Below the pieces are notes generated by a model. It did no database searches and had not been told where the DNA came from. It was given only the letters and a program-made list of their open reading frames with translations. Shown here piece by piece: positions 1-31,354 of a stretch of 31,354 bases of DNA (positions within the stretch are counted from its first letter, which is position 1; the number at the start of each line of letters is the position of its first letter). The position numbers and the translations under genes are program-made. Source of the stretch: Patescibacteria group bacterium UBA910 (lineage in GTDB: Bacteria; Patescibacteriota; Minisyncoccia; Phycocordibacterales; DATDWN01); contig DBEI01000037.1 of NCBI GenBank assembly GCA_002294445.1, positions 457-31,810 on the forward strand. Direction: 5' to 3'.

Positions 1-33
1 AAGGCACCGAGAGTTCGAATCTCTCCGTCTCCG
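1..33 (+). tRNA. 3' part of a tRNA-Ser (anticodon lies outside the window)
   Basis: End of variable arm, T-arm GAGAG-TTCGAAT-CTCTC (9-25), acceptor 3' strand CGTCTCC (26-32) and discriminator G33, typical of Ser. CCA is not encoded. Confidence 0.8.
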
Positions 34-276
34 CAAATCAAGGACACCCTTTGGGGTGTTTTTGATTTGCGGAGCAAGAAAAATCAAAGATTTTTCGGGA
101 GAGATTCGAACGACGGAGCGGGCACCCATCGAGCACGATGGGTCGCGAGTCGGTGCCTAGCCTAAAATTTTTTGACGAAAAAATTTTAAGGCGAAGGAGA
201 AACTCTCTCCGTCTCCACGGATTTTGATTCAACGGAATTGAAATTATTCCTGACCAAATCTCTCCGTCTCCGCAAA
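34..276 (+). repeat. tRNA 3' trailer element, copy A
   Basis: Hairpin 29-74 that includes the tRNA 3' end; antisense T-arm copy at 98-111; core 101-202 matches 5197-5298 at 99/102; sense copies of the tRNA 3' end at 204-216 and 257-276 (20/20 identical to 18-37). Confidence 0.85.
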
Positions 277-360
277 GTCTGAGTAAAGTGAAAAATCTAT
301 ATTCCAATAAATTATGGATACTAGTTTAGTATATGCCCATGATATACTTATACCTATATT

Positions 361-1206
361 ATGAAACACATTTTTAAACACATTGGTCTTTTTTTATTTA
401 TCATAATAGTTACCCCACTGATTGCACACGCACATCAACCACGTATCACTGAAAGCCAGCAAACAATCGTTGTTGACCCTGAGATCTCTAAAGCATACTA
501 CGGCACACTCACCAATAAACCAGATGCTTACATAATCAACGCTTCAGAGCCGTTTGAATTGTATGTAAATCTTCTTGTGCCTGATACAAAAAATCAAAAA
601 AAGGATGTATCAGCTGTAATTATTAAAAATGGAAATGAAATTGCAGTACTTGAAGCAAGTAATGTGACCTGGGAAAAATTCTACGAACCATTTGGCGCAG
701 ATTGGTATTGGCGAGGACCTGAGTATACAGCCCAAGCTGATGCAGGTACATATGAGATTATTGTGTGGAGTAGTAACAATGACAGTAAATACTCTCTTGC
801 TATTGGCAAGAAAGAGGCTTTTGATTTCAAAGAAACAAAAAATGCATTACGTTTGATTCCACAACTCAAGAAAGATTTCTTTGAAACATCTCGACTTGGA
901 TTTATTAAATCACCTTTTGGATGGGGACTTGTACTTATACTCTATATCTTTGCGTTTATAACAGGTTTTCTATATCGCCTCATCCTCAAAAAAATTTTTC
1001 CAGGGACGTCACGAGGACTACATAAAAACATAGGCAAAAACGATCGAATTATGCGCCTGATTATCGCTGTTCTCTTGCTACTCTGGGCTATGAGCACATC
1101 GTGGAACCCAATTATCATTTTCTTTTCTGGGTTTACATTATTTGAAGCAATATTCAGTTGGTGTGGTTTTTATGCAGCAATAGGAAAAACAACCTGCCCG
1201 CTGTAA
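361..1206 (+). CDS. Membrane protein: exported N-terminal domain fused to a C-terminal DUF2892 (YgaP-like) domain
   Basis: Signal-peptide-like N-terminus; C-terminus KNIGKNDRIMRL...FEAIFSWCGFYAAIGKTTCP matches the DUF2892 pattern. Confidence 0.7.
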   Translation: MKHIFKHIGLFLFIIIVTPLIAHAHQPRITESQQTIVVDPEISKAYYGTLTNKPDAYIINASEPFELYVNLLVPDTKNQKKDVSAVIIKNGNEIAVLEASNVTWEKFYEPFGADWYWRGPEYTAQADAGTYEIIVWSSNNDSKYSLAIGKKEAFDFKETKNALRLIPQLKKDFFETSRLGFIKSPFGWGLVLILYIFAFITGFLYRLILKKIFPGTSRGLHKNIGKNDRIMRLIIAVLLLLWAMSTSWNPIIIFFSGFTLFEAIFSWCGFYAAIGKTTCPL

Positions 1207-1240
1207 TATATACATTATAATTCATATAACCCACATCGCC

Positions 1241-1768
1241 ATGAAAAAAATACTTTTTTTACTCGGTACTGCACGTGAAGGAAGAAAAAGTGAACAAGTT
1301 TCAAAATTTGTAATGTCTGTAGCACACACACGCACTGACATAGAACCTACATTTGTTGATGTTCGTGATTTCCCTCAATCAATCACATCACAATTATCCA
1401 AAGAACTAAATGACAAATGGAATACTCTCGTTAAAGAACATGATGGAATGGTGATTATCTCTCCTGAATACAACCACGGATATCCCGGCGAACTTAAACT
1501 CCTCCTTGATAACGCATACGATGTCTACGAAGGAAAACCTGTAGCAATCTGTGGGGTCTCAAATGGTCCGATAGGTGGCGCTCGAATGGCAGAACAACTC
1601 AAGCTAGTGCTTTCTGCATTCCAAATGATGATTATCAATGCTGCTGTATACTTTGCAAACGTCAACGAACTATTTGAAACATCTGGAGAAATAAAAAATA
1701 CTGAATATTGGGAAAAGCGTGTACATGGCATGATTGATCAAGTGATCAAGTACACACAAAATAACTAA
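1241..1768 (+). CDS. NAD(P)H-dependent FMN reductase (flavodoxin-like SsuE/ChrR family)
   Basis: Motifs LGTAREGRKS, SPEYNHGYPGELK and GGARMAEQL. Confidence 0.9.
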   Translation: MKKILFLLGTAREGRKSEQVSKFVMSVAHTRTDIEPTFVDVRDFPQSITSQLSKELNDKWNTLVKEHDGMVIISPEYNHGYPGELKLLLDNAYDVYEGKPVAICGVSNGPIGGARMAEQLKLVLSAFQMMIINAAVYFANVNELFETSGEIKNTEYWEKRVHGMIDQVIKYTQNN

Positions 1769-1858
1769 TACGTCACACTCCCCATCCACAACCTTTTTAC
1801 AGAACACATGATACAATATATGTGTAGTCGAAAAGTATACAATTAACATATAATACAC

Positions 1859-2002
1859 ATGAAAACATATATATTATTGGGTGCGGCTCTTTCTTTAGCT
1901 CTGGCAGTATACCTTTGGTCTGTAGGCCAAACAGATCAAGGTCTTTTTGTAGGTCTTTGGGTACCATCAATTCTCGCACTCGGTGCTTTCTTGAAAAAAT
2001 AA
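1859..2002 (+). CDS. 47-aa membrane micro-protein (below the ORF-track cutoff)
   Basis: Hand-translated: MKTYILLGAALSLALAVYLWSVGQTDQGLFVGLWVPSILALGAFLKK*; two hydrophobic segments. Confidence 0.75.
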   Translation: MKTYILLGAALSLALAVYLWSVGQTDQGLFVGLWVPSILALGAFLKK

Positions 2003-2003
2003 T

Positions 2004-2084
2004 ATGCTCTCTCACACAGCTATTTTTATTGCTGGTTTCATCATTACAACAATTGTGCTTTTAGGTGTGTTGAAGGATAGGTAA
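2004..2084 (+). CDS. 26-aa hydrophobic micro-protein
   Basis: Hand-translated: MLSHTAIFIAGFIITTIVLLGVLKDR*; ATG lies 1 nt after the preceding stop; single TM-like segment. Confidence 0.55.
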   Translation: MLSHTAIFIAGFIITTIVLLGVLKDR

Positions 2085-2168
2085 ACACCATATTCATCTG
2101 GTTACATCATTCCAAACTGTTTACAGAGTGGGAGAATTTCATCTATTCAGTCTATTTGATTTGAAACT

Positions 2169-3641
2169 ATGGCACCACAGAAACATATATACCACCTCGT
2201 CTACCCACACCAACTTTTTGAAGAACTTTTCTTATTTCCAAAAGAGACGGTCTTTGTACTCATCGAAGACCCTCTCTTTTTTGGTGATAAAAAATACCCA
2301 AGAAATTTTCATAAACAAAAAATTGTCTTGCATCGAGCTTCTATGCGGGCAATCATGGAAAAGCTTACACACAAAGGATTTAAGGTGCATTATTTTGAAT
2401 ATACAAACCACCCTGATCCAGAACATGTAGCCACTTTTTTTAACACAAAAAAAGATCAGGTATTTACTGTATACGATCCGGTAGATTATATACTCGAACG
2501 TAGGCTCAAAAAATCTTTCTCTTCCTTCCCTTCTTTTTCTATAAAAGAGACACCAAATTTCTTAACACCACTACCAACCATCAATTCTTTTTTTAAGGGA
2601 AAGAAAAAACTACTCATGAATAGTTTTTACATATACCAACGCAAAAGACTGGGTATATTGGTGGATAACGATAAACCGATAGGTGGTAAATGGAGTTTTG
2701 ATACAGAAAACAGGAAACGACTCCCAAAAGATATTTCTCTTCCATACGACATCAACCACACAAAAGATACACATGTTGCTGAAGCAATAGACTACACAAA
2801 CAAACACTTCAAACATAACCCGGGAAATGCGGAAGATTTCAATTATCCTATAGACCACGCAAGCGCCCAAAAACTTCTCACTCACTTTATAACCCACAAA
2901 CTGAGCTTGTTTGGTGCATATGAAGACGCGATCACAGAAAAAGACTCGACTCTTTTTCATAGTACACTCTCTGCACCTTTAAATATTGGGCTCTTGTCCC
3001 CTGCAACAATCACTGAAAAGGTATTATCGGTACAACATCACACACCGATTGCATCACTCGAAGGTTTCATTCGTCAAATCATTGGCTGGCGAGAATTTAT
3101 GCGTGCAGTGTATGTTCTCAAAGGTTCTGAGATGCGAAACAAAAATTTTTTAAAGCATACACGAAAGCTTCCCCAATCTTGGTATAATGCAACAACAGGC
3201 ATACACCCTATCGACCACACCATTCAGAAAGTACTTACACACGCATACTGTCATCACATTGAACGCCTGATGATCCTTGGAAACTTCATGCTTCTCCTGC
3301 AGATCAAACCGTCAGATATTTATGATTGGTTTATGGATCTATTTATCGATGCATACGACTGGGTCATGGTGCCAAACGTGTATGCTATGAGTCAATTTGC
3401 TGATGGAGGCACTGTCACCACTAAACCATATTTTAGCTCCTCACATTACGTCCTTAAAATGAGCGACTACAAAAAAGGTGAATGGTGTGAAATATGGGAC
3501 AGTCTGTTCTATGTATTTCTCGAAAACCACCGTGCAGTAATTGCTAAAAATCCACGACTTACTGTGCTTATAAAAAATCTTGAGAAATTATCTCCAGAAC
3601 GCAAAGCGAATATGAAAAAGATTATAAAAAAATACACATGA
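2169..3641 (+). CDS. Bacterial (6-4) photolyase / cryptochrome-photolyase family protein (PhrB/FeS-BCP-like clade, lacking Fe-S cysteines)
   Basis: Motifs FHKQK, GGKWSFDTENRK, EGFIRQIIGWREF, HAYCHHIERLMILGNF and DAYDWVMVPNV; only two Cys in 490 aa. Confidence 0.88.
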   Translation: MAPQKHIYHLVYPHQLFEELFLFPKETVFVLIEDPLFFGDKKYPRNFHKQKIVLHRASMRAIMEKLTHKGFKVHYFEYTNHPDPEHVATFFNTKKDQVFTVYDPVDYILERRLKKSFSSFPSFSIKETPNFLTPLPTINSFFKGKKKLLMNSFYIYQRKRLGILVDNDKPIGGKWSFDTENRKRLPKDISLPYDINHTKDTHVAEAIDYTNKHFKHNPGNAEDFNYPIDHASAQKLLTHFITHKLSLFGAYEDAITEKDSTLFHSTLSAPLNIGLLSPATITEKVLSVQHHTPIASLEGFIRQIIGWREFMRAVYVLKGSEMRNKNFLKHTRKLPQSWYNATTGIHPIDHTIQKVLTHAYCHHIERLMILGNFMLLLQIKPSDIYDWFMDLFIDAYDWVMVPNVYAMSQFADGGTVTTKPYFSSSHYVLKMSDYKKGEWCEIWDSLFYVFLENHRAVIAKNPRLTVLIKNLEKLSPERKANMKKIIKKYT

Positions 3642-4996
3642 AGCACATAATTGATCAAAGAAGAATACATCCACTCAATGACCACCCTATCGGAGACGGC
3701 CCGATACTATACTGGATGAGTCGAGACCAACGAGCACACGACAACTGGGCACTCCTTCACGCTCAAACACTTGCTTCAGAAAAGAACCAAGAACTCATAG
3801 TGGTATTTTGTTTGGTTCCTCATTTTCTCGAAGCTACCATCCGTCAGTATGGTTTTATGCTCAAGGGACTTGAAGAAGTGGAGCAAGAACTCGAAAAGCA
3901 CAATATTCGCTTTCATCTTCTTCAAGGAGACCCGAGCAAGGAAATTCTTGCATATGCTCACAAGATAAAGGCAGGGGCGATCGTGACAGACTTTGACCCA
4001 CTCCATATTAAAAAGAAATGGAGAGAGTCTGTAGCACACTCATGTGAATGCGCATTATACGAAGTTGACACCCACAATATCGTTCCATGCCGAATCGCTT
4101 CTCCAAAACAAGAATTTGGTGCATATACACTGAGACCAAAAATTCATAAGGTTCTCCACGAATACCTGACAGATATACCCTCTCTCAAAAAACAAACTCT
4201 CGAAGTATCTCACAAAAAAACTCATTGGAAAGATGTATATGATTCACTTCATGTAGATATGAGCGTACCTGAAGTACAATGGTGCATCAGCGGAGAAAAA
4301 GCTGCTCACCGTGTCCTCAAACAGTTTATACATGAACGATTGCATGCATACAACACTGACCGAAATGACCCCACAAAAGATGGCCAATCAGACCTGTCAC
4401 CATATCTCCATTTTGGACAAATATCAGCACAACGAGTCGCCCTTGAAATCAAAAAGCATGGACATGGACACATACACATGCAAGCTTTTCTCGAAGAATT
4501 GATTGTACGCAAAGAATTATCTGATAATTTTTGTCACTACAATCCACATTACGATTCTGTAGTTGGCTTCCCTGCATGGGCACAAAAGACCCTAAAAGAG
4601 CACGAAAAGGATGCGCGGGAGTACACATACACACGCACAGTCTTTGAACACGCACATACTCATGACCCACTCTGGAATGCTGCTCAACTCCAGATGGTAC
4701 ATACAGGAAAGATGCATGGATACATGCGCATGTATTGGGCAAAAAAGATACTTGAATGGACTAAAAATCCTGAGGAAGCACTACAGATTGCACTCTATTT
4801 AAATGATAAATATGAGCTTGATGGTCGTGACCCAAATGGATATGTGGGAGTGGCTTGGTCTATTGGCGGTGTACATGATCGGGCATGGTTTGACCGAGAT
4901 ATTTTCGGAAAAATACGCTACATGAGCTACAACGGATGTAAATCAAAGTTTGATGTTGCGGGGTATATAAAAAAATACAATCCAAAAGAAGAATAA
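3638..4996 (+). CDS. phr: Class II CPD (deoxyribodipyrimidine) photolyase
   Basis: Motifs YWMSRDQRAHDNWAL, SPYLHFGQIS, MHGYMRMYWAKK and DGRDPNGYVGVAWSIGGVHDRAW; ATGA overlap with the upstream gene. Confidence 0.93.
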   Translation: MKHIIDQRRIHPLNDHPIGDGPILYWMSRDQRAHDNWALLHAQTLASEKNQELIVVFCLVPHFLEATIRQYGFMLKGLEEVEQELEKHNIRFHLLQGDPSKEILAYAHKIKAGAIVTDFDPLHIKKKWRESVAHSCECALYEVDTHNIVPCRIASPKQEFGAYTLRPKIHKVLHEYLTDIPSLKKQTLEVSHKKTHWKDVYDSLHVDMSVPEVQWCISGEKAAHRVLKQFIHERLHAYNTDRNDPTKDGQSDLSPYLHFGQISAQRVALEIKKHGHGHIHMQAFLEELIVRKELSDNFCHYNPHYDSVVGFPAWAQKTLKEHEKDAREYTYTRTVFEHAHTHDPLWNAAQLQMVHTGKMHGYMRMYWAKKILEWTKNPEEALQIALYLNDKYELDGRDPNGYVGVAWSIGGVHDRAWFDRDIFGKIRYMSYNGCKSKFDVAGYIKKYNPKEE

Positions 4997-5041
4997 AAAC
5001 TTTTGCAAATAAGCCTCTAATCGAGTAATCTATACTATACT

Positions 5042-5128
5042 GGAGGATTGGATGAGTGGCTTAAATCAACGGTTTACTAAACCGTCGTTCGGGAAACCGA
5101 ACCGTGAGTTCGAATCTCACATCCTCCG
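5042..5128 (+). tRNA. tRNA-Ser with anticodon ACT
   Basis: Acceptor GGAGGAT/ATCCTCC, discriminator G; anticodon stem ACGGT/ACCGT with loop TT-ACT-AA (5074-5080); long variable arm GTTCGG-GAAA-CCGAAC; T-arm GTGAG-TTCGAAT-CTCAC. Confidence 0.9.
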
Positions 5129-5316
5129 CAAATGAAAGACACCCTCCGGGGTGTTTTTCATTTGCAGAGGAAAGCAAAACTGGAAGTTTTGAGGGTGAGA
5201 TTCGAACGACGGAGCGGGCACCCATCGAGCACGATGGGTCGCGAGTCGGTGCCCAGTCTAAAATTTTTTGACGAAAAAATTTTAAGGCGAGGGAGAAATT
5301 CTCACATCCTCCGCAA
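5129..5316 (+). repeat. tRNA 3' trailer element, copy B
   Basis: Hairpin 5124-5169; antisense T-arm copy at 5195-5207; shared core 5197-5298; 17-bp exact repeat of this tRNA's 3' end at 5300-5316 (equals 5115-5131). Confidence 0.85.
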
Positions 5317-5600
5317 CGAAAGTTCCTCATACCGATTTAGGTATGAGGAACTTTTTGTTTACAGGAGTGGAGGTGAGATTCGAAAGATGGAGGCGGCATA
5401 CAAGACGAACGAAGTGGGTGCTTATCGCCGAGTCGGGCTGAGCCATGAAGTGACAAGCGGAGGACCTTTTGAGATTTTTTATAAACTTGTGTAATAAAAA
5501 ATCCAAAAGAGATACCAACCCTGTAAAGGTCGAGAGTACTTGGTGCTCGCAGGATGTATTCACCTGAGAACACTTAGTAACTCGTGACCGAATCTCAAAT
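5317..5600 (+). repeat. Second, divergent trailer unit
   Basis: 15-bp stem at 5319-5354; another antisense T-arm GGTGAGATTCGAA at 5372-5384; core-like GA.GGAG..GGCA...CGAGTCGG; A/T-tract hairpin; ends with a degenerate TGACCGAATCTCA. Confidence 0.6.
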
Positions 5601-5654
5601 CTGTATTATCAGAACGCATTTGCTGTATAATAAAACAGTGAAATCATAAATTAA

Positions 5655-6437
5655 TTGAAAATGGAAAAAAAATTTCTATTACCAAGAGAAAAATATGCGG
5701 AAGCAAGAAAGCAATACGGTCACAGCCCATTTACTTTTGAAATTGAAAAAAATGGACAAGTCTTATTCTATTTTGGTGCAAATCACTCAACCGACCCTGA
5801 AAACAACCAGTTTCCAATTTTGAGAACATACTGGAAAAAATTTTTAGAAAAAACAAAGGGAAAAGATAAAATTGTATTAATTGAAGGAGGATTAAGACCT
5901 CTGGCTCAGACTGAAAAAGAGGCTATAGAAAAGAGTTCAGAAGGAGGTCTCGCTACTTACCTTGCCAACAAAGAGAATGTGCCTATTACCTCTCCTGATA
6001 TAGACTCTGATGATTTTGCAAAGTCTATACCTGACCTAGATCCACAACAATGGTTTTTAGCATCTTTTCTTCGTTGGTTTGAATTATTTCAAAAAAATAA
6101 AAAAGTAAAAGAGAATACCCTAGAAGAGATCTGTAAAATAATAAAAAGAAAAGACTACTGGAAAGACGTTGAGGTTACCCCTGAAAAGTTCAAGATCTTA
6201 TACAAGCAATATATCGGAAAAGATTTTCATGAATATGAGAGTCAAAATAATTTTATAAATCCGAACAGAGATGACGCTATTACAAATAAGCTGATAAGAA
6301 TGCATAGCGACGCAAGAGAAGTAAAAATCGTTGAGGATGCACATAAATACTGGCAAGAAGGCAAGAATATTTTTATCGTCTTTGGCAGTGGCCACCTTAT
6401 TATTCAAAGACCCGCTTTAGAGACACTTCTAAAGTGA
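5655..6437 (+). CDS. Hypothetical protein
   Basis: 260-aa ORF (TTG at 5655 or ATG at 5661) with upstream TG-TATAAT; C-terminal FIVFGSGH is weakly reminiscent of TraB/GumN folds but is not assigned. Confidence 0.75.
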   Translation: MKMEKKFLLPREKYAEARKQYGHSPFTFEIEKNGQVLFYFGANHSTDPENNQFPILRTYWKKFLEKTKGKDKIVLIEGGLRPLAQTEKEAIEKSSEGGLATYLANKENVPITSPDIDSDDFAKSIPDLDPQQWFLASFLRWFELFQKNKKVKENTLEEICKIIKRKDYWKDVEVTPEKFKILYKQYIGKDFHEYESQNNFINPNRDDAITNKLIRMHSDAREVKIVEDAHKYWQEGKNIFIVFGSGHLIIQRPALETLLK

Positions 6438-6539
6438 CTGAAGTCTCTATAAGAACATCGACAAAAGATATAATTTATTTTATATGCTTTCAGTTAACAA
6501 TTATAAGTACCTACAAACAAACACACTGTTCAAACAAGT

Positions 6540-6574
6540 AGATAAAGATATGAATTCCGATAAGTTTAATCAAA
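6540..6574 (+). repeat. Degenerate direct repeat, copy 1 (partner at 7837-7871)
   Basis: AGATAAAGATATGAATTCCGATAAGTTTAATCAAA vs AGATAAGGAGATGAATTCCGATGAGTTTAACCAAA, 31/35 identical. Confidence 0.75.
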
Positions 6575-6665
6575 CAGGTTGTAGATTTTAATAAAAATCA
6601 ATACTAGGAAAAATCTTGATGAAATAACCAAAACAGTCTTAATCAACCTTAAATAACATGCAACC

Positions 6666-7736
6666 ATGAAAGAAGTAGATATTTTCAAGACCAGAAAGTT
6701 AAAGTTCAGAATGACCACTTTCGACCGCCTAACAACAGAGCTGGAAACTGGCATATGGGGAGTAATTGGATTTCCGAGTCTGAAGACAATGGATTCTTTT
6801 GAAGCTAGAAAAATAACAGAAGAAACCCTAGAAGAGCGCGAAAAATTGAGAAAAGACAAACCATATAATGACCCAAGAAATCACATATTCTCTCATAGAG
6901 GAAACGTGATTTATCCTGATGGACAATTAGATGTACTACTGTGTTCTTTAAAGAATACTGAGCCTAACGATCTGTATTTATATCCTGAAAACCCCGACTA
7001 TAAAAATTTACTTTCCTTATTTACAAATAGTACTCTTAACTTCACTGGTCTTAAAGATATTTTATCTGAATTAGGATACTCTTCTAACACAGAAGCTACT
7101 AGTGAGACACTAGTAGATATTATTGAAACAAATTATGAAATAATTCAGGAAAAAATATCTTTAAATGTCTTTGAGACCCGCTCAGACAAACTACTAAAAG
7201 GAATAAATATAGCTGACAAATTTGATATAGGATATGTGATTGACCCTTCTCTTAAAGTTCTTATTTCTTATAACGATGACCATATGAATCAGGGAGTCAT
7301 AATGGGACCGAAAATTGACCCTAACCACATCATTGGTATTCTAGTAAATTCATCCAGGGTTGAAAAATTAAAAAACCAGAGATACATTATTCCTGAAAAA
7401 CCATTCGAGAGTTTAGCTACTATTCATTTGGCAACTTTAAGGAATTTTATTGATTGGTTCGGAAGAAAGAGAGTGAGTGAAAGCATACATCAAAAGCTCC
7501 TAGAATTCATTAAAGATATCCCTGAGTCATTCTTTTACATGGATGCAAATTCAAAAGTAGATAACATCTTTAATCAAGAGGAACTTAAAGTCTTAAATCA
7601 TACTGCAAAAGATTTTCTTACAGAAAGCAACTCATTCAGAGACGGACAGACATATTACGAATGTATTTTGGAACTGTGTAAAAAATATAAATTACCCCTC
7701 TATTGTTCGGATGGAACGATCTTGCACAAGGATTAA
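6666..7736 (+). CDS. Hypothetical protein
   Basis: 356-aa uninterrupted AT-rich ORF; no motif recognised. Confidence 0.75.
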   Translation: MKEVDIFKTRKLKFRMTTFDRLTTELETGIWGVIGFPSLKTMDSFEARKITEETLEEREKLRKDKPYNDPRNHIFSHRGNVIYPDGQLDVLLCSLKNTEPNDLYLYPENPDYKNLLSLFTNSTLNFTGLKDILSELGYSSNTEATSETLVDIIETNYEIIQEKISLNVFETRSDKLLKGINIADKFDIGYVIDPSLKVLISYNDDHMNQGVIMGPKIDPNHIIGILVNSSRVEKLKNQRYIIPEKPFESLATIHLATLRNFIDWFGRKRVSESIHQKLLEFIKDIPESFFYMDANSKVDNIFNQEELKVLNHTAKDFLTESNSFRDGQTYYECILELCKKYKLPLYCSDGTILHKD

Positions 7737-7798
7737 GTTTATTAATGAAATATTAAGTAGAACAGCAAAAAATCTCGACTCTGATAAAATTAATAATC

Positions 7799-7981
7799 AT
7801 GAATCTTTACAACAAGCACATACTACCCAAACAGCCAGATAAGGAGATGAATTCCGATGAGTTTAACCAAAAAAGAAAGAGGGTGGTAGAAAAAGCGATA
7901 AGAAATAAATCAGCTAGAGATTTCTTTAGGGTTTTATCTCAGTGCTCAATCTATACTTATTTAAGTATTACACTGTTATAA
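7799..7981 (+). pseudogene. Probable N-terminal remnant of a class I SAM-dependent methyltransferase
   Basis: MNLYNKHILPK..DKEMNSDEFNQKRKRVVEKA resembles methyltransferase N-termini; the frame degrades before any SAM-binding motif. Confidence 0.4.
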
Positions 7982-8003
7982 AACCAGATACCAACTGGCA
8001 ATA

Positions 8004-8648
8004 TTAATTGACCTTACTTGCTATTACCGACAATGTATCACCAACTACCGAGATTCTAATATTCACAGTCGTTCCAATAGGATAATTACTTTCCATTTCT
8101 CCTTCTTTTACCAATATTTTGAGATCATATGCTTTGTCTCTGCTACTACTCATTGTGTCAGCAAGAAACACGCTCGATTGCGCGCACATACCACGATCTG
8201 GAGGACAAGCCTTCTCGCCCAATAACGTTGATACAACCACACCTCGCACTGTTATAGTCTTACCATTTAATGCTGAACGATGATCTACTAAAAATTTCAC
8301 CGATACAGGTTCAATAAAACCAGTTGAAAGCTCAAGATCCGGATATGCTGAAAGTCCAGTATTTTTATTTATCGGTGAAGCCACTGGCTCGGTCACAACA
8401 CCTGAAGGAATAGATGTTGGATTTGTTTCTGGTGGATATGTTGGTTTGCGTACTGGATTTGATGGAGTCACTGTATTAGGTGTCTTACCTGTTAAACCTG
8501 CAACCACAGAAGGAGTCTCTGGGTCTACACGAGAAATCACCATTGGTGATGAATTCCATCGTGACAAGCCCAGATACCCTACCACTGCAACTAACAGCAC
8601 AAGACCCGCTACAACAGGCACACCCACAAAACCTTTATTTTTTTGCAT
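8004..8648 (-). CDS. Membrane-anchored/secreted protein with Pro/Thr-rich linker and possible OB-fold-like C-terminal domain
   Basis: Prepilin-like start MQKNKGF followed by a hydrophobic helix, P/T-rich stalk, and GKTITVRGVVV with a Cys pair. Confidence 0.7.
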   Translation of the reverse strand: MQKNKGFVGVPVVAGLVLLVAVVGYLGLSRWNSSPMVISRVDPETPSVVAGLTGKTPNTVTPSNPVRKPTYPPETNPTSIPSGVVTEPVASPINKNTGLSAYPDLELSTGFIEPVSVKFLVDHRSALNGKTITVRGVVVSTLLGEKACPPDRGMCAQSSVFLADTMSSSRDKAYDLKILVKEGEMESNYPIGTTVNIRISVVGDTLSVIASKVN

Positions 8649-8898
8649 AATGAATTTTTTATGTATTAAATCTAATTATAAGCTTTTATATATATTTACA
8701 AAAGAACATAAGCATACTCCCACTTAAAATCCACAACATACGTCCACCGTTTCATCCTTTTGGAATCATCAGGCAAAATACACATTTCACTACAGTTGGG
8801 GCTTTGAAAGCCCCATGGACCCAATACTTTTACACGAATGGATTTATCGAAACACAGAATAAAATCTGCGATTGTAGAGAGGTGAAGCGTTAAGGAAA

Positions 8899-8973
8899 CT
8901 AGCCCTTCATTGCTTCTAAAGCGTCGCGCCAGTTGAAATACACGACTCCCCGGATTACCCAATAGCGGTTCAT
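8899..8973 (-). CDS. Candidate 24-aa peptide with a strong SD
   Basis: AAAGGAGGT (8987-8979), a 5-nt spacer, then ATG; MNRYWVIRGVVYFNWRDALEAMKG*. Confidence 0.4.
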   Translation of the reverse strand: MNRYWVIRGVVYFNWRDALEAMKG

Positions 8974-9180
8974 CCCATACCTCCTTTCTCCGGTTTTTCC
9001 ACCGGATATACATATATAAATAATAAAGAACAAAAGAGATCGTCCGAAACAATGCGATTGTAAGCGCAAACGACGCACGAACGATTTAAACCCTAGTATA
9101 ACACACAATTGTAAAATAGAAAAATACATCAACACACACTTTTACCTGAATAGTGTGTGCACATTTTCAATCAACACTTC

Positions 9181-10935
9181 TTAACTTTTCATATTTCTAT
9201 GGAGAAGCATCTCCACAGCCTGTTCTATTGAACCCGCTCGTGTCATTGTTCCATCATTTACAAAGAAGATCTCATCTGCGTTTTCAATCGTATTCAGACG
9301 GTGTGCAATTACCACCTTTGTTGTTTCTTTTGGAAGTTGTTTAAGAATATCTTCAAGAATTTGCTCTGTGACTGTATCAATATTTGCGGTTGCTTCATCA
9401 AGAATAAGGATATCGGGCTTGCGTAACACTGCTCGCATAAATGCAATAACCTGTCTCTGACCAAGACTCATTGTATCCCCTCCAGCATACACAGGAGTAT
9501 CGAGACCTTTATCAAACAATTTAATTAAACTATTTAGACCCGTATCTGTAAGAATTTGTGTCAGTTCTACACTTGAAACACCTGCATACTTTTCATTGCC
9601 ACATACAATGTTATCTTTAACAGTACCCACAAAGAGAAAAGGTTCTTGAAGAATGAAACCAATTTTTTGAGTCCGTTCAACAGAATCATACGAGCGAATA
9701 TCATATCCATCAAGAAATACTTTTCCTTTTATTGGATCAAACATACGGGCCATCAGTGATGCTGTTGTGGTCTTGCCACCTCCTGTAGGACCAACAAGCG
9801 CATATGTTTTACCTTTATCTAACGCGAAATTAATATTATGAAGTACTTCTTTTCCGTTTGGATATGCAAAAGAGACATGATCAAAAGAAAGCACAGAATG
9901 ACCTCCCATATGGGCACCTCGCGGAATAGAGACTAGATCATTTTCCATATTAAGAATTACATTGATACGATCCCATCCAGCAAGTGCTGTCTGAAAACTA
10001 GTCCATAATGCAGCAAGTTGTCGAAGCGGTGTGTAGAAATTTGTTACATATGAAATAAAACTAATAAGCAAACCGAGTGTAAACTCCCCATGCATAATAA
10101 GATACACACCAAAAGTAACAACAATAAGCTGAGCTACTGTAGATGCGAATGTATACACTGGCGTAAAAATATTATTTGCAATTCCTGCCCGCACAGCAAC
10201 ATCATAATTTTTTGCATTTGATTCCTCAAAACGCTTGCGAAAATAGTCACGTCGATTGAATGCTACAATCACTTTAAAATTAGTAAGACTTTCTTGTATT
10301 TCTGCACTGAGACCTCCAACACTCTGTAGACTTTCAGCATTTTTTCTCTTAATCCACGGAGAGAGTAATTGTGTCAGAACCAACAAAAACACAGCAGGAA
10401 CCAATGCGCTTGCACCAAGTGTTACATTAATGGTGAGCAAAAATATCCCTGCGCCTACCATTGTAAACACACTTCCGATAAACTGCATAAGTGACTGTGA
10501 AAAGAATTGATTCAATTTATCTGTATCATTATTGATGCGTGAAATTAGATCTCCAGCTTTATTTTGATTGAAAAATGCCACAGGAAGATCTTGAAGTTTT
10601 GCAAATACAGCATTACGAAGTTTAAAGAGCATTCTCTGACTTACACTTCCCATCCACTTTGTTTGCAAATAACTTGCAACAAGTCCCATCACAAACAATG
10701 CAAGCAATATCACTGAATATGTCAGCACACCGTCATAGCGACCCTTCAAAACATATGTATCAACAGTATGACCAATAAGAAATGGGCCAAGCAGTGTAAT
10801 GAATGAATTTACAATAATAGCAACGAAAGACCATGCGAGATTTTTCTTCTCACCATCTAGCAATGGCAACAAACTCTTCAGAGCCTGAAAAGTACTCACC
10901 TTAACTTTTTTGTCTGTATTAAGTGTGTAATTCAT
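9181..10935 (-). CDS. ABC exporter fused permease/ATPase, heterodimer subunit with canonical Walker B and H-loop
   Basis: TMD plus GPTGGGKT, MSLGQRQ (degenerate signature), ILDEATA and IAHR; start moved to MNYTLN. Confidence 0.92.
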   Translation of the reverse strand: MNYTLNTDKKVKVSTFQALKSLLPLLDGEKKNLAWSFVAIIVNSFITLLGPFLIGHTVDTYVLKGRYDGVLTYSVILLALFVMGLVASYLQTKWMGSVSQRMLFKLRNAVFAKLQDLPVAFFNQNKAGDLISRINNDTDKLNQFFSQSLMQFIGSVFTMVGAGIFLLTINVTLGASALVPAVFLLVLTQLLSPWIKRKNAESLQSVGGLSAEIQESLTNFKVIVAFNRRDYFRKRFEESNAKNYDVAVRAGIANNIFTPVYTFASTVAQLIVVTFGVYLIMHGEFTLGLLISFISYVTNFYTPLRQLAALWTSFQTALAGWDRINVILNMENDLVSIPRGAHMGGHSVLSFDHVSFAYPNGKEVLHNINFALDKGKTYALVGPTGGGKTTTASLMARMFDPIKGKVFLDGYDIRSYDSVERTQKIGFILQEPFLFVGTVKDNIVCGNEKYAGVSSVELTQILTDTGLNSLIKLFDKGLDTPVYAGGDTMSLGQRQVIAFMRAVLRKPDILILDEATANIDTVTEQILEDILKQLPKETTKVVIAHRLNTIENADEIFFVNDGTMTRAGSIEQAVEMLLHRNMKS

Positions 10936-12652
10936 ATTGGTTTGTACTTCGTTGTGAGTTATAGATCTGCACATACTCTGGAGATGTTTCTAAAAGTGCC
11001 GTATGTGTACCTTTCGCAAGAACCTCCCCTTCCATCAACAATACAATCTCATCATACTGTTCAATAGATGAAATCTTTTGAGTTACTGAGACTAGTGTGA
11101 GATGTGGATAATTTTTTGCAATATTAGAAAGTATTCTCTGTTCAGTTTGTGTATCCACTCGTGCAGTAAAATCATCGAGTAAGAGAATCTTTGGATTGAG
11201 TGCAAGCGCTCGAGCGAGCATGATACGCTGTTTTTGACCACCAGAAAGACTAGTACCTCTCTCTGATACCAGTGTATCAAGACCAAGAGGCAATGTATTG
11301 ATAAATTCTTTTAGCTCAGCAGTCTCTATCGCTTTCTCCAAAGACGCATCTGTAACATTGTCACTAAATGCAATGTTTTCTCTAATAGTTAGATTAAACA
11401 TAACACTATCTTGGAACACAAAACCAATCTGCTGATGAAGACTCTCACTATCATAATCTGCAACTGGAACAGAATCATACATAATCATTCCAGATGTGGG
11501 TGCAGTAAGCCCAGTCAATAAATACAACATCTGTGATTTACCTGCAGCAGTGGGTCCAATGATAGCAGTGCGTGTACCTGCGCCAACATGGAAAGAAACA
11601 TCTTTAAGGACTTTTTTCTCTCCATATAAAACACTCACATTGTGCACATCTATAACACCCGTAATTTCTTTCACCACATCCCCTTTAGAGGGCACATCAG
11701 GAGTGTTGAGCACTTGTGCAATACGCTCATACGAAGCAGACGCTTGTGAAAAAATATTCATCGTGAATCCAATAATAAATATTGGAAACACAAGAATACC
11801 CACATAGCTATTGAATGCGGTAAAATCTCCCACAGAAAGCGCACCTGTTATAACAAACTTACCTCCAAGCAATAAAATTATTAACGTCCCAAGATTTGCA
11901 ACAAATGCAACAATTGGGATCATCGCTGCAAACAAATTCAGAATTTTTAGCCCCGTCTCTCGAGCTTGCGTATTAACATTACTAAATTTATCGTGTTCAA
12001 ATTTTTGCGAATTAATAACTCGAATCAATCCTGCACCTAAAATGCTTTCATTAATCACTTTATTAAGCCAATCAATAATTTCACGACTTTTTGTAAAGAG
12101 TGGTCTTACTTTACTAAAAATGATAAAAAAAGTTGCCGCAATGATTGGCACTATTGCGAGTACAGCAAGTCCAAGCTTCAAGTCGATCGAGAGAAGCATA
12201 ATACTTGCCCCTAAAATGATCACCACTGAAGAAACAAGAGACGTGATAGCCTGAGACACAAATAATTTTATTGAATCAACATCAGAAGTAAGATACGTTA
12301 GTAACTTTGAAGGATTTGCTTTTTCAACAAACAGATAACTCTCATTTGAAATTTTTACAGACAACCTTGTACGCACATCACGTGCCACTTTTTCTGACAC
12401 GTAAGTTTGAACAATATTTTGCAGGACTGTAAATATAAAAACCCCCGCTCCAAACAAAACAAAGTACATGACAGTGGTCTGATACACAAAATCACCTTTT
12501 ACAAAGGTATTAATCGCATGAGAAATAACTTTCGGCAAAGCCAAACTAAGTACGTTTGCAGTTAATGCTAGAAATATAAGCAACACCAGTGCGCCTTTAT
12601 AAGACTTTAAAAGCTCCGTGATACGAGGTTTATTTTGAACATCATTACCCAT
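10919..12652 (-). CDS. ABC exporter fused permease/ATPase, heterodimer subunit with degenerate Walker B and H-loop
   Basis: TMD plus GPTAAGKS, LSGGQKQR, LLDDFTA (E to D) and VTQK (H to Q); a TM287/288-type asymmetric pair; start moved to MGNDVQ. Confidence 0.92.
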   Translation of the reverse strand: MGNDVQNKPRITELLKSYKGALVLLIFLALTANVLSLALPKVISHAINTFVKGDFVYQTTVMYFVLFGAGVFIFTVLQNIVQTYVSEKVARDVRTRLSVKISNESYLFVEKANPSKLLTYLTSDVDSIKLFVSQAITSLVSSVVIILGASIMLLSIDLKLGLAVLAIVPIIAATFFIIFSKVRPLFTKSREIIDWLNKVINESILGAGLIRVINSQKFEHDKFSNVNTQARETGLKILNLFAAMIPIVAFVANLGTLIILLLGGKFVITGALSVGDFTAFNSYVGILVFPIFIIGFTMNIFSQASASYERIAQVLNTPDVPSKGDVVKEITGVIDVHNVSVLYGEKKVLKDVSFHVGAGTRTAIIGPTAAGKSQMLYLLTGLTAPTSGMIMYDSVPVADYDSESLHQQIGFVFQDSVMFNLTIRENIAFSDNVTDASLEKAIETAELKEFINTLPLGLDTLVSERGTSLSGGQKQRIMLARALALNPKILLLDDFTARVDTQTEQRILSNIAKNYPHLTLVSVTQKISSIEQYDEIVLLMEGEVLAKGTHTALLETSPEYVQIYNSQRSTNQYELHT

Positions 12653-12697
12653 AGTGTGACCATAATACCACACAAGTTAACAAAAATAATCGCACTG

Positions 12698-13372
12698 TTA
12701 ACTCCAATCAATCTCACTCTTATCTTGTTTTTTTAAATATATATTTGTGAGACTAAAGTGCTTACACCCCAAAAAACCCGTATGTGCGGAAAATGGTGAT
12801 GGATGTGGTGCTTCAAGTACACAATGTTTATTTCTGTCGATAATTTTCCCCTTCTCCCGAGCATAATTACCCCAGAGCATAAAGACAATTCCTTCTCGCT
12901 TATCTGAAAGTTCTCGTATCGCTTTGTCTGTAAATTGTTCCCACCCTTTCTTTTGATGCGAACCAGGACTTCCTGCTTGTACAGTTAGTGTCGCATTAAG
13001 TAACAGCACACCTTGTCGTGCCCATCGCGACAGATCTCCATCCTGAAGAGGAAGTATCCCCACATCACTTTCTATCTCTTTGAAAATATTTTTCAACGAT
13101 GGAGGTAAAGGTATGCCGGTATGTACTGCAAATGCGAGACCGTTTGCTTGACCTGCACCATGATATGGATCTTGTCCTAATATAACCACTTTCACCTCAT
13201 CAAATGGACACAAATCAAATGCTCTGAATATTTCCTGAGAGGCTGGATAAACCGTACGATGAAGATATTCGGATTTCACAAAAGAAGCGAGATCTTTAAA
13301 GTACAACTGATCCGGTTCAGACTCCAATACATTATTCCACGATGCCTCTATGTTCAATACTCGACTATTCAT
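12698..13372 (-). CDS. ung: Uracil-DNA glycosylase (family 1)
   Basis: Motifs ILGQDPYHG, LPPSLKNI, GVLLLNATLTV and HPSPFS. Confidence 0.96.
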   Translation of the reverse strand: MNSRVLNIEASWNNVLESEPDQLYFKDLASFVKSEYLHRTVYPASQEIFRAFDLCPFDEVKVVILGQDPYHGAGQANGLAFAVHTGIPLPPSLKNIFKEIESDVGILPLQDGDLSRWARQGVLLLNATLTVQAGSPGSHQKKGWEQFTDKAIRELSDKREGIVFMLWGNYAREKGKIIDRNKHCVLEAPHPSPFSAHTGFLGCKHFSLTNIYLKKQDKSEIDWS

Positions 13373-13448
13373 ATATACGCACTATAGTATCACACAAGAC
13401 ATCCGTTCATTTTGCTATAATATATGTATTACCATTCTATTCTCACAT

Positions 13449-13919
13449 ATGAATAAAAAAATATTTTGGATTGTTGTATTGATTTCTCTTGGTGTCGGAG
13501 TCTTTTTTATGACACAAAAGACAGCCACTACCCCATCCATAAAACAACCACCAATAGCCACAACCACAACCTACACAAACACAACATATGGTTTTACACT
13601 TACTCTCCCTCAAAGTTGGAATGGGTACACAGTCACAACAGGCACCCTACCGTTTGGCTACACTGTTACACTTCGTCACCCATTGTGGACAGAAGAAAAC
13701 CAATACATGGATATACCAATACTTGTATACCCAATTGCTCAATGGAGACAATGGGAATCAAATAATTTCGAAGGGTACCCTACTGCAGCACCTATCGGAC
13801 CCACAGAACGTGGAAGGAATGAACGGTATGTATTTGCCACAGCACCACGATACAACTACAGTTTTAAAACAGGATGGGAAACAGTTGATGAAATAATAAA
13901 GAGCCTTGAAGGGTTTTAA
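13449..13919 (+). CDS. Membrane-anchored secreted hypothetical protein
   Basis: N-terminal TM helix from MNKKIFW, Thr-rich linker and YTNTTYGFTLTLP; start moved from the ORF-track start. Confidence 0.75.
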   Translation: MNKKIFWIVVLISLGVGVFFMTQKTATTPSIKQPPIATTTTYTNTTYGFTLTLPQSWNGYTVTTGTLPFGYTVTLRHPLWTEENQYMDIPILVYPIAQWRQWESNNFEGYPTAAPIGPTERGRNERYVFATAPRYNYSFKTGWETVDEIIKSLEGF

Positions 13920-13942
13920 ATTATGTGACATGATATATTTAT

Positions 13943-14158
13943 ATGAAAAAAAATATAATTATAATTATCCTTTTAGTAATAATACTAGTCATTGGTTACC
14001 TATACTGGACAAAAAACAACACCCAAAGCCCAATGATCCCAGGTAGAGATGGAGGTTCAGGTCTATGTACACGTGAAGCGAAACTCTGTCCAGACGGATC
14101 ATATGTTGAACGTACTGGTCCAAACTGTGAATTTGCAGACTGCCCAACGACAAATTAG
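13943..14158 (+). CDS. Small secreted Cys-rich protein
   Basis: TM helix plus CTREAKLCPDGSYVERTGPNCEFADCP, a four-Cys module common in CPR surface proteins. Confidence 0.75.
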   Translation: MKKNIIIIILLVIILVIGYLYWTKNNTQSPMIPGRDGGSGLCTREAKLCPDGSYVERTGPNCEFADCPTTN

Positions 14159-14206
14159 ACCACACACAAACTCCTCCAAGGGTTACCCTTGGAATTCAGA
14201 AATAAG

Positions 14207-14244
14207 AAATACTCCTTTGAATAAACTTCAGAGGAGTATTTTTA
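14207..14244 (+). terminator. Rho-independent terminator-like hairpin
   Basis: AAATACTCCTTTGAA-taaac-TTCAGAGGAGTATTT followed by a T-run. Confidence 0.65.
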
Positions 14245-14264
14245 TGTTATAGTAGTTACCTCTT

Positions 14265-15113
14265 ATGAACCTCAGCAAATTCAAGAAAACCATTTGGGAT
14301 TACTACAAAACACACGGGCGACACGATCTACCATGGAGGAAAACAAAAGATCCATACAAGATACTTGTATCAGAAATCATGCTTCAACAAACTCAAGTGC
14401 CCAGAGTAATAGAGAAATACAAAAGCTTCTTGAGAAAATTTCCAACAGTAGAATCTCTGACAAAAGCATCACTCAAAGATGTGCTCCTTGAGTGGCAGGG
14501 GCTCGGCTATAATCGCCGAGCGAAATACCTCAAACTCTGTGCGGAAAAAGTTGTTCACGAATACAACGGCAGGTTTCCTCAAACACACAAAGAACTTGTT
14601 GCACTTCCTGGCATCGGCCCCGCTACTGCAGGAGATATTCTCGCCTTTGCATACAATATTCCTGTACCTGTCATAGAAACAAACATCCGATCTGTCTTTA
14701 TTCATTTTTTCTTCCCTGCTTCGCTTCCTCCTTCGCTAAAGCTTCAAAGGACAAGCAAGCTACGCAGGACAAGCCCACTTATTAGCGATAAAGACATTCT
14801 GCCATTGATTGAAAAGGTATTGGATAAAAACAACCCAAGGGAATGGTACTGGGCACTTTTTGACTATGGTGCACACTTGAAGCAGACACGAAACCCAAAC
14901 ACACAGAGCACACATTACGTGAAGCAATCCCCTTTCAAAGGTTCAAACCGAGAAAAACGCTCGCATATTTTGAAACTCATTTTAACTGCACCAAAAAGTG
15001 AAAAAGAAATTGTTGAAACTCTGGGATATGAAAAAGATGTTGTGCAAAAAAACTTAGAGCAAATGATGAAAGAAGATTTAATTAAAAAAGAGAAAGGAAA
15101 ATTTTTTGTATAA
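14265..15113 (+). CDS. mutY: MutY-like A/G-specific adenine glycosylase (HhH-GPD), short Fe-S-less form, with an internal repeat-derived insertion
   Basis: Motifs LPWR, SEIMLQQTQV, WQGLGYNRRA and LPGIGPATA; only one Cys; no C-terminal NUDIX-like domain. Confidence 0.85.
   Translation: MNLSKFKKTIWDYYKTHGRHDLPWRKTKDPYKILVSEIMLQQTQVPRVIEKYKSFLRKFPTVESLTKASLKDVLLEWQGLGYNRRAKYLKLCAEKVVHEYNGRFPQTHKELVALPGIGPATAGDILAFAYNIPVPVIETNIRSVFIHFFFPASLPPSLKLQRTSKLRRTSPLISDKDILPLIEKVLDKNNPREWYWALFDYGAHLKQTRNPNTQSTHYVKQSPFKGSNREKRSHILKLILTAPKSEKEIVETLGYEKDVVQKNLEQMMKEDLIKKEKGKFFV
14716..14774 (+). repeat. In-frame copy of the tmRNA/GIY-YIG-linked repeat
   Basis: CTTCGCTAAAGCT (14731-14743) and AAGCTACGCAGGACAAGC (14757-14774) match CTTCGCTAAAGCTACGCAGTGCAAGC at 22855-22880. 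Confidence 0.75.
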
Positions 15114-15114
15114 A

Positions 15115-15151
15115 CAAAAGGTCCGCCAAGCAGACCTTCTACTTGGCGGAC
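15115..15151 (-). terminator. Terminator for the 15157-15504 gene (possibly bidirectional)
   Basis: GTCCGCCAAG/CTTGGCGGAC 10-bp stem with a U-tract on the minus strand. Confidence 0.7.
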
Positions 15152-15156
15152 AAGTT

Positions 15157-15504
15157 TTACTTCAAGCTAGCGAAAAAGAGTTCAAACTTTCTCTCTTCTT
15201 CACCACCCATGAGCTCAAACCTCAGTGTACCTCTCCGATGCTTCGTAGAGAAGAATCCTTCGGTCCTCCAATGATTCCCGAGATCTCCTTTCCAATTCCA
15301 AAGAAGAGCTTTGAAGTTCCAGCTTTCACCAGAACCATCCTCTTTCTCTAGGGCCATTACACAGACACTGATTTCTTGCTTACAGCCTTCGAGCAAGAAA
15401 TTTACGGTACGTAAATGGGCATGTCCTTCCCCCAAAGAGGCCAGTAAATCATACTTACTGGGTCCTCCAATCACCGAAAAACGAGCTTTATCTTGAGAAG
15501 TCAT
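15157..15504 (-). CDS. Hypothetical protein with canonical SD
   Basis: 115-aa ORF preceded by AAAGGAG, with its own promoter and terminator. Confidence 0.7.
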   Translation of the reverse strand: MTSQDKARFSVIGGPSKYDLLASLGEGHAHLRTVNFLLEGCKQEISVCVMALEKEDGSGESWNFKALLWNWKGDLGNHWRTEGFFSTKHRRGTLRFELMGGEEERKFELFFASLK

Positions 15505-15577
15505 ACGACATCTCCTTTCAACTTCTACCTATCCTTGCGGACGACCTGCTCATACGAGTCAGGAATTACTAAGCAAA

Positions 15578-15606
15578 ACTATACACTATATAAAATATAT
15601 TGTCAA
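15578..15606 (-). promoter_or_regulatory. Near-consensus sigma70 promoter
   Basis: TTGACA-17 nt-TATAGT on the minus strand. Confidence 0.7.
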
Positions 15607-15648
15607 ACACTTCTTTCTCCTTCTATAACCCGCTATACTGAAGGCTAT

Positions 15649-17811
15649 ATGGACCCACTTTCTCCCATAGAAAAAGAAATACGTGTACTTACACCACACC
15701 TTAAGGCACTTCATAAGCTTGGCATCAAGACGGTGGAGGATATGCTCTATCACTTCCCTGTGCGTTACGGTGACACAGCAGAAATAAAAAATATTCAAAG
15801 CTTAACTGCTGGCGAAGACGCGGTTGTGTTTGGAAGAGTATCTGGATTAAAGACAAGTAAAGCGTTTGTAAAAAAGACTCCGATGTCGGATGCTACACTT
15901 TCTGATGAAACGGGACGTATCAAAATTATCTGGTTCAACCAACCATATATTGCAAAAATGATTACTGATAATGCTTTGGTACGTGTTCAAGGAAAAGTCA
16001 GTCAAAGAAAAAAAGACCAGAGTTTCTATTTCTCCAATCCAAAAATTGAACTTGCAAACAAAATACCTACTGGCGTTGGCTCAAGTCTTTTTGGAGAAGA
16101 TGGAGATGAGCACAATCTCTACCCTGTGTACCCAGAAAGCAAAGGGGTTACATCAAATTGGATGTATCATGCGGTAGAGCGAATCTTTAAATCTGGAACA
16201 CTCGATCTCCTACCCGACCCACTCCCTCGACATATTCTCGATACATATCACCTACCAGACATTAAAACAGCGATGATCTGGATTCACGCACCTAAAAAAG
16301 AATCTGATGCAGTCGCTGCACGGAAACGATTTGCATTTCAAGAAATATTTACTATCCACCTTCGTAAAGAACAAGAAAAGCTGACATGGCAAAGAAACCA
16401 AGCTTTTGTAATAAATACAGATAAGAAAAAAGTCACTGATTTTATAAAAACATTTCCTTTTGAAGCCACTGATGCACAAAAAAAAGCTATCGACACAGTG
16501 CTTTCTGATTTTACTCGAGGCTTTCCCATGTCTCGCCTTCTTGAAGGAGACGTGGGTAGTGGAAAGACAGCAGTGGCTGCTGCAACTGTATTTTCTGTAG
16601 TCACCTCAAGACCCAATGGTAAAGATTTTGGAAATCTCCAAGTTGCATATATGGCACCAACAGAAATCCTTGCGAAACAACAGTTTGAAAACTTTATTTC
16701 TTTTTTTCGTAACACCGGCATCCAAGTGGGCCTGATCACAGGAAGCGGGTGCAAAAAATTCCCATCTAAAACCGATCCTTCGAGTTCAACGTCAATCTCA
16801 AAGACTCAACTCTTGAAATGGGTTAAAAATGGAGAAATACCGATTGTTGTGGGCACTCATGCACTGGTATATAAAAGTGTCGAATTTAAGCATTTAGCAT
16901 TTGCCGTGATCGATGAACAACATCGTTTTGGAACACTCCAACGACAAAAGCTGACGACCAAAAACGAACTTGCCCCTCACCTCCTCTCCATGACTGCAAC
17001 CCCAATTCCTCGAACCCTCTCTCTCACCCTTTACGGTGACCTTGATCTTTCTATACTCGACCAAATGCCTATGGGACGAAAACCAATCATTAGTAAAATA
17101 GTATTACCACACGAACGAACATCTACATATGAAGAAGTAAAAAAAGAACTTCGTGCAGGTCGACAGCTCTATGTCATTTGCCCCCGAATTGAAGAGGTAG
17201 ATCCGACTAAAGAAAATGCGGTCATTGCAAAATCAGTAACCGAAGAAGCAAAGCGCCTCAAAGCTGAAGTATTCCAAGAATGGAATATTGGCATTCTTCA
17301 TAGCAAGATGACGTCGAGTGACAAAGAAAAAGTAATGAGTGAATTCGCTGAACATAAAACAGATATTCTCGTGGCAACTTCTGTGGTAGAAGTCGGAGTG
17401 AACGTACCAAACGCAACAATGATTATTATCGAAGGAGCTGAGCGCTTTGGACTCTCACAGCTCCATCAACTCCGCGGACGCGTCATTCGTAGTAACCATC
17501 AGGCATATTGTTATGTGTTTACAGAGAGTACCGGAGAAAAGACAAAAGAACGCATGAAAGCACTCGTTACTGCAAAAAATGGTTTTGAACTTGCTGAATT
17601 TGACTTACAAGCTCGTGGAGCAGGACAACTCTACGGACAAAAACAATGGGGTGTTGGTGACTTGGCGATGGAAGCACTGCAAAATATTAAACTTGTTGAA
17701 GCAAGTCGAATGGAGGCACGAAAACTTGTTGAAGATGATCCTGATTTAAAAAAACATCCTGTCCTTTTAGACTATATATCACAATCAAAAGACAAAATTC
17801 ATTTCGAGTAA
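15649..17811 (+). CDS. recG: ATP-dependent DNA helicase RecG
   Basis: Motifs LLEGDVGSGKT, DEQHRFG, MTATPIPRTL and QLHQLRGRV; start moved to MDPLSP (the ORF-track extension overlaps the divergent gene). Confidence 0.96.
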   Translation: MDPLSPIEKEIRVLTPHLKALHKLGIKTVEDMLYHFPVRYGDTAEIKNIQSLTAGEDAVVFGRVSGLKTSKAFVKKTPMSDATLSDETGRIKIIWFNQPYIAKMITDNALVRVQGKVSQRKKDQSFYFSNPKIELANKIPTGVGSSLFGEDGDEHNLYPVYPESKGVTSNWMYHAVERIFKSGTLDLLPDPLPRHILDTYHLPDIKTAMIWIHAPKKESDAVAARKRFAFQEIFTIHLRKEQEKLTWQRNQAFVINTDKKKVTDFIKTFPFEATDAQKKAIDTVLSDFTRGFPMSRLLEGDVGSGKTAVAAATVFSVVTSRPNGKDFGNLQVAYMAPTEILAKQQFENFISFFRNTGIQVGLITGSGCKKFPSKTDPSSSTSISKTQLLKWVKNGEIPIVVGTHALVYKSVEFKHLAFAVIDEQHRFGTLQRQKLTTKNELAPHLLSMTATPIPRTLSLTLYGDLDLSILDQMPMGRKPIISKIVLPHERTSTYEEVKKELRAGRQLYVICPRIEEVDPTKENAVIAKSVTEEAKRLKAEVFQEWNIGILHSKMTSSDKEKVMSEFAEHKTDILVATSVVEVGVNVPNATMIIIEGAERFGLSQLHQLRGRVIRSNHQAYCYVFTESTGEKTKERMKALVTAKNGFELAEFDLQARGAGQLYGQKQWGVGDLAMEALQNIKLVEASRMEARKLVEDDPDLKKHPVLLDYISQSKDKIHFE

Positions 17812-17850
17812 AGTTCTACAAAATAAGAGAGTGTGTTATACATATCATTC

Positions 17851-18687
17851 ATGTATTTTAGAATTCTCAAAAAAATTGGATTTGTTCTTTTGGTAATCTT
17901 CGCACTTATCGGCGCAGGATTTACAGGAATGTACTTTGCAGTGAAATGGGGTTGGACTAATACACGAGGAGGTATCGATAAGCAACGTGAATCTTTTCTG
18001 AATAATACCCAAACCGCAAATGTAATCGGGTCTCAACAGCAAAAATACTGGCAAACAACAGAAGAATGGAACATATTAAAAACAGCACTTATCAAAGACA
18101 AAGCTGTACTCTATCGAGCCGCATCCGCTTCTGGTGTATCCCCTCGCCTCATTGCATCTCAATTGATCGTTGAGCAACTACGTATGTTTAACTCAGACAG
18201 AGAATCATATAAAAAGTTTTTTGCTCCACTTAAAATCCTCGGTAGCCAAACTCAGTTTTCATGGGGAGTGATGGGTATTAAACGAGAGACCGCAATTATT
18301 ATTGAAAAAAATCTAAAAGACACATCTTCTCCGTATTATCTCGGTCAACAATACGAACATCTCCTCGATTTTCATACAACAGATATAGAAAATGAACGCT
18401 TTATAAAAATGACGGATCAACATGACCACTACGGAAGCTACCTCTACGCAGGACTATACCTCAGGCAGTTTATGCAACAATGGAAATCTGCAGGGTTTGA
18501 TATTTCAAAACAAGTTGATATTCTAGCCACACTCTACAATATTGGTTTTAGTGGCTCAAAACCACATGCTGATCCAAAAGCTGGTGGCGCAATGATCACT
18601 ATCGGTGAACGCACATACAGTTTCGGATCTCTCGCTCAAGAGTTTTATGATTCAAATGAATTATTGGATGAATTTCCAAGAGAGTAA
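17851..18687 (+). CDS. Membrane-anchored protein with a possible lysozyme-like/transglycosylase fold
   Basis: N-terminal TM helix; ASGVSPRLIASQLIVEQ, SWGVMGI and LATLYNIG resemble SLT-type motifs. Confidence 0.5.
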   Translation: MYFRILKKIGFVLLVIFALIGAGFTGMYFAVKWGWTNTRGGIDKQRESFLNNTQTANVIGSQQQKYWQTTEEWNILKTALIKDKAVLYRAASASGVSPRLIASQLIVEQLRMFNSDRESYKKFFAPLKILGSQTQFSWGVMGIKRETAIIIEKNLKDTSSPYYLGQQYEHLLDFHTTDIENERFIKMTDQHDHYGSYLYAGLYLRQFMQQWKSAGFDISKQVDILATLYNIGFSGSKPHADPKAGGAMITIGERTYSFGSLAQEFYDSNELLDEFPRE

Positions 18688-18711
18688 AAAAACTCCAGTA
18701 GTGGAGTTTTT
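18686..18711. terminator. Bidirectional terminator
   Basis: AAAAACTCCA-gtag-TGGAGTTTTT between the converging CDS and tRNA. Confidence 0.75.
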
Positions 18712-18721
18712 AATTTTTATG

Positions 18722-18794
18722 TGCGCGCACATGGACTCGAACCATGGACCGTTCCGGTATAAGCGGAATGCTCTACCAACTGAGCTATGCGCGC
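18722..18794 (-). tRNA. tRNA-Ile with anticodon TAT
   Basis: Acceptor GCGCGCA/TGCGCGC, discriminator A; anticodon stem TTCCG/CGGAA with loop CT-TAT-AC; T-arm CATGG-TTCGAGT-CCATG. Confidence 0.92.
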
Positions 18795-18824
18795 GTTTAA
18801 TAACAGAGTTATACTAACACATCT

Positions 18825-19487
18825 CTATTGAAAATCCATCACGGAAAGCCGTTTCATTGCCATGTGTACATACTCAGCAAGATCACGATTAAACACCCTG
18901 ATATTACACGTACCATGTCCAAACCCTCTTTTATAACTTAACCCAGCAAGAGTTGATTCTTTTATATACGGTTTTTTAAAGAGATTTTTTGGCAGATTTA
19001 ACTCTTTTGACCAAAAATTAATCTCTTTTTCAATATTCATATCTGTATATAATTGCAATGTAACATGCAAAGCTTTATTTTCTAAATTTACAATTTTAAG
19101 CCACTTAATAAAAAACCTGAGCATTGAAGGGTCTGTGTTAGACAAACCAGTAGTTGTCCTTTCTGACTTTGAACCCTCACCCCAATAGAGAAAAAGACCT
19201 GCAATAAATATTTCTCTTTCACTTAATAACCCAATATCTACAGATGCTTTATTATAAACATTATTGTGCCTATCTCTTACTTTTTGAGCTTTTGTATTTC
19301 TACATTTTTCTATGCGTCGCGGATTAAGATCCCTAAGTTTTTTAATTTGACTATCTGAAAGTGGGTAATTTTTTAACCAGCCACTTAAAGTACTCTTACT
19401 TAAACCCATTTCTTCTTTAATTTGACTATAACTCAAACCATCAAGCCTTAGTTTAATTGCTTTTTCTTTTTCTTTTATTCTTGCCAT
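18825..19487 (-). CDS. HTH plus LAGLIDADG-like domain protein, tRNA-adjacent
   Basis: N-terminal HTH (GLSYSQIKEEMGLSKSTLSGWL); IAGLFLYWGEGSK and LSNTDP resemble a LAGLIDADG-like fold; stop lies 30 nt upstream of tRNA-Ile. Confidence 0.6.
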   Translation of the reverse strand: MARIKEKEKAIKLRLDGLSYSQIKEEMGLSKSTLSGWLKNYPLSDSQIKKLRDLNPRRIEKCRNTKAQKVRDRHNNVYNKASVDIGLLSEREIFIAGLFLYWGEGSKSERTTTGLSNTDPSMLRFFIKWLKIVNLENKALHVTLQLYTDMNIEKEINFWSKELNLPKNLFKKPYIKESTLAGLSYKRGFGHGTCNIRVFNRDLAEYVHMAMKRLSVMDFQ

Positions 19488-19589
19488 AAAATAGAACCTT
19501 AGAATAGCTTAATATACTACAATTATACATCTGTCCAAACCAATAGCACAATTTAACTATGCACGACAAACTTGATATAATTTAAGCGT

Positions 19590-19853
19590 ATGAAAAATAA
19601 AAAACTTTGGTTCAGAGCTAAAAAATTTGGATGGGGTTGGACACCTACTTCTTGGCAAGGATGGGCGGTTACACTACTTTATATCACAAGCATTCTCGCT
19701 CATGCTCCATATACAGATATACGCACTTTTATACAAGTACCACGCTACTTTTTTATAAGCTTAAGCGTACCATTTGTTGTAAACACCATATTTTTACTTA
19801 TCATTTGTTATGCATATGGAGAAAAACCACACTGGCGCTGGAACGGTAAGTAA
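19590..19853 (+). CDS. Small membrane protein
   Basis: WFRAKKFGWGWTPTSWQGW plus two hydrophobic segments; TATAAT 8 nt upstream of the ATG. Confidence 0.8.
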   Translation: MKNKKLWFRAKKFGWGWTPTSWQGWAVTLLYITSILAHAPYTDIRTFIQVPRYFFISLSVPFVVNTIFLLIICYAYGEKPHWRWNGK

Positions 19854-19890
19854 TTAAAAACTGCACCATTGGTGCAGTTTTTAATTACTT
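19848..19890. terminator. Bidirectional terminator, 20-bp perfect inverted repeat
   Basis: AAGTAATTAAAAACTGCACC-att-GGTGCAGTTTTTAATTACTT between converging genes. Confidence 0.8.
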
Positions 19891-19922
19891 TCAGAAAATG
19901 AGATCGGTTAAATTTGGAAGTT

Positions 19923-21863
19923 TTATGCTTGATGCTCGATGTCTAATTTCTTCTTTGGTGTGACCCCATGAGCTTTGAGTAGAAGTTCAAACTCATCTCG
20001 TTCCATTGTTTCAACTTCTATAAGCCGTTGTGCGATAGCATCAAGAAGTTTTTTATTTTTTTCTATAGTTGTTCGAGCTTTTTCTTCCGCCTCTTTCATA
20101 ATCTTTGAAACTTCAGTATCAATTTCCGCAGAGACTTTCTCTGAAAAACCTTCACTTTCAACTCCACGTCCAAACATTACCTTACCACCTGAGCCCTCCA
20201 ATGCGATCGGACCAAGTTTTTCTGACATACCATATTTTGTCACCATGTCCCGTGCAAGTGCAGTAGATACCTGCAAATCATTTGATGGGCCAGTTGTCAG
20301 ATCATCAAACATCATTTTCTCCGTAACATAACCACCCAAAGATACTGCGATATCATCCAAAAATTCTTTCTTTGACTGAAGTTTTCGATCTTCAATAGGA
20401 AGTTTCAATACATACCCTGCCGCACGACCTCGAGAAATAATCGAGATCTTATGAACAGGATCTGCATACGAAAGAAGTGATGCGAGCACTGCATGTCCTG
20501 CTTCATGGTACGCAGTAATTTCTTTTTCTTTTTTAGAAAGAATATGACTCTTTCGTTCTGGACCAAGCATTACTTTCTCAATTGAACGAATCAAATCGTA
20601 TTGAGAAATCTTCGTACGATTTTCACGTGCAGCAAGAATAGCCCCTTCATTCATAAGTGAATACAAGTCTGCACCAGAAAATCCAGGTGTACGTTCTGCA
20701 ATCACTGTAATATTTACATCCTCTGCAAATGGTTTCTTTTTTGCATGAACATTAAGAATTGCTTCGCGATCATCTCGGTCTGGAAGATCGAGGGTAACCC
20801 GTCGGTCGAAACGTCCTGGTCGAAGGAGAGCTGGATCAAGAACATCTGGTCTGTTGGTTGCGGCCATCACAATCACCTTTTCATTTGGCTCAAACCCATC
20901 CATTTCTACAAGAATCTGGTTGAGGGTCTGCTCCCGTTCATCATTTCCTCCTCCTGCACCTACCCCTCGCACACGACCCACCGCATCGATTTCATCAACA
21001 AAAATAATTGCCGGAGAATTTTTCTTTGCCATCATAAAAAGGTCTCGCACACGTGAAGCACCTACACCCACAAACATTTCCACAAATTCAGAACCAGATA
21101 TTGAGAAAAACGCTACACCCGCTTCCCCCGCTACCGCTCGCGCAAGGAGTGTTTTTCCTGTACCCGGTGCACCCATGAGGAGTATTCCTTTTGGAATACG
21201 TGCACCAATTTCAAGAAACTTTTTAGGATTTTTTAAGAAGTCTACAATTTCAGATAATTCTTCTTTTGCTTCTTTTGCACCCGCTACATCTTTGAAGGTT
21301 ACTTTTTGTGACGGATCATTCGGATCAATCATTCGTGCTTTTGATTGCCCAAAAGTAAATGCTTGCGCACCTGCACCTTTTACTTGCCGTGTCATATACC
21401 AAATAAAAAGAAGAATGAAGATAACTGGTGCCAAAAGTGGAAGCAAATTCATAAACCAATACCCAAAACCCGTTTCATTTTTGATCTCTACTTTTACTTT
21501 TCCGAGTTCATCTGGAGTGGTACCATAGTTGGCAAGTGTATCAGTGAGCGCTGTACCCTCCTCTTTTTTTGTAAATTTCTTGTCTCCATTTACATACACC
21601 ATATCAAGAGACTCTCCTTGTACAACAATTTCAGATACCTGCCCCGCTTTTACATCAAGTGCAAGCTGTGAGAGTGGAATCTCAGTTTTAGTAACCTGAC
21701 GACCGCTAATAAAAGAGTAAAGACCTGAAAGAATAAGAAAAATGAGGAGTGTTGTTGCCACATAGTTAAACACAGACACTTCTCCTGGACCTTTTGGAGA
21801 GGTCATCTTTTTGAATGTATTTCTTTTGTCTTTGTTTTTAGGTTGTTTAGTGTTTGGATTCAT
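19923..21863 (-). CDS. ftsH: ATP-dependent zinc metalloprotease FtsH
   Basis: Two TM helices, [25 protein letters not shown] and HEAGH. Confidence 0.97.
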
Positions 21864-21922
21864 ATGGGGGCATTATAGCGCATTTTAATGCTGAAATACA
21901 TGTTTTTTGATACTATTGAATC

Positions 21923-22366
21923 ATGAGCCTGATTGAAAACCGAAAGGTCCGTTTTAATTACGAAATCACCGAGACAATACCTGCTGGTATTGAGCTTTTT
22001 GGTTTTGAAGTAAAATCCCTTCGAAACGGCCAAGGTTCTCTTGAAGGTTCATATGTTACCGTCCGAGGCGGTGAAGCATTTGTTATAGGTATGCAGATTC
22101 CCGCATATCAAGAAAACAATACTCCTAAAGAGTATGATCCTCTTCGTAACCGTCGCCTTCTCCTTAACAAAAAAGAGATTGCTCGCCTTGGAGAGATAGA
22201 ATCCCAGAAAGGGTTGACAATAGTACCTATTTCAGTGTATAATAAAAGTAAAGTTTTAAAAGTTGATCTCGGTATTGCAACCGGTAAAAAGAAGTTTGAT
22301 AAACGAGAGACAACAAAAAAACGAGAAGTTGACCGAAACATTCGACGAGAGTTTAGTGATCGGTAA
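21923..22366 (+). CDS. smpB: SsrA-binding protein SmpB
   Basis: Motifs NRKVRFNY, AGIEL.GFEVKSLR and KKFDKRE; lies directly upstream of the tmRNA. Confidence 0.96.
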   Translation: MSLIENRKVRFNYEITETIPAGIELFGFEVKSLRNGQGSLEGSYVTVRGGEAFVIGMQIPAYQENNTPKEYDPLRNRRLLLNKKEIARLGEIESQKGLTIVPISVYNKSKVLKVDLGIATGKKKFDKRETTKKREVDRNIRREFSDR

Positions 22367-22442
22367 TATATCACTCAGCACATTGAAAAGAGAAACTTGA
22401 GTCCCGACGTGAACACAATCTGATTACATTTGTGTTTAGTTC

Positions 22443-22851
22443 GGGGGTGTCAGGTTTTGACATAGTCTGCATCCGTTCGCGCACTACAGAGTTCTAGTCA
22501 CTCTCAAAACAACTAGAAACCATACGTGTAAACAATACTGTTGCACGAGCAAAAGCTTCTGTTTCTCCATACTTTGGAGTAAACGACTTTGCTTTCTCTT
22601 ACGCACGAGCTTAATTTTAAGACTCGTCCCTAGGAGGGGGTGATACATCTGATATCTCATACGATGCCTCATTCATATAACCTTGAGATCCGGTCACTTC
22701 CCTGTTTCAGGATTTGACTCAAAAAATGAAACTCGCCTTTTTCTTGTTTTGTGTATTTTATAGAGAAAAAGTCTAAACGTTAAAATATTCTATGTAGTGT
22801 AGACCCGTTCGTATTCTCTCTATGCACGTGGTTTCGATACCACCATCTCCA
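22443..22851 (+). ncRNA. ssrA: tmRNA
   Basis: 5' GGGGGTG pairs with 3' CATCTCC (including G3-U70), discriminator A; T-arm GTGGT-TTCGAT-ACCAC; internal tag frame 22528-22614; adjacent to smpB. Confidence 0.9.
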
Positions 22852-22970
22852 CTGCTTCGCTAAAGCTACGCAGTGCAAGCACTAAATACCTTTAGCACAT
22901 CAAACTTCACTCAACACGTGAGGTTTTTTGTTAGCGAAGAAGTGGATCCTGTGTAGCCTTGGCGAAGCAG
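22852..22970. repeat. Inverted-repeat element preceding the GIY-YIG gene
   Basis: CTGCTTCGCTAAAGCTACGCAG (22852-22873) vs reverse complement of 22949-22970 (CTGCTTCGCCAAGGCTACACAG), 19/22; a partial third copy TTAGCGAAG at 22931-22939. Confidence 0.75.
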
Positions 22971-22988
22971 GATATATATAATAAATAT

Positions 22989-23228
22989 ATGCACTATGTC
23001 TATATTTTAAAGAGTCAAAAAGACAACAGCCTCTATATTGGCAGTACAGAAAATGTAAAAAATAGACTAAAGGAACATAACCGAGGCGAATCGACATATT
23101 CAAAAACTAAAAAACCATTTTCTTTAGTTTGGTTTTGTATATTTCCTAACAAACAAAAAGCTTTAGCTTTTGAAAAATATCTCAAACATGGTTCAGGACA
23201 CGCTTTTACAAAAAAGCATTTAATTTAA
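22989..23228 (+). CDS. Small stand-alone GIY-YIG nuclease
   Basis: MHYVYILKS...LYIGSTENVKNRLKEHN...ALAFEKYLK, 79 aa from the ATG at 22989. Confidence 0.9.
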   Translation: MHYVYILKSQKDNSLYIGSTENVKNRLKEHNRGESTYSKTKKPFSLVWFCIFPNKQKALAFEKYLKHGSGHAFTKKHLI

Positions 23229-23237
23229 GTCAAAGGG

Positions 23238-23250
23238 TCGATACCACCAT
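23238..23250 (+). repeat. Duplication of the tmRNA 3' end (att/TSD-like)
   Basis: TCGATACCACCAT is identical to 22834-22846 and continues into hairpin GATACCAC/GTGGTATC. Confidence 0.7.
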
Positions 23251-23294
23251 TTTTGAAAGTGGTATCAAAACAACGGAAGGTATAAAATATACAC

Positions 23295-23960
23295 ATGGAA
23301 CACCTACAAAGAAACATATTTATTACCCTGTTTGTGGCAATTGTTGGTGTGCTTGGTTTTGTATTATTTTCAAAAGCACCCGAAAAATCCAACCCTCAAC
23401 CAACACCAGAAAAAACACTTCCAACCACTTCATATTCATCTACAAATGGTATTGCTTTTACTTATCCCACAAAACTTTCACTCACTGATACAGATGAAAT
23501 GATCACACTGCATCACAAAATTCCTTATAAAAATACAGGTGGGTGTGACATGATGGGCGATGAGAAAACATACGACACACTCACTGATTTTCATGTCACA
23601 TTTCGTATCGCATCAACATCACTTATACAAACTGTTCGAAACATGAGCTCATATATTCCTAAGGAAAACTTTGAAGGTGACACGCTTAAAGTAACCCCAG
23701 GCTTCATTGATTCATTTGAAGCAGGTGAACTTCAAGGTTTTGCCATTTACGAAGGGGCTGAAGGATGTAGGTATACCACGTATTACTTCCCTATTAGAAA
23801 CAACAAAACATTGATTATTCAAAAAGAATCAATTCAGGCGCTTTCAGGAGTGAGAGGAAATGCAGAAATTGAAAAAATTCTTGCTGTTCCTGGAGCAATA
23901 TCAAAAGAAGAATCAGAGAATATATTTATAAACATACTTAATTCACTTACAATCAAATGA
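23295..23960 (+). CDS. Membrane-anchored secreted hypothetical protein
   Basis: N-terminal TM helix, YSSTNGIAFTYP and a Cys pair. Confidence 0.75.
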   Translation: MEHLQRNIFITLFVAIVGVLGFVLFSKAPEKSNPQPTPEKTLPTTSYSSTNGIAFTYPTKLSLTDTDEMITLHHKIPYKNTGGCDMMGDEKTYDTLTDFHVTFRIASTSLIQTVRNMSSYIPKENFEGDTLKVTPGFIDSFEAGELQGFAIYEGAEGCRYTTYYFPIRNNKTLIIQKESIQALSGVRGNAEIEKILAVPGAISKEESENIFINILNSLTIK

Positions 23961-24370
23961 CATACATATTTTTCCAAGCACTTATATTTATTTCTTGTAT
24001 TATCGGCTATGGCGCTGTAATCACTATCGACACTGCTGGTCTCTTTTGGATTCTCAAAAAACGCTCAATGGATTTTGTCTATAGTATGACAGGTATTACC
24101 CAACCTCTCATTTGGATAGGTTGGACAGGTATCACCTGCGGGATCCTTGGTCTACTTCTTTTTACCCCTCTTACCCCACTAATCACTTACCAACTCATCC
24201 TTCTTGGTATTCTTGGTCTAAATGGCATTTACCTGCAAACAATCAAAAAAAGGCTTAACCTGAAAAATTTAGATCAAAAACTCCCTATTTTTTCTATGTT
24301 TTTAGCTACAGTTATCTCTCAAACAAGCTGGATTACATTTCTCACACTTCAGTTCATACACACCCTCTAA
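23957..24370 (+). CDS. Integral membrane hypothetical protein
   Basis: About four hydrophobic segments; ATGA overlap with the upstream gene. Confidence 0.7.
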   Translation: MTYIFFQALIFISCIIGYGAVITIDTAGLFWILKKRSMDFVYSMTGITQPLIWIGWTGITCGILGLLLFTPLTPLITYQLILLGILGLNGIYLQTIKKRLNLKNLDQKLPIFSMFLATVISQTSWITFLTLQFIHTL

Positions 24371-24435
24371 AACTTGTATTTTTCTTTAAAAATGGTATTC
24401 TTATGCCATAATTTTAGTAATTTAAATTTGAACAT

Positions 24436-24945
24436 TTGAGCACCAACGTACGTATAAATCACCAAATTCAAGCACCAGAACTCCGAGTCCTTCTCGAAAC
24501 TGGTGAAAACCTTGGGGTCATGAGTCGAACAGACGCTTTAGACAAGGCTCGAGAGCTTGGTTTAGACCTTATTGAAATCTCACCAAAAGCCATTCCACCG
24601 GTTGCAAAAATCATGGATTATGGTAAATTTCAATACACTGAAAACAAAAAGCTAAAGGTTACAAAAGCCAAAGCTCACACTGTTGAAGTGAAGAACATTC
24701 AGGTCAAAATAGGTACCGGAGATCACGATTTGGAGCTCAAAGCTAAAAAAGCCTCAGAATGGCTAGCAGAAGGTCATCGTATCAAAGTAGACCTCTTTCT
24801 CCCAGGTAGATCAAAATACCTTGACGAGAAGTTTCTCCGAGAGCGAATGGATCGAGTACTCAAACTCATGACAGTCGAATTCAAGATTGCAGACCCTGCA
24901 AAAAAGAGTCCGAAAGGCCTCTCAATCATCATCGAGCGAGCATAA
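24436..24945 (+). CDS. infC: Translation initiation factor IF-3 (TTG start)
   Basis: Motifs RINHQI.APE, LDLIEISP, PPVAKIMDYGKF and GHRIKV. Confidence 0.95.
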   Translation: MSTNVRINHQIQAPELRVLLETGENLGVMSRTDALDKARELGLDLIEISPKAIPPVAKIMDYGKFQYTENKKLKVTKAKAHTVEVKNIQVKIGTGDHDLELKAKKASEWLAEGHRIKVDLFLPGRSKYLDEKFLRERMDRVLKLMTVEFKIADPAKKSPKGLSIIIERA

Positions 24946-24955
24946 AGACAAAACA

Positions 24956-25141
24956 ATGAAAACAAACAAATCATACACAAAACGATTGAAGGTAACCAAA
25001 AGTGGCAAGATTTTGGCACGTGCAAAAGGTCAGAACCACTTCAATGCAAAAGTATCTGGACGAGGCAACCTCGCAAAGAAAGGCTCACAGAACTTCCCTA
25101 TGAGTAACAAGGAGATTACACGATTCCTTCCAAATGCATAA
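24956..25141 (+). CDS. rpmI: 50S ribosomal protein L35
   Basis: MKTNKSYTKRLKVTKSGKI, located between infC and rplT. Confidence 0.92.
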   Translation: MKTNKSYTKRLKVTKSGKILARAKGQNHFNAKVSGRGNLAKKGSQNFPMSNKEITRFLPNA

Positions 25142-25167
25142 TATTTAATAACAAATAACGTACCAAC

Positions 25168-25512
25168 ATGACACGAGTAAAGAAAGGAGTTAACGCTCTC
25201 AAATCACGAAAAAACACCCTCCGAATGGTAAAAGGTTACCGAAACGGACGTGGTACAAAACAGCGACAAGCATATGAAGCTATTTACCATGCAGGTACAT
25301 ATGCATTTGCTCATCGACGCGACAAAAAAGGAGATGCTCGAAACCTTTGGAATGTAAAGATCTCATATGCAGCGAAAGGACTCGGAACCTCATACAGTAA
25401 ACTTATGGGTGGACTAAAGAAGAAGAATATCCTCCTTGATCGAAAGATCCTCGCAACTCTTGCAGAAGAAGCACCAAAGACTTTTGAAAAGATTGTAGAA
25501 ATGGCAAAATAA
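25168..25512 (+). CDS. rplT: 50S ribosomal protein L20
   Basis: Motifs MTRVKKG, HRRDKKGDARNLW and LDRKILATLA. Confidence 0.96.
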   Translation: MTRVKKGVNALKSRKNTLRMVKGYRNGRGTKQRQAYEAIYHAGTYAFAHRRDKKGDARNLWNVKISYAAKGLGTSYSKLMGGLKKKNILLDRKILATLAEEAPKTFEKIVEMAK

Positions 25513-25540
25513 CAAAAGACCGGCATCTGCCGGTTTTTTG
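25513..25540 (+). terminator. Rho-independent terminator
   Basis: ACCGGC-atct-GCCGGT followed by TTTTTG. Confidence 0.8.
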
Positions 25541-25662
25541 TTCTGTATGATCTCAAACAAACCACGTAAAGAGTTGGCAAATATACACACATACATTTTT
25601 GTGCAAGGTTTTATTTGTGTATAATATTATTTATATAAATGAGATTTTGAACATATCTATAC

Positions 25663-26058
25663 ATGGAAACACTTATTAGTATTATTCTTATAATTTTCTT
25701 CTCACTCTGGGCAAACAAAGACTCCTCTAAAACAGACTTAATTATTGCTCTCGATTTTATTTTCCTTGGCTATAGCATAATAGCTCTCTTCTTACCTGGA
25801 CACTCATCTCTATTAGCAATAGCTTTATTTTTATTTCACCTTTTATATATGTGGAATTTCAAAAACTCATTACATAACGCTCCGATTCAAGTCAACACAG
25901 AAAACCCTGAATTACCAGGAAAACAAAATAGCATTCAAACTAAATCTCATCTAAATAGAAACTTTATGTCTATATTTTGGGCTGTTATTCTCTTACCAAT
26001 ATCTTTTATGATAATAATTCTAACAACATTAAAACTTTATCCACCTAGATGTGAATAA
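25663..26058 (+). CDS. Hypothetical membrane protein
   Basis: AT-rich, hydrophobic 131-aa ORF with upstream TG-TATAAT. Confidence 0.6.
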   Translation: METLISIILIIFFSLWANKDSSKTDLIIALDFIFLGYSIIALFLPGHSSLLAIALFLFHLLYMWNFKNSLHNAPIQVNTENPELPGKQNSIQTKSHLNRNFMSIFWAVILLPISFMIIILTTLKLYPPRCE

Positions 26059-26296
26059 AAACATGAATACATACACACTTATTAGTAAAGTTTTTTTACC
26101 TTATTATGTACTTCCCCTATTAATCACACTGGGTATATTATCTCTACCTAAACTTTTTGGTGGTATCAATTATATTGGAGATACGGAAATGGCTGTTCGT
26201 TTATTTTTTGATATAATAGTTATAGGAGGACCAATAATACTATCTGTAATTTTTCAGTACGGATACATGAAAACCAGCAAAAAGTACGATAATTAG
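26051..26296 (+). CDS. Small hypothetical membrane protein
   Basis: Two hydrophobic segments; its stop overlaps the stop of the converging gene. Confidence 0.55.
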   Translation: MNKNMNTYTLISKVFLPYYVLPLLITLGILSLPKLFGGINYIGDTEMAVRLFFDIIVIGGPIILSVIFQYGYMKTSKKYDN

Positions 26297-27180
26297 GTTG
26301 AACTCATAAAAAGACATACTCCAATCAGAAGTACGTAAATATGGTCATATTGCCATATTTTTCTTAATATATTTTTTGAATCGATCTTATATATCAAAAA
26401 TGCTTTTGATATAGTACTTATACTAAATAACATAGCAAGTATAACAAGAATAAAAGTAACAAATGAAAAAGAAAATATCATAAACAATGATGTCACCACA
26501 AAGTATAGGCCAAATACACATAAGGAAGTAACTATGTAAGCTAATTTCTTATAACCAAAGATACTTAATGGGGTCTTACGTTGATACTTCATATCCCCTT
26601 CGTTGTCTTCATAATCTTTCATCAGTATTCGCGATCCTCTTATATACAGAAAACCAATAAAAAATAGTAGTGTAGATAGAGGAATATTAACCAAATTTTT
26701 ATACTGGAAATATCCAGTCAAAAAAGGTATGAAATAATATGCAATCATCATTATTAACGTTGCCCACAGACCTTTTTTTGACATATCAAATAATGGATGC
26801 GAGTACAACACTCCTAACAAAATCACCAACACACTCGATAGTACAACCTCACCACCTGCAATAACACTCGTCACTAAACCCGCACCTGTGAATATCCAGT
26901 ACATGGAAAAAACCTCTTGTGGAGAAATTGAGTTTTTTTCCAAAGGCCTACCTCGCTTATTAAACGTATCAATTTGCACATCAAAATAATCGTTGAGTAC
27001 ATACCCAGCACTAAAAACAAACCCAAAACTAATAGCAGTAGTGATCCATAGATAATCAACTGGTAGTGCATACTGAGCAAACCAACAACCTATCACGTAC
27101 CAAAACAGAATATAAAAAATTGATGCAGGTCTTATGAGTTGTACTATTGTATGAACATACTTAGTATGAAGAAGATCCAT
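26293..27180 (-). CDS. UbiA-family prenyltransferase
   Basis: Asp-rich motifs NDYFDVQIDTFNKRGRPL and MKDYEDNEGD in a polytopic membrane protein. Confidence 0.85.
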   Translation of the reverse strand: MDLLHTKYVHTIVQLIRPASIFYILFWYVIGCWFAQYALPVDYLWITTAISFGFVFSAGYVLNDYFDVQIDTFNKRGRPLEKNSISPQEVFSMYWIFTGAGLVTSVIAGGEVVLSSVLVILLGVLYSHPLFDMSKKGLWATLIMMIAYYFIPFLTGYFQYKNLVNIPLSTLLFFIGFLYIRGSRILMKDYEDNEGDMKYQRKTPLSIFGYKKLAYIVTSLCVFGLYFVVTSLFMIFSFSFVTFILVILAMLFSISTISKAFLIYKIDSKNILRKIWQYDHIYVLLIGVCLFMSST

Positions 27181-27185
27181 ATTAA

Positions 27186-28553
27186 TTAACAATCAAGTAA
27201 GTATGGTTTACCTCTCTCAGGATAAAGTGCATCCACATCAAGATAATCCCTCAGTCGCTGTACCAGAAAAAGTGATGCCTTCGGCTCCCCCATGACCACA
27301 AAAACTTTTTTTACTGTATCTGCAGTATCTGCAATCATTTCAAGTAAATGTTCGGAATCCTTATGAGATGAATACCCTGATATCATCTCAATACGTGCTC
27401 GTACTGGAATACGAACACCTTGAATGACAACCTCAGCAGGTGCTTCCTGAATAGTTCTCCCAAGCGTACCAATCGCTTGATACCCCATCAGTAGAATAGT
27501 ACTCTTTGGATCAGGAAGATAATTAACCTCGTGATGTACTACCCGCCCCCCAGCAGACATACCAGACCCTGCAATGATAATCTTTGGATTTGGTTCGGCA
27601 AGAAGTGATTTTGATTCATTTGAATCTTTCACAATACGAAGCTTGGGAAAATTGAAAATATCATCTCCACCTTTGATTTCTTTTTGTACTCCTTGATTAA
27701 AATATTTTGAAGTGTGTCTATATATATCTGTTACTTTAAGTGCAAGTGGAGAGTCGAGAAACACTGGCACCGAAGGAATCTGCTTTTCTTCCACCATGTT
27801 ATTGATTTCATATAAAATAACCTGTGTGCGCTCTAGTGAAAATGCAGGGATAACAATAGTGCCCCCACGTGCAATCCCCTCCTTAAGGATCCGTTTGAAT
27901 TTAGCATCACGCTCTTCTTTACTCTCGTGATTTCTGTCACCATACACACTATCCATAACCACATAGTCCACGTTTTTTATTTTTTCTGTGTCTTTGAGAA
28001 GTGGCGTTGGTGAATTACCTGCATCTCCAGTAAAAAGAATTTTTTTAGTTCCATAGGTAAACTCATACATAGACGAACCGAGAATATGCCCTGCATCCTT
28101 GAGAAATACAGAAAACTCATCATTGATCTTTGTTTGTGTATGATATGGAATGGTGCGCCAATGTGACAACGCTTTATCAAGATCATCTTGTTCATAGAGT
28201 GGAGCCTCCTGCCTTTCTCGCTTGTTTTGCTCCATAATCTTTAATGCGTCAGTGAGCATGACCCGAGCAATCTCTTTTGTTTCTGGAGTAGAAAACACAG
28301 AGCCAGTAAAACCATCTTTAAAGAGCTTTGGAACTTTTCCAATATGATCCATATGGGCATGAGTAATAAACGCATAATCAATTTCTCCAAGGTTGTACGG
28401 AAAATCACCTGAATTTTCTGAATCAGCTTCAGGAACACCCTGTAGTAACCCACAATCAACAATAAAAGCTGAGTATTCTCCTTTAACAAGGAAATTTGCC
28501 CCCGTCACAGACCCTACCCCACCCCAAAATGTAATTTCAAGTTTCTTAGACAT
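27186..28553 (-). CDS. MBL-fold beta-CASP nuclease (Ysh1/COG1236-like)
   Basis: Motifs VDCG, THAHMDHIG, DAGHILGS, FTGD, GSGMSAGG and SSHKD. Confidence 0.92.
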   Translation of the reverse strand: MSKKLEITFWGGVGSVTGANFLVKGEYSAFIVDCGLLQGVPEADSENSGDFPYNLGEIDYAFITHAHMDHIGKVPKLFKDGFTGSVFSTPETKEIARVMLTDALKIMEQNKRERQEAPLYEQDDLDKALSHWRTIPYHTQTKINDEFSVFLKDAGHILGSSMYEFTYGTKKILFTGDAGNSPTPLLKDTEKIKNVDYVVMDSVYGDRNHESKEERDAKFKRILKEGIARGGTIVIPAFSLERTQVILYEINNMVEEKQIPSVPVFLDSPLALKVTDIYRHTSKYFNQGVQKEIKGGDDIFNFPKLRIVKDSNESKSLLAEPNPKIIIAGSGMSAGGRVVHHEVNYLPDPKSTILLMGYQAIGTLGRTIQEAPAEVVIQGVRIPVRARIEMISGYSSHKDSEHLLEMIADTADTVKKVFVVMGEPKASLFLVQRLRDYLDVDALYPERGKPYLLDC

Positions 28554-28938
28554 TCTTCTTTTCTATATTATGTACAAATACAATACCAAGCACCGCACCC
28601 AGAGTATCCATGACGATATCCATACCGGTATCACCCCAATATTCAGGAGATGCAAGATCTGTTGCTCCAATAATCAATTCAAAATATTCCCACACCAGCC
28701 CAACAAGTATGGTAAATACTGCCCCAAGTAAGAGTTTTTCTATATACGAAAGTTTTGATTTAAATAATGAGAGTGTCCAAAAGAAAAAGAGTACAACAAA
28801 AAGCCCACCCAAAAAATGCATAACCATATCGAACCATATTACAGTCCAAAAAAGATAGAGTTTATACGCAATTGCATTTAAGACCCCAACAACAAAGAGA
28901 ACCCAAAACATAGCACGAAAGAGTGTACTTTTTTGCAT
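28546..28938 (-). CDS. VanZ/DUF2238-like membrane protein
   Basis: Motifs WFDMVMHFLGG, VWEYFE and DTGMDIVMDTLGA. Confidence 0.6.
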   Translation of the reverse strand: MQKSTLFRAMFWVLFVVGVLNAIAYKLYLFWTVIWFDMVMHFLGGLFVVLFFFWTLSLFKSKLSYIEKLLLGAVFTILVGLVWEYFELIIGATDLASPEYWGDTGMDIVMDTLGAVLGIVFVHNIEKKNV

Positions 28939-28988
28939 ACCACTAATGATACCTCGAACAGAGGTGAAATTCAAAACATATAAAACCA

Positions 28989-29023
28989 ACAAAAAATCTC
29001 ACACAAACGTGTGAGATTTTTTG
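28989..29023. terminator. Terminator hairpin with A/T flanks
   Basis: AAAAAATCTCACAC-aaac-GTGTGAGATTTTTT. Confidence 0.8.
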
Positions 29024-29024
29024 T

Positions 29025-29160
29025 AGGGTCGCGGTATACTTCCTAAGTTAAAAACTTAGGTGGGTGCCCGCACAAAGCAATCTTAGAGCTTACGCCCACT
29101 AATAGCTTAAAATATAAGGCTCCCTGAAAAATGGTTAGCTAGAAAATATACAGCAACCCT
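29025..29160 (-). ncRNA. Candidate orphan structured RNA (6S-like or novel)
   Basis: Ends pair (AGGGTTGCTGTATA / TATACCGCGACCCT); internal stems; promoter immediately upstream and terminator immediately downstream. Confidence 0.55.
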
Positions 29161-29166
29161 ATTCGC

Positions 29167-29194
29167 ATTATACCCCACTCATTCATTCCTGCAA
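29167..29194 (-). promoter_or_regulatory. sigma70 promoter for the candidate RNA
   Basis: TTGCAG-16 nt-TATAAT, 6 nt before the closing stem. Confidence 0.65.
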
Positions 29195-29212
29195 CTTATT
29201 AGATTTGAAAGT

Positions 29213-29818
29213 TTACTCTAAAATCCCATCCAAGTTTACATCGTATAATATTTCGTCTTGAACCAATCGATATGACAGGATTTCTTCAGGTCTAAACCAC
29301 AATGCAATCTCTTTTTCTGCTTCATCTACTGTACCTGATGCATGAACCAAGTTTCGCACAGACCGCCCATCGGTGTCGGAAAGTTCATATGAGTCGAGCA
29401 CAAAGTCACCGCGAATCGTTCCAATATCCGAAGAAAGTGGTTCGGTTCCTCCGGTAATTTTACGAACGATAGCTACCGCATGAGCACCTTGCCACACAAG
29501 TGCAACCACTGGGCCCGATGACATATATTCCTTAAGTCGTCCGAGGATTTTCTGACTTGCTTCAAGCGGGTCTTCTGTAGGTGGTGTCAATCCTTTTTCA
29601 TGATAACTCTTAATTGTTTTCTCTCCTGCTTTCCTCTTCCATTCAGGATCAACCGTGTAATGCTTTTCTATCATTTCTTCTGTAGGTATCACCATCTTTA
29701 GACCAACAAGTTTCAGCCCGATTCGTTCATATCGTTTGATGAGCTCCCCTATTAGACTTCGCTGTACACCATCTGGTTTTATAATAACGAATGTCTTTTC
29801 TTGTTTTGGATGGTTCAT
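29213..29818 (-). CDS. ndk: Nucleoside diphosphate kinase (long form)
   Basis: Motifs TFVIIKPDGVQR, YMSSGPVVA, GTIRGDF and RNLVHASG. Confidence 0.95.
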   Translation of the reverse strand: MNHPKQEKTFVIIKPDGVQRSLIGELIKRYERIGLKLVGLKMVIPTEEMIEKHYTVDPEWKRKAGEKTIKSYHEKGLTPPTEDPLEASQKILGRLKEYMSSGPVVALVWQGAHAVAIVRKITGGTEPLSSDIGTIRGDFVLDSYELSDTDGRSVRNLVHASGTVDEAEKEIALWFRPEEILSYRLVQDEILYDVNLDGILE

Positions 29819-29961
29819 AAATATGATTTAAAAAAAATACTATAATTTACAAAATGTGTATCAAAAACTCGTTGAGTACTTTATTTTTATAGGGGTTAGG
29901 GGTAGGGTCTGGCCTATAAAAATAACAGTGCGAAAAAGAGTTTTTGAAAACAATACACTTT

Positions 29962-30729
29962 TTACCGAGTAAGAACTATAGGATCACCTTCCGTGATGAC
30001 AACGGTATGCTCAGCATGTGCTGCAATAGATTTATCTTTTGTCTTGTATGTATAACCGTCTTTTGCAAGCACTATCTTATCACCACCAAGGGTAAGCATT
30101 GGCTCAATAGCAATAACCATTCCTGGCACCAACCGCTCCCCTTGCCCTTTATACCCCTCATTGGGTACATATGGGTCTTCATGCACCGCATAGCCCACTC
30201 CGTGGCCTGCCAAGCTCTCTGGAAGCCCATATCCGAGTGAACGTGCAAATGAGCCGATTGCATAGCTTATATCGCCAATATGAGCCCCTCCACGAGCCTC
30301 CTTGATACCTCGTGCAAGTGCTTCTTCAGTATGTGCAATAAGTTTTCGTTCTCGATCTCCTATTTCTCCCACACCAACAGTAATTGCACTATCCGTAATA
30401 AGTCCTTTATGAGTAAGTCCCAAGTCGAGTGTTACCACATCTCCTTCTTTAAGAGTTTGCACGTCTTCATTTGGAATACCATGCACAATCTCATCATTGA
30501 TAGATACACACAGTGCCGCAGGATATGCTCGCTTTGCGCCTCGTGGAGTATAATGCAAAAATGCCCCTTTATCTCCTCCCTCTTCAATAAGTTGTCTAGC
30601 TTTATCTTCGAGCTCTTGTGTTGTGACACCAGGACGAACCTCTTTTCTTAGTTCACGCAAAATATACGCATGGCGAGCACCACCCTCTTTTAAAATTTCT
30701 ATTTCTTCTGGTTTTTTGATTCTAATCAT
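29962..30729 (-). CDS. map: Methionine aminopeptidase type I
   Basis: Motifs SINDEIVHGIP, DLG, DSAIT, GHGVG..VHEDP, IEPM and AHAEHTV. Confidence 0.96.
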   Translation of the reverse strand: MIRIKKPEEIEILKEGGARHAYILRELRKEVRPGVTTQELEDKARQLIEEGGDKGAFLHYTPRGAKRAYPAALCVSINDEIVHGIPNEDVQTLKEGDVVTLDLGLTHKGLITDSAITVGVGEIGDRERKLIAHTEEALARGIKEARGGAHIGDISYAIGSFARSLGYGLPESLAGHGVGYAVHEDPYVPNEGYKGQGERLVPGMVIAIEPMLTLGGDKIVLAKDGYTYKTKDKSIAAHAEHTVVITEGDPIVLTR

Positions 30730-30733
30730 TACA

Positions 30734-31327
30734 TTATCCTAGTGCCAACTTCTCCATTATTTCCTTATGCACATCTTCAATAGATTGTTCACCATTCACA
30801 TCAACATACGTGTAACCTGAATTTACTGTAAAAAAATTAATTGCTGGCACAACATCTTCCTCAAACCAATCGAGTCGCTTTTTTACCTTAGCAAGATCAA
30901 TATCATCCACTCGTCCACGACTGAGAAGTCGATCTTCTGACCATTTTCGAGACACATTCAAATGAATAACATACGCTTTTCTTCCGTAGAACTTAAGAGC
31001 TGTATCCATTGCCAAAGCCTCACTATATGCTCGTGGACTACCATCTATGATTAAGTGCTCAGTCCCCTTAAAAGACTCTACCAAAAGATGTGACCACATC
31101 CAAATCGCTAAAAACGAAGGTTGTCGGTCCCCTGATTCATACACTTTACGCGACAACTGACTTGAATACGAATCCTCTTTAATAAAGTTACGAAAGCGTT
31201 CCCCTGTCTCGAGATAGAAAATTTCTTCATGTGGACGGTTCTCTGTTATGTATTTTTGCAAAAGCTCCACTTGTGTACCCTTACCACAACCAGATCGTCC
31301 AATAAAAATAAATGTGTATGGATTCAT
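30734..31327 (-). CDS. adk: Adenylate kinase-family NMP kinase (short LID)
   Basis: Motifs GRSGCGKGTQ, IIDGSPR and RGRVDD; lies next to map. Confidence 0.85.
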   Translation of the reverse strand: MNPYTFIFIGRSGCGKGTQVELLQKYITENRPHEEIFYLETGERFRNFIKEDSYSSQLSRKVYESGDRQPSFLAIWMWSHLLVESFKGTEHLIIDGSPRAYSEALAMDTALKFYGRKAYVIHLNVSRKWSEDRLLSRGRVDDIDLAKVKKRLDWFEEDVVPAINFFTVNSGYTYVDVNGEQSIEDVHKEIMEKLALG

Positions 31328-31354
31328 AAAAATAGTATAACAAAAAAGACCTGT

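Follow-up and report, generated by a model that had tools for sequence, protein, structure and literature searches.

Protein-less structured modules matched to adjacent tRNA genes form a family in the Patescibacteria

Two tRNA-Ser genes in a 31,354-nucleotide stretch of DNA from the Patescibacteria group bacterium UBA910 (the whole of the stretch analysed, hereafter the window) are each followed by a structured module that codes for no protein. These modules, copies A and B1, are members of a large, uncatalogued family in the ultra-small Patescibacteria, whose units are 120-190 nt in length. The order of a unit may be written as S - T1 - S' - core - S*, in which S is the tRNA's own sequence from the T-loop to the 3' end, T1 a terminator-like hairpin, and S' the complement of S, in most cases interrupted by a short spacer hairpin. 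Two hairpins make up the core, one bulged (P2/P3) and one A/T-rich and capped by a GACG loop (P4), and S* is a second copy of S, beginning inside the T-loop.

Copy A (positions 29-277; all features described here for both loci lie on the forward strand) is the trailer of tRNA-Ser(GCU). The gene is cut by the start of the window, which retains its 3' part at 1-34; the complete 88-nt gene, with a T-arm of GAGAG/TTCGAAT/CTCTC, is found at L134:2586-2673 in a second assembly of the same organism. Runs of N in the genome, which resembled withheld sequence or a 300-nt intron in this tRNA, are scaffold gaps, since the other assembly carries a normal tRNA-Ser(GCU). The hairpin T1(A) spans 29-74, as defined by inverted repeat I6 and fold prediction; its arms (29-49 and 54-74) are 90% complementary, and at its base the last bases of the tRNA, CTCCGCA, are paired with their complement at 68-74. 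Sequence reading and fold prediction place a spacer hairpin at 78-96, of a type also present in the tRNA-Ser(UGA) trailer, and the arm that follows at 97-111 is the complement of the T-loop and of the 3' strand of the T-stem of tRNA-Ser(GCU) (a 13/13 match to the local tRNA). The P2/P3 bulged hairpin at 112-151 is supported by covariation over 44 distinct copies, P2 being GAC-GGA-GCG / CGC-GA-GTC and P3 a helix of 8 bp with an AGCA loop. It is joined by a linker at 152-162, the family-level motif GGTGCC(T/C)AG, to P4 at 163-188, an A/T-rich hairpin whose GACG tetraloop occurs in 27 of the 44 copies on stems that differ in sequence. The linker motif is also present at copies adjoining Ala, Leu, Arg, Ser and Tyr tRNAs, and although GGTGCC is antisense to the host tRNA's variable arm, its reading as a further tailored segment was rejected on account of the Ala, Leu, Arg and Tyr copies.

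Downstream of P4, the tail GGAGAAAC and a first sense copy of the tRNA 3' end (204-219) occupy 189-219 and belong to repeat family D7. The adjoining region, 219-274, contains a second P4-like hairpin, a TGACC tail of the type seen in Gly-tRNA copies, and a second sense copy (255-274) which starts inside the T-loop; it probably represents what is left, on the 3' side, of an older stacked unit. The layout given for copy A in the preliminary description of this DNA holds, but the copy extends to about 277 and includes this second tail. As a separate observation, immediately upstream of the window a partial copy of tRNA-Ser has its D-loop interrupted by a reduced member of the family.

At the second locus, tRNA-Ser(ACU) (5042-5129; identified by ARAGORN and by the Rfam tRNA model at 54 bits) is the host of two stacked units. 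The first, B1 (5122-5317), opens with T1(B) at 5122-5171, a hairpin that incorporates the tRNA 3' end, coincides with inverted repeat I4 and has arms (5122-5144 and 5149-5171) that are 91% complementary. A spacer hairpin at 5175-5191, recognized by sequence reading and fold prediction, precedes the arm at 5193-5207, which complements the T-loop and the T-stem 3' strand of tRNA-Ser(ACU), again at 13/13 positions. The B1 core (P2/P3, linker and P4) at 5208-5284 is matched by the covariance model at 73 bits, and the tail together with the sense copy of the tRNA 3' end covers 5285-5316, of which 5300-5316 is an exact 17-mer. Beyond it lies T2 (5319-5359), a second terminator-like hairpin with a T-run, assigned by sequence reading and fold prediction. 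A third, diverged copy, B2, is stacked behind B1 at 5370-5473 (repeat D3; inverted repeat I21, 94%). Its arm also matches tRNA-Ser(ACU); it is only weakly matched by the covariance model and is about 90% like a copy at G000:C57:11388. The earlier count of two copies was correct for A and B1 but had missed B2.

The common architecture first reported behind both tRNA-Ser genes was recovered, with no feature displaced by more than a few bases from its stated coordinates. The core segments 101-202 and 5197-5298 are identical at 99 of 102 positions, differing at 158, 161 and 195, and tRNA, arm and sense copy all show the difference between CTCTC and CTCAC. The antisense segment is likewise present, but is better described as one part of a larger complement: the 3' arm of T1 and the antisense arm together form a near-complete complement of the sequence from the T-loop to the 3' end, with the spacer hairpin between them. 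An assembly artefact can be dismissed, as both loci are found at 99.97-99.98% identity in independent assemblies (NCBI and JGI); locus B was also recovered in a Logan assembly. Some contigs of the same strain contain a 5.1-kb junction of the B1 core with the tail of A, or depart from the window inside the B2 core, and these odd junctions are most simply taken as repeat-induced joins.

Copies A and B1 are homologous over the whole trailer, at very unequal identity: 50-65% in the tRNA body, about 85% in the first hairpin (where the differences between T1(A) and T1(B) are compensatory), about 50% in the spacer, and 97% in the arm and core. Hairpin, spacer and core types are, moreover, reassorted among the trailers of different tRNA-Ser genes. 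Patchy gene conversion is therefore enough to produce this mosaic, and the near-identity of the two cores would result from a recent conversion between paralogous trailers 5 kb apart. The argument that only the templating of ends could give flanks matched to each locus is not supported by this comparison, and there is no need to invoke an element that copies its ends from the target; none of the transposases, integrases or reverse transcriptases searched for follows the distribution of the element.

The search with the core, proposed at the outset, revealed many copies in this genome and in its relatives, rather than two loci only. At least 13 copies are present in this 0.59-Mb genome, in which a covariance model of the arm and core gave 15 matches at E <= 1, 10 of them at E <= 1e-7. 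The same model gave several hundred matches in relatives, with 1-19 in each of 33 out of 41 related genomes. Such numbers argue that the feature is not due to chance. Nearly all copies sit at tRNAs, as anticipated, and at most loci the unit immediately follows the 3' end of a tRNA or tmRNA gene, on the strand of that gene; in element-free relatives the tRNA trailers are plain. Degenerate and orphan copies also exist, which implies that selection does not act on every copy. Within the genus, the tRNA-Trp gene is followed by one core type in G001, by another together with a fossil acceptor copy in G005, and by a degenerate copy in this genome. In one relative, three different units are stacked behind a single tRNA-Ala, and at G000:C57 a SET-domain gene lies between two units. 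In the long term the family turns over by gain, stacking, decay and swapping of modules, and its behaviour is that of a repeat that moves slowly and remains at the ends of tRNAs.

The 170-190-nt units contain no credible coding frame, and the short frames that cross them are mechanical. Rfam searches covered 1-6000 at a permissive threshold and the complete window at the gathering threshold, and matched only tRNA and tmRNA; a literature search returned no account of the family. Of six matches from a 17-mer scan of viral contigs the model confirmed none, and in genomes the same scan yielded mostly chance matches in large GC-rich genomes; when 38 of the scanned loci were re-scored, confirmation was confined to records labelled as candidate phyla radiation or uninformatively titled. 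The comparison of empty and filled loci that had been suggested produced no such allele pair among near-identical assemblies. At 80 metagenome loci that encode the neighbouring photolyase the protein identity was at most 64% and the tRNA synteny was lost, the photolyase orthologue of G005 has no tRNA behind it, and identical-protein look-ups returned the same strain only.

The match between the flanks and the host tRNA extends well beyond the two serine loci. At each of the 35 loci with a readable neighbouring T-arm, the loop part of the arm is identical to the complement of the local T-loop; these loci span six T-loop variants, including the tmRNA-type TTCAATT, and their flanks co-vary with the host tRNA as described for A and B1. 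In T-stems with a G-U pair, it is the 3' strand, not the 5' strand, whose complement is found in the arm. The arms deviate from the tRNA at 0.89 per 10 nt, compared to 1.86 for the sense copies, which start at T-loop positions 56-58.

The interior of the unit shows the marks of a conserved fold. In an alignment of 44 distinct copies, 95% of cells are paired and compensatory changes occur in all 14 of the modelled core pairs, values that were reached by none of 500 shuffles. In the inner helices, G-U pairs outnumber A-C pairs by 16:1 (16 vs 1) on the tRNA-sense strand, and this excess indicates that it is the tRNA-sense strand that folds; since G-T pairs are tolerated in folded single-stranded DNA, the bias is not strict proof of RNA. 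When the element is folded alone, P1 and a three-way junction are predicted, the outer helix being formed by 97-111 with 204-219 or 255-274 in copy A, and by 5193-5207 with 5300-5316 in B1. In the predicted minimum-energy fold of the whole read-through transcript, the tRNA's S is paired with S' and the 5' acceptor strand with S*. No promoter-like site was detected between T1 and the arm, so that expression depends on read-through of the terminator-like hairpin. In two wastewater metatranscriptomes, contigs cover the cores of relatives at a word depth of 80-900; these data are directionless and could include DNA, and as regards transcription they are suggestive only. Hammerhead-like and box C/D-like readings of CUGA/GAAA/UGACGA were rejected, as the order of the motifs, judged by eye, is unfit and Rfam returned no ribozyme. 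L7Ae, a possible binder of tandem G-A motifs, was found in none of 41 genomes, and RtcB, tested with regard to the formation of RNA circles, in one of 41.

The explanation favoured here, with somewhat better than even confidence, is that the family represents a folded RNA trailer matched to its tRNA, in which the flanks are kept by pairing and the cores of A and B1 have been homogenized by gene conversion. The unit would be co-transcribed with the tRNA upon read-through of T1. Pairing of S' with S* would then close the three-way junction (P1, P2/P3 and P4), and the folded unit would leave a 3' tail resembling a tRNA acceptor strand; alternatively, S' may pair with the tRNA's own S and lengthen T1. 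The flanks would look tailored because they are pairing partners, the match to the adjacent tRNA being held by a local pairing constraint, and template-switch correction of the S/S' palindrome possibly aids the matching. This RNA-trailer explanation does not account for the first colonization of about 20 tRNA types with matched arms.

A guided or folded-hairpin mobile DNA element is a tentative and unlikely alternative. The segment S-T1-S'-core would excise as a small circle or single strand, S':S would mimic the T-arm duplex, and a host recombinase would exchange strands in the T-loop. The element's own copy of S would make the tRNA whole again, and the 3' end first carried by the host would be moved downstream to become S*. 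An integration of this kind would leave precisely the order seen, tRNA - T1 - S' - core - S*, and S* begins inside the T-loop, a known crossover site of tRNA-integrating elements, as reportedly described by Williams in 2002. The fossil of older acceptor sequence that S* can represent (tRNA-Trp of G005), the stacking of units with different cores at one tRNA, the copy number of 0 to 19 among relatives, the plain trailers of element-free genomes and the reduced copy inside the D-loop of the partial tRNA-Ser just upstream of the window are all in keeping with mobility. However, no enzyme is correlated with the element. The reverse transcriptase RVT_1 occurs in 19 of 41 genomes irrespective of it, being not found in G002 (14 copies), G012, G014 and G021 and present in element-free G016 and G031. 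The Y1/IS200 transposase (PF01797) is equally uncorrelated: it was not found in the element-rich G007, G008, G017, G020 and G021, and is present in the element-free G026, G031 and G034. The IS110 transposase (PF01548) was not found in this genome (82% complete), the one genome searched for it. The single Phage_integrase-family gene of this genome is on another contig, and a Xer-like gene, mostly one per genome, is present in 38 of 41 genomes regardless of the element. Near-identical assemblies offer no empty/filled pair in support of movement; compensatory evolution of P2, P3 and P4 at the same tRNA in different genera is unexpected for inert insertions, and retargeting would give a chimeric, probably non-functional tRNA. 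A protein-less insertion element addressed by base pairing is a doubtful proposition as well. Its attachment site would be a folded hairpin with the T-arm and acceptor duplex of the tRNA gene copied in its stem, a housekeeping enzyme would recombine it into the T-loop or occasionally the D-loop, the tRNA would be rebuilt from the element, and the address arms would be rewritable.

The RNA switch proposed in the preliminary description, here considered improbable, would act in cis on the pre-tRNA: S' would zip onto the T-arm and acceptor 3' strand, or onto the decoy S*, and thereby control folding, 3' processing or termination at T2. It is compatible with three mutually exclusive pairings, all predicted, and with arms whose complementarity to the functional tRNA is closer than the likeness of the sense copies to it, but no ligand, sensor or consistent regulated output was identified. 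S* is part of T2 at some loci (Gly-UCC) and not at B1, the module is present at only about one third of tRNAs and lacking from some related genomes, the cloverleaf would form first during transcription, and a simple antisense or decoy needs no conserved P2/P3/P4 core. It is very improbable that the repeats are attL/attR scars of integrase-borne islands or prophages at tRNA genes, with decayed island DNA as the remainder. Direct repeats of the tRNA 3' end are a hallmark of such integrations and the SET-domain gene between two units at G000:C57 would fit, yet the 100-nt interior is a conserved, covarying structure at hundreds of loci, the 170-190-nt units are without an ORF, the antisense arm is foreign to an att scar and no integrase lies nearby. 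A gene on the opposite strand, either an antisense RNA or a tRNA-like gene reading towards the tRNA, is scarcely credible: T1 scores as a terminator on the minus strand too, and that strand opens with acceptor-like and T-stem-like sequence, but the 16 G-U pairs against one A-C on the plus strand mean that the helices would be disrupted on the minus strand, where ARAGORN and Rfam gave only a spurious, below-threshold plastid match to the tRNA's complement.

The family extends the layout of the RtT RNA of Escherichia coli to up to 19 copies per sampled genome, at many tRNAs and at tmRNA, in carrier genomes of just 0.5-0.9 Mb with little idle DNA. The many copies allow the constant parts (the P2 internal loop, the P3 and P4 loops and the TGACC tail) to be separated from mere complementarity to the tRNA, and both the role and the spread of trailer RNAs matched to tRNA ends become directly testable. 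Of practical concern, the repeats break or mis-join contigs and may be mistaken for island att sites in annotation.

Comparison with known systems reveals partial likenesses to several mobile elements. Islands and prophages integrated at tRNA and tmRNA genes by tyrosine integrases also leave a direct repeat from the T-loop to the 3' end and an intact tRNA, and their downstream tRNA copy can decay or fossilize; the family differs in its insert of 170-190 nt with no integrase or other ORF, in its conserved covarying fold and antisense arm, and in that most genomes carry no extra integrase. The attP(+) hairpin of CTX phage and the integron attC site, with inverted, target-like arms that fold into a mimic of the chromosomal target duplex and with strand-specific pairing that tolerates G-T, offer a putative parallel, and the integrated order that such a mechanism predicts agrees with tRNA-T1-S'-core-S*; the predicted P1 and strand bias of the family are equally expected for RNA. 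These sites, in contrast, mimic dif or attI rather than a tRNA arm, lack a conserved structured core with invariant loops, and need XerCD or IntI, whereas here the Xer-like gene does not track the element. IS200/IS605 elements, with their guide tetranucleotides, and IS110/IS1111 elements, with bridge or seek RNAs, also carry sequence complementary to their own target and flank. Their required transposases were not found or do not track the family, in which the guide is 11-20 nt long and pairs, in cis, with a target that has been duplicated.

The closest likeness is to the RtT repeats behind the E. coli tRNA-Tyr genes, which have been known for decades without explanation. RtT RNA (Rfam RF00391) comprises the 178-bp repeats of the tyrT/tyrV tRNA-Tyr locus (rttR), and its function is still unexplained (bioRxiv 10.1101/2024.07.17.603846). 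Neither 1-6000 at E <= 1 nor the complete window at the gathering threshold (45 bits) contained a match to RF00391, with the E. coli tyrV region as a positive control (four matches of 133-137 bits); RtT has no sequence or covariance-model similarity to the family. The RtT interior is without P2/P3/P4, the T1 hairpin and the spacer. The present family is fitted to at least ten different tRNA types and tmRNA, whereas RtT was examined at E. coli tRNA-Tyr only. RtT was reportedly shown by experiment to be a processed RNA, by Boesl and Kersten in 1991, whereas processing of the present family is something we only infer. In both, nevertheless, the unit lies directly 3' of the tRNA on the same strand and can be stacked in tandem, as in B1 and B2. 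Each RtT unit closes with a copy of the last 19 nt of the tRNA, begun inside the T-loop, and the units described here likewise close with a copy of the tRNA's 3' end. In the Rfam consensus, the outer helix pairs the copy of the tRNA end with the arm GGGGAAGGAU, which is antisense to the 3' strand of the T-stem and to the first part of the acceptor. This is the closing helix predicted for the family, and in both structures the acceptor strand, with CCA added in E. coli, remains as a 3' tail.

Both tRNA-Ser genes of the window are followed by the succession of elements proposed in the preliminary description, and the observation is stronger than was stated there. In copy A, behind tRNA-Ser(GCU), and copy B1, behind tRNA-Ser(ACU) (5042-5129), a long terminator-like hairpin (T1; 29-74 and 5122-5171), whose base is formed by the last bases of the tRNA and their complement, is followed by a small spacer hairpin (78-96 and 5175-5191), an arm (97-111 and 5193-5207), a core identical in 99 of 102 positions (101-202 and 5197-5298) and a sense copy of the tRNA 3' end (in A at 204-219 and a second time at 255-274; in B1 at 5300-5316). 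The arm is the exact complement of the local T-loop and 3' strand of the T-stem, with 13 of 13 positions matching at both loci. Together with the 3' arm of T1 it forms an almost complete complement (S') of the tRNA segment from T-loop to 3' end (S), interrupted by the spacer hairpin; the order of the unit is therefore S-T1-S'-core-S*, where S* is the downstream copy of S. Copy A also carries the tail of an older unit (219-274), and a diverged third copy, B2, is stacked behind B1 (5370-5473). The duplication is not an artefact of assembly, a concern raised initially, since both loci recur in independent NCBI and JGI assemblies at 99.97-99.98% identity; locus B is present in a Logan assembly as well.

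The window begins within the tRNA-Ser(GCU) gene, an ordinary 88-nt gene in L134, another assembly of the same organism (L numbers denote such assemblies or loci read in relatives); the N-run upstream is thus a scaffold gap, and its reading as an intron or masked feature was rejected. Just upstream of the window, L134:2413-2560 (its 3' part corresponding to contig C13, 1-75, of the present genome) contains a 17-nt copy of the 5' end of this tRNA, a hairpin, a reduced core (P2 helix with GGA/GA loop, short P4 hairpin, TGACC tail) and decayed tRNA positions 20-47, an arrangement resembling a reduced unit lodged in the D-loop of an incomplete, decayed tRNA copy that lies 60 nt ahead of the intact gene. 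This tRNA has the normal anticodon GCU, and the ACU (A34) of the second tRNA-Ser is unusual. In short contigs (L128:2105-2566, L130 and L136), window positions 4996-5303 are joined to 158-360, from the B1 core to the A tail, so that a photolyase gene comes to lie immediately ahead of the gene at 361; the junction reflects either mis-joining at the repeat or a genuine 5.1-kb circle or tandem arising by core-core recombination. L129 and L131 depart from the window within the B2 core, at 5437. Elsewhere, the segment 22443-23270 comprises a tmRNA gene (Rfam, 62 bits), a short ORF of GIY-YIG-like type behind it, and then GGTCGATACCACCA, which repeats part of the tmRNA T-arm; the trailer core is absent from this tmRNA-downstream region.

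The elements of the window belong to a much larger family. Motif scans of the genome (585 kb, 82% complete, 33 tRNA genes), with inspection behind every tRNA, revealed copies at tRNAs Tyr, Ala, Glu, Asp, Gly(UCC), Gly(GCC), Ser(UGA), Ser(GCU) and Ser(ACU), at two contig starts and 3' of one protein-coding gene, while the Trp, Gln, Leu, Lys, Arg and Met tRNAs are followed by reduced or degenerate versions. A covariance model of the arm and the P2/P3 bulged hairpin, built from ten copies, found 15 sites in the present genome (E <= 1), of which ten reach E <= 1e-7. The core is hence found in many copies, rather than at the two loci first described, and it was matched in 33 of 41 panel genomes (1-19 matches each); of the 24 other genomes in the same family, 23 are among these 33. 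The model was also used to re-score 38 loci that had emerged from scanning genome and viral collections for 17-mers. Those confirmed lay only in records with uninformative titles or with labels of the candidate phyla radiation (Saccharibacteria, Paceibacterota, Parcubacteria, Minisyncoccia, Taylorbacteria, Lloydbacteria and "Patescibacteria group"); the six viral contigs and the non-Patescibacteria controls among the 38 all failed to be confirmed.

The copy number in the present genome is probably an underestimate, because several of its scaffold gaps (24 N-runs of 96-408 nt) lie directly behind tRNAs, as after tRNA-Val and tRNA-Leu on contig C57, which is consistent with repeats breaking the assembly. 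The same contig (9694-11600) holds a SET-domain-like gene between the tRNA-Ser(UGA) trailer and a second, tRNA-less unit with a B2-type core, which may be preceded by a decayed tRNA end; this arrangement recurs in L028, a relative of another genus. A variant lacking the T-arm arm is present behind tRNA-Arg(UCU) (C57, 6100-6281) and tRNA-Lys (C61, 7913-8080), where the complement of the last six tRNA bases (GTGCTC and GTGCAC, respectively) is joined straight to a GACGGAG core, beyond which lie P4 and a short repetition of the tRNA end with trailer. At tRNA-Pro (C67, 8400-8657), the last 30 nt and 12 nt of trailer recur as a direct repeat about 75 nt downstream, separated from the original by no more than a small hairpin, in an att-like arrangement devoid of the family core.

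Members of the family follow the sequence of the tRNA beside them, as had been suspected from the two loci. The seven loop positions of the arm are the exact complement of the adjacent T-loop at all 35 loci with a readable T-arm, across six T-loop variants (TTCGATT, TTCGAAT, TTCGAGT, TTCGACT, TTCAATT and TTCAAAT), and the adjoining stem positions also track the tRNA, with the exception of the outermost, usually a conserved T. Where the T-stem contains a G-U pair (the Trp copies in L021 and L026; L022, L032 and L025; the first unit in L020), the arm is complementary to the 3' strand and does not reproduce the 5' strand, which marks it as genuinely antisense. Arms depart from perfect complementarity to the functional tRNA at a rate of 0.89 per 10 nt and sense copies from the tRNA at 1.86 (Wilcoxon p = 0.006), in a comparison that is generous to the sense copies but suffers from confounding by one tail type with a later start in the T-loop.

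The core itself exhibits a conserved fold. Among 44 distinct copies, standard pairs occupy 95% of the cells of 14 modelled pairs, all 14 of which show compensatory changes; the observed values were reached by none of 500 shuffles, and pairing falls to 24-39% when the partners are shifted by one to three columns. The inner helices contain 16 G-U pairs versus one A-C pair, so the folding strand is that of the tRNA, which argues against a gene on the opposite strand. P2 is either a continuous helix of 9 bp or bears a conserved GGA/GA internal loop; P3, of 8 bp with an AGYA, AACA or ACCA loop, follows a bulge of 3-5 nt. The A/T-rich P4 hairpin (9-19 bp) is widely variable in stem sequence, and its loop is GACG in 27 of the 44 copies and G-N-C-G in six more. 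The tail reads TGACC or GGGAGAAAY.

Aligned from the tRNA start, A and B1 share 50-65% identity in the tRNA body, about 85% in T-arm and T1 (with compensatory changes in the T1 stem), about 50% in the spacer hairpin and 97-100% in arm and core; identity collapses after the tail. The spacer of locus A is identical to that behind tRNA-Ser(UGA) on another contig, where the core is of the other type. Both the spacer and the T1 of locus B are similar to their counterparts in the tRNA-Ser(UGA) trailer of a different genus. Given P3 hairpins, such as that of A and B1, occur also at Gly, Glu and Tyr tRNAs of other genomes, and the same tRNA can carry different P3 hairpins in different genomes. Because segment identities are uneven and spacer, T1 and P3 types are reassorted, the trailers are, as sequences, mosaics. 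The simplest account of A and B1 would be recent gene conversion of arm plus core between paralogous trailers separated by 5 kb, local pairing having maintained the flanks. Given these identity profiles, that account removes the need for ends templated from the target, as first suggested for this pair, and is compatible with templating in the history of the family.

Among relatives, eight of the 41 panel genomes lack a model hit, and in the five of these that were read, plain sequence without S' or S* stands behind tRNA-Gly and neighbouring tRNAs. The tRNA-Pro of one hit-less genome is followed by a core-less version (T1, spacer, arm, tail and S*). At tRNA-Trp within the genus, one relative (G001) has one core type and an S* matching the present acceptor, another (G005) has the other core type and an S* retaining the acceptor sequence still found in the tRNA-Trp of the present genome, and the latter holds only a degenerate copy. 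Behind one tRNA-Ala of a relative, three units with different cores are stacked, and their S* are decayed to increasing degrees. Over the time in which genera diverge, copies are thus acquired, exchanged for others and lost.

No RNA run was found to contain this organism's own sequence. Contigs from two wastewater metatranscriptomes, mapped to 5000-5520 at 85% likeness and derived from relatives, cover the tRNA at word depths of up to about 8900; in one run they extend from T1 through S* (depth 25-280), and in the other a B2-type core reaches 915, with one 73-nt contig at depth 439. Such cores would thus seem to yield abundant RNA, on the strength of a strandless signal from other organisms with DNA carry-over uncontrolled.

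The reading towards which we lean, with limited assurance, is a trailer RNA module akin to the RtT RNA of Escherichia coli: it would be co-transcribed with its tRNA, its closing helix would have to match the neighbouring tRNA, gene conversion would have homogenised it within the window, and over longer times it would turn over slowly. No promoter-like site was found between T1 and arm. The initial interpretation thus stands as regards a tRNA-linked, tRNA-matched family; the mechanisms that it offered, an element templating its ends or an RNA switch, stand as proposals. For the element alone, folding predictions yield helices closed by P1, the pairing of arm and sense copy, and addition of the T1 3' arm yields an acceptor-like helix too; in the whole read-through transcript, S is predicted to pair with S' and the tRNA 5' acceptor strand with S*. 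Three mutually exclusive pairings would therefore be available thermodynamically. A switch in pre-tRNA folding is judged very unlikely.

The main rival, a mobile DNA element addressed by its hairpin, is improbable in our estimation. In its favour, the same order, tRNA-T1-S'-core-S*, would result from T-loop recombination of a folded hairpin of the CTX-phage type. As to machinery, no IS110-type transposase was found in this genome; the Y1 (IS200-type) transposase is uncorrelated with the element, and reverse transcriptase, present in 19 of the 41 genomes, was not found in several element-rich genomes and is present in element-free ones. One Xer-like tyrosine recombinase occurs in most genomes, with or without the element; of the 41 genomes, L7Ae-type proteins were found in none and RtcB ligase in only one. 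Units moving as DNA would have to rely on housekeeping functions or on an enzyme outside those tested. The single reverse-transcriptase gene of the present genome (a 338-aa frame; C45, 3334-3942) adjoins a scaffold gap.

Several known systems were compared with the trailer module. Classical integrase scars, IS200/IS110-type guided elements and retroelements each failed in a defining feature that was tested. The closest likeness is to RtT. In the E. coli tyrV-rttR region, the RtT units measure 178 bp; each closes with a repeat of the tRNA-Tyr 3' end, 19 nt long and beginning in the T-loop, and contains GGGGAAGGAT, antisense to the 3' strand of the T-stem and the first acceptor bases. In the Rfam consensus structure (RF00391), GGGGAAGGAT and the tRNA-end copy form the outermost helix, and the acceptor strand plus CCA is the tail. 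The mode of action of RtT is still described as unknown (bioRxiv 10.1101/2024.07.17.603846). RF00391 has no match in the window, at E <= 1 over 1-6000 and at the gathering threshold over the full length, and the interiors differ, so the element is filed, by analogy, as one that would work like RtT without being a member of that family; the layout is the same in both, an arm paired with the tRNA-end copy and the acceptor strand left as a tail.

Follow-up and report, generated by a model that had tools for sequence, protein, structure and literature searches.

The window, that is, the whole 31,354-nt stretch of DNA that was analysed, belongs to the metagenome-assembled genome of a member of the Patescibacteria (G000, hereafter the source genome; 585 kb in 68 contigs, 82% complete). 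It contains a gene for an adenine DNA glycosylase of 282 aa (14265..15113, + strand) whose coding sequence includes a 60-nt insert (14715..14774, + strand) and, at higher coordinates, a tmRNA gene (22443..22854, + strand) and a gene for a single-domain GIY-YIG nuclease of 79 aa (22989..23228, + strand), with hairpins related to the insert on the two sides of the spacer that separates these two genes.

The host of the insert had been called mutY in an earlier reading made from the sequence alone; that it encodes a glycosylase is borne out, but the enzyme is of the clusterless MutYX type instead of canonical MutY. In Pfam the protein matches HhH-GPD (E 1e-16) as well as HHH; its closest solved relative is PDB 8uuc ('Adenine DNA glycosylase'; E 3.5e-64 over residues 20-265), which is MutYX (PMC12631127), and the next is the catalytic core of E. 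coli MutY (E 8e-37). MutYX is defined by an HhH-GPD core, the absence of the Cys4 motif for a [4Fe-4S] cluster, a Gln/Arg pair 8 residues apart (Gln201/Arg209, the OG-recognition pair) and a C-terminal domain that is not of the NUDIX type; its helix H9 positions the catalytic carboxylate (PMC12631127). We sought orthologues of the host protein in 60 related genomes and found a match in 23 of them (24 of 61 with the source genome); 20 sequences, including that of the source genome, were aligned. The host protein has a single cysteine (C92, in the HhH-GPD core) and none at the four cluster-ligand positions of canonical MutY, whereas Q221 and R229, with the 8-residue spacing of the MutYX pair, are invariant across the 20 aligned orthologues, as are E37 and E138. 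The C-terminal domain is winged-helix-like, although the wHTH matches (residues 228-279) are weak. Judged by its sequence, the protein is therefore an intact MutYX-type glycosylase, with the core, the missing Cys4 motif, the Gln/Arg pair and the type of C-terminal domain that characterize this group.

The translation of the host gene reads ...HFFFP-ASLPPSLKLQRTSKLRRTSPL-ISDKDIL..., so that the peptide PASLPPSLKLQRTSKLRRTSPLI stands between HFFF and SDKDIL; the insert accounts for about 20 codons of this segment, read in frame as P151-S170 (PASLPPSLKLQRTSKLRRTS), in the loop that follows helix H9. In 9 of the 13 orthologues from the same family the linker at this site has 6 residues (e.g., KNKDSV), as compared with 23 in the source genome; the linker of 8uuc also has 6 residues, and the alignment to 8uuc opens a 17-residue gap here. 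Among the congeners, G005 and G002 have short linkers, whereas G001 and G003 carry a longer, different insert at the same place that contains a decayed version of the inner unit described below; the glycosylase gene tree of the genus does not separate one shared event from independent events in the source genome and in G001/G003. In an AlphaFold2 model built on the orthologue alignment (mean pLDDT 89.3), the only segment with a pLDDT below 50 is residues 155-169, which lie within the insert and between helices 139-149 and 175-185. The first of these helices corresponds to H9 of MutYX; in the model the insert is thus predicted to sit directly after a functionally important helix and to leave that helix undisturbed. 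The reading frame is kept across the insert and the host gene is otherwise intact, with conserved catalytic and OG-recognition residues. The sequence-only reading had described an in-frame peptide between HFFFP and ISDKDIL and had proposed to look for a short linker in orthologues and for a position in a loop; all of these hold, the insert lying in the only low-confidence loop of the model, between two intact helices.

The insert belongs to a family of hairpins. In the basic unit of about 31 nt, a 6-bp stem that covaries encloses a conserved loop of 14 nt (TTCGCYRARGCTWC) and is followed by the tail CAAGC. One such unit is abutted by the 3' end of the tmRNA gene (Rfam RF00023, 61.9 bits, E 4.4e-22; missed by ARAGORN). 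This solo unit (22850..22880, + strand; nhmmer E 8e-7) has the stem CACTGC/GCAGTG, the loop TTCGCTAAAGCTAC and the CAAGC tail, and its stem is built with the last bases of the tmRNA gene; a CACTGC-stem unit is likewise located at tmRNA or tRNA ends in G020, G015, G279 and UBA926. On the other side of the spacer, just upstream of the GIY-YIG gene, an inverted unit (22947..22972, - strand; nhmmer E 1.2e-3) has the stem TCCTGC/ACAGGA and the loop TTCGCCAAGGCTAC and lacks the CAAGC tail; at the equivalent position G057 has the composite form of the element (vide infra). The GIY-YIG gene (Pfam PF01541, E 2.6e-20) encodes what may be the mobilizer of the hairpins. Both units are located upstream of it, and downstream there is no hairpin copy, only a 13-nt repeat of the tmRNA end. 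Homologues of the nuclease with 66-84% identity adjoin the same hairpins in G057, G020 and G007.

The resemblance between the insert and the repeat beside the tmRNA gene, which the sequence-only reading had pointed out, is real: as compared with 22852-22880, the insert matches in CTGCTTCGC (9/9), CTTCGCTAAAGCT (13/13) and AAGCTACGCAGGACAAGC (16/18), and the pattern CTTCGCYAARGCTWC has 3 matches in the window where 0.18 are expected, a number that none of 100 shuffles reaches. A nhmmer profile that was built from 142 copies of other genomes only recovers, in the source genome, a copy on contig C38 together with a partial twin at a contig end, the inner unit of the host-gene insert, both tmRNA-side copies, a copy in the gene for YchF and the outer half of the host-gene insert. 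The source genome has 5-6 copies, with two coding loci and the others non-coding. Rfam identifies nothing beside the C38 copy, and a short-word blastn search of the source genome with the insert returned mostly noise.

Within the host gene, the insert can be divided into three parts. The left part (14715..14725, + strand) provides the stem CCTGC and the first six loop bases, TTCGCT; the right part (14757..14774, + strand; 16/18 identical to 22863-22880, nhmmer partial match with E 0.18) provides the loop bases AAGCTAC, the stem GCAGG(A) and a CAAGC tail, and together the two rebuild one unit. Between them lies a second, inner unit of 31 nt (14726..14756, + strand; nhmmer E 6.2e-7 and a match to the pattern), with the stem TCCTCC, the loop TTCGCTAAAGCTTC, a decayed right stem AAAGGA and its own CAAGC tail. 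When the inner unit is removed, the outer unit is the same as a solo copy of G007 in L028 (CCTGC-TTCGCTAAAGCTAC-GCAGGAC) except for one missing A. The host-gene insert is thus a nested composite: one unit of about 31 nt occupies the loop of another, splitting that loop between its bases 6 and 7.

The same composite is found at two unrelated loci in other genomes. The 63-nt stretch that holds the insert (14714-14776) aligns without gaps to elements in G057 (score 48) and G007 (score 38), the maximum in 200 shuffles being 19. In G057, which represents another family of the order, the element (52/56 identity; L025, - strand, 1484-1540) is located between the tmRNA gene and a GIY-YIG gene whose product is 66% identical to that of the source genome. 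In G007, the element (49/60 identity; L035, - strand, 1483-1543) lies inside an ORF of 361 aa and is read in the same frame as in the glycosylase gene (TSLPTSLKLRRTRKLRRAS); as judged from its translation, the protein has an N-terminus resembling a CxxC metal-binding motif and a hydrophobic, membrane-like remainder. The source genome has no orthologue of this membrane protein and hence no empty site with which the filled one could be compared. The junction CAAGC-AAGCTAC is common to the host-gene, G057 and G007 copies, and the occurrence of the same junctions in two other genomes at unrelated loci indicates that the composite moved as a whole. The sequence-only reading had also noted a tandem duplication of AGGACAAGC in the insert; this does not stand as a local event, since each copy is the right stem plus tail of one of the two nested units. 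G057 and G007 show this arrangement too, so that the apparent duplication belongs to the element.

Two further nested copies, L064 and L166, differ in their inner stems but share this position of the interruption in the loop; removal of the inner unit restores a complete 14-nt loop, and controls with displaced windows gave 0 such cases. These alignments suggest that insertion into a loop takes place preferentially between its bases 6 and 7. The right stem of the inner unit is GGAGGA in the G057 copy and AAAGGA in the host-gene copy, and the folding energy of the coding copies is no better than that of shuffles (z -0.3 for the host gene, +0.6 for G007). It is therefore the covariation among copies that supports a hairpin structure. 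With its inner stem broken and its fold no better than that of shuffles, the host-gene copy is probably already decaying.

A pattern composed of the loop, six free bases and the tail has 47 matches in 26 of the 401 genomes of the order, as compared with 0 for a reversed-pattern control, and copies per genome range from 0 to 7. Among 185,579 species we found at least 120 loci, distributed among Patescibacteria, Planctomycetota, Verrucomicrobiota, Acidobacteriota, Proteobacteria, Bacteroidota and others. The pattern placed no constraint on the stem, yet at least 5 of the 6 stem pairs form in 112 of 124 copies among the matches listed. In 152 distinct copies, stem positions 1-6 are Watson-Crick pairs in 80-94% of cases, with several pair types at each position, whereas positions 7-8 are paired in 15-18%; a pair inside the loop, Y6-R9, covaries as well (C-G in 82 copies, T-A in 61, T-G in 6 and C-A in 3). 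A loop that is conserved on a stem that is free to vary is the signature expected for recognition of a folded single strand by a protein. The non-coding copies often adjoin the ends of tRNA or tmRNA genes, with the stem formed in part by the last bases of the RNA gene. No target-site duplication and no clear target motif were found at the filled sites, that is, at the junctions in the host gene, LeuRS, PyrG and YchF.

Many copies are located inside genes. Clean inserts are seen in PyrG of G019 and LeuRS of G051, each of which has exactly 10 extra codons relative to its orthologue in the source genome, coinciding with the unit; the Dus-like protein of G024 has 19 extra codons relative to its orthologue in the source genome. 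In the source genome itself, YchF has 8 extra codons (in the region SSFEASAK) as compared with 11 orthologues, including those of 5 congeners; here the DNA around the gain is rewritten, and neither a clean insertion nor an exact junction can be seen. Among the copies listed in the order-wide sample, 17 of 31 are located in ORFs of at least 280 aa, and for 10 hosts Pfam gives ArgRS, SMC/RecN, DinB, LigA (twice), PheT, LeuRS, IleRS and UvrC, with one host lacking an assignment. A RecJ-like match in G054 was rejected as an insertion: it is not clean, and the match could be partial or due to chance. Translation of the element occurs in no fewer than three forward frames and in one reverse frame (FAKASxxK, SLKLRRxS, LRQGFxGQA and LPxEALAKxG), so the shared entity is the DNA and not the peptide. 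The motif thus has other copies both between genes (the flanks of the tmRNA/GIY-YIG spacer and C38) and within them (YchF in the source genome; PyrG, LeuRS, LigA, ArgRS, IleRS, UvrC, DinB and PheT in its relatives).

We therefore regard it as probable that 14715-14774 represents a small, structured hairpin element, rich in GC, a copy of which entered the coding sequence of a MutYX-type glycosylase and has survived there because its net length is a multiple of three, the frame in which it is read has no stop and the loop is tolerant. The encoded peptide (PASLPPSLKLQRTSKLRRTS) would be a passenger without a function of its own. The mobility of the repeat, which the sequence-only reading had proposed, is supported by its presence and absence among orthologues and by near-identical copies at unrelated loci; as judged from these comparisons, the element is likely to be mobile.

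As to how the element might move, we propose that it would spread as single-stranded hairpin DNA, with a hairpin-specific enzyme to carry out the cutting and joining. For this role the 79-aa GIY-YIG protein would be the best candidate, by analogy with the Ssn nucleases, 94-aa GIY-YIG proteins that are flanked by NTS/SRM hairpins and cut single-stranded DNA there (Chenal et al. 2025, PMC11893778). As in the Ssn system, a tiny gene for a single-domain GIY-YIG protein is bracketed by hairpin repeats in an IS-like repeat-gene-repeat layout, with solo copies of the repeat elsewhere. In contrast to the SRM, the conserved part is the loop and the variable part the stem, and the copies number in units instead of hundreds; the published SRM search pattern has 0 matches in the window and the whole genome has 2, as compared with 0-2 for shuffled windows. 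The main text of that paper (PMC11893778) contains no occurrence of 'in frame', 'open reading' or 'tRNA'. The hairpins are found at the GIY-YIG gene in four genomes (G000, G057, G020 and G007), and within the genus only the source genome has both a close homologue of the GIY-YIG protein and the exact motif, which is a single contrast. The gene lies within 600 nt of only 5 of the 112 good-stem copies among the matches listed, and in G019, which is 100% complete and carries the PyrG insert, no GIY-YIG protein was detected with the query from the source genome. By this analogy, the GIY-YIG protein may be what moves the hairpins.

The same hairpins could instead be moved by a Y1 (HUH) transposase of the RAYT or IS200/IS605 kind, which we consider unlikely. 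Y1 transposases are the established partners of REP hairpins (PMC11893778), and the element is similar to those of REP/REPIN-RAYT and IS200/IS605 systems, that is, short GC-rich hairpins that are recognized in single-stranded form and spread without a coding capacity of their own. Furthermore, a PF01797 (Y1_Tnp) protein scores above the Pfam cut-off in each of G000, G019 and G051, and G019 has the PyrG insert yet no GIY-YIG match. However, neither G007 nor G057, both carriers of the composite, has a PF01797 match; on either side of the Y1 gene of the source genome (C55:6938-7567, minus strand) lies another palindrome (TGTCAAAGG..CCTTTGACA) instead, and no hairpin copy is found near this gene. 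REPs, moreover, are extragenic by definition and flank the RAYT gene, and 0-7 copies per genome are few for a REP family. For these reasons we did not assign the element to the REP/REPIN-RAYT class.

That the insert has been kept because it is useful, either as a basic peptide loop (five K/R) that aids DNA binding or as an intragenic site for recognition or regulation in the form of a DNA/RNA hairpin, seems to us decidedly improbable. The peptide is indeed basic and belongs to a DNA-binding host, contigs of three other runs carry the insert without change, and the covariation of the stems and of the loop pair across the family implies that the hairpin is under selection somewhere. However, other hosts read the element in other frames and in the opposite orientation (FAKASxxK, LRQGFxGQA and xLPxEALAKxG), the congeners G005 and G002 are without the insert and G001/G003 have only its decayed version, the host-gene copy has a broken inner stem and folds no better than shuffled sequences do, and the AlphaFold2 model predicts that the insert is disordered.

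We place very little weight on a local origin by slippage, tandem duplication or palindrome-creating template switching, with the likeness to the tmRNA-side repeat a coincidence. In orthologues, other short palindromes of unrelated sequence cluster in this loop as a hotspot (G002 and G006, with other sites in G001, G006 and G017), and AGGACAAGC is present twice in the insert; however, the whole 56-60 nt, including the junctions, recurs at unrelated loci in two other genomes, the profile built from foreign copies detects the inner unit (E 6e-7), and shuffles score at most 19 as compared with the observed 48. Finally, mis-assembly or a chimera, which the fragmented source genome (68 contigs, 82% complete) could invite, is barely conceivable, since independent contigs from three other runs (X2, from a different study, 2025; X3; X4), compared as assembled contigs, span the insert with 0 differences and the frame is intact.

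We also compared the element with families of small repeats that enter genes. The sequence-only reading had likened it to the Rickettsia palindromic elements (RPEs), which have lengths of about 105-146 bp (Ogata et al. 2000, listed in PMC3184786). The likeness in behaviour stands, supported by the orthologues, the other copies and the model: a dispersed palindromic repeat is found both between genes and in frame in intact housekeeping genes, the peptide occupies a tolerated loop with the host ORF and fold intact, and there is no transposase within the element. The element is not itself an RPE: a unit of about 31 nt and a composite of 60 nt are set apart by length from elements of 105-146 bp, the host is a member of the Patescibacteria instead of Rickettsia, and 0-7 copies per genome in many phyla contrast with a high copy number in Rickettsia only. 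In contrast to the RPEs, moreover, the hairpin has a home site at tRNA or tmRNA ends beside a GIY-YIG gene. Miniature inverted-repeat elements (MITEs such as Correia and Nezha; PMC3184786, PMC10969869) are also small and non-autonomous and are sometimes fused in frame to ORFs; however, the hairpin lacks terminal inverted repeats around a core and even the smallest MITEs are about three times as long. Membership in the MITEs was rejected: the filled sites have no target-site duplication, and the nested L064 and L166 copies restore the complete 14-nt loop. We found no published description of in-frame palindromic elements in the candidate phyla radiation/Patescibacteria in the searchable literature. 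The element thus behaves like an RPE, and we did not find it described in that literature; what is new here is the anatomy of the nested composite, the fixed position of the junction in the loop, the statistics on covariation and the recognition of the host gene as MutYX-type.

A broader proposal, which we offer tentatively and which may well prove incorrect, is that the 31-nt hairpin (covarying stem, loop TTCGCYRARGCTWC and CAAGC tail) could be all that moves in a minimal 'hairpin transposon' system of pan-bacterial distribution. GIY-YIG single-strand nucleases of 80 aa, encoded at tRNA/tmRNA 3' ends, would drive the system in trans and would cut between loop bases 6 and 7, a site proposed from the position of nesting in the nested copies. 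The targets into which the units would be pasted are single strands of DNA, among them the loop of another copy or the coding strand of an essential gene. If true, this would be a transposition chemistry new for GIY-YIG enzymes, and proteins encoded by small genomes would generally be able to gain 10-residue loops in this way. The nested-copy junction allows the cut site of the 79-aa nuclease to be predicted in a concrete and testable form; the enzyme is a member of a family that was recently shown to include site-specific single-strand DNA nucleases of biotechnological interest.

The elements also matter for annotation: they create spurious small ORFs and odd peptides (FAKASAGK, SLKLRRAS and LRQGFGGQA) in the annotations of many phyla, and they can be used as markers of recent insertion events in metagenome-assembled genomes. 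In-frame insertion of hairpins has until now been a textbook curiosity of Rickettsia; in these ultra-small bacteria, selfish hairpin DNA probably writes extra peptide loops into essential enzymes, including a repair glycosylase, aminoacyl-tRNA synthetases, a ligase and CTP synthase.

The genome that holds the window (G000) contains a second in-frame copy of the hairpin outside the window, in the gene encoding YchF (contig C60, 3151-3172; locus L042/L073). In this copy, 8 extra codons (..TDSSFEASAKKDG..) hold the loop motif, the stem is TCTTTC/GAAGGA, and the 8 codons are missing from 11 YchF orthologues, 5 of which are from congeners. The best-preserved solo copy in G000 also lies outside the window (contig C38, 2456-2487; locus L041; stem CCCTGC/GCAGGG) and adjoins a GC-rich, structured-looking stretch that continues past the end of the contig; a search of Rfam found no family beside this copy. 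A partial twin of the C38 copy is located at the end of another contig of the same genome (C50, 3731-3749, also outside the window). G000 further encodes, on the minus strand of contig C55 and again outside the window (6938-7567), a 210-aa Y1 (PF01797, HUH) transposase-like protein, and the gene has its own palindrome, TGTCAAAGG(N2-3)CCTTTGACA, on both flanks; the gene and its palindrome are a RAYT/REP-like pair that is distinct from the hairpin studied here.

Orthologues of the window's adenine glycosylase in related genomes contain in-frame palindromes of their own. At the loop that follows helix H9, the site of the 60-nt hairpin composite in the window gene, the G002 orthologue (L005) has CCCCGAGGG-TA-CCCTCGGGG and the G006 orthologue (L007) has CAAGGAC-A-GTCCTTG. 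Other loops hold CCCCTATGT-TGG-ACATAGGGG in the G001 orthologue (L004), a second palindrome, TCGTCGC-CAGAA-GCGACGA, in the G006 orthologue, and an in-frame hairpin of ~48 nt in the G017 orthologue (L011). The short palindromes in the glycosylases of these four genomes are unrelated in sequence; carrying palindromes in frame seems to be a common trait of these genomes. In the same protein, residue 138 (codon 14676-14678 in the window), the position of the catalytic Asp in canonical MutY (Asp138, E. coli numbering), is Glu in the window protein, in all 20 aligned orthologues, and in the aligned sequence of the solved MutYX structure (8uuc).

Within the window, an exact 13-nt direct repeat, TCGATACCACCAT, occurs at 22834-22846, where it is 3' tmRNA sequence, and at 23238-23250, just past the GIY-YIG gene (observed vs 0 expected by chance); the two copies bracket the ~400-nt hairpin and nuclease cassette in the manner of an att-type duplication. 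The second copy also belongs to a hairpin, GATACCAC...GTGGTATC.

Among the matches listed in the scan of 185,579 species, six loci in other phyla (L107, L137, L141, L161, L175 and L188) belong to genomes whose tRNA genes include the CCA end, and here the hairpin begins 3-4 nt past the tRNA. The stem at these loci is CCAGCC/GGCTGG and so uses the CCA itself, and three of the six also have a GIY-YIG gene at a distance of 100-230 nt. The hairpin's home site at tRNA ends is, therefore, conserved far beyond Patescibacteria.

Follow-up and report, generated by a model that had tools for sequence, protein, structure and literature searches.

The window analyzed here is a stretch of 31,354 nucleotides from Patescibacteria group bacterium UBA910. 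On its plus strand it carries smpB (21923..22366; Pfam SmpB, E=4.7e-49), the partner gene of tmRNA, immediately upstream of the tmRNA gene itself (22443..22851, plus strand; Rfam RF00023). The RF00023 match spans 22443-22854 and scores 61.9 bits with a cut-off of 47, the discriminator A lies at 22851 and the CCA is not encoded; ARAGORN called no tmRNA at the locus, whereas Rfam calls one. Metatranscriptome contigs cover positions 22466-22811 of the tmRNA. smpB was present in 41/41 genomes searched, the source genome included, and served as the conserved flank for locating the equivalent locus in relatives.

Downstream of the tmRNA gene and on the same strand (22989..23228) is a gene for a 79-aa, single-domain, UPF0213/SLX1-like GIY-YIG nuclease, in agreement with the earlier note on this DNA. 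The Pfam GIY-YIG match (PF01541; E=2.6e-20, 72.9 bits with a cut-off of 22.6) occupies residues 1-67, and no second domain, DNA-binding domains included, was found in the protein, which stops at residue 79. The ATG at 22989 is supported as the start by alignment with relatives, and residues Y3, Y5, Y16, G18, R26, H30, N31, and E62 are invariant in a nine-sequence alignment (A1). The catalytic residues are intact and the protein is a predicted nuclease; their conservation across the family implies that the nuclease is under selection. The nearest solved structure is 1ZG2 (UPF0213 protein BH0048; E=1.7e-10), with SLX1 next, and a protein-atlas look-up returned the GIY-YIG assignment again and nothing further. 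The gene is single-copy in the genome, and a simple promoter scan detected no canonical promoter for it.

The segment separating the two genes is a structured leader. A 22-bp inverted repeat lies at 22852-22873 and 22949-22970, its arms complementary at 19 of 22 positions as claimed previously, and none of the window shuffles used as a significance test yielded two matches. Although described as an inverted repeat pair, the arms are not element termini at this locus: each lies on the upstream side of the gene, and together they represent opposite-strand copies of one conserved hairpin unit. Hairpin unit 1 (22850..22875, minus strand), with the core GCGNAGC-TTTA-GCGNAGC, holds the first arm. 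Unit 2 (22948..22971), whose core reads along the plus strand, holds the second and ends 17 nt from the nuclease ATG. Because both units lie upstream, within 140 nt of the gene, the hairpins do not bracket the nuclease gene here. The outer stem of unit 1 (CACTGC/GCAGTG) is built with the final tmRNA bases, and by taking these into its own structure the unit leaves the tmRNA gene intact; in relatives an equivalent of unit 1 is found at the matching place, with its stem tailored to the end of each host RNA. Next comes a mini-palindrome, GTGCAAGCAC (22873..22882, plus strand), a conserved leader element that takes the form GTGCANGCAC in most tRNA- and tmRNA-linked leaders. Enclosed by the repeat arms is a terminator-like hairpin with a T run (22902..22934, plus strand), which is probably the tmRNA terminator and which in relatives occurs either at the matching place or within the loop of unit 1. 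It is followed by a distal arm (22931..22946, plus strand) that can pair at 15 of 16 positions with 22848-22863, that is, with the last bases of the tmRNA and the first 11 bases of the leader; in relatives the equivalent arm, GCGAAG+NNGTGG, changes in concert with the end of the host RNA.

On the other side of the nuclease gene is a right-end remnant (23229..23275, plus strand), consisting of a 13-nt tmRNA copy, a weak hairpin and a stretch (23259-23275) that is antisense to the tmRNA T arm. The 13-nt word at 22834-22846, in the T-loop/3′ part of the tmRNA, is repeated exactly at 23238-23250. The two copies, both at this locus, are the only ones in the 585-kb genome, so that the duplicate described by the earlier note is both exact and unique; the chance expectation of such a local match is estimated at ∼1e-4. 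The duplicate begins in the T-loop and stops short of the tmRNA 3′ end. The downstream hairpin that had also been described (23240-23266) is genuine, although its fold is weak (z = -1.6 to -2.2). The remnant as a whole is homologous to the module that closes the trailer arrays of same-genus relatives, and at six other loci (L019, L026, L064, L085, L088, and L122) the equivalent duplicates match each host's own RNA. The 13-nt copy was also considered as the second exon of an intron-split tmRNA and rejected, because a complete tmRNA already stands upstream and an acceptor stem could not be re-formed from the copy. A 9-mer, GTCAAAGGG, that the remnant has in common with the palindromes of the Y1 transposase on contig C55 is attributable to chance, with 3 copies found and ∼4.5 expected.

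tmRNA genes are classic integration sites, where islands leave a direct repeat of the 3′ part of the gene. A 13-nt repeat starting in the T-loop could accordingly be what remains of an integrase-type island that has decayed, the GIY-YIG gene being surviving cargo. No integrase was found within 22852-23294 or in the adjoining genes, however, which bears out the earlier statement that the locus lacks an integrase or transposase; elsewhere the genome encodes one tyrosine recombinase (its sole PF00589 match, on another contig, C67), one serine recombinase and one Y1 transposase (its sole Y1_Tnp gene, on C55, between copies of a palindrome unrelated to the GCGNAGC unit). The island reading is further opposed by the recurrence of the same layout of 0.3-0.45 kb, with the nuclease as the only gene, across dozens of lineages and at many tRNAs, and a chance resemblance is excluded by the shuffles together with the genome-wide uniqueness of the 13-nt word. 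An island scar or a chance resemblance is thus regarded as highly improbable.

The recurrence became evident from a homologue search with a three-sequence alignment (A2), for which all counts cover the 80 closest homologues in public genomes. Co-oriented tmRNA (31) or tRNA (34) ends lie upstream of ∼65 of these 80 genes, at a spacing of 29-459 nt between RNA gene and nuclease gene (median 134) and with a chance level for such anchoring of ∼2%. The 34 tRNA anchors represent 12 amino-acid types, and 5 of the 15 non-anchored homologues are cut by a contig start. The family leader consists of hairpins of GCGNAGC heptamers. The first of these hairpins is fitted to the terminal bases of the host RNA; both it and the distal arm vary according to the final 3-6 nucleotides of the RNA concerned, and many copies end by repeating the 3′ end of the RNA gene that hosts them. 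Gene, hairpins and duplicated RNA end thus form a single cassette recurring at the 3′ ends of stable RNA genes, as had been suspected, and such cassettes are found at varied tRNA and tmRNA genes of several phyla. In a tRNA-Gln/Gly/Asn/Thr subclade there is one hairpin at each end of the gene, the two being inverted and framed by a directly repeated stretch of the tRNA end, 7-16 nt long, and the left hairpin is nearly identical at 5/6 tRNAs. One relative (L040) sits in a 16S rRNA insertion.

The co-occurrence of repeat and gene on which the earlier proposal turned is borne out locally and only faintly across genomes. A hairpin of the unit 2 type is present upstream of 42/80 homologous genes, and hairpin density is 2.3 per kb upstream of the genes compared with 0.02 per kb in the far flanks, an enrichment of ∼100-fold. 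The correlation between genome-wide hairpin copies and GIY-YIG gene number is weak (Spearman 0.21, relatedness uncorrected), and copy number by itself is therefore insufficient to link repeats and gene; the source genome itself has few hairpin copies and one nuclease gene. Exact dispersed units number 0-18 per genome, occur in both orientations and often lie in frame within ORFs. The existence of dispersed, gene-less units was correctly anticipated, including the copy inside mutY. Here two such units (14714..14776, minus strand), one nested in the loop of the other, form an in-frame insert in a gene for an HhH-GPD (mutY-like) glycosylase, in which a copy matching at 18 of 22 positions is nested within a split second copy; the insert is absent from 7/7 orthologues examined. 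Stem mismatches on the GCGNAGC-bearing strand are more often G.T than A.C (21 vs. 4 and 9 vs. 1) for units of either strand, an asymmetry that fits a single-stranded DNA structure and hints indirectly that the nuclease may cut single-stranded DNA. GCGNAGC mini-hairpin DNA has a published precedent (PMC13037366).

The distribution among close relatives is patchy. The nuclease gene is present behind the tmRNA in 0/6 same-genus relatives, in one of which (G006) the genes flanking the tmRNA locus are syntenic, and three of the six lack any small GIY-YIG gene. No movement was observed: contigs of four public runs (two RNA, two DNA), in which rare forms would be invisible, contained no joint or circle and no allele lacking the cassette. 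A single loss in the common ancestor of those six relatives would account for the pattern within the genus just as well as a single gain. In carriers from three other lineages the nuclease is 76-84% identical compared with 65-69% for SmpB, a difference that could reflect constraint instead of transfer, and at L065 the leader is 85-90% identical compared with 67-72% for the tmRNA.

In the same-genus relatives the tmRNA is followed by trailer arrays, with no nuclease gene there. The earlier suggestion that the system might also mobilize the tRNA-Ser trailers was not upheld, the GCGNAGC unit being absent from those trailers and the tmRNA trailer arrays of the relatives standing without the gene. 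In layout, the right-end remnant and the relatives' arrays recall the RtT/tyrT-type repeats of E. coli, in which every unit behind a tRNA gene terminates with a copy of that tRNA's 3′ end, and the mutY-like insert is comparable to the Rickettsia palindromic elements, which form in-frame inserts in genes; to our knowledge, neither type carries a nuclease gene. A search of Rfam to E=1 with the trailer modules of the relatives matched no family, RtT included, and returned spurious microRNA-type matches on the long hairpin.

It is conceivable that the element acts at the RNA level, the hairpins being 3′-trailer, terminator or processing structures of the precursor and the GIY-YIG protein a co-located factor or passenger. 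Folded as RNA, the leader reaches -52.1 kcal/mol (z = -6.2), the nuclease gene and the RNA gene share one orientation in every case, and a long trailer hairpin, beginning with the RNA's terminal bases and closed around a terminator, is found behind tmRNA and tRNA-Ser even where there is no GIY-YIG gene. Against this, the units on the antisense strand keep G.T and not A.C mismatches on their own strand, units occur in both orientations and inside protein genes, and SsnA, a comparable nuclease discussed below, is inactive on RNA (PMC11893778); in addition, no RNA contig from two metatranscriptomes reaches beyond 22849 or lies over the nuclease gene. An RNA-level role is accordingly considered improbable.

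The closest published parallel is SsnA of Neisseria meningitidis, a single-domain GIY-YIG nuclease that acts on single-stranded DNA and not RNA (Chenal et al., 2025; PMC11893778). Members of the Ssn family (cd10448) are ∼90-100 aa in length with no extra domains, and their hairpin repeats (NTS/SRM, 20-50 nt) are found beside the gene as well as scattered through the genome; the analogy with REP/RAYT systems and insertion sequences is drawn by the authors themselves, and neither tRNA genes nor Patescibacteria are mentioned (PMC11893778). The 79-aa protein described here is likewise a single-domain GIY-YIG nuclease with hairpins beside the gene (on one side at this locus) and dispersed, but its nearest structures are UPF0213/SLX1-like and its cassettes are fixed to the 3′ ends of tRNA/tmRNA genes, where their hairpins are fitted to the host RNA and the RNA end is duplicated. 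The degenerate SRM pattern published for Ssn has 0 matches at the locus and 0 in the flanks of the 80 homologous loci. Like REP/RAYT, the system ties a small nuclease-type gene to imperfect palindromes that also have dispersed copies, and in the tRNA-Gln/Gly/Asn subclade inverted hairpins occur on both sides of the gene, whereas here both are upstream; it differs in its fold, which is GIY-YIG and not HUH/Y1, and in its anchoring at RNA ends, which is no REP/RAYT trait. The proposal of a REP/RAYT-analogous system built on a GIY-YIG nuclease is partly supported, by the recurring cassette and its hairpins, but the concept is not new because Ssn with its NTS/SRM repeats has already been published (PMC11893778).

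Other GIY-YIG genes show parallels of a different kind. SegB of phage T4 is encoded among tRNA genes, drives its own inheritance and cuts double-stranded phage DNA at a recognition site that contains the conserved T-psi-C stem-loop motif (PMC2330249). As with genes of the Seg type, the gene at the present locus lies beside a conserved target and is patchily distributed in relatives, and the duplicate here begins in the T-loop; unlike SegB, the gene encodes a cellular protein of 79 aa and is accompanied by hairpin repeats. Characterized GIY-YIG enzymes as a rule possess a separate DNA-binding domain (PMC11893778), which the 79-aa protein lacks, setting it apart from free-standing homing endonucleases of the Seg type. 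In CPR bacteria, sparsely distributed GIY-YIG ORFs have been described in non-intron insertions of rRNA genes and judged to fall outside homing; that report deals with rRNA only, mentions neither tRNA nor tmRNA and, in the parts read, describes no hairpin leader (PMC11270868). Those insertions resemble the present case in phylum and in placing small GIY-YIG ORFs in stable RNA genes, as at L040. A literature search on GIY-YIG genes at tRNA/tmRNA genes, Patescibacteria, YhbQ, and UPF0213 found no description of the arrangement in the searchable papers; the anchoring at tRNA and tmRNA ends is new, while the concept of a hairpin-linked GIY-YIG nuclease is already published.

The resemblance to Ssn also raises the question of a domesticated host tool that cuts single-stranded DNA at hairpins, for example in modulating natural transformation or recombination, in which case the RNA-gene site would be an accident and the gene no longer, or never, autonomous. 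SsnA of Neisseria is precisely such an enzyme, with hairpins around its gene and genome-wide (PMC11893778), and both the family-wide conservation of the catalytic residues and the single gene copy in the genome are in keeping with this role. It would leave unexplained why ∼80% of the homologues lie at tRNA/tmRNA 3′ ends, why the first hairpin follows the end of each RNA and why host-derived duplicates bracket the unit, and it is also opposed by the lack of the SRM motif and of the gene behind the tmRNA in 6/6 same-genus relatives. A host tool of this kind is therefore possible but unlikely.

The region from 22852 to ∼23275 is best explained, with reasonable likelihood, as a minimal nuclease cassette with linked hairpins, lodged at the very 3′ end of the tmRNA gene, that is or once was mobile and is directed to stable RNA gene ends. 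Its parts are a structured two-unit leader, the 79-aa GIY-YIG gene, and a partial copy of the T-loop-to-3′ part of the host RNA; its movement, and the route taken, we infer. The nuclease may recognize its cognate hairpin in single-stranded DNA and nick beside it, as SsnA does. A break at or near the T arm/3′ end of a cassette-free RNA gene, a SegB-like site, could then be repaired from a cassette-bearing copy, which might be supplied by incoming transforming DNA, with the short conserved homology of the RNA 3′ part being used in the repair. Such repair would copy the cassette in and displace the old 3′ end, which would become the downstream duplicate. With a homing-like repair route of this type, the cassette would therefore be selfish or formerly selfish, residing on conserved, safe insertion sites.

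A bolder reading, offered tentatively, is that these cassettes constitute a distinct class of autonomous element. In such elements a single-domain GIY-YIG nuclease would take hairpins of the GCGNAGC type, presented in single-stranded DNA, as its recognition element and would home to the 3′ (sometimes 5′) ends of tRNA, tmRNA, and rRNA genes, regenerating the RNA end, leaving a target duplicate and spawning gene-less hairpin mini-elements that nest and insert in frame. If true, the Ssn-type hairpin-specific nucleases, which are of practical interest as site-specific cutters of single-stranded DNA, would be extended to a new hairpin motif and a defined genomic target, and for annotation the cassettes would flag a recurrent origin of duplicated tRNA ends and of peptide repeats that are spurious. 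The cassette would also be a very small self-propagating DNA unit, in which ∼0.35-0.45 kb comprises a 79-aa enzyme and hairpins. For the biology of the ultra-small bacteria, such elements would be the source of much unusual sequence near tRNA, tmRNA, and rRNA genes and would account for short palindromic inserts within their proteins.

The tmRNA gene in the window (22443–22854; Rfam, 61.9 bits), which lies downstream of smpB (21923–22366) and was not called there by ARAGORN, ends by alignment on a discriminator A at position 22851, with CCA unencoded. Directly 3′ of it is a 22-nt arm (22852–22873), followed by the mini-palindrome GTGCAAGCAC, a hairpin and T run resembling a terminator (22902–22934), a 16-nt arm (22931–22946) complementary at 15/16 positions to the tmRNA end and first leader bases, and a second 22-nt arm inverted relative to the first (22949–22970; 19/22). 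An open reading frame of 79 codons (22989–23228) then encodes a protein consisting of a GIY-YIG domain only (Pfam, E = 2.6e-20), and 5 nt past its stop is GGG plus an exact 13-nt copy of the T-loop, T-stem and acceptor start of the tmRNA. In a genome-wide word search this 13-nt word was found twice, in the tmRNA and in the duplicate, which is followed by a weak hairpin and then by sequence antisense to the T arm. The genes further downstream encode a 221-aa protein without assignment, a 137-aa membrane-like protein and IF-3. The arrangement described in an earlier note on this DNA (tmRNA, repeat arms, 79-aa gene, and 13-nt duplicate with hairpin) is confirmed, as is its statement that no integrase or transposase is present; the three recombinases of the source genome (a 585-kb assembly, 82% complete, of a Patescibacteria-type organism), one tyrosine (contig C67), one large serine (C58) and one Y1 transposase (C55), all lie elsewhere.

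Location behind a stable RNA gene is characteristic of the family. Homologues were scanned using the three closest proteins as query and one genome per species, and the best 80 of at least 500 relatives were kept. In 56 of these ARAGORN detected a tRNA or tmRNA that has the orientation of the nuclease gene and ends before it, with nine further tmRNAs detected by Rfam. The RNA-anchored total of 65/80 (gap 29–459 nt, median 134) compares with ∼2% estimated for a gene picked at random from genomes of this kind; five of the remaining 15 loci are cut by a contig start. The hosts are 31 tmRNAs and 34 tRNAs (Ala 9, Gly 5, Tyr 4, Glu 3, Asp 3, Ser 3, Gln 2, and one each of Ile, Thr, Asn, Met, and Trp), mostly from Patescibacteria lineages but also from Omnitrophota, Lentisphaerota, Kiritimatiellota, and Bacteroidota. 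Clustering by host RNA in a maximum-likelihood tree is modest (39 label changes versus 45.8 when shuffled, with 0/200 shuffles as low), and one large clade comprises tmRNA and tRNA-Ala hosts, with host taxa mixed. Both of these RNAs have alanine-type acceptor ends.

Each 22-nt arm is an imperfect palindrome in itself, with the core GCGTAGC-YTTR-GCGAAGC, in which two GCGNAGC heptamers are spaced 11 nt; the core is on the minus strand in the left arm and the plus strand in the right. The arms of the inverted repeat described in the earlier note are real, but they represent two copies of a hairpin unit within the leader rather than the termini of an element. The outer stem of the left unit (CACTGC/GCAGTG) includes the last tmRNA bases. 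GCGNAGC has been described as a “mini-hairpin DNA” motif (PMC13037366), a sequence match that may serve as a lead rather than a result. One plan for the stretch from RNA end to ATG is common to tmRNA- and tRNA-linked loci: the RNA end; a CTTCGC…GCTWCG hairpin, the outer stem of which copies the last 3–6 bases of the host RNA (CACCA/..GGTG for tRNA-Ala, CACCC/GGGTG for Tyr, CCATTC/GAATGG for Gly, and CCCGCC/GGCGGG for Asp); GTGCANGCAC; a terminator or variable part; GCGAAG plus the complement of the host RNA end; a hairpin unit on the plus strand, the outer stem of which covaries; and, at many (uncounted) loci, TATAAT a few bases 5′ of the ATG. Within 250 nt 5′ of the 80 genes, a relaxed unit motif reaches 2.3 per kb on the plus strand and 1.7 per kb on the minus strand; its density is 0.1–0.2 per kb downstream and 0.02 per kb in flanking sequence beyond 700 nt. 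Units are frequently nested in the loops of other units (loci L074 and L117, and a glycosylase gene insert in the window), and leaders or whole cassettes have been tandemly duplicated at L088 and L107.

The tRNA-Gln, -Gly, -Asn, and -Thr loci form one clade (support 100/99), in which an insertion unit that has defined ends and a target duplicate is indicated most clearly. Here the gene starts 29–56 nt past the tRNA (29–32 in 5/6), a minus-strand unit is located at the left and a plus-strand unit at the right, and a 7–16-nt direct repeat of the last tRNA bases brackets the whole cassette. The left hairpin is near-identical at five of the six tRNAs, in records of different phylum-level labels. 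In a further class the cassette is directly 5′ of a co-oriented tRNA, with a partial 5′ tRNA copy upstream in the examples L049 and L061, and one relative is housed in a 16S rRNA insertion. At L102 and L130 the cassette lies behind a duplicated RNA-gene 3′ end, itself after one or two trailer modules, and not behind a functional gene, a position which suggests that later insertions displaced it from the RNA gene.

The smpB-tmRNA locus was retrieved from 29 of 40 related genomes. None of six same-genus genomes has the GIY-YIG gene behind the tmRNA (SmpB 86–94% and tmRNA 88–93% identical), and one of them, G006, represents an empty site for the cassette because the gene downstream of its tmRNA is the 221-aa gene of the window. 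The same-genus relatives instead have a long trailer hairpin beginning on the CCAC of the tmRNA, and then arrays of two to four structured modules about 60–450 nt past the tmRNA end (L004–L009), each of which starts antisense to the T arm and finishes in a T-loop/3′-end-like piece; no Rfam family matched these modules at E up to 1. Positions 23229–23275 of the window are homologous to the last such module. The cassette is found behind the tmRNA in G007 (protein 84% identical versus 65% for SmpB), G020 (76% versus 69%), and the public record L065 (82% versus 67%), the last with a leader 85–90% identical and a tmRNA 67–72% identical. Another GIY-YIG subfamily occupies the position in G018 and G031, and a remnant in G010. 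Where present, the downstream duplicate corresponds to the tmRNA of its own host (ACCACCACTT for G007, TGCCGCCACT for G018) and is therefore host-derived, not element-borne. Between smpB and tmRNA, G003 (L004) and G007 (L019) each have an additional small GIY-YIG gene, which belongs to the classic UPF0213-like subfamily and is 38% identical to that of the window.

Hairpins without a nuclease gene are dispersed more widely. Across 121 genomes of the order there are 134 exact matches to CGWAGC-N4-GCGAAG (0–18 per genome), far more than for a reversed-pattern control, and nearly all loops are CTTG, TTTA, TTCA, or CTCG. Many of the G083 copies lie in frame within long ORFs, and one takes its stem from a tRNA-Gly 5′ end. 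Copies in the source genome are on contigs C38 and C60 and, as a nested pair, in an HhH-GPD glycosylase gene (window 14714–14776), so that the repeat copy earlier noticed inside a mutY-like gene is genuine; this insert is absent from seven orthologues, which have other short palindromic inserts or none there. The correlation of repeat with gene that the earlier note envisaged is weak: hairpin copy number and the count of GIY-YIG genes in each genome give a Spearman coefficient of 0.21 (p about 0.02, with no correction for relatedness). In the glycosylase, in-frame inserts that differ between relatives (orthologues L182–L188) concentrate at one hot spot, after the IHFF(F) motif; they are of ∼30 aa in G001 and G003 and short palindromes in G002 and G006. 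The C38 copy (2455–2602) is a near-perfect unit, with 2 mismatches to the tmRNA-side arm, followed by a GC-rich, trailer-module-like structured stretch with GCGACGGCG-type motifs that is cut by the contig end. The Y1 (HUH) transposase domain is encoded by a 210-aa open frame (C55:6910–7585) with the palindrome TCAAAGG-N4-CCTTTGA on both sides, a REP/RAYT-like pair that differs from the GIY-YIG unit; no copies beyond these two were found in the genome.

A suggested link between the nuclease and the tRNA-Ser trailers is unsupported, as neither the GCGNAGC unit nor a nuclease gene was found in these trailers or in core-like motifs. The trailers (window 5129–5320 and 5317–5600; also contigs C1, C40, C47, C48, and C67) have five parts, the first being a hairpin built on the end of the tRNA. 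A small spacer hairpin and a segment antisense to the T arm come next, then a conserved core consisting of GAGTCGGTGCCCAG and a hairpin, and last a 17-nt duplicate of the tRNA 3′ end; the second window unit, after the first, is diverged. Several other tRNAs in the source genome also have core-like motifs no more than about 250 nt away. ARAGORN assigns the tRNA-Ser (5042–5129) the anticodon ACT, unusual for bacteria and likewise flagged previously.

Folded as RNA, the leader reaches −52.1 kcal/mol (z = −6.2), with less marked folding as single-stranded DNA (z = −3.8 and −2.9). In metatranscriptome contigs the body of the tmRNA is represented and the cassette is absent. Outer-stem mismatches on the GCGNAGC-bearing strand are G.T versus A.C in 21 versus 4 cases for units on the transcribed-sense strand and 9 versus 1 for those on the opposite strand, in a small sample of related members. 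Since the G.T excess is on the GCGNAGC-bearing strand whichever its sense, it counts against a purely RNA role, and its direction would fit a structure formed by the GCGNAGC-bearing DNA strand.

Among solved structures, the 79-aa protein is closest to BH0048, a UPF0213 protein (E = 1.7e-10), followed by the structure-specific endonuclease SLX1. NCBIfam and PHROGs gave only weak UvrC and homing-endonuclease matches. The best precedent for targeting the T-loop part of a tRNA-type gene is T4 SegB, a GIY-YIG homing enzyme that recognises a site which includes the T-psi-C stem-loop motif conserved in tRNA genes (PMC2330249). SsnA of Neisseria, a 94-aa single-domain GIY-YIG protein, binds the directional hairpin repeat NTS and cleaves adjacent to it, in single-stranded DNA only; homologues from many phyla are flanked by hairpin repeats, and the authors point out how such systems resemble IS elements and REP/RAYT (Chenal et al., 2025; PMC11893778), with no mention of tRNA or Patescibacteria. 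These Ssn/SRM systems share with the cassette a single-domain GIY-YIG protein and hairpin repeats but differ in the repeat, since their degenerate consensus had no matches at the window locus or the 80 loci.

The proposal of a REP/RAYT-analogous GIY-YIG system is partly supported: stable-RNA ends do carry a GIY-YIG cassette and its cognate hairpins, and gene-less copies occur elsewhere, but the repeat pair is a leader feature rather than a pair of termini and the tRNA-Ser connection is unsupported. We infer the mobility of the cassette and its mechanism. Ssn/SRM is an already published form of the general concept. What appears to be new in the literature searched is that the cassettes are systematically anchored at tRNA and tmRNA gene ends, that the first hairpin is tailored to the host RNA, that RNA ends are duplicated, and that the hairpin motif is a distinct one.

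Follow-up and report, generated by a model that had tools for sequence, protein, structure and literature searches.

The locus studied here raises the question of what is encoded by a short segment on the minus strand downstream of ndk, which a preliminary description had taken for a stand-alone ncRNA, either a compact 6S-like RNA or a new four-way-junction class. It lies within a stretch of 31,354 nt, hereafter the window, from a genome assembly of 585 kb that is 82% complete and belongs to an ultra-small bacterium of the Patescibacteria (CPR). The features of the segment, from the promoter to the terminator, are as follows.

29167-29194, minus strand: sigma-70-type promoter, read from the sequence, with -35 TTGCAG (29194-29189), a 16-nt spacer and -10 TATAAT (29172-29167).
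29024-29160, minus strand: RNA body of ~136 nt, comprising a closing stem, a central bubble, the GGGAGCC/GGCACCC helix, an apical stem and a 3' bubble hairpin.
29143-29159, minus strand: 5' strand of the closing stem (GGGUUGC, a U mismatch, GUAUAUUUU), pairing with 29026-29042.
29125-29142, minus strand: 5' strand of the central bubble (CUAGCUAACCAUUUUUCA), left single-stranded by the covariation-supported structure and presumed to serve as the pRNA template.
29118-29124, minus strand: GGGAGCC, which forms the 5' half of the invariant helix bordering the bubble upstream and pairs with GGCACCC at 29068-29062.
29069-29117, minus strand: variable apical (terminal) stem, capped by a GNRA loop (GUAA) in this genus.
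29061-29068, minus strand: 3' half of the invariant helix (GGCACCC plus A), unchanged in 29 of 29 close homologues.
29042-29060, minus strand: 3' bubble hairpin (CCUAAGUU-UUU-AACUUAGG), corresponding to the 3' bubble ('release') hairpin of 6S RNA.
29026-29041, minus strand: 3' strand of the closing stem (AAGUAUAC, a C mismatch, GCGACCC), the partner of 29143-29159.
28985-29024, minus strand: intrinsic terminator with a 16-bp stem, a GUUU loop and a U-run, directly after the RNA.

The window also holds a tmRNA gene (22443-22854, plus strand, 61.9 bits), a tRNA-Ile with anticodon UAU (18721-18794, minus strand) and a tRNA-Ser with the rare anticodon ACU (5042-5129, plus strand).

Direct reading of the sequence confirmed the minus-strand promoter TTGCAG-16-TATAAT where it had been placed. 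The RNA start was assigned to A29160/G29159, 6-7 nt past the -10, at AGGGUUGC. A simple promoter scan left this promoter unlisted, since its -35 agrees with TTGACA at only 3 of 6 positions. The terminator, likewise anticipated directly after the RNA, was found at 29024-28989 with its 16-bp stem and U-run. Moreover, the claimed absence of an ORF was upheld, as neither strand has one of at least 30 aa in 28993-29212, the interval that separates 28992 from the ndk stop (29213). Among the 65 distinct homologues analysed below, a TATAAT-like -10 (at most one mismatch) is present in 60, nearly always 5-7 nt upstream of the model start; TTG stands at the -35 position in 34, and a hairpin with a U-run directly follows the RNA in most. 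We found no RNA-seq support for transcripts in the public sequencing runs searched. The runs that contained the sequence in a search of any kind of data look like DNA metagenomes (aquatic and freshwater, sludge, wastewater, soil and other environments), and two runs from an RNA-only search, their kind unrecorded, contained relatives' contigs continuing past the promoter. The conserved promoter and terminator argue for expression.

We then examined how widely the RNA is conserved. With the RNA as BLASTN query, all seven species of the genus and 28 of the 60 family genomes yielded homologues, each with a TATAAT box of its own and usually with a terminator. A covariance-model search recovered the RNA itself at G000:C13:29477-29616 (window 29021-29160) with 124 bits. 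An even sample of 151 genomes from the order was searched with R1, a covariance model from an alignment of 29 homologues (A1), and 116 of them contained a single full-length copy; in the high-quality genomes of the order the count was 102 of 133 (~118 families). With a second covariance model, R2, one full-length copy was identified in each of 28 genomes from a phylum-wide sample of 151. An exact-word scan of genome contigs with a 15-mer of the core returned mostly chance matches in GC-rich genomes. The stand-alone ncRNA of the preliminary description is thus supported by its own promoter and terminator, the lack of an ORF and the order-wide conservation of a covarying RNA; judged from its sequence, it is a conserved, independently transcribed, single-copy housekeeping RNA gene. 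One genome, G063, carries two tandem copies of the 6S-like RNA (C5:28582-28705 and 28927-29069), while every other genome has one.

The 136-nt RNA folds with -47 kcal/mol (z = -3.7 versus dinucleotide shuffles). Base pairs were counted on alignment A2 (67 sequences, 65 distinct homologues), which was fitted to the covariance model, and the pair counts therefore lean towards that model. In A2, 92.7% of the base-pair cells are standard pairs, whereas sliding the 3' partners by 1-3 columns leaves 38-48%. Compensatory changes, which had been proposed as a check on the relatives' homologous RNAs, were found at 31 of 37 pairs of this model-fitted alignment, and the pairing and covariation values were reached by none of 500 shuffles. 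With an alignment made by MAFFT only, double changes were found at 19 of the 31 RNAalifold pairs.

The covariation-supported fold contains seven helices, with the closing stem in three segments, and an unpaired 5' strand of ~17 nt. The end-to-end stem, first given as ~14 bp, comprises ~15 bp with one mismatch (GGGUUGC/GCGACCC and GUAUAUUU/AAGUAUAC); in the 65 homologues its three segments (helices 1-3) have compensatory changes at all 15 pairs, with 86-95% of cells paired. The first 4-5 nt of the central-bubble 5' strand can extend this stem instead of remaining open. The GGGAGCC/GGCACCC helix contains an A.A mismatch, is paired in 98.9% of cells and shows C-G to U-A covariation at two pairs. 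The perfect hairpin CCUAAGUU/AACUUAGG at 29060-29042, also recognized earlier, gained covariation support in the 65 homologues as helix 7 (89% of cells paired, compensatory changes at 3 of 6 pairs), and it stacks directly on the closing stem. Invariant or nearly so throughout these homologues is the bubble-flanking GGGAGCC ... GGCACCCACCU.

Two other arms drawn in the preliminary description fared differently. The UAGCU/AGCUA arm is peculiar to the window sequence and missing from the six other species of the genus, and the same holds for the GUGGG/CCCAC arm, whose CCCAC belongs to the invariant GGCACCC strand, the partner of GGGAGCC. Because both arms are unconserved and CCCAC pairs as part of GGCACCC, the proposed four-way junction was abandoned, and the fold deduced from the aligned homologues is a three-way 6S-type layout.

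The apical stem is variable in length and sequence, and the whole RNAs span 120-257 nt across homologues; its basal pairs (helices 5-6) covary strongly. In the apical stem of many relatives (L016, L018, L021, L023-L025, L027-L030 and others), we observed C/D-box-like motifs, CGAUGAG ... CUGACGAG, in which a tandem G.A is followed by U.U and then by G-C, resembling a K-turn or loop-E module. The window's genus carries a plain GNRA-capped apical stem in their place. The 257-nt homologue at L011:1297-1553 (G060) has a ~120-nt hairpin-forming insert in its apical domain, and this insert may be a small mobile repeat.

Next, the RNA was compared with the Rfam 6S RNA family, RF00013, whose model has 187 positions and a gathering threshold of 46.4 bits. 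The window RNA gave no match to RF00013 at gathering, at E <= 10 or in a whole-genome search, and the cmscan check suggested for the window copy accordingly returned no 6S RNA. Rfam at E <= 10 also found nothing relevant on the locus and on 20 close homologue loci. In 41 relatives, the sole RF00013 match (23.1 bits, G062:C2:6811-6883) lies inside an R1 match (G062:C2:6777-6908). We found that the Rfam 6S consensus '...uuuuuauaauaGGGagccc...gggcaCCCACCUggaA' is, in the cmscan alignment, the invariant core of the window RNA family, CAGGGAGCC ... GGGCACCCACCU: GGGAGCC matches 'GGGagccc' and the GGCACCC plus A strand matches 'gggcaCCCACCU' of that consensus. Similarly, 6 of 20 further homologue loci of the order gave RF00013 matches of 20-26 bits exactly on the RNA, several of them global, and no family other than RF00013 recurred on the RNA itself in these loci. 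In the global alignment to RF00013, the closing stem, the 5' bubble, the core helix and the 3' bubble map one to one, with deletions in the closing-stem internal loop (model positions ~17-30) and in the terminal stem.

In the phylum sample, R2 and RF00013 coincide in place and strand in nine genomes (G314, G225, G320, G308, G324, G302, G284, G309 and G251), among which only G314, with 46.8 bits, exceeds the RF00013 cut-off; the RF00013 scores of homologues elsewhere in the phylum are 31-47 bits. Conversely, R2 run with its filters off matches all 10 RF00013 loci at the same position, 7 of them at E < 1e-3, and the matches at E < 1e-3 include 5 of the 7 RF00013 loci above the Rfam cut-off. The compact 6S-like RNA suggested earlier, with its closing stem, open 5' region, 3' hairpin and apical stem, is therefore supported by the shared core sequence, by sub-threshold RF00013 matches and by reciprocal model matches. 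Because the core is shared and R2 and RF00013 match each other's loci, we regard the window RNA as the 6S RNA orthologue of its lineage, and 29160-29024 (minus strand) is very probably the ssrS gene, encoding a compact, divergent 6S RNA with its own sigma-70-type promoter and terminator. Against this assignment stand the missing RF00013 match of the window copy and its length of ~136 nt, much shorter than the 187-position Rfam model. According to the preliminary description, the RNA would no longer be novel if Rfam gave a strong 6S hit. No such match occurs here, but the chain of homologues reaches Rfam-certified 6S RNAs, with the same effect: the window RNA is ordinary in kind, a 6S RNA and not a new kind of RNA, and is notable only in that the standard Rfam model misses it in this lineage. 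In the literature searched, we found no paper relevantly joining 6S RNA with Patescibacteria, Saccharibacteria or CPR. Just downstream of the 6S gene in G100 (L019/L157:1683-1800), we observed a sub-threshold match to RF02625 (Wolbachia sRNA 46), at 44.2 bits against a cut-off of 65.3.

The flanking genes share the strand of the RNA, in the order M24 peptidase of methionine-aminopeptidase type, NDK, RNA, a 130-aa hydrophobic protein without a Pfam match and a beta-CASP/RMMBL metallo-hydrolase. At 27186-28938 of the window and at the homologous loci, the ~130-aa hydrophobic protein and the beta-CASP/RMMBL ribonuclease-type gene lie almost always 3' of the 6S gene on the same strand. Across 67 loci, ndk is upstream in 58, the membrane protein is downstream in 52 and beta-CASP is downstream in 58, all on a single strand, and the order ndk, RNA, membrane protein, beta-CASP is kept even beyond the class. 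One extended reading builds on this arrangement. The RNA would be the smallest natural form of 6S (down to ~120 nt), in many lineages with a K-turn-like module in place of the apical domain, and locked between ndk and the membrane-protein and beta-CASP genes. It would have a role beyond polymerase sequestration, such as linking expression of the ribonuclease operon downstream to its own processing or read-through. We consider this reading unlikely.

The same arrangement could also be expected of a cis-acting leader, that is, a riboswitch or attenuator controlling the downstream membrane-protein and beta-CASP ribonuclease genes via the terminator at 29024-28989. The layout of promoter, structured RNA, terminator and a same-strand gene ~50 nt past the terminator would suit such a leader, as would the gene order, which persists on a single strand in 52-58 of the 67 loci and also beyond the class. 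However, homology ties the RNA to 6S RNA; the terminator is located beyond the closing stem, with which it neither overlaps nor competes; several loci keep the RNA without the membrane-protein gene; the promoter scan listed a promoter-like TTGAAT-17-TATCAT between the terminator and the downstream gene; and no riboswitch or Rfam cis-regulatory family matched the window, the locus or the homologue loci. A cis-acting leader is thus very improbable in comparison with a 6S RNA gene.

Given that the apical domain is where the homologues differ most, we also weighed whether the RNA derives from 6S and no longer acts on RNA polymerase, having taken another role, for example as a protein-binding scaffold. 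The apical domain of E. coli 6S contacts the sigma region 4 side, and here that domain is truncated and variable, the RNA is unusually short and many relatives carry the C/D-box-like CGAUGAG...CUGACGAG in the apical domain. Yet the invariant parts are those of the polymerase-facing bubble, namely its 5' strand, the GGGAGCC/GGCACCC helix and ACCU with the hairpin, as the classic function would produce, and we therefore hold such a loss of function to be highly unlikely. A new, unrelated four-way-junction RNA class, in favour of which stands the lack of any Rfam family reaching threshold on the window copy, is scarcely credible, since two of its four proposed arms are unconserved, the covariation fold contradicts it and reciprocal model matches link the RNA to members of RF00013. 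That the RNA is a divergent form of the lineage's missing SRP (4.5S) RNA is almost certainly wrong: it is a single-copy housekeeping RNA of suitable size and no SRP RNA is detectable in 40 relatives, but in the genomes sampled the protein partners Ffh/FtsY are likewise not found, there are no covariance-model matches (RF00169 / RF01854), the window RNA has no AGCA/GGAA motif and its apical loop is the most variable part, whereas the apex of SRP RNA is a conserved GNRA tetraloop with a symmetric loop. RNase P RNA was rejected as well; none was found in the window's own genome, and the window RNA is far too small.

As a separate observation, no SRP component was detectable in genome G000 and 190 other Patescibacteria genomes. 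The small SRP RNA (RF00169) was found in 0 of 41 genomes, and the large SRP RNA (RF01854) in 0 of 40, the latter being the weaker result, with its control positive in only 9 of 14 reference genomes and above the cut-off in 3; for most SRP models the controls were positive in 12-14 of 14 reference genomes. The Ffh M domain (PF02978) was found in 0 of 41 genomes in the order and 0 of 151 in the phylum, and the SRP54 GTPase model (PF00448) gave only P-loop-level matches, none above the cut-off. TIGR00959 and TIGR00064 had no real match in five closed genomes. In tblastn against G000, the best E value of E. coli Ffh was 0.067, compared with 9e-51 for the TrmD control. We found no paper stating the absence of SRP in Patescibacteria; 'Sec-SRP (secDEFGYA and yidC)' was attributed to a patescibacterium with ffh and ftsY unnamed (PMC13059738). 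If real, this absence would leave a phylum without an otherwise near-universal co-translational targeting pathway.

Returning to the 6S RNA, its probable mode of action can be sketched by analogy. 6S RNA imitates an open promoter and holds back RNA polymerase, as do E. coli 6S and B. subtilis 6S-1. In the same way, the rod of the window RNA with its central bubble would mimic an open promoter and occupy the active-site cleft of the housekeeping sigma-RNA polymerase holoenzyme, and this occupancy would damp transcription as growth slows. When nutrients return, the polymerase would template a short pRNA on the 5' bubble strand (~29138-29125), running into the closing stem. Synthesis of the pRNA would free the strand AACUUAGG, upon which the 3' hairpin would form and the RNA would be released. 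From this analogy we infer RNA polymerase binding by the window RNA and pRNA synthesis on it; the genome has a gene for a primary sigma factor containing region 1.2.

We further studied the pairing alternatives at the bubble. CUAG, the first four bases of the 5' strand, can pair with the 3' strand of the hairpin and thereby extend the closing stem. This extension helix is paired at 76% across homologues, and one of its pairs is G-C in 31 and C-G in 13, in step with the hairpin; the RNA can form either the extension or the 3' hairpin but not both at once, and each of the two is largely conserved. In the free minimum-energy fold of the window RNA, the extension is used and the hairpin is missing, and when the 5' strand is masked, which mimics the pRNA hybrid, the hairpin forms. 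Across homologues, the hairpin was predicted in 50 of 62 masked RNAs versus 33 of 62 free RNAs, and the full extension was used in only 4 of 62 free-RNA folds. A switch between extension and hairpin is therefore plausible for this genus on the basis of the predicted folds, but, because the hairpin is already predicted in those 33 free RNAs, it would not be a general rule.

These results point to an annotation gap, in that the 6S RNA of a whole order and of much of the phylum is left uncalled by Rfam-based pipelines; adding the A2 sequences to the RF00013 seed would mend the annotation. Transcription regulators are very scarce in these ultra-small bacteria, and a factor that acts globally on RNA polymerase may therefore be important to their growth, which is host-dependent and stop-and-go. 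Moreover, the compact form delimits a minimal 6S core, consisting of the closing stem, a 17-nt template strand, the GGGAGCC/GGCACCC helix and the 3' hairpin, which could guide structural work.

Finally, we compared the RNA with known 6S RNAs. With the RNAs of RF00013, including E. coli 6S and B. subtilis 6S-1, it has in common a stand-alone gene in one copy per genome, the rod-like succession of closing stem, central bubble and terminal stem, a bubble flanked by the core 'GGGAGCC ... GGCACCCACCU', and a 3' bubble strand able to fold back as a hairpin on part of the closing-stem strand. It differs in size, the window family being ~120-160 nt and RF00013 6S RNAs ~185 nt, and in architecture, with a closing stem that is without the internal-loop segment and a terminal stem that is short and variable; members of the order score 0-26 bits against the cut-off of 46.4. 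The genomic setting differs as well, as the window gene follows ndk whereas the E. coli gene lies before ygfA. Similar to the window RNA in size are the Rfam-certified 6S RNAs of other Patescibacteria classes (L212-L218), which measure ~150-160 nt by Rfam and 116-128 nt by R2; R2 matches coincide with them in place and strand, scoring 29-44 bits for L212, L214, L215, L217 and L218. In these RNAs the canonical closing and terminal stems are retained well enough for the Rfam cut-off to be passed (46.8-73.2 bits), which is not so in the window's lineage. A naturally shortened 6S RNA of ~160 nt, with a stable hairpin in the 3' bubble, is found in Aquificales (Aquifex aeolicus). The Patescibacteria form resembles it in the shortening and in the 3' bubble hairpin, and, taking that size for the Aquificales RNA, is shorter still.
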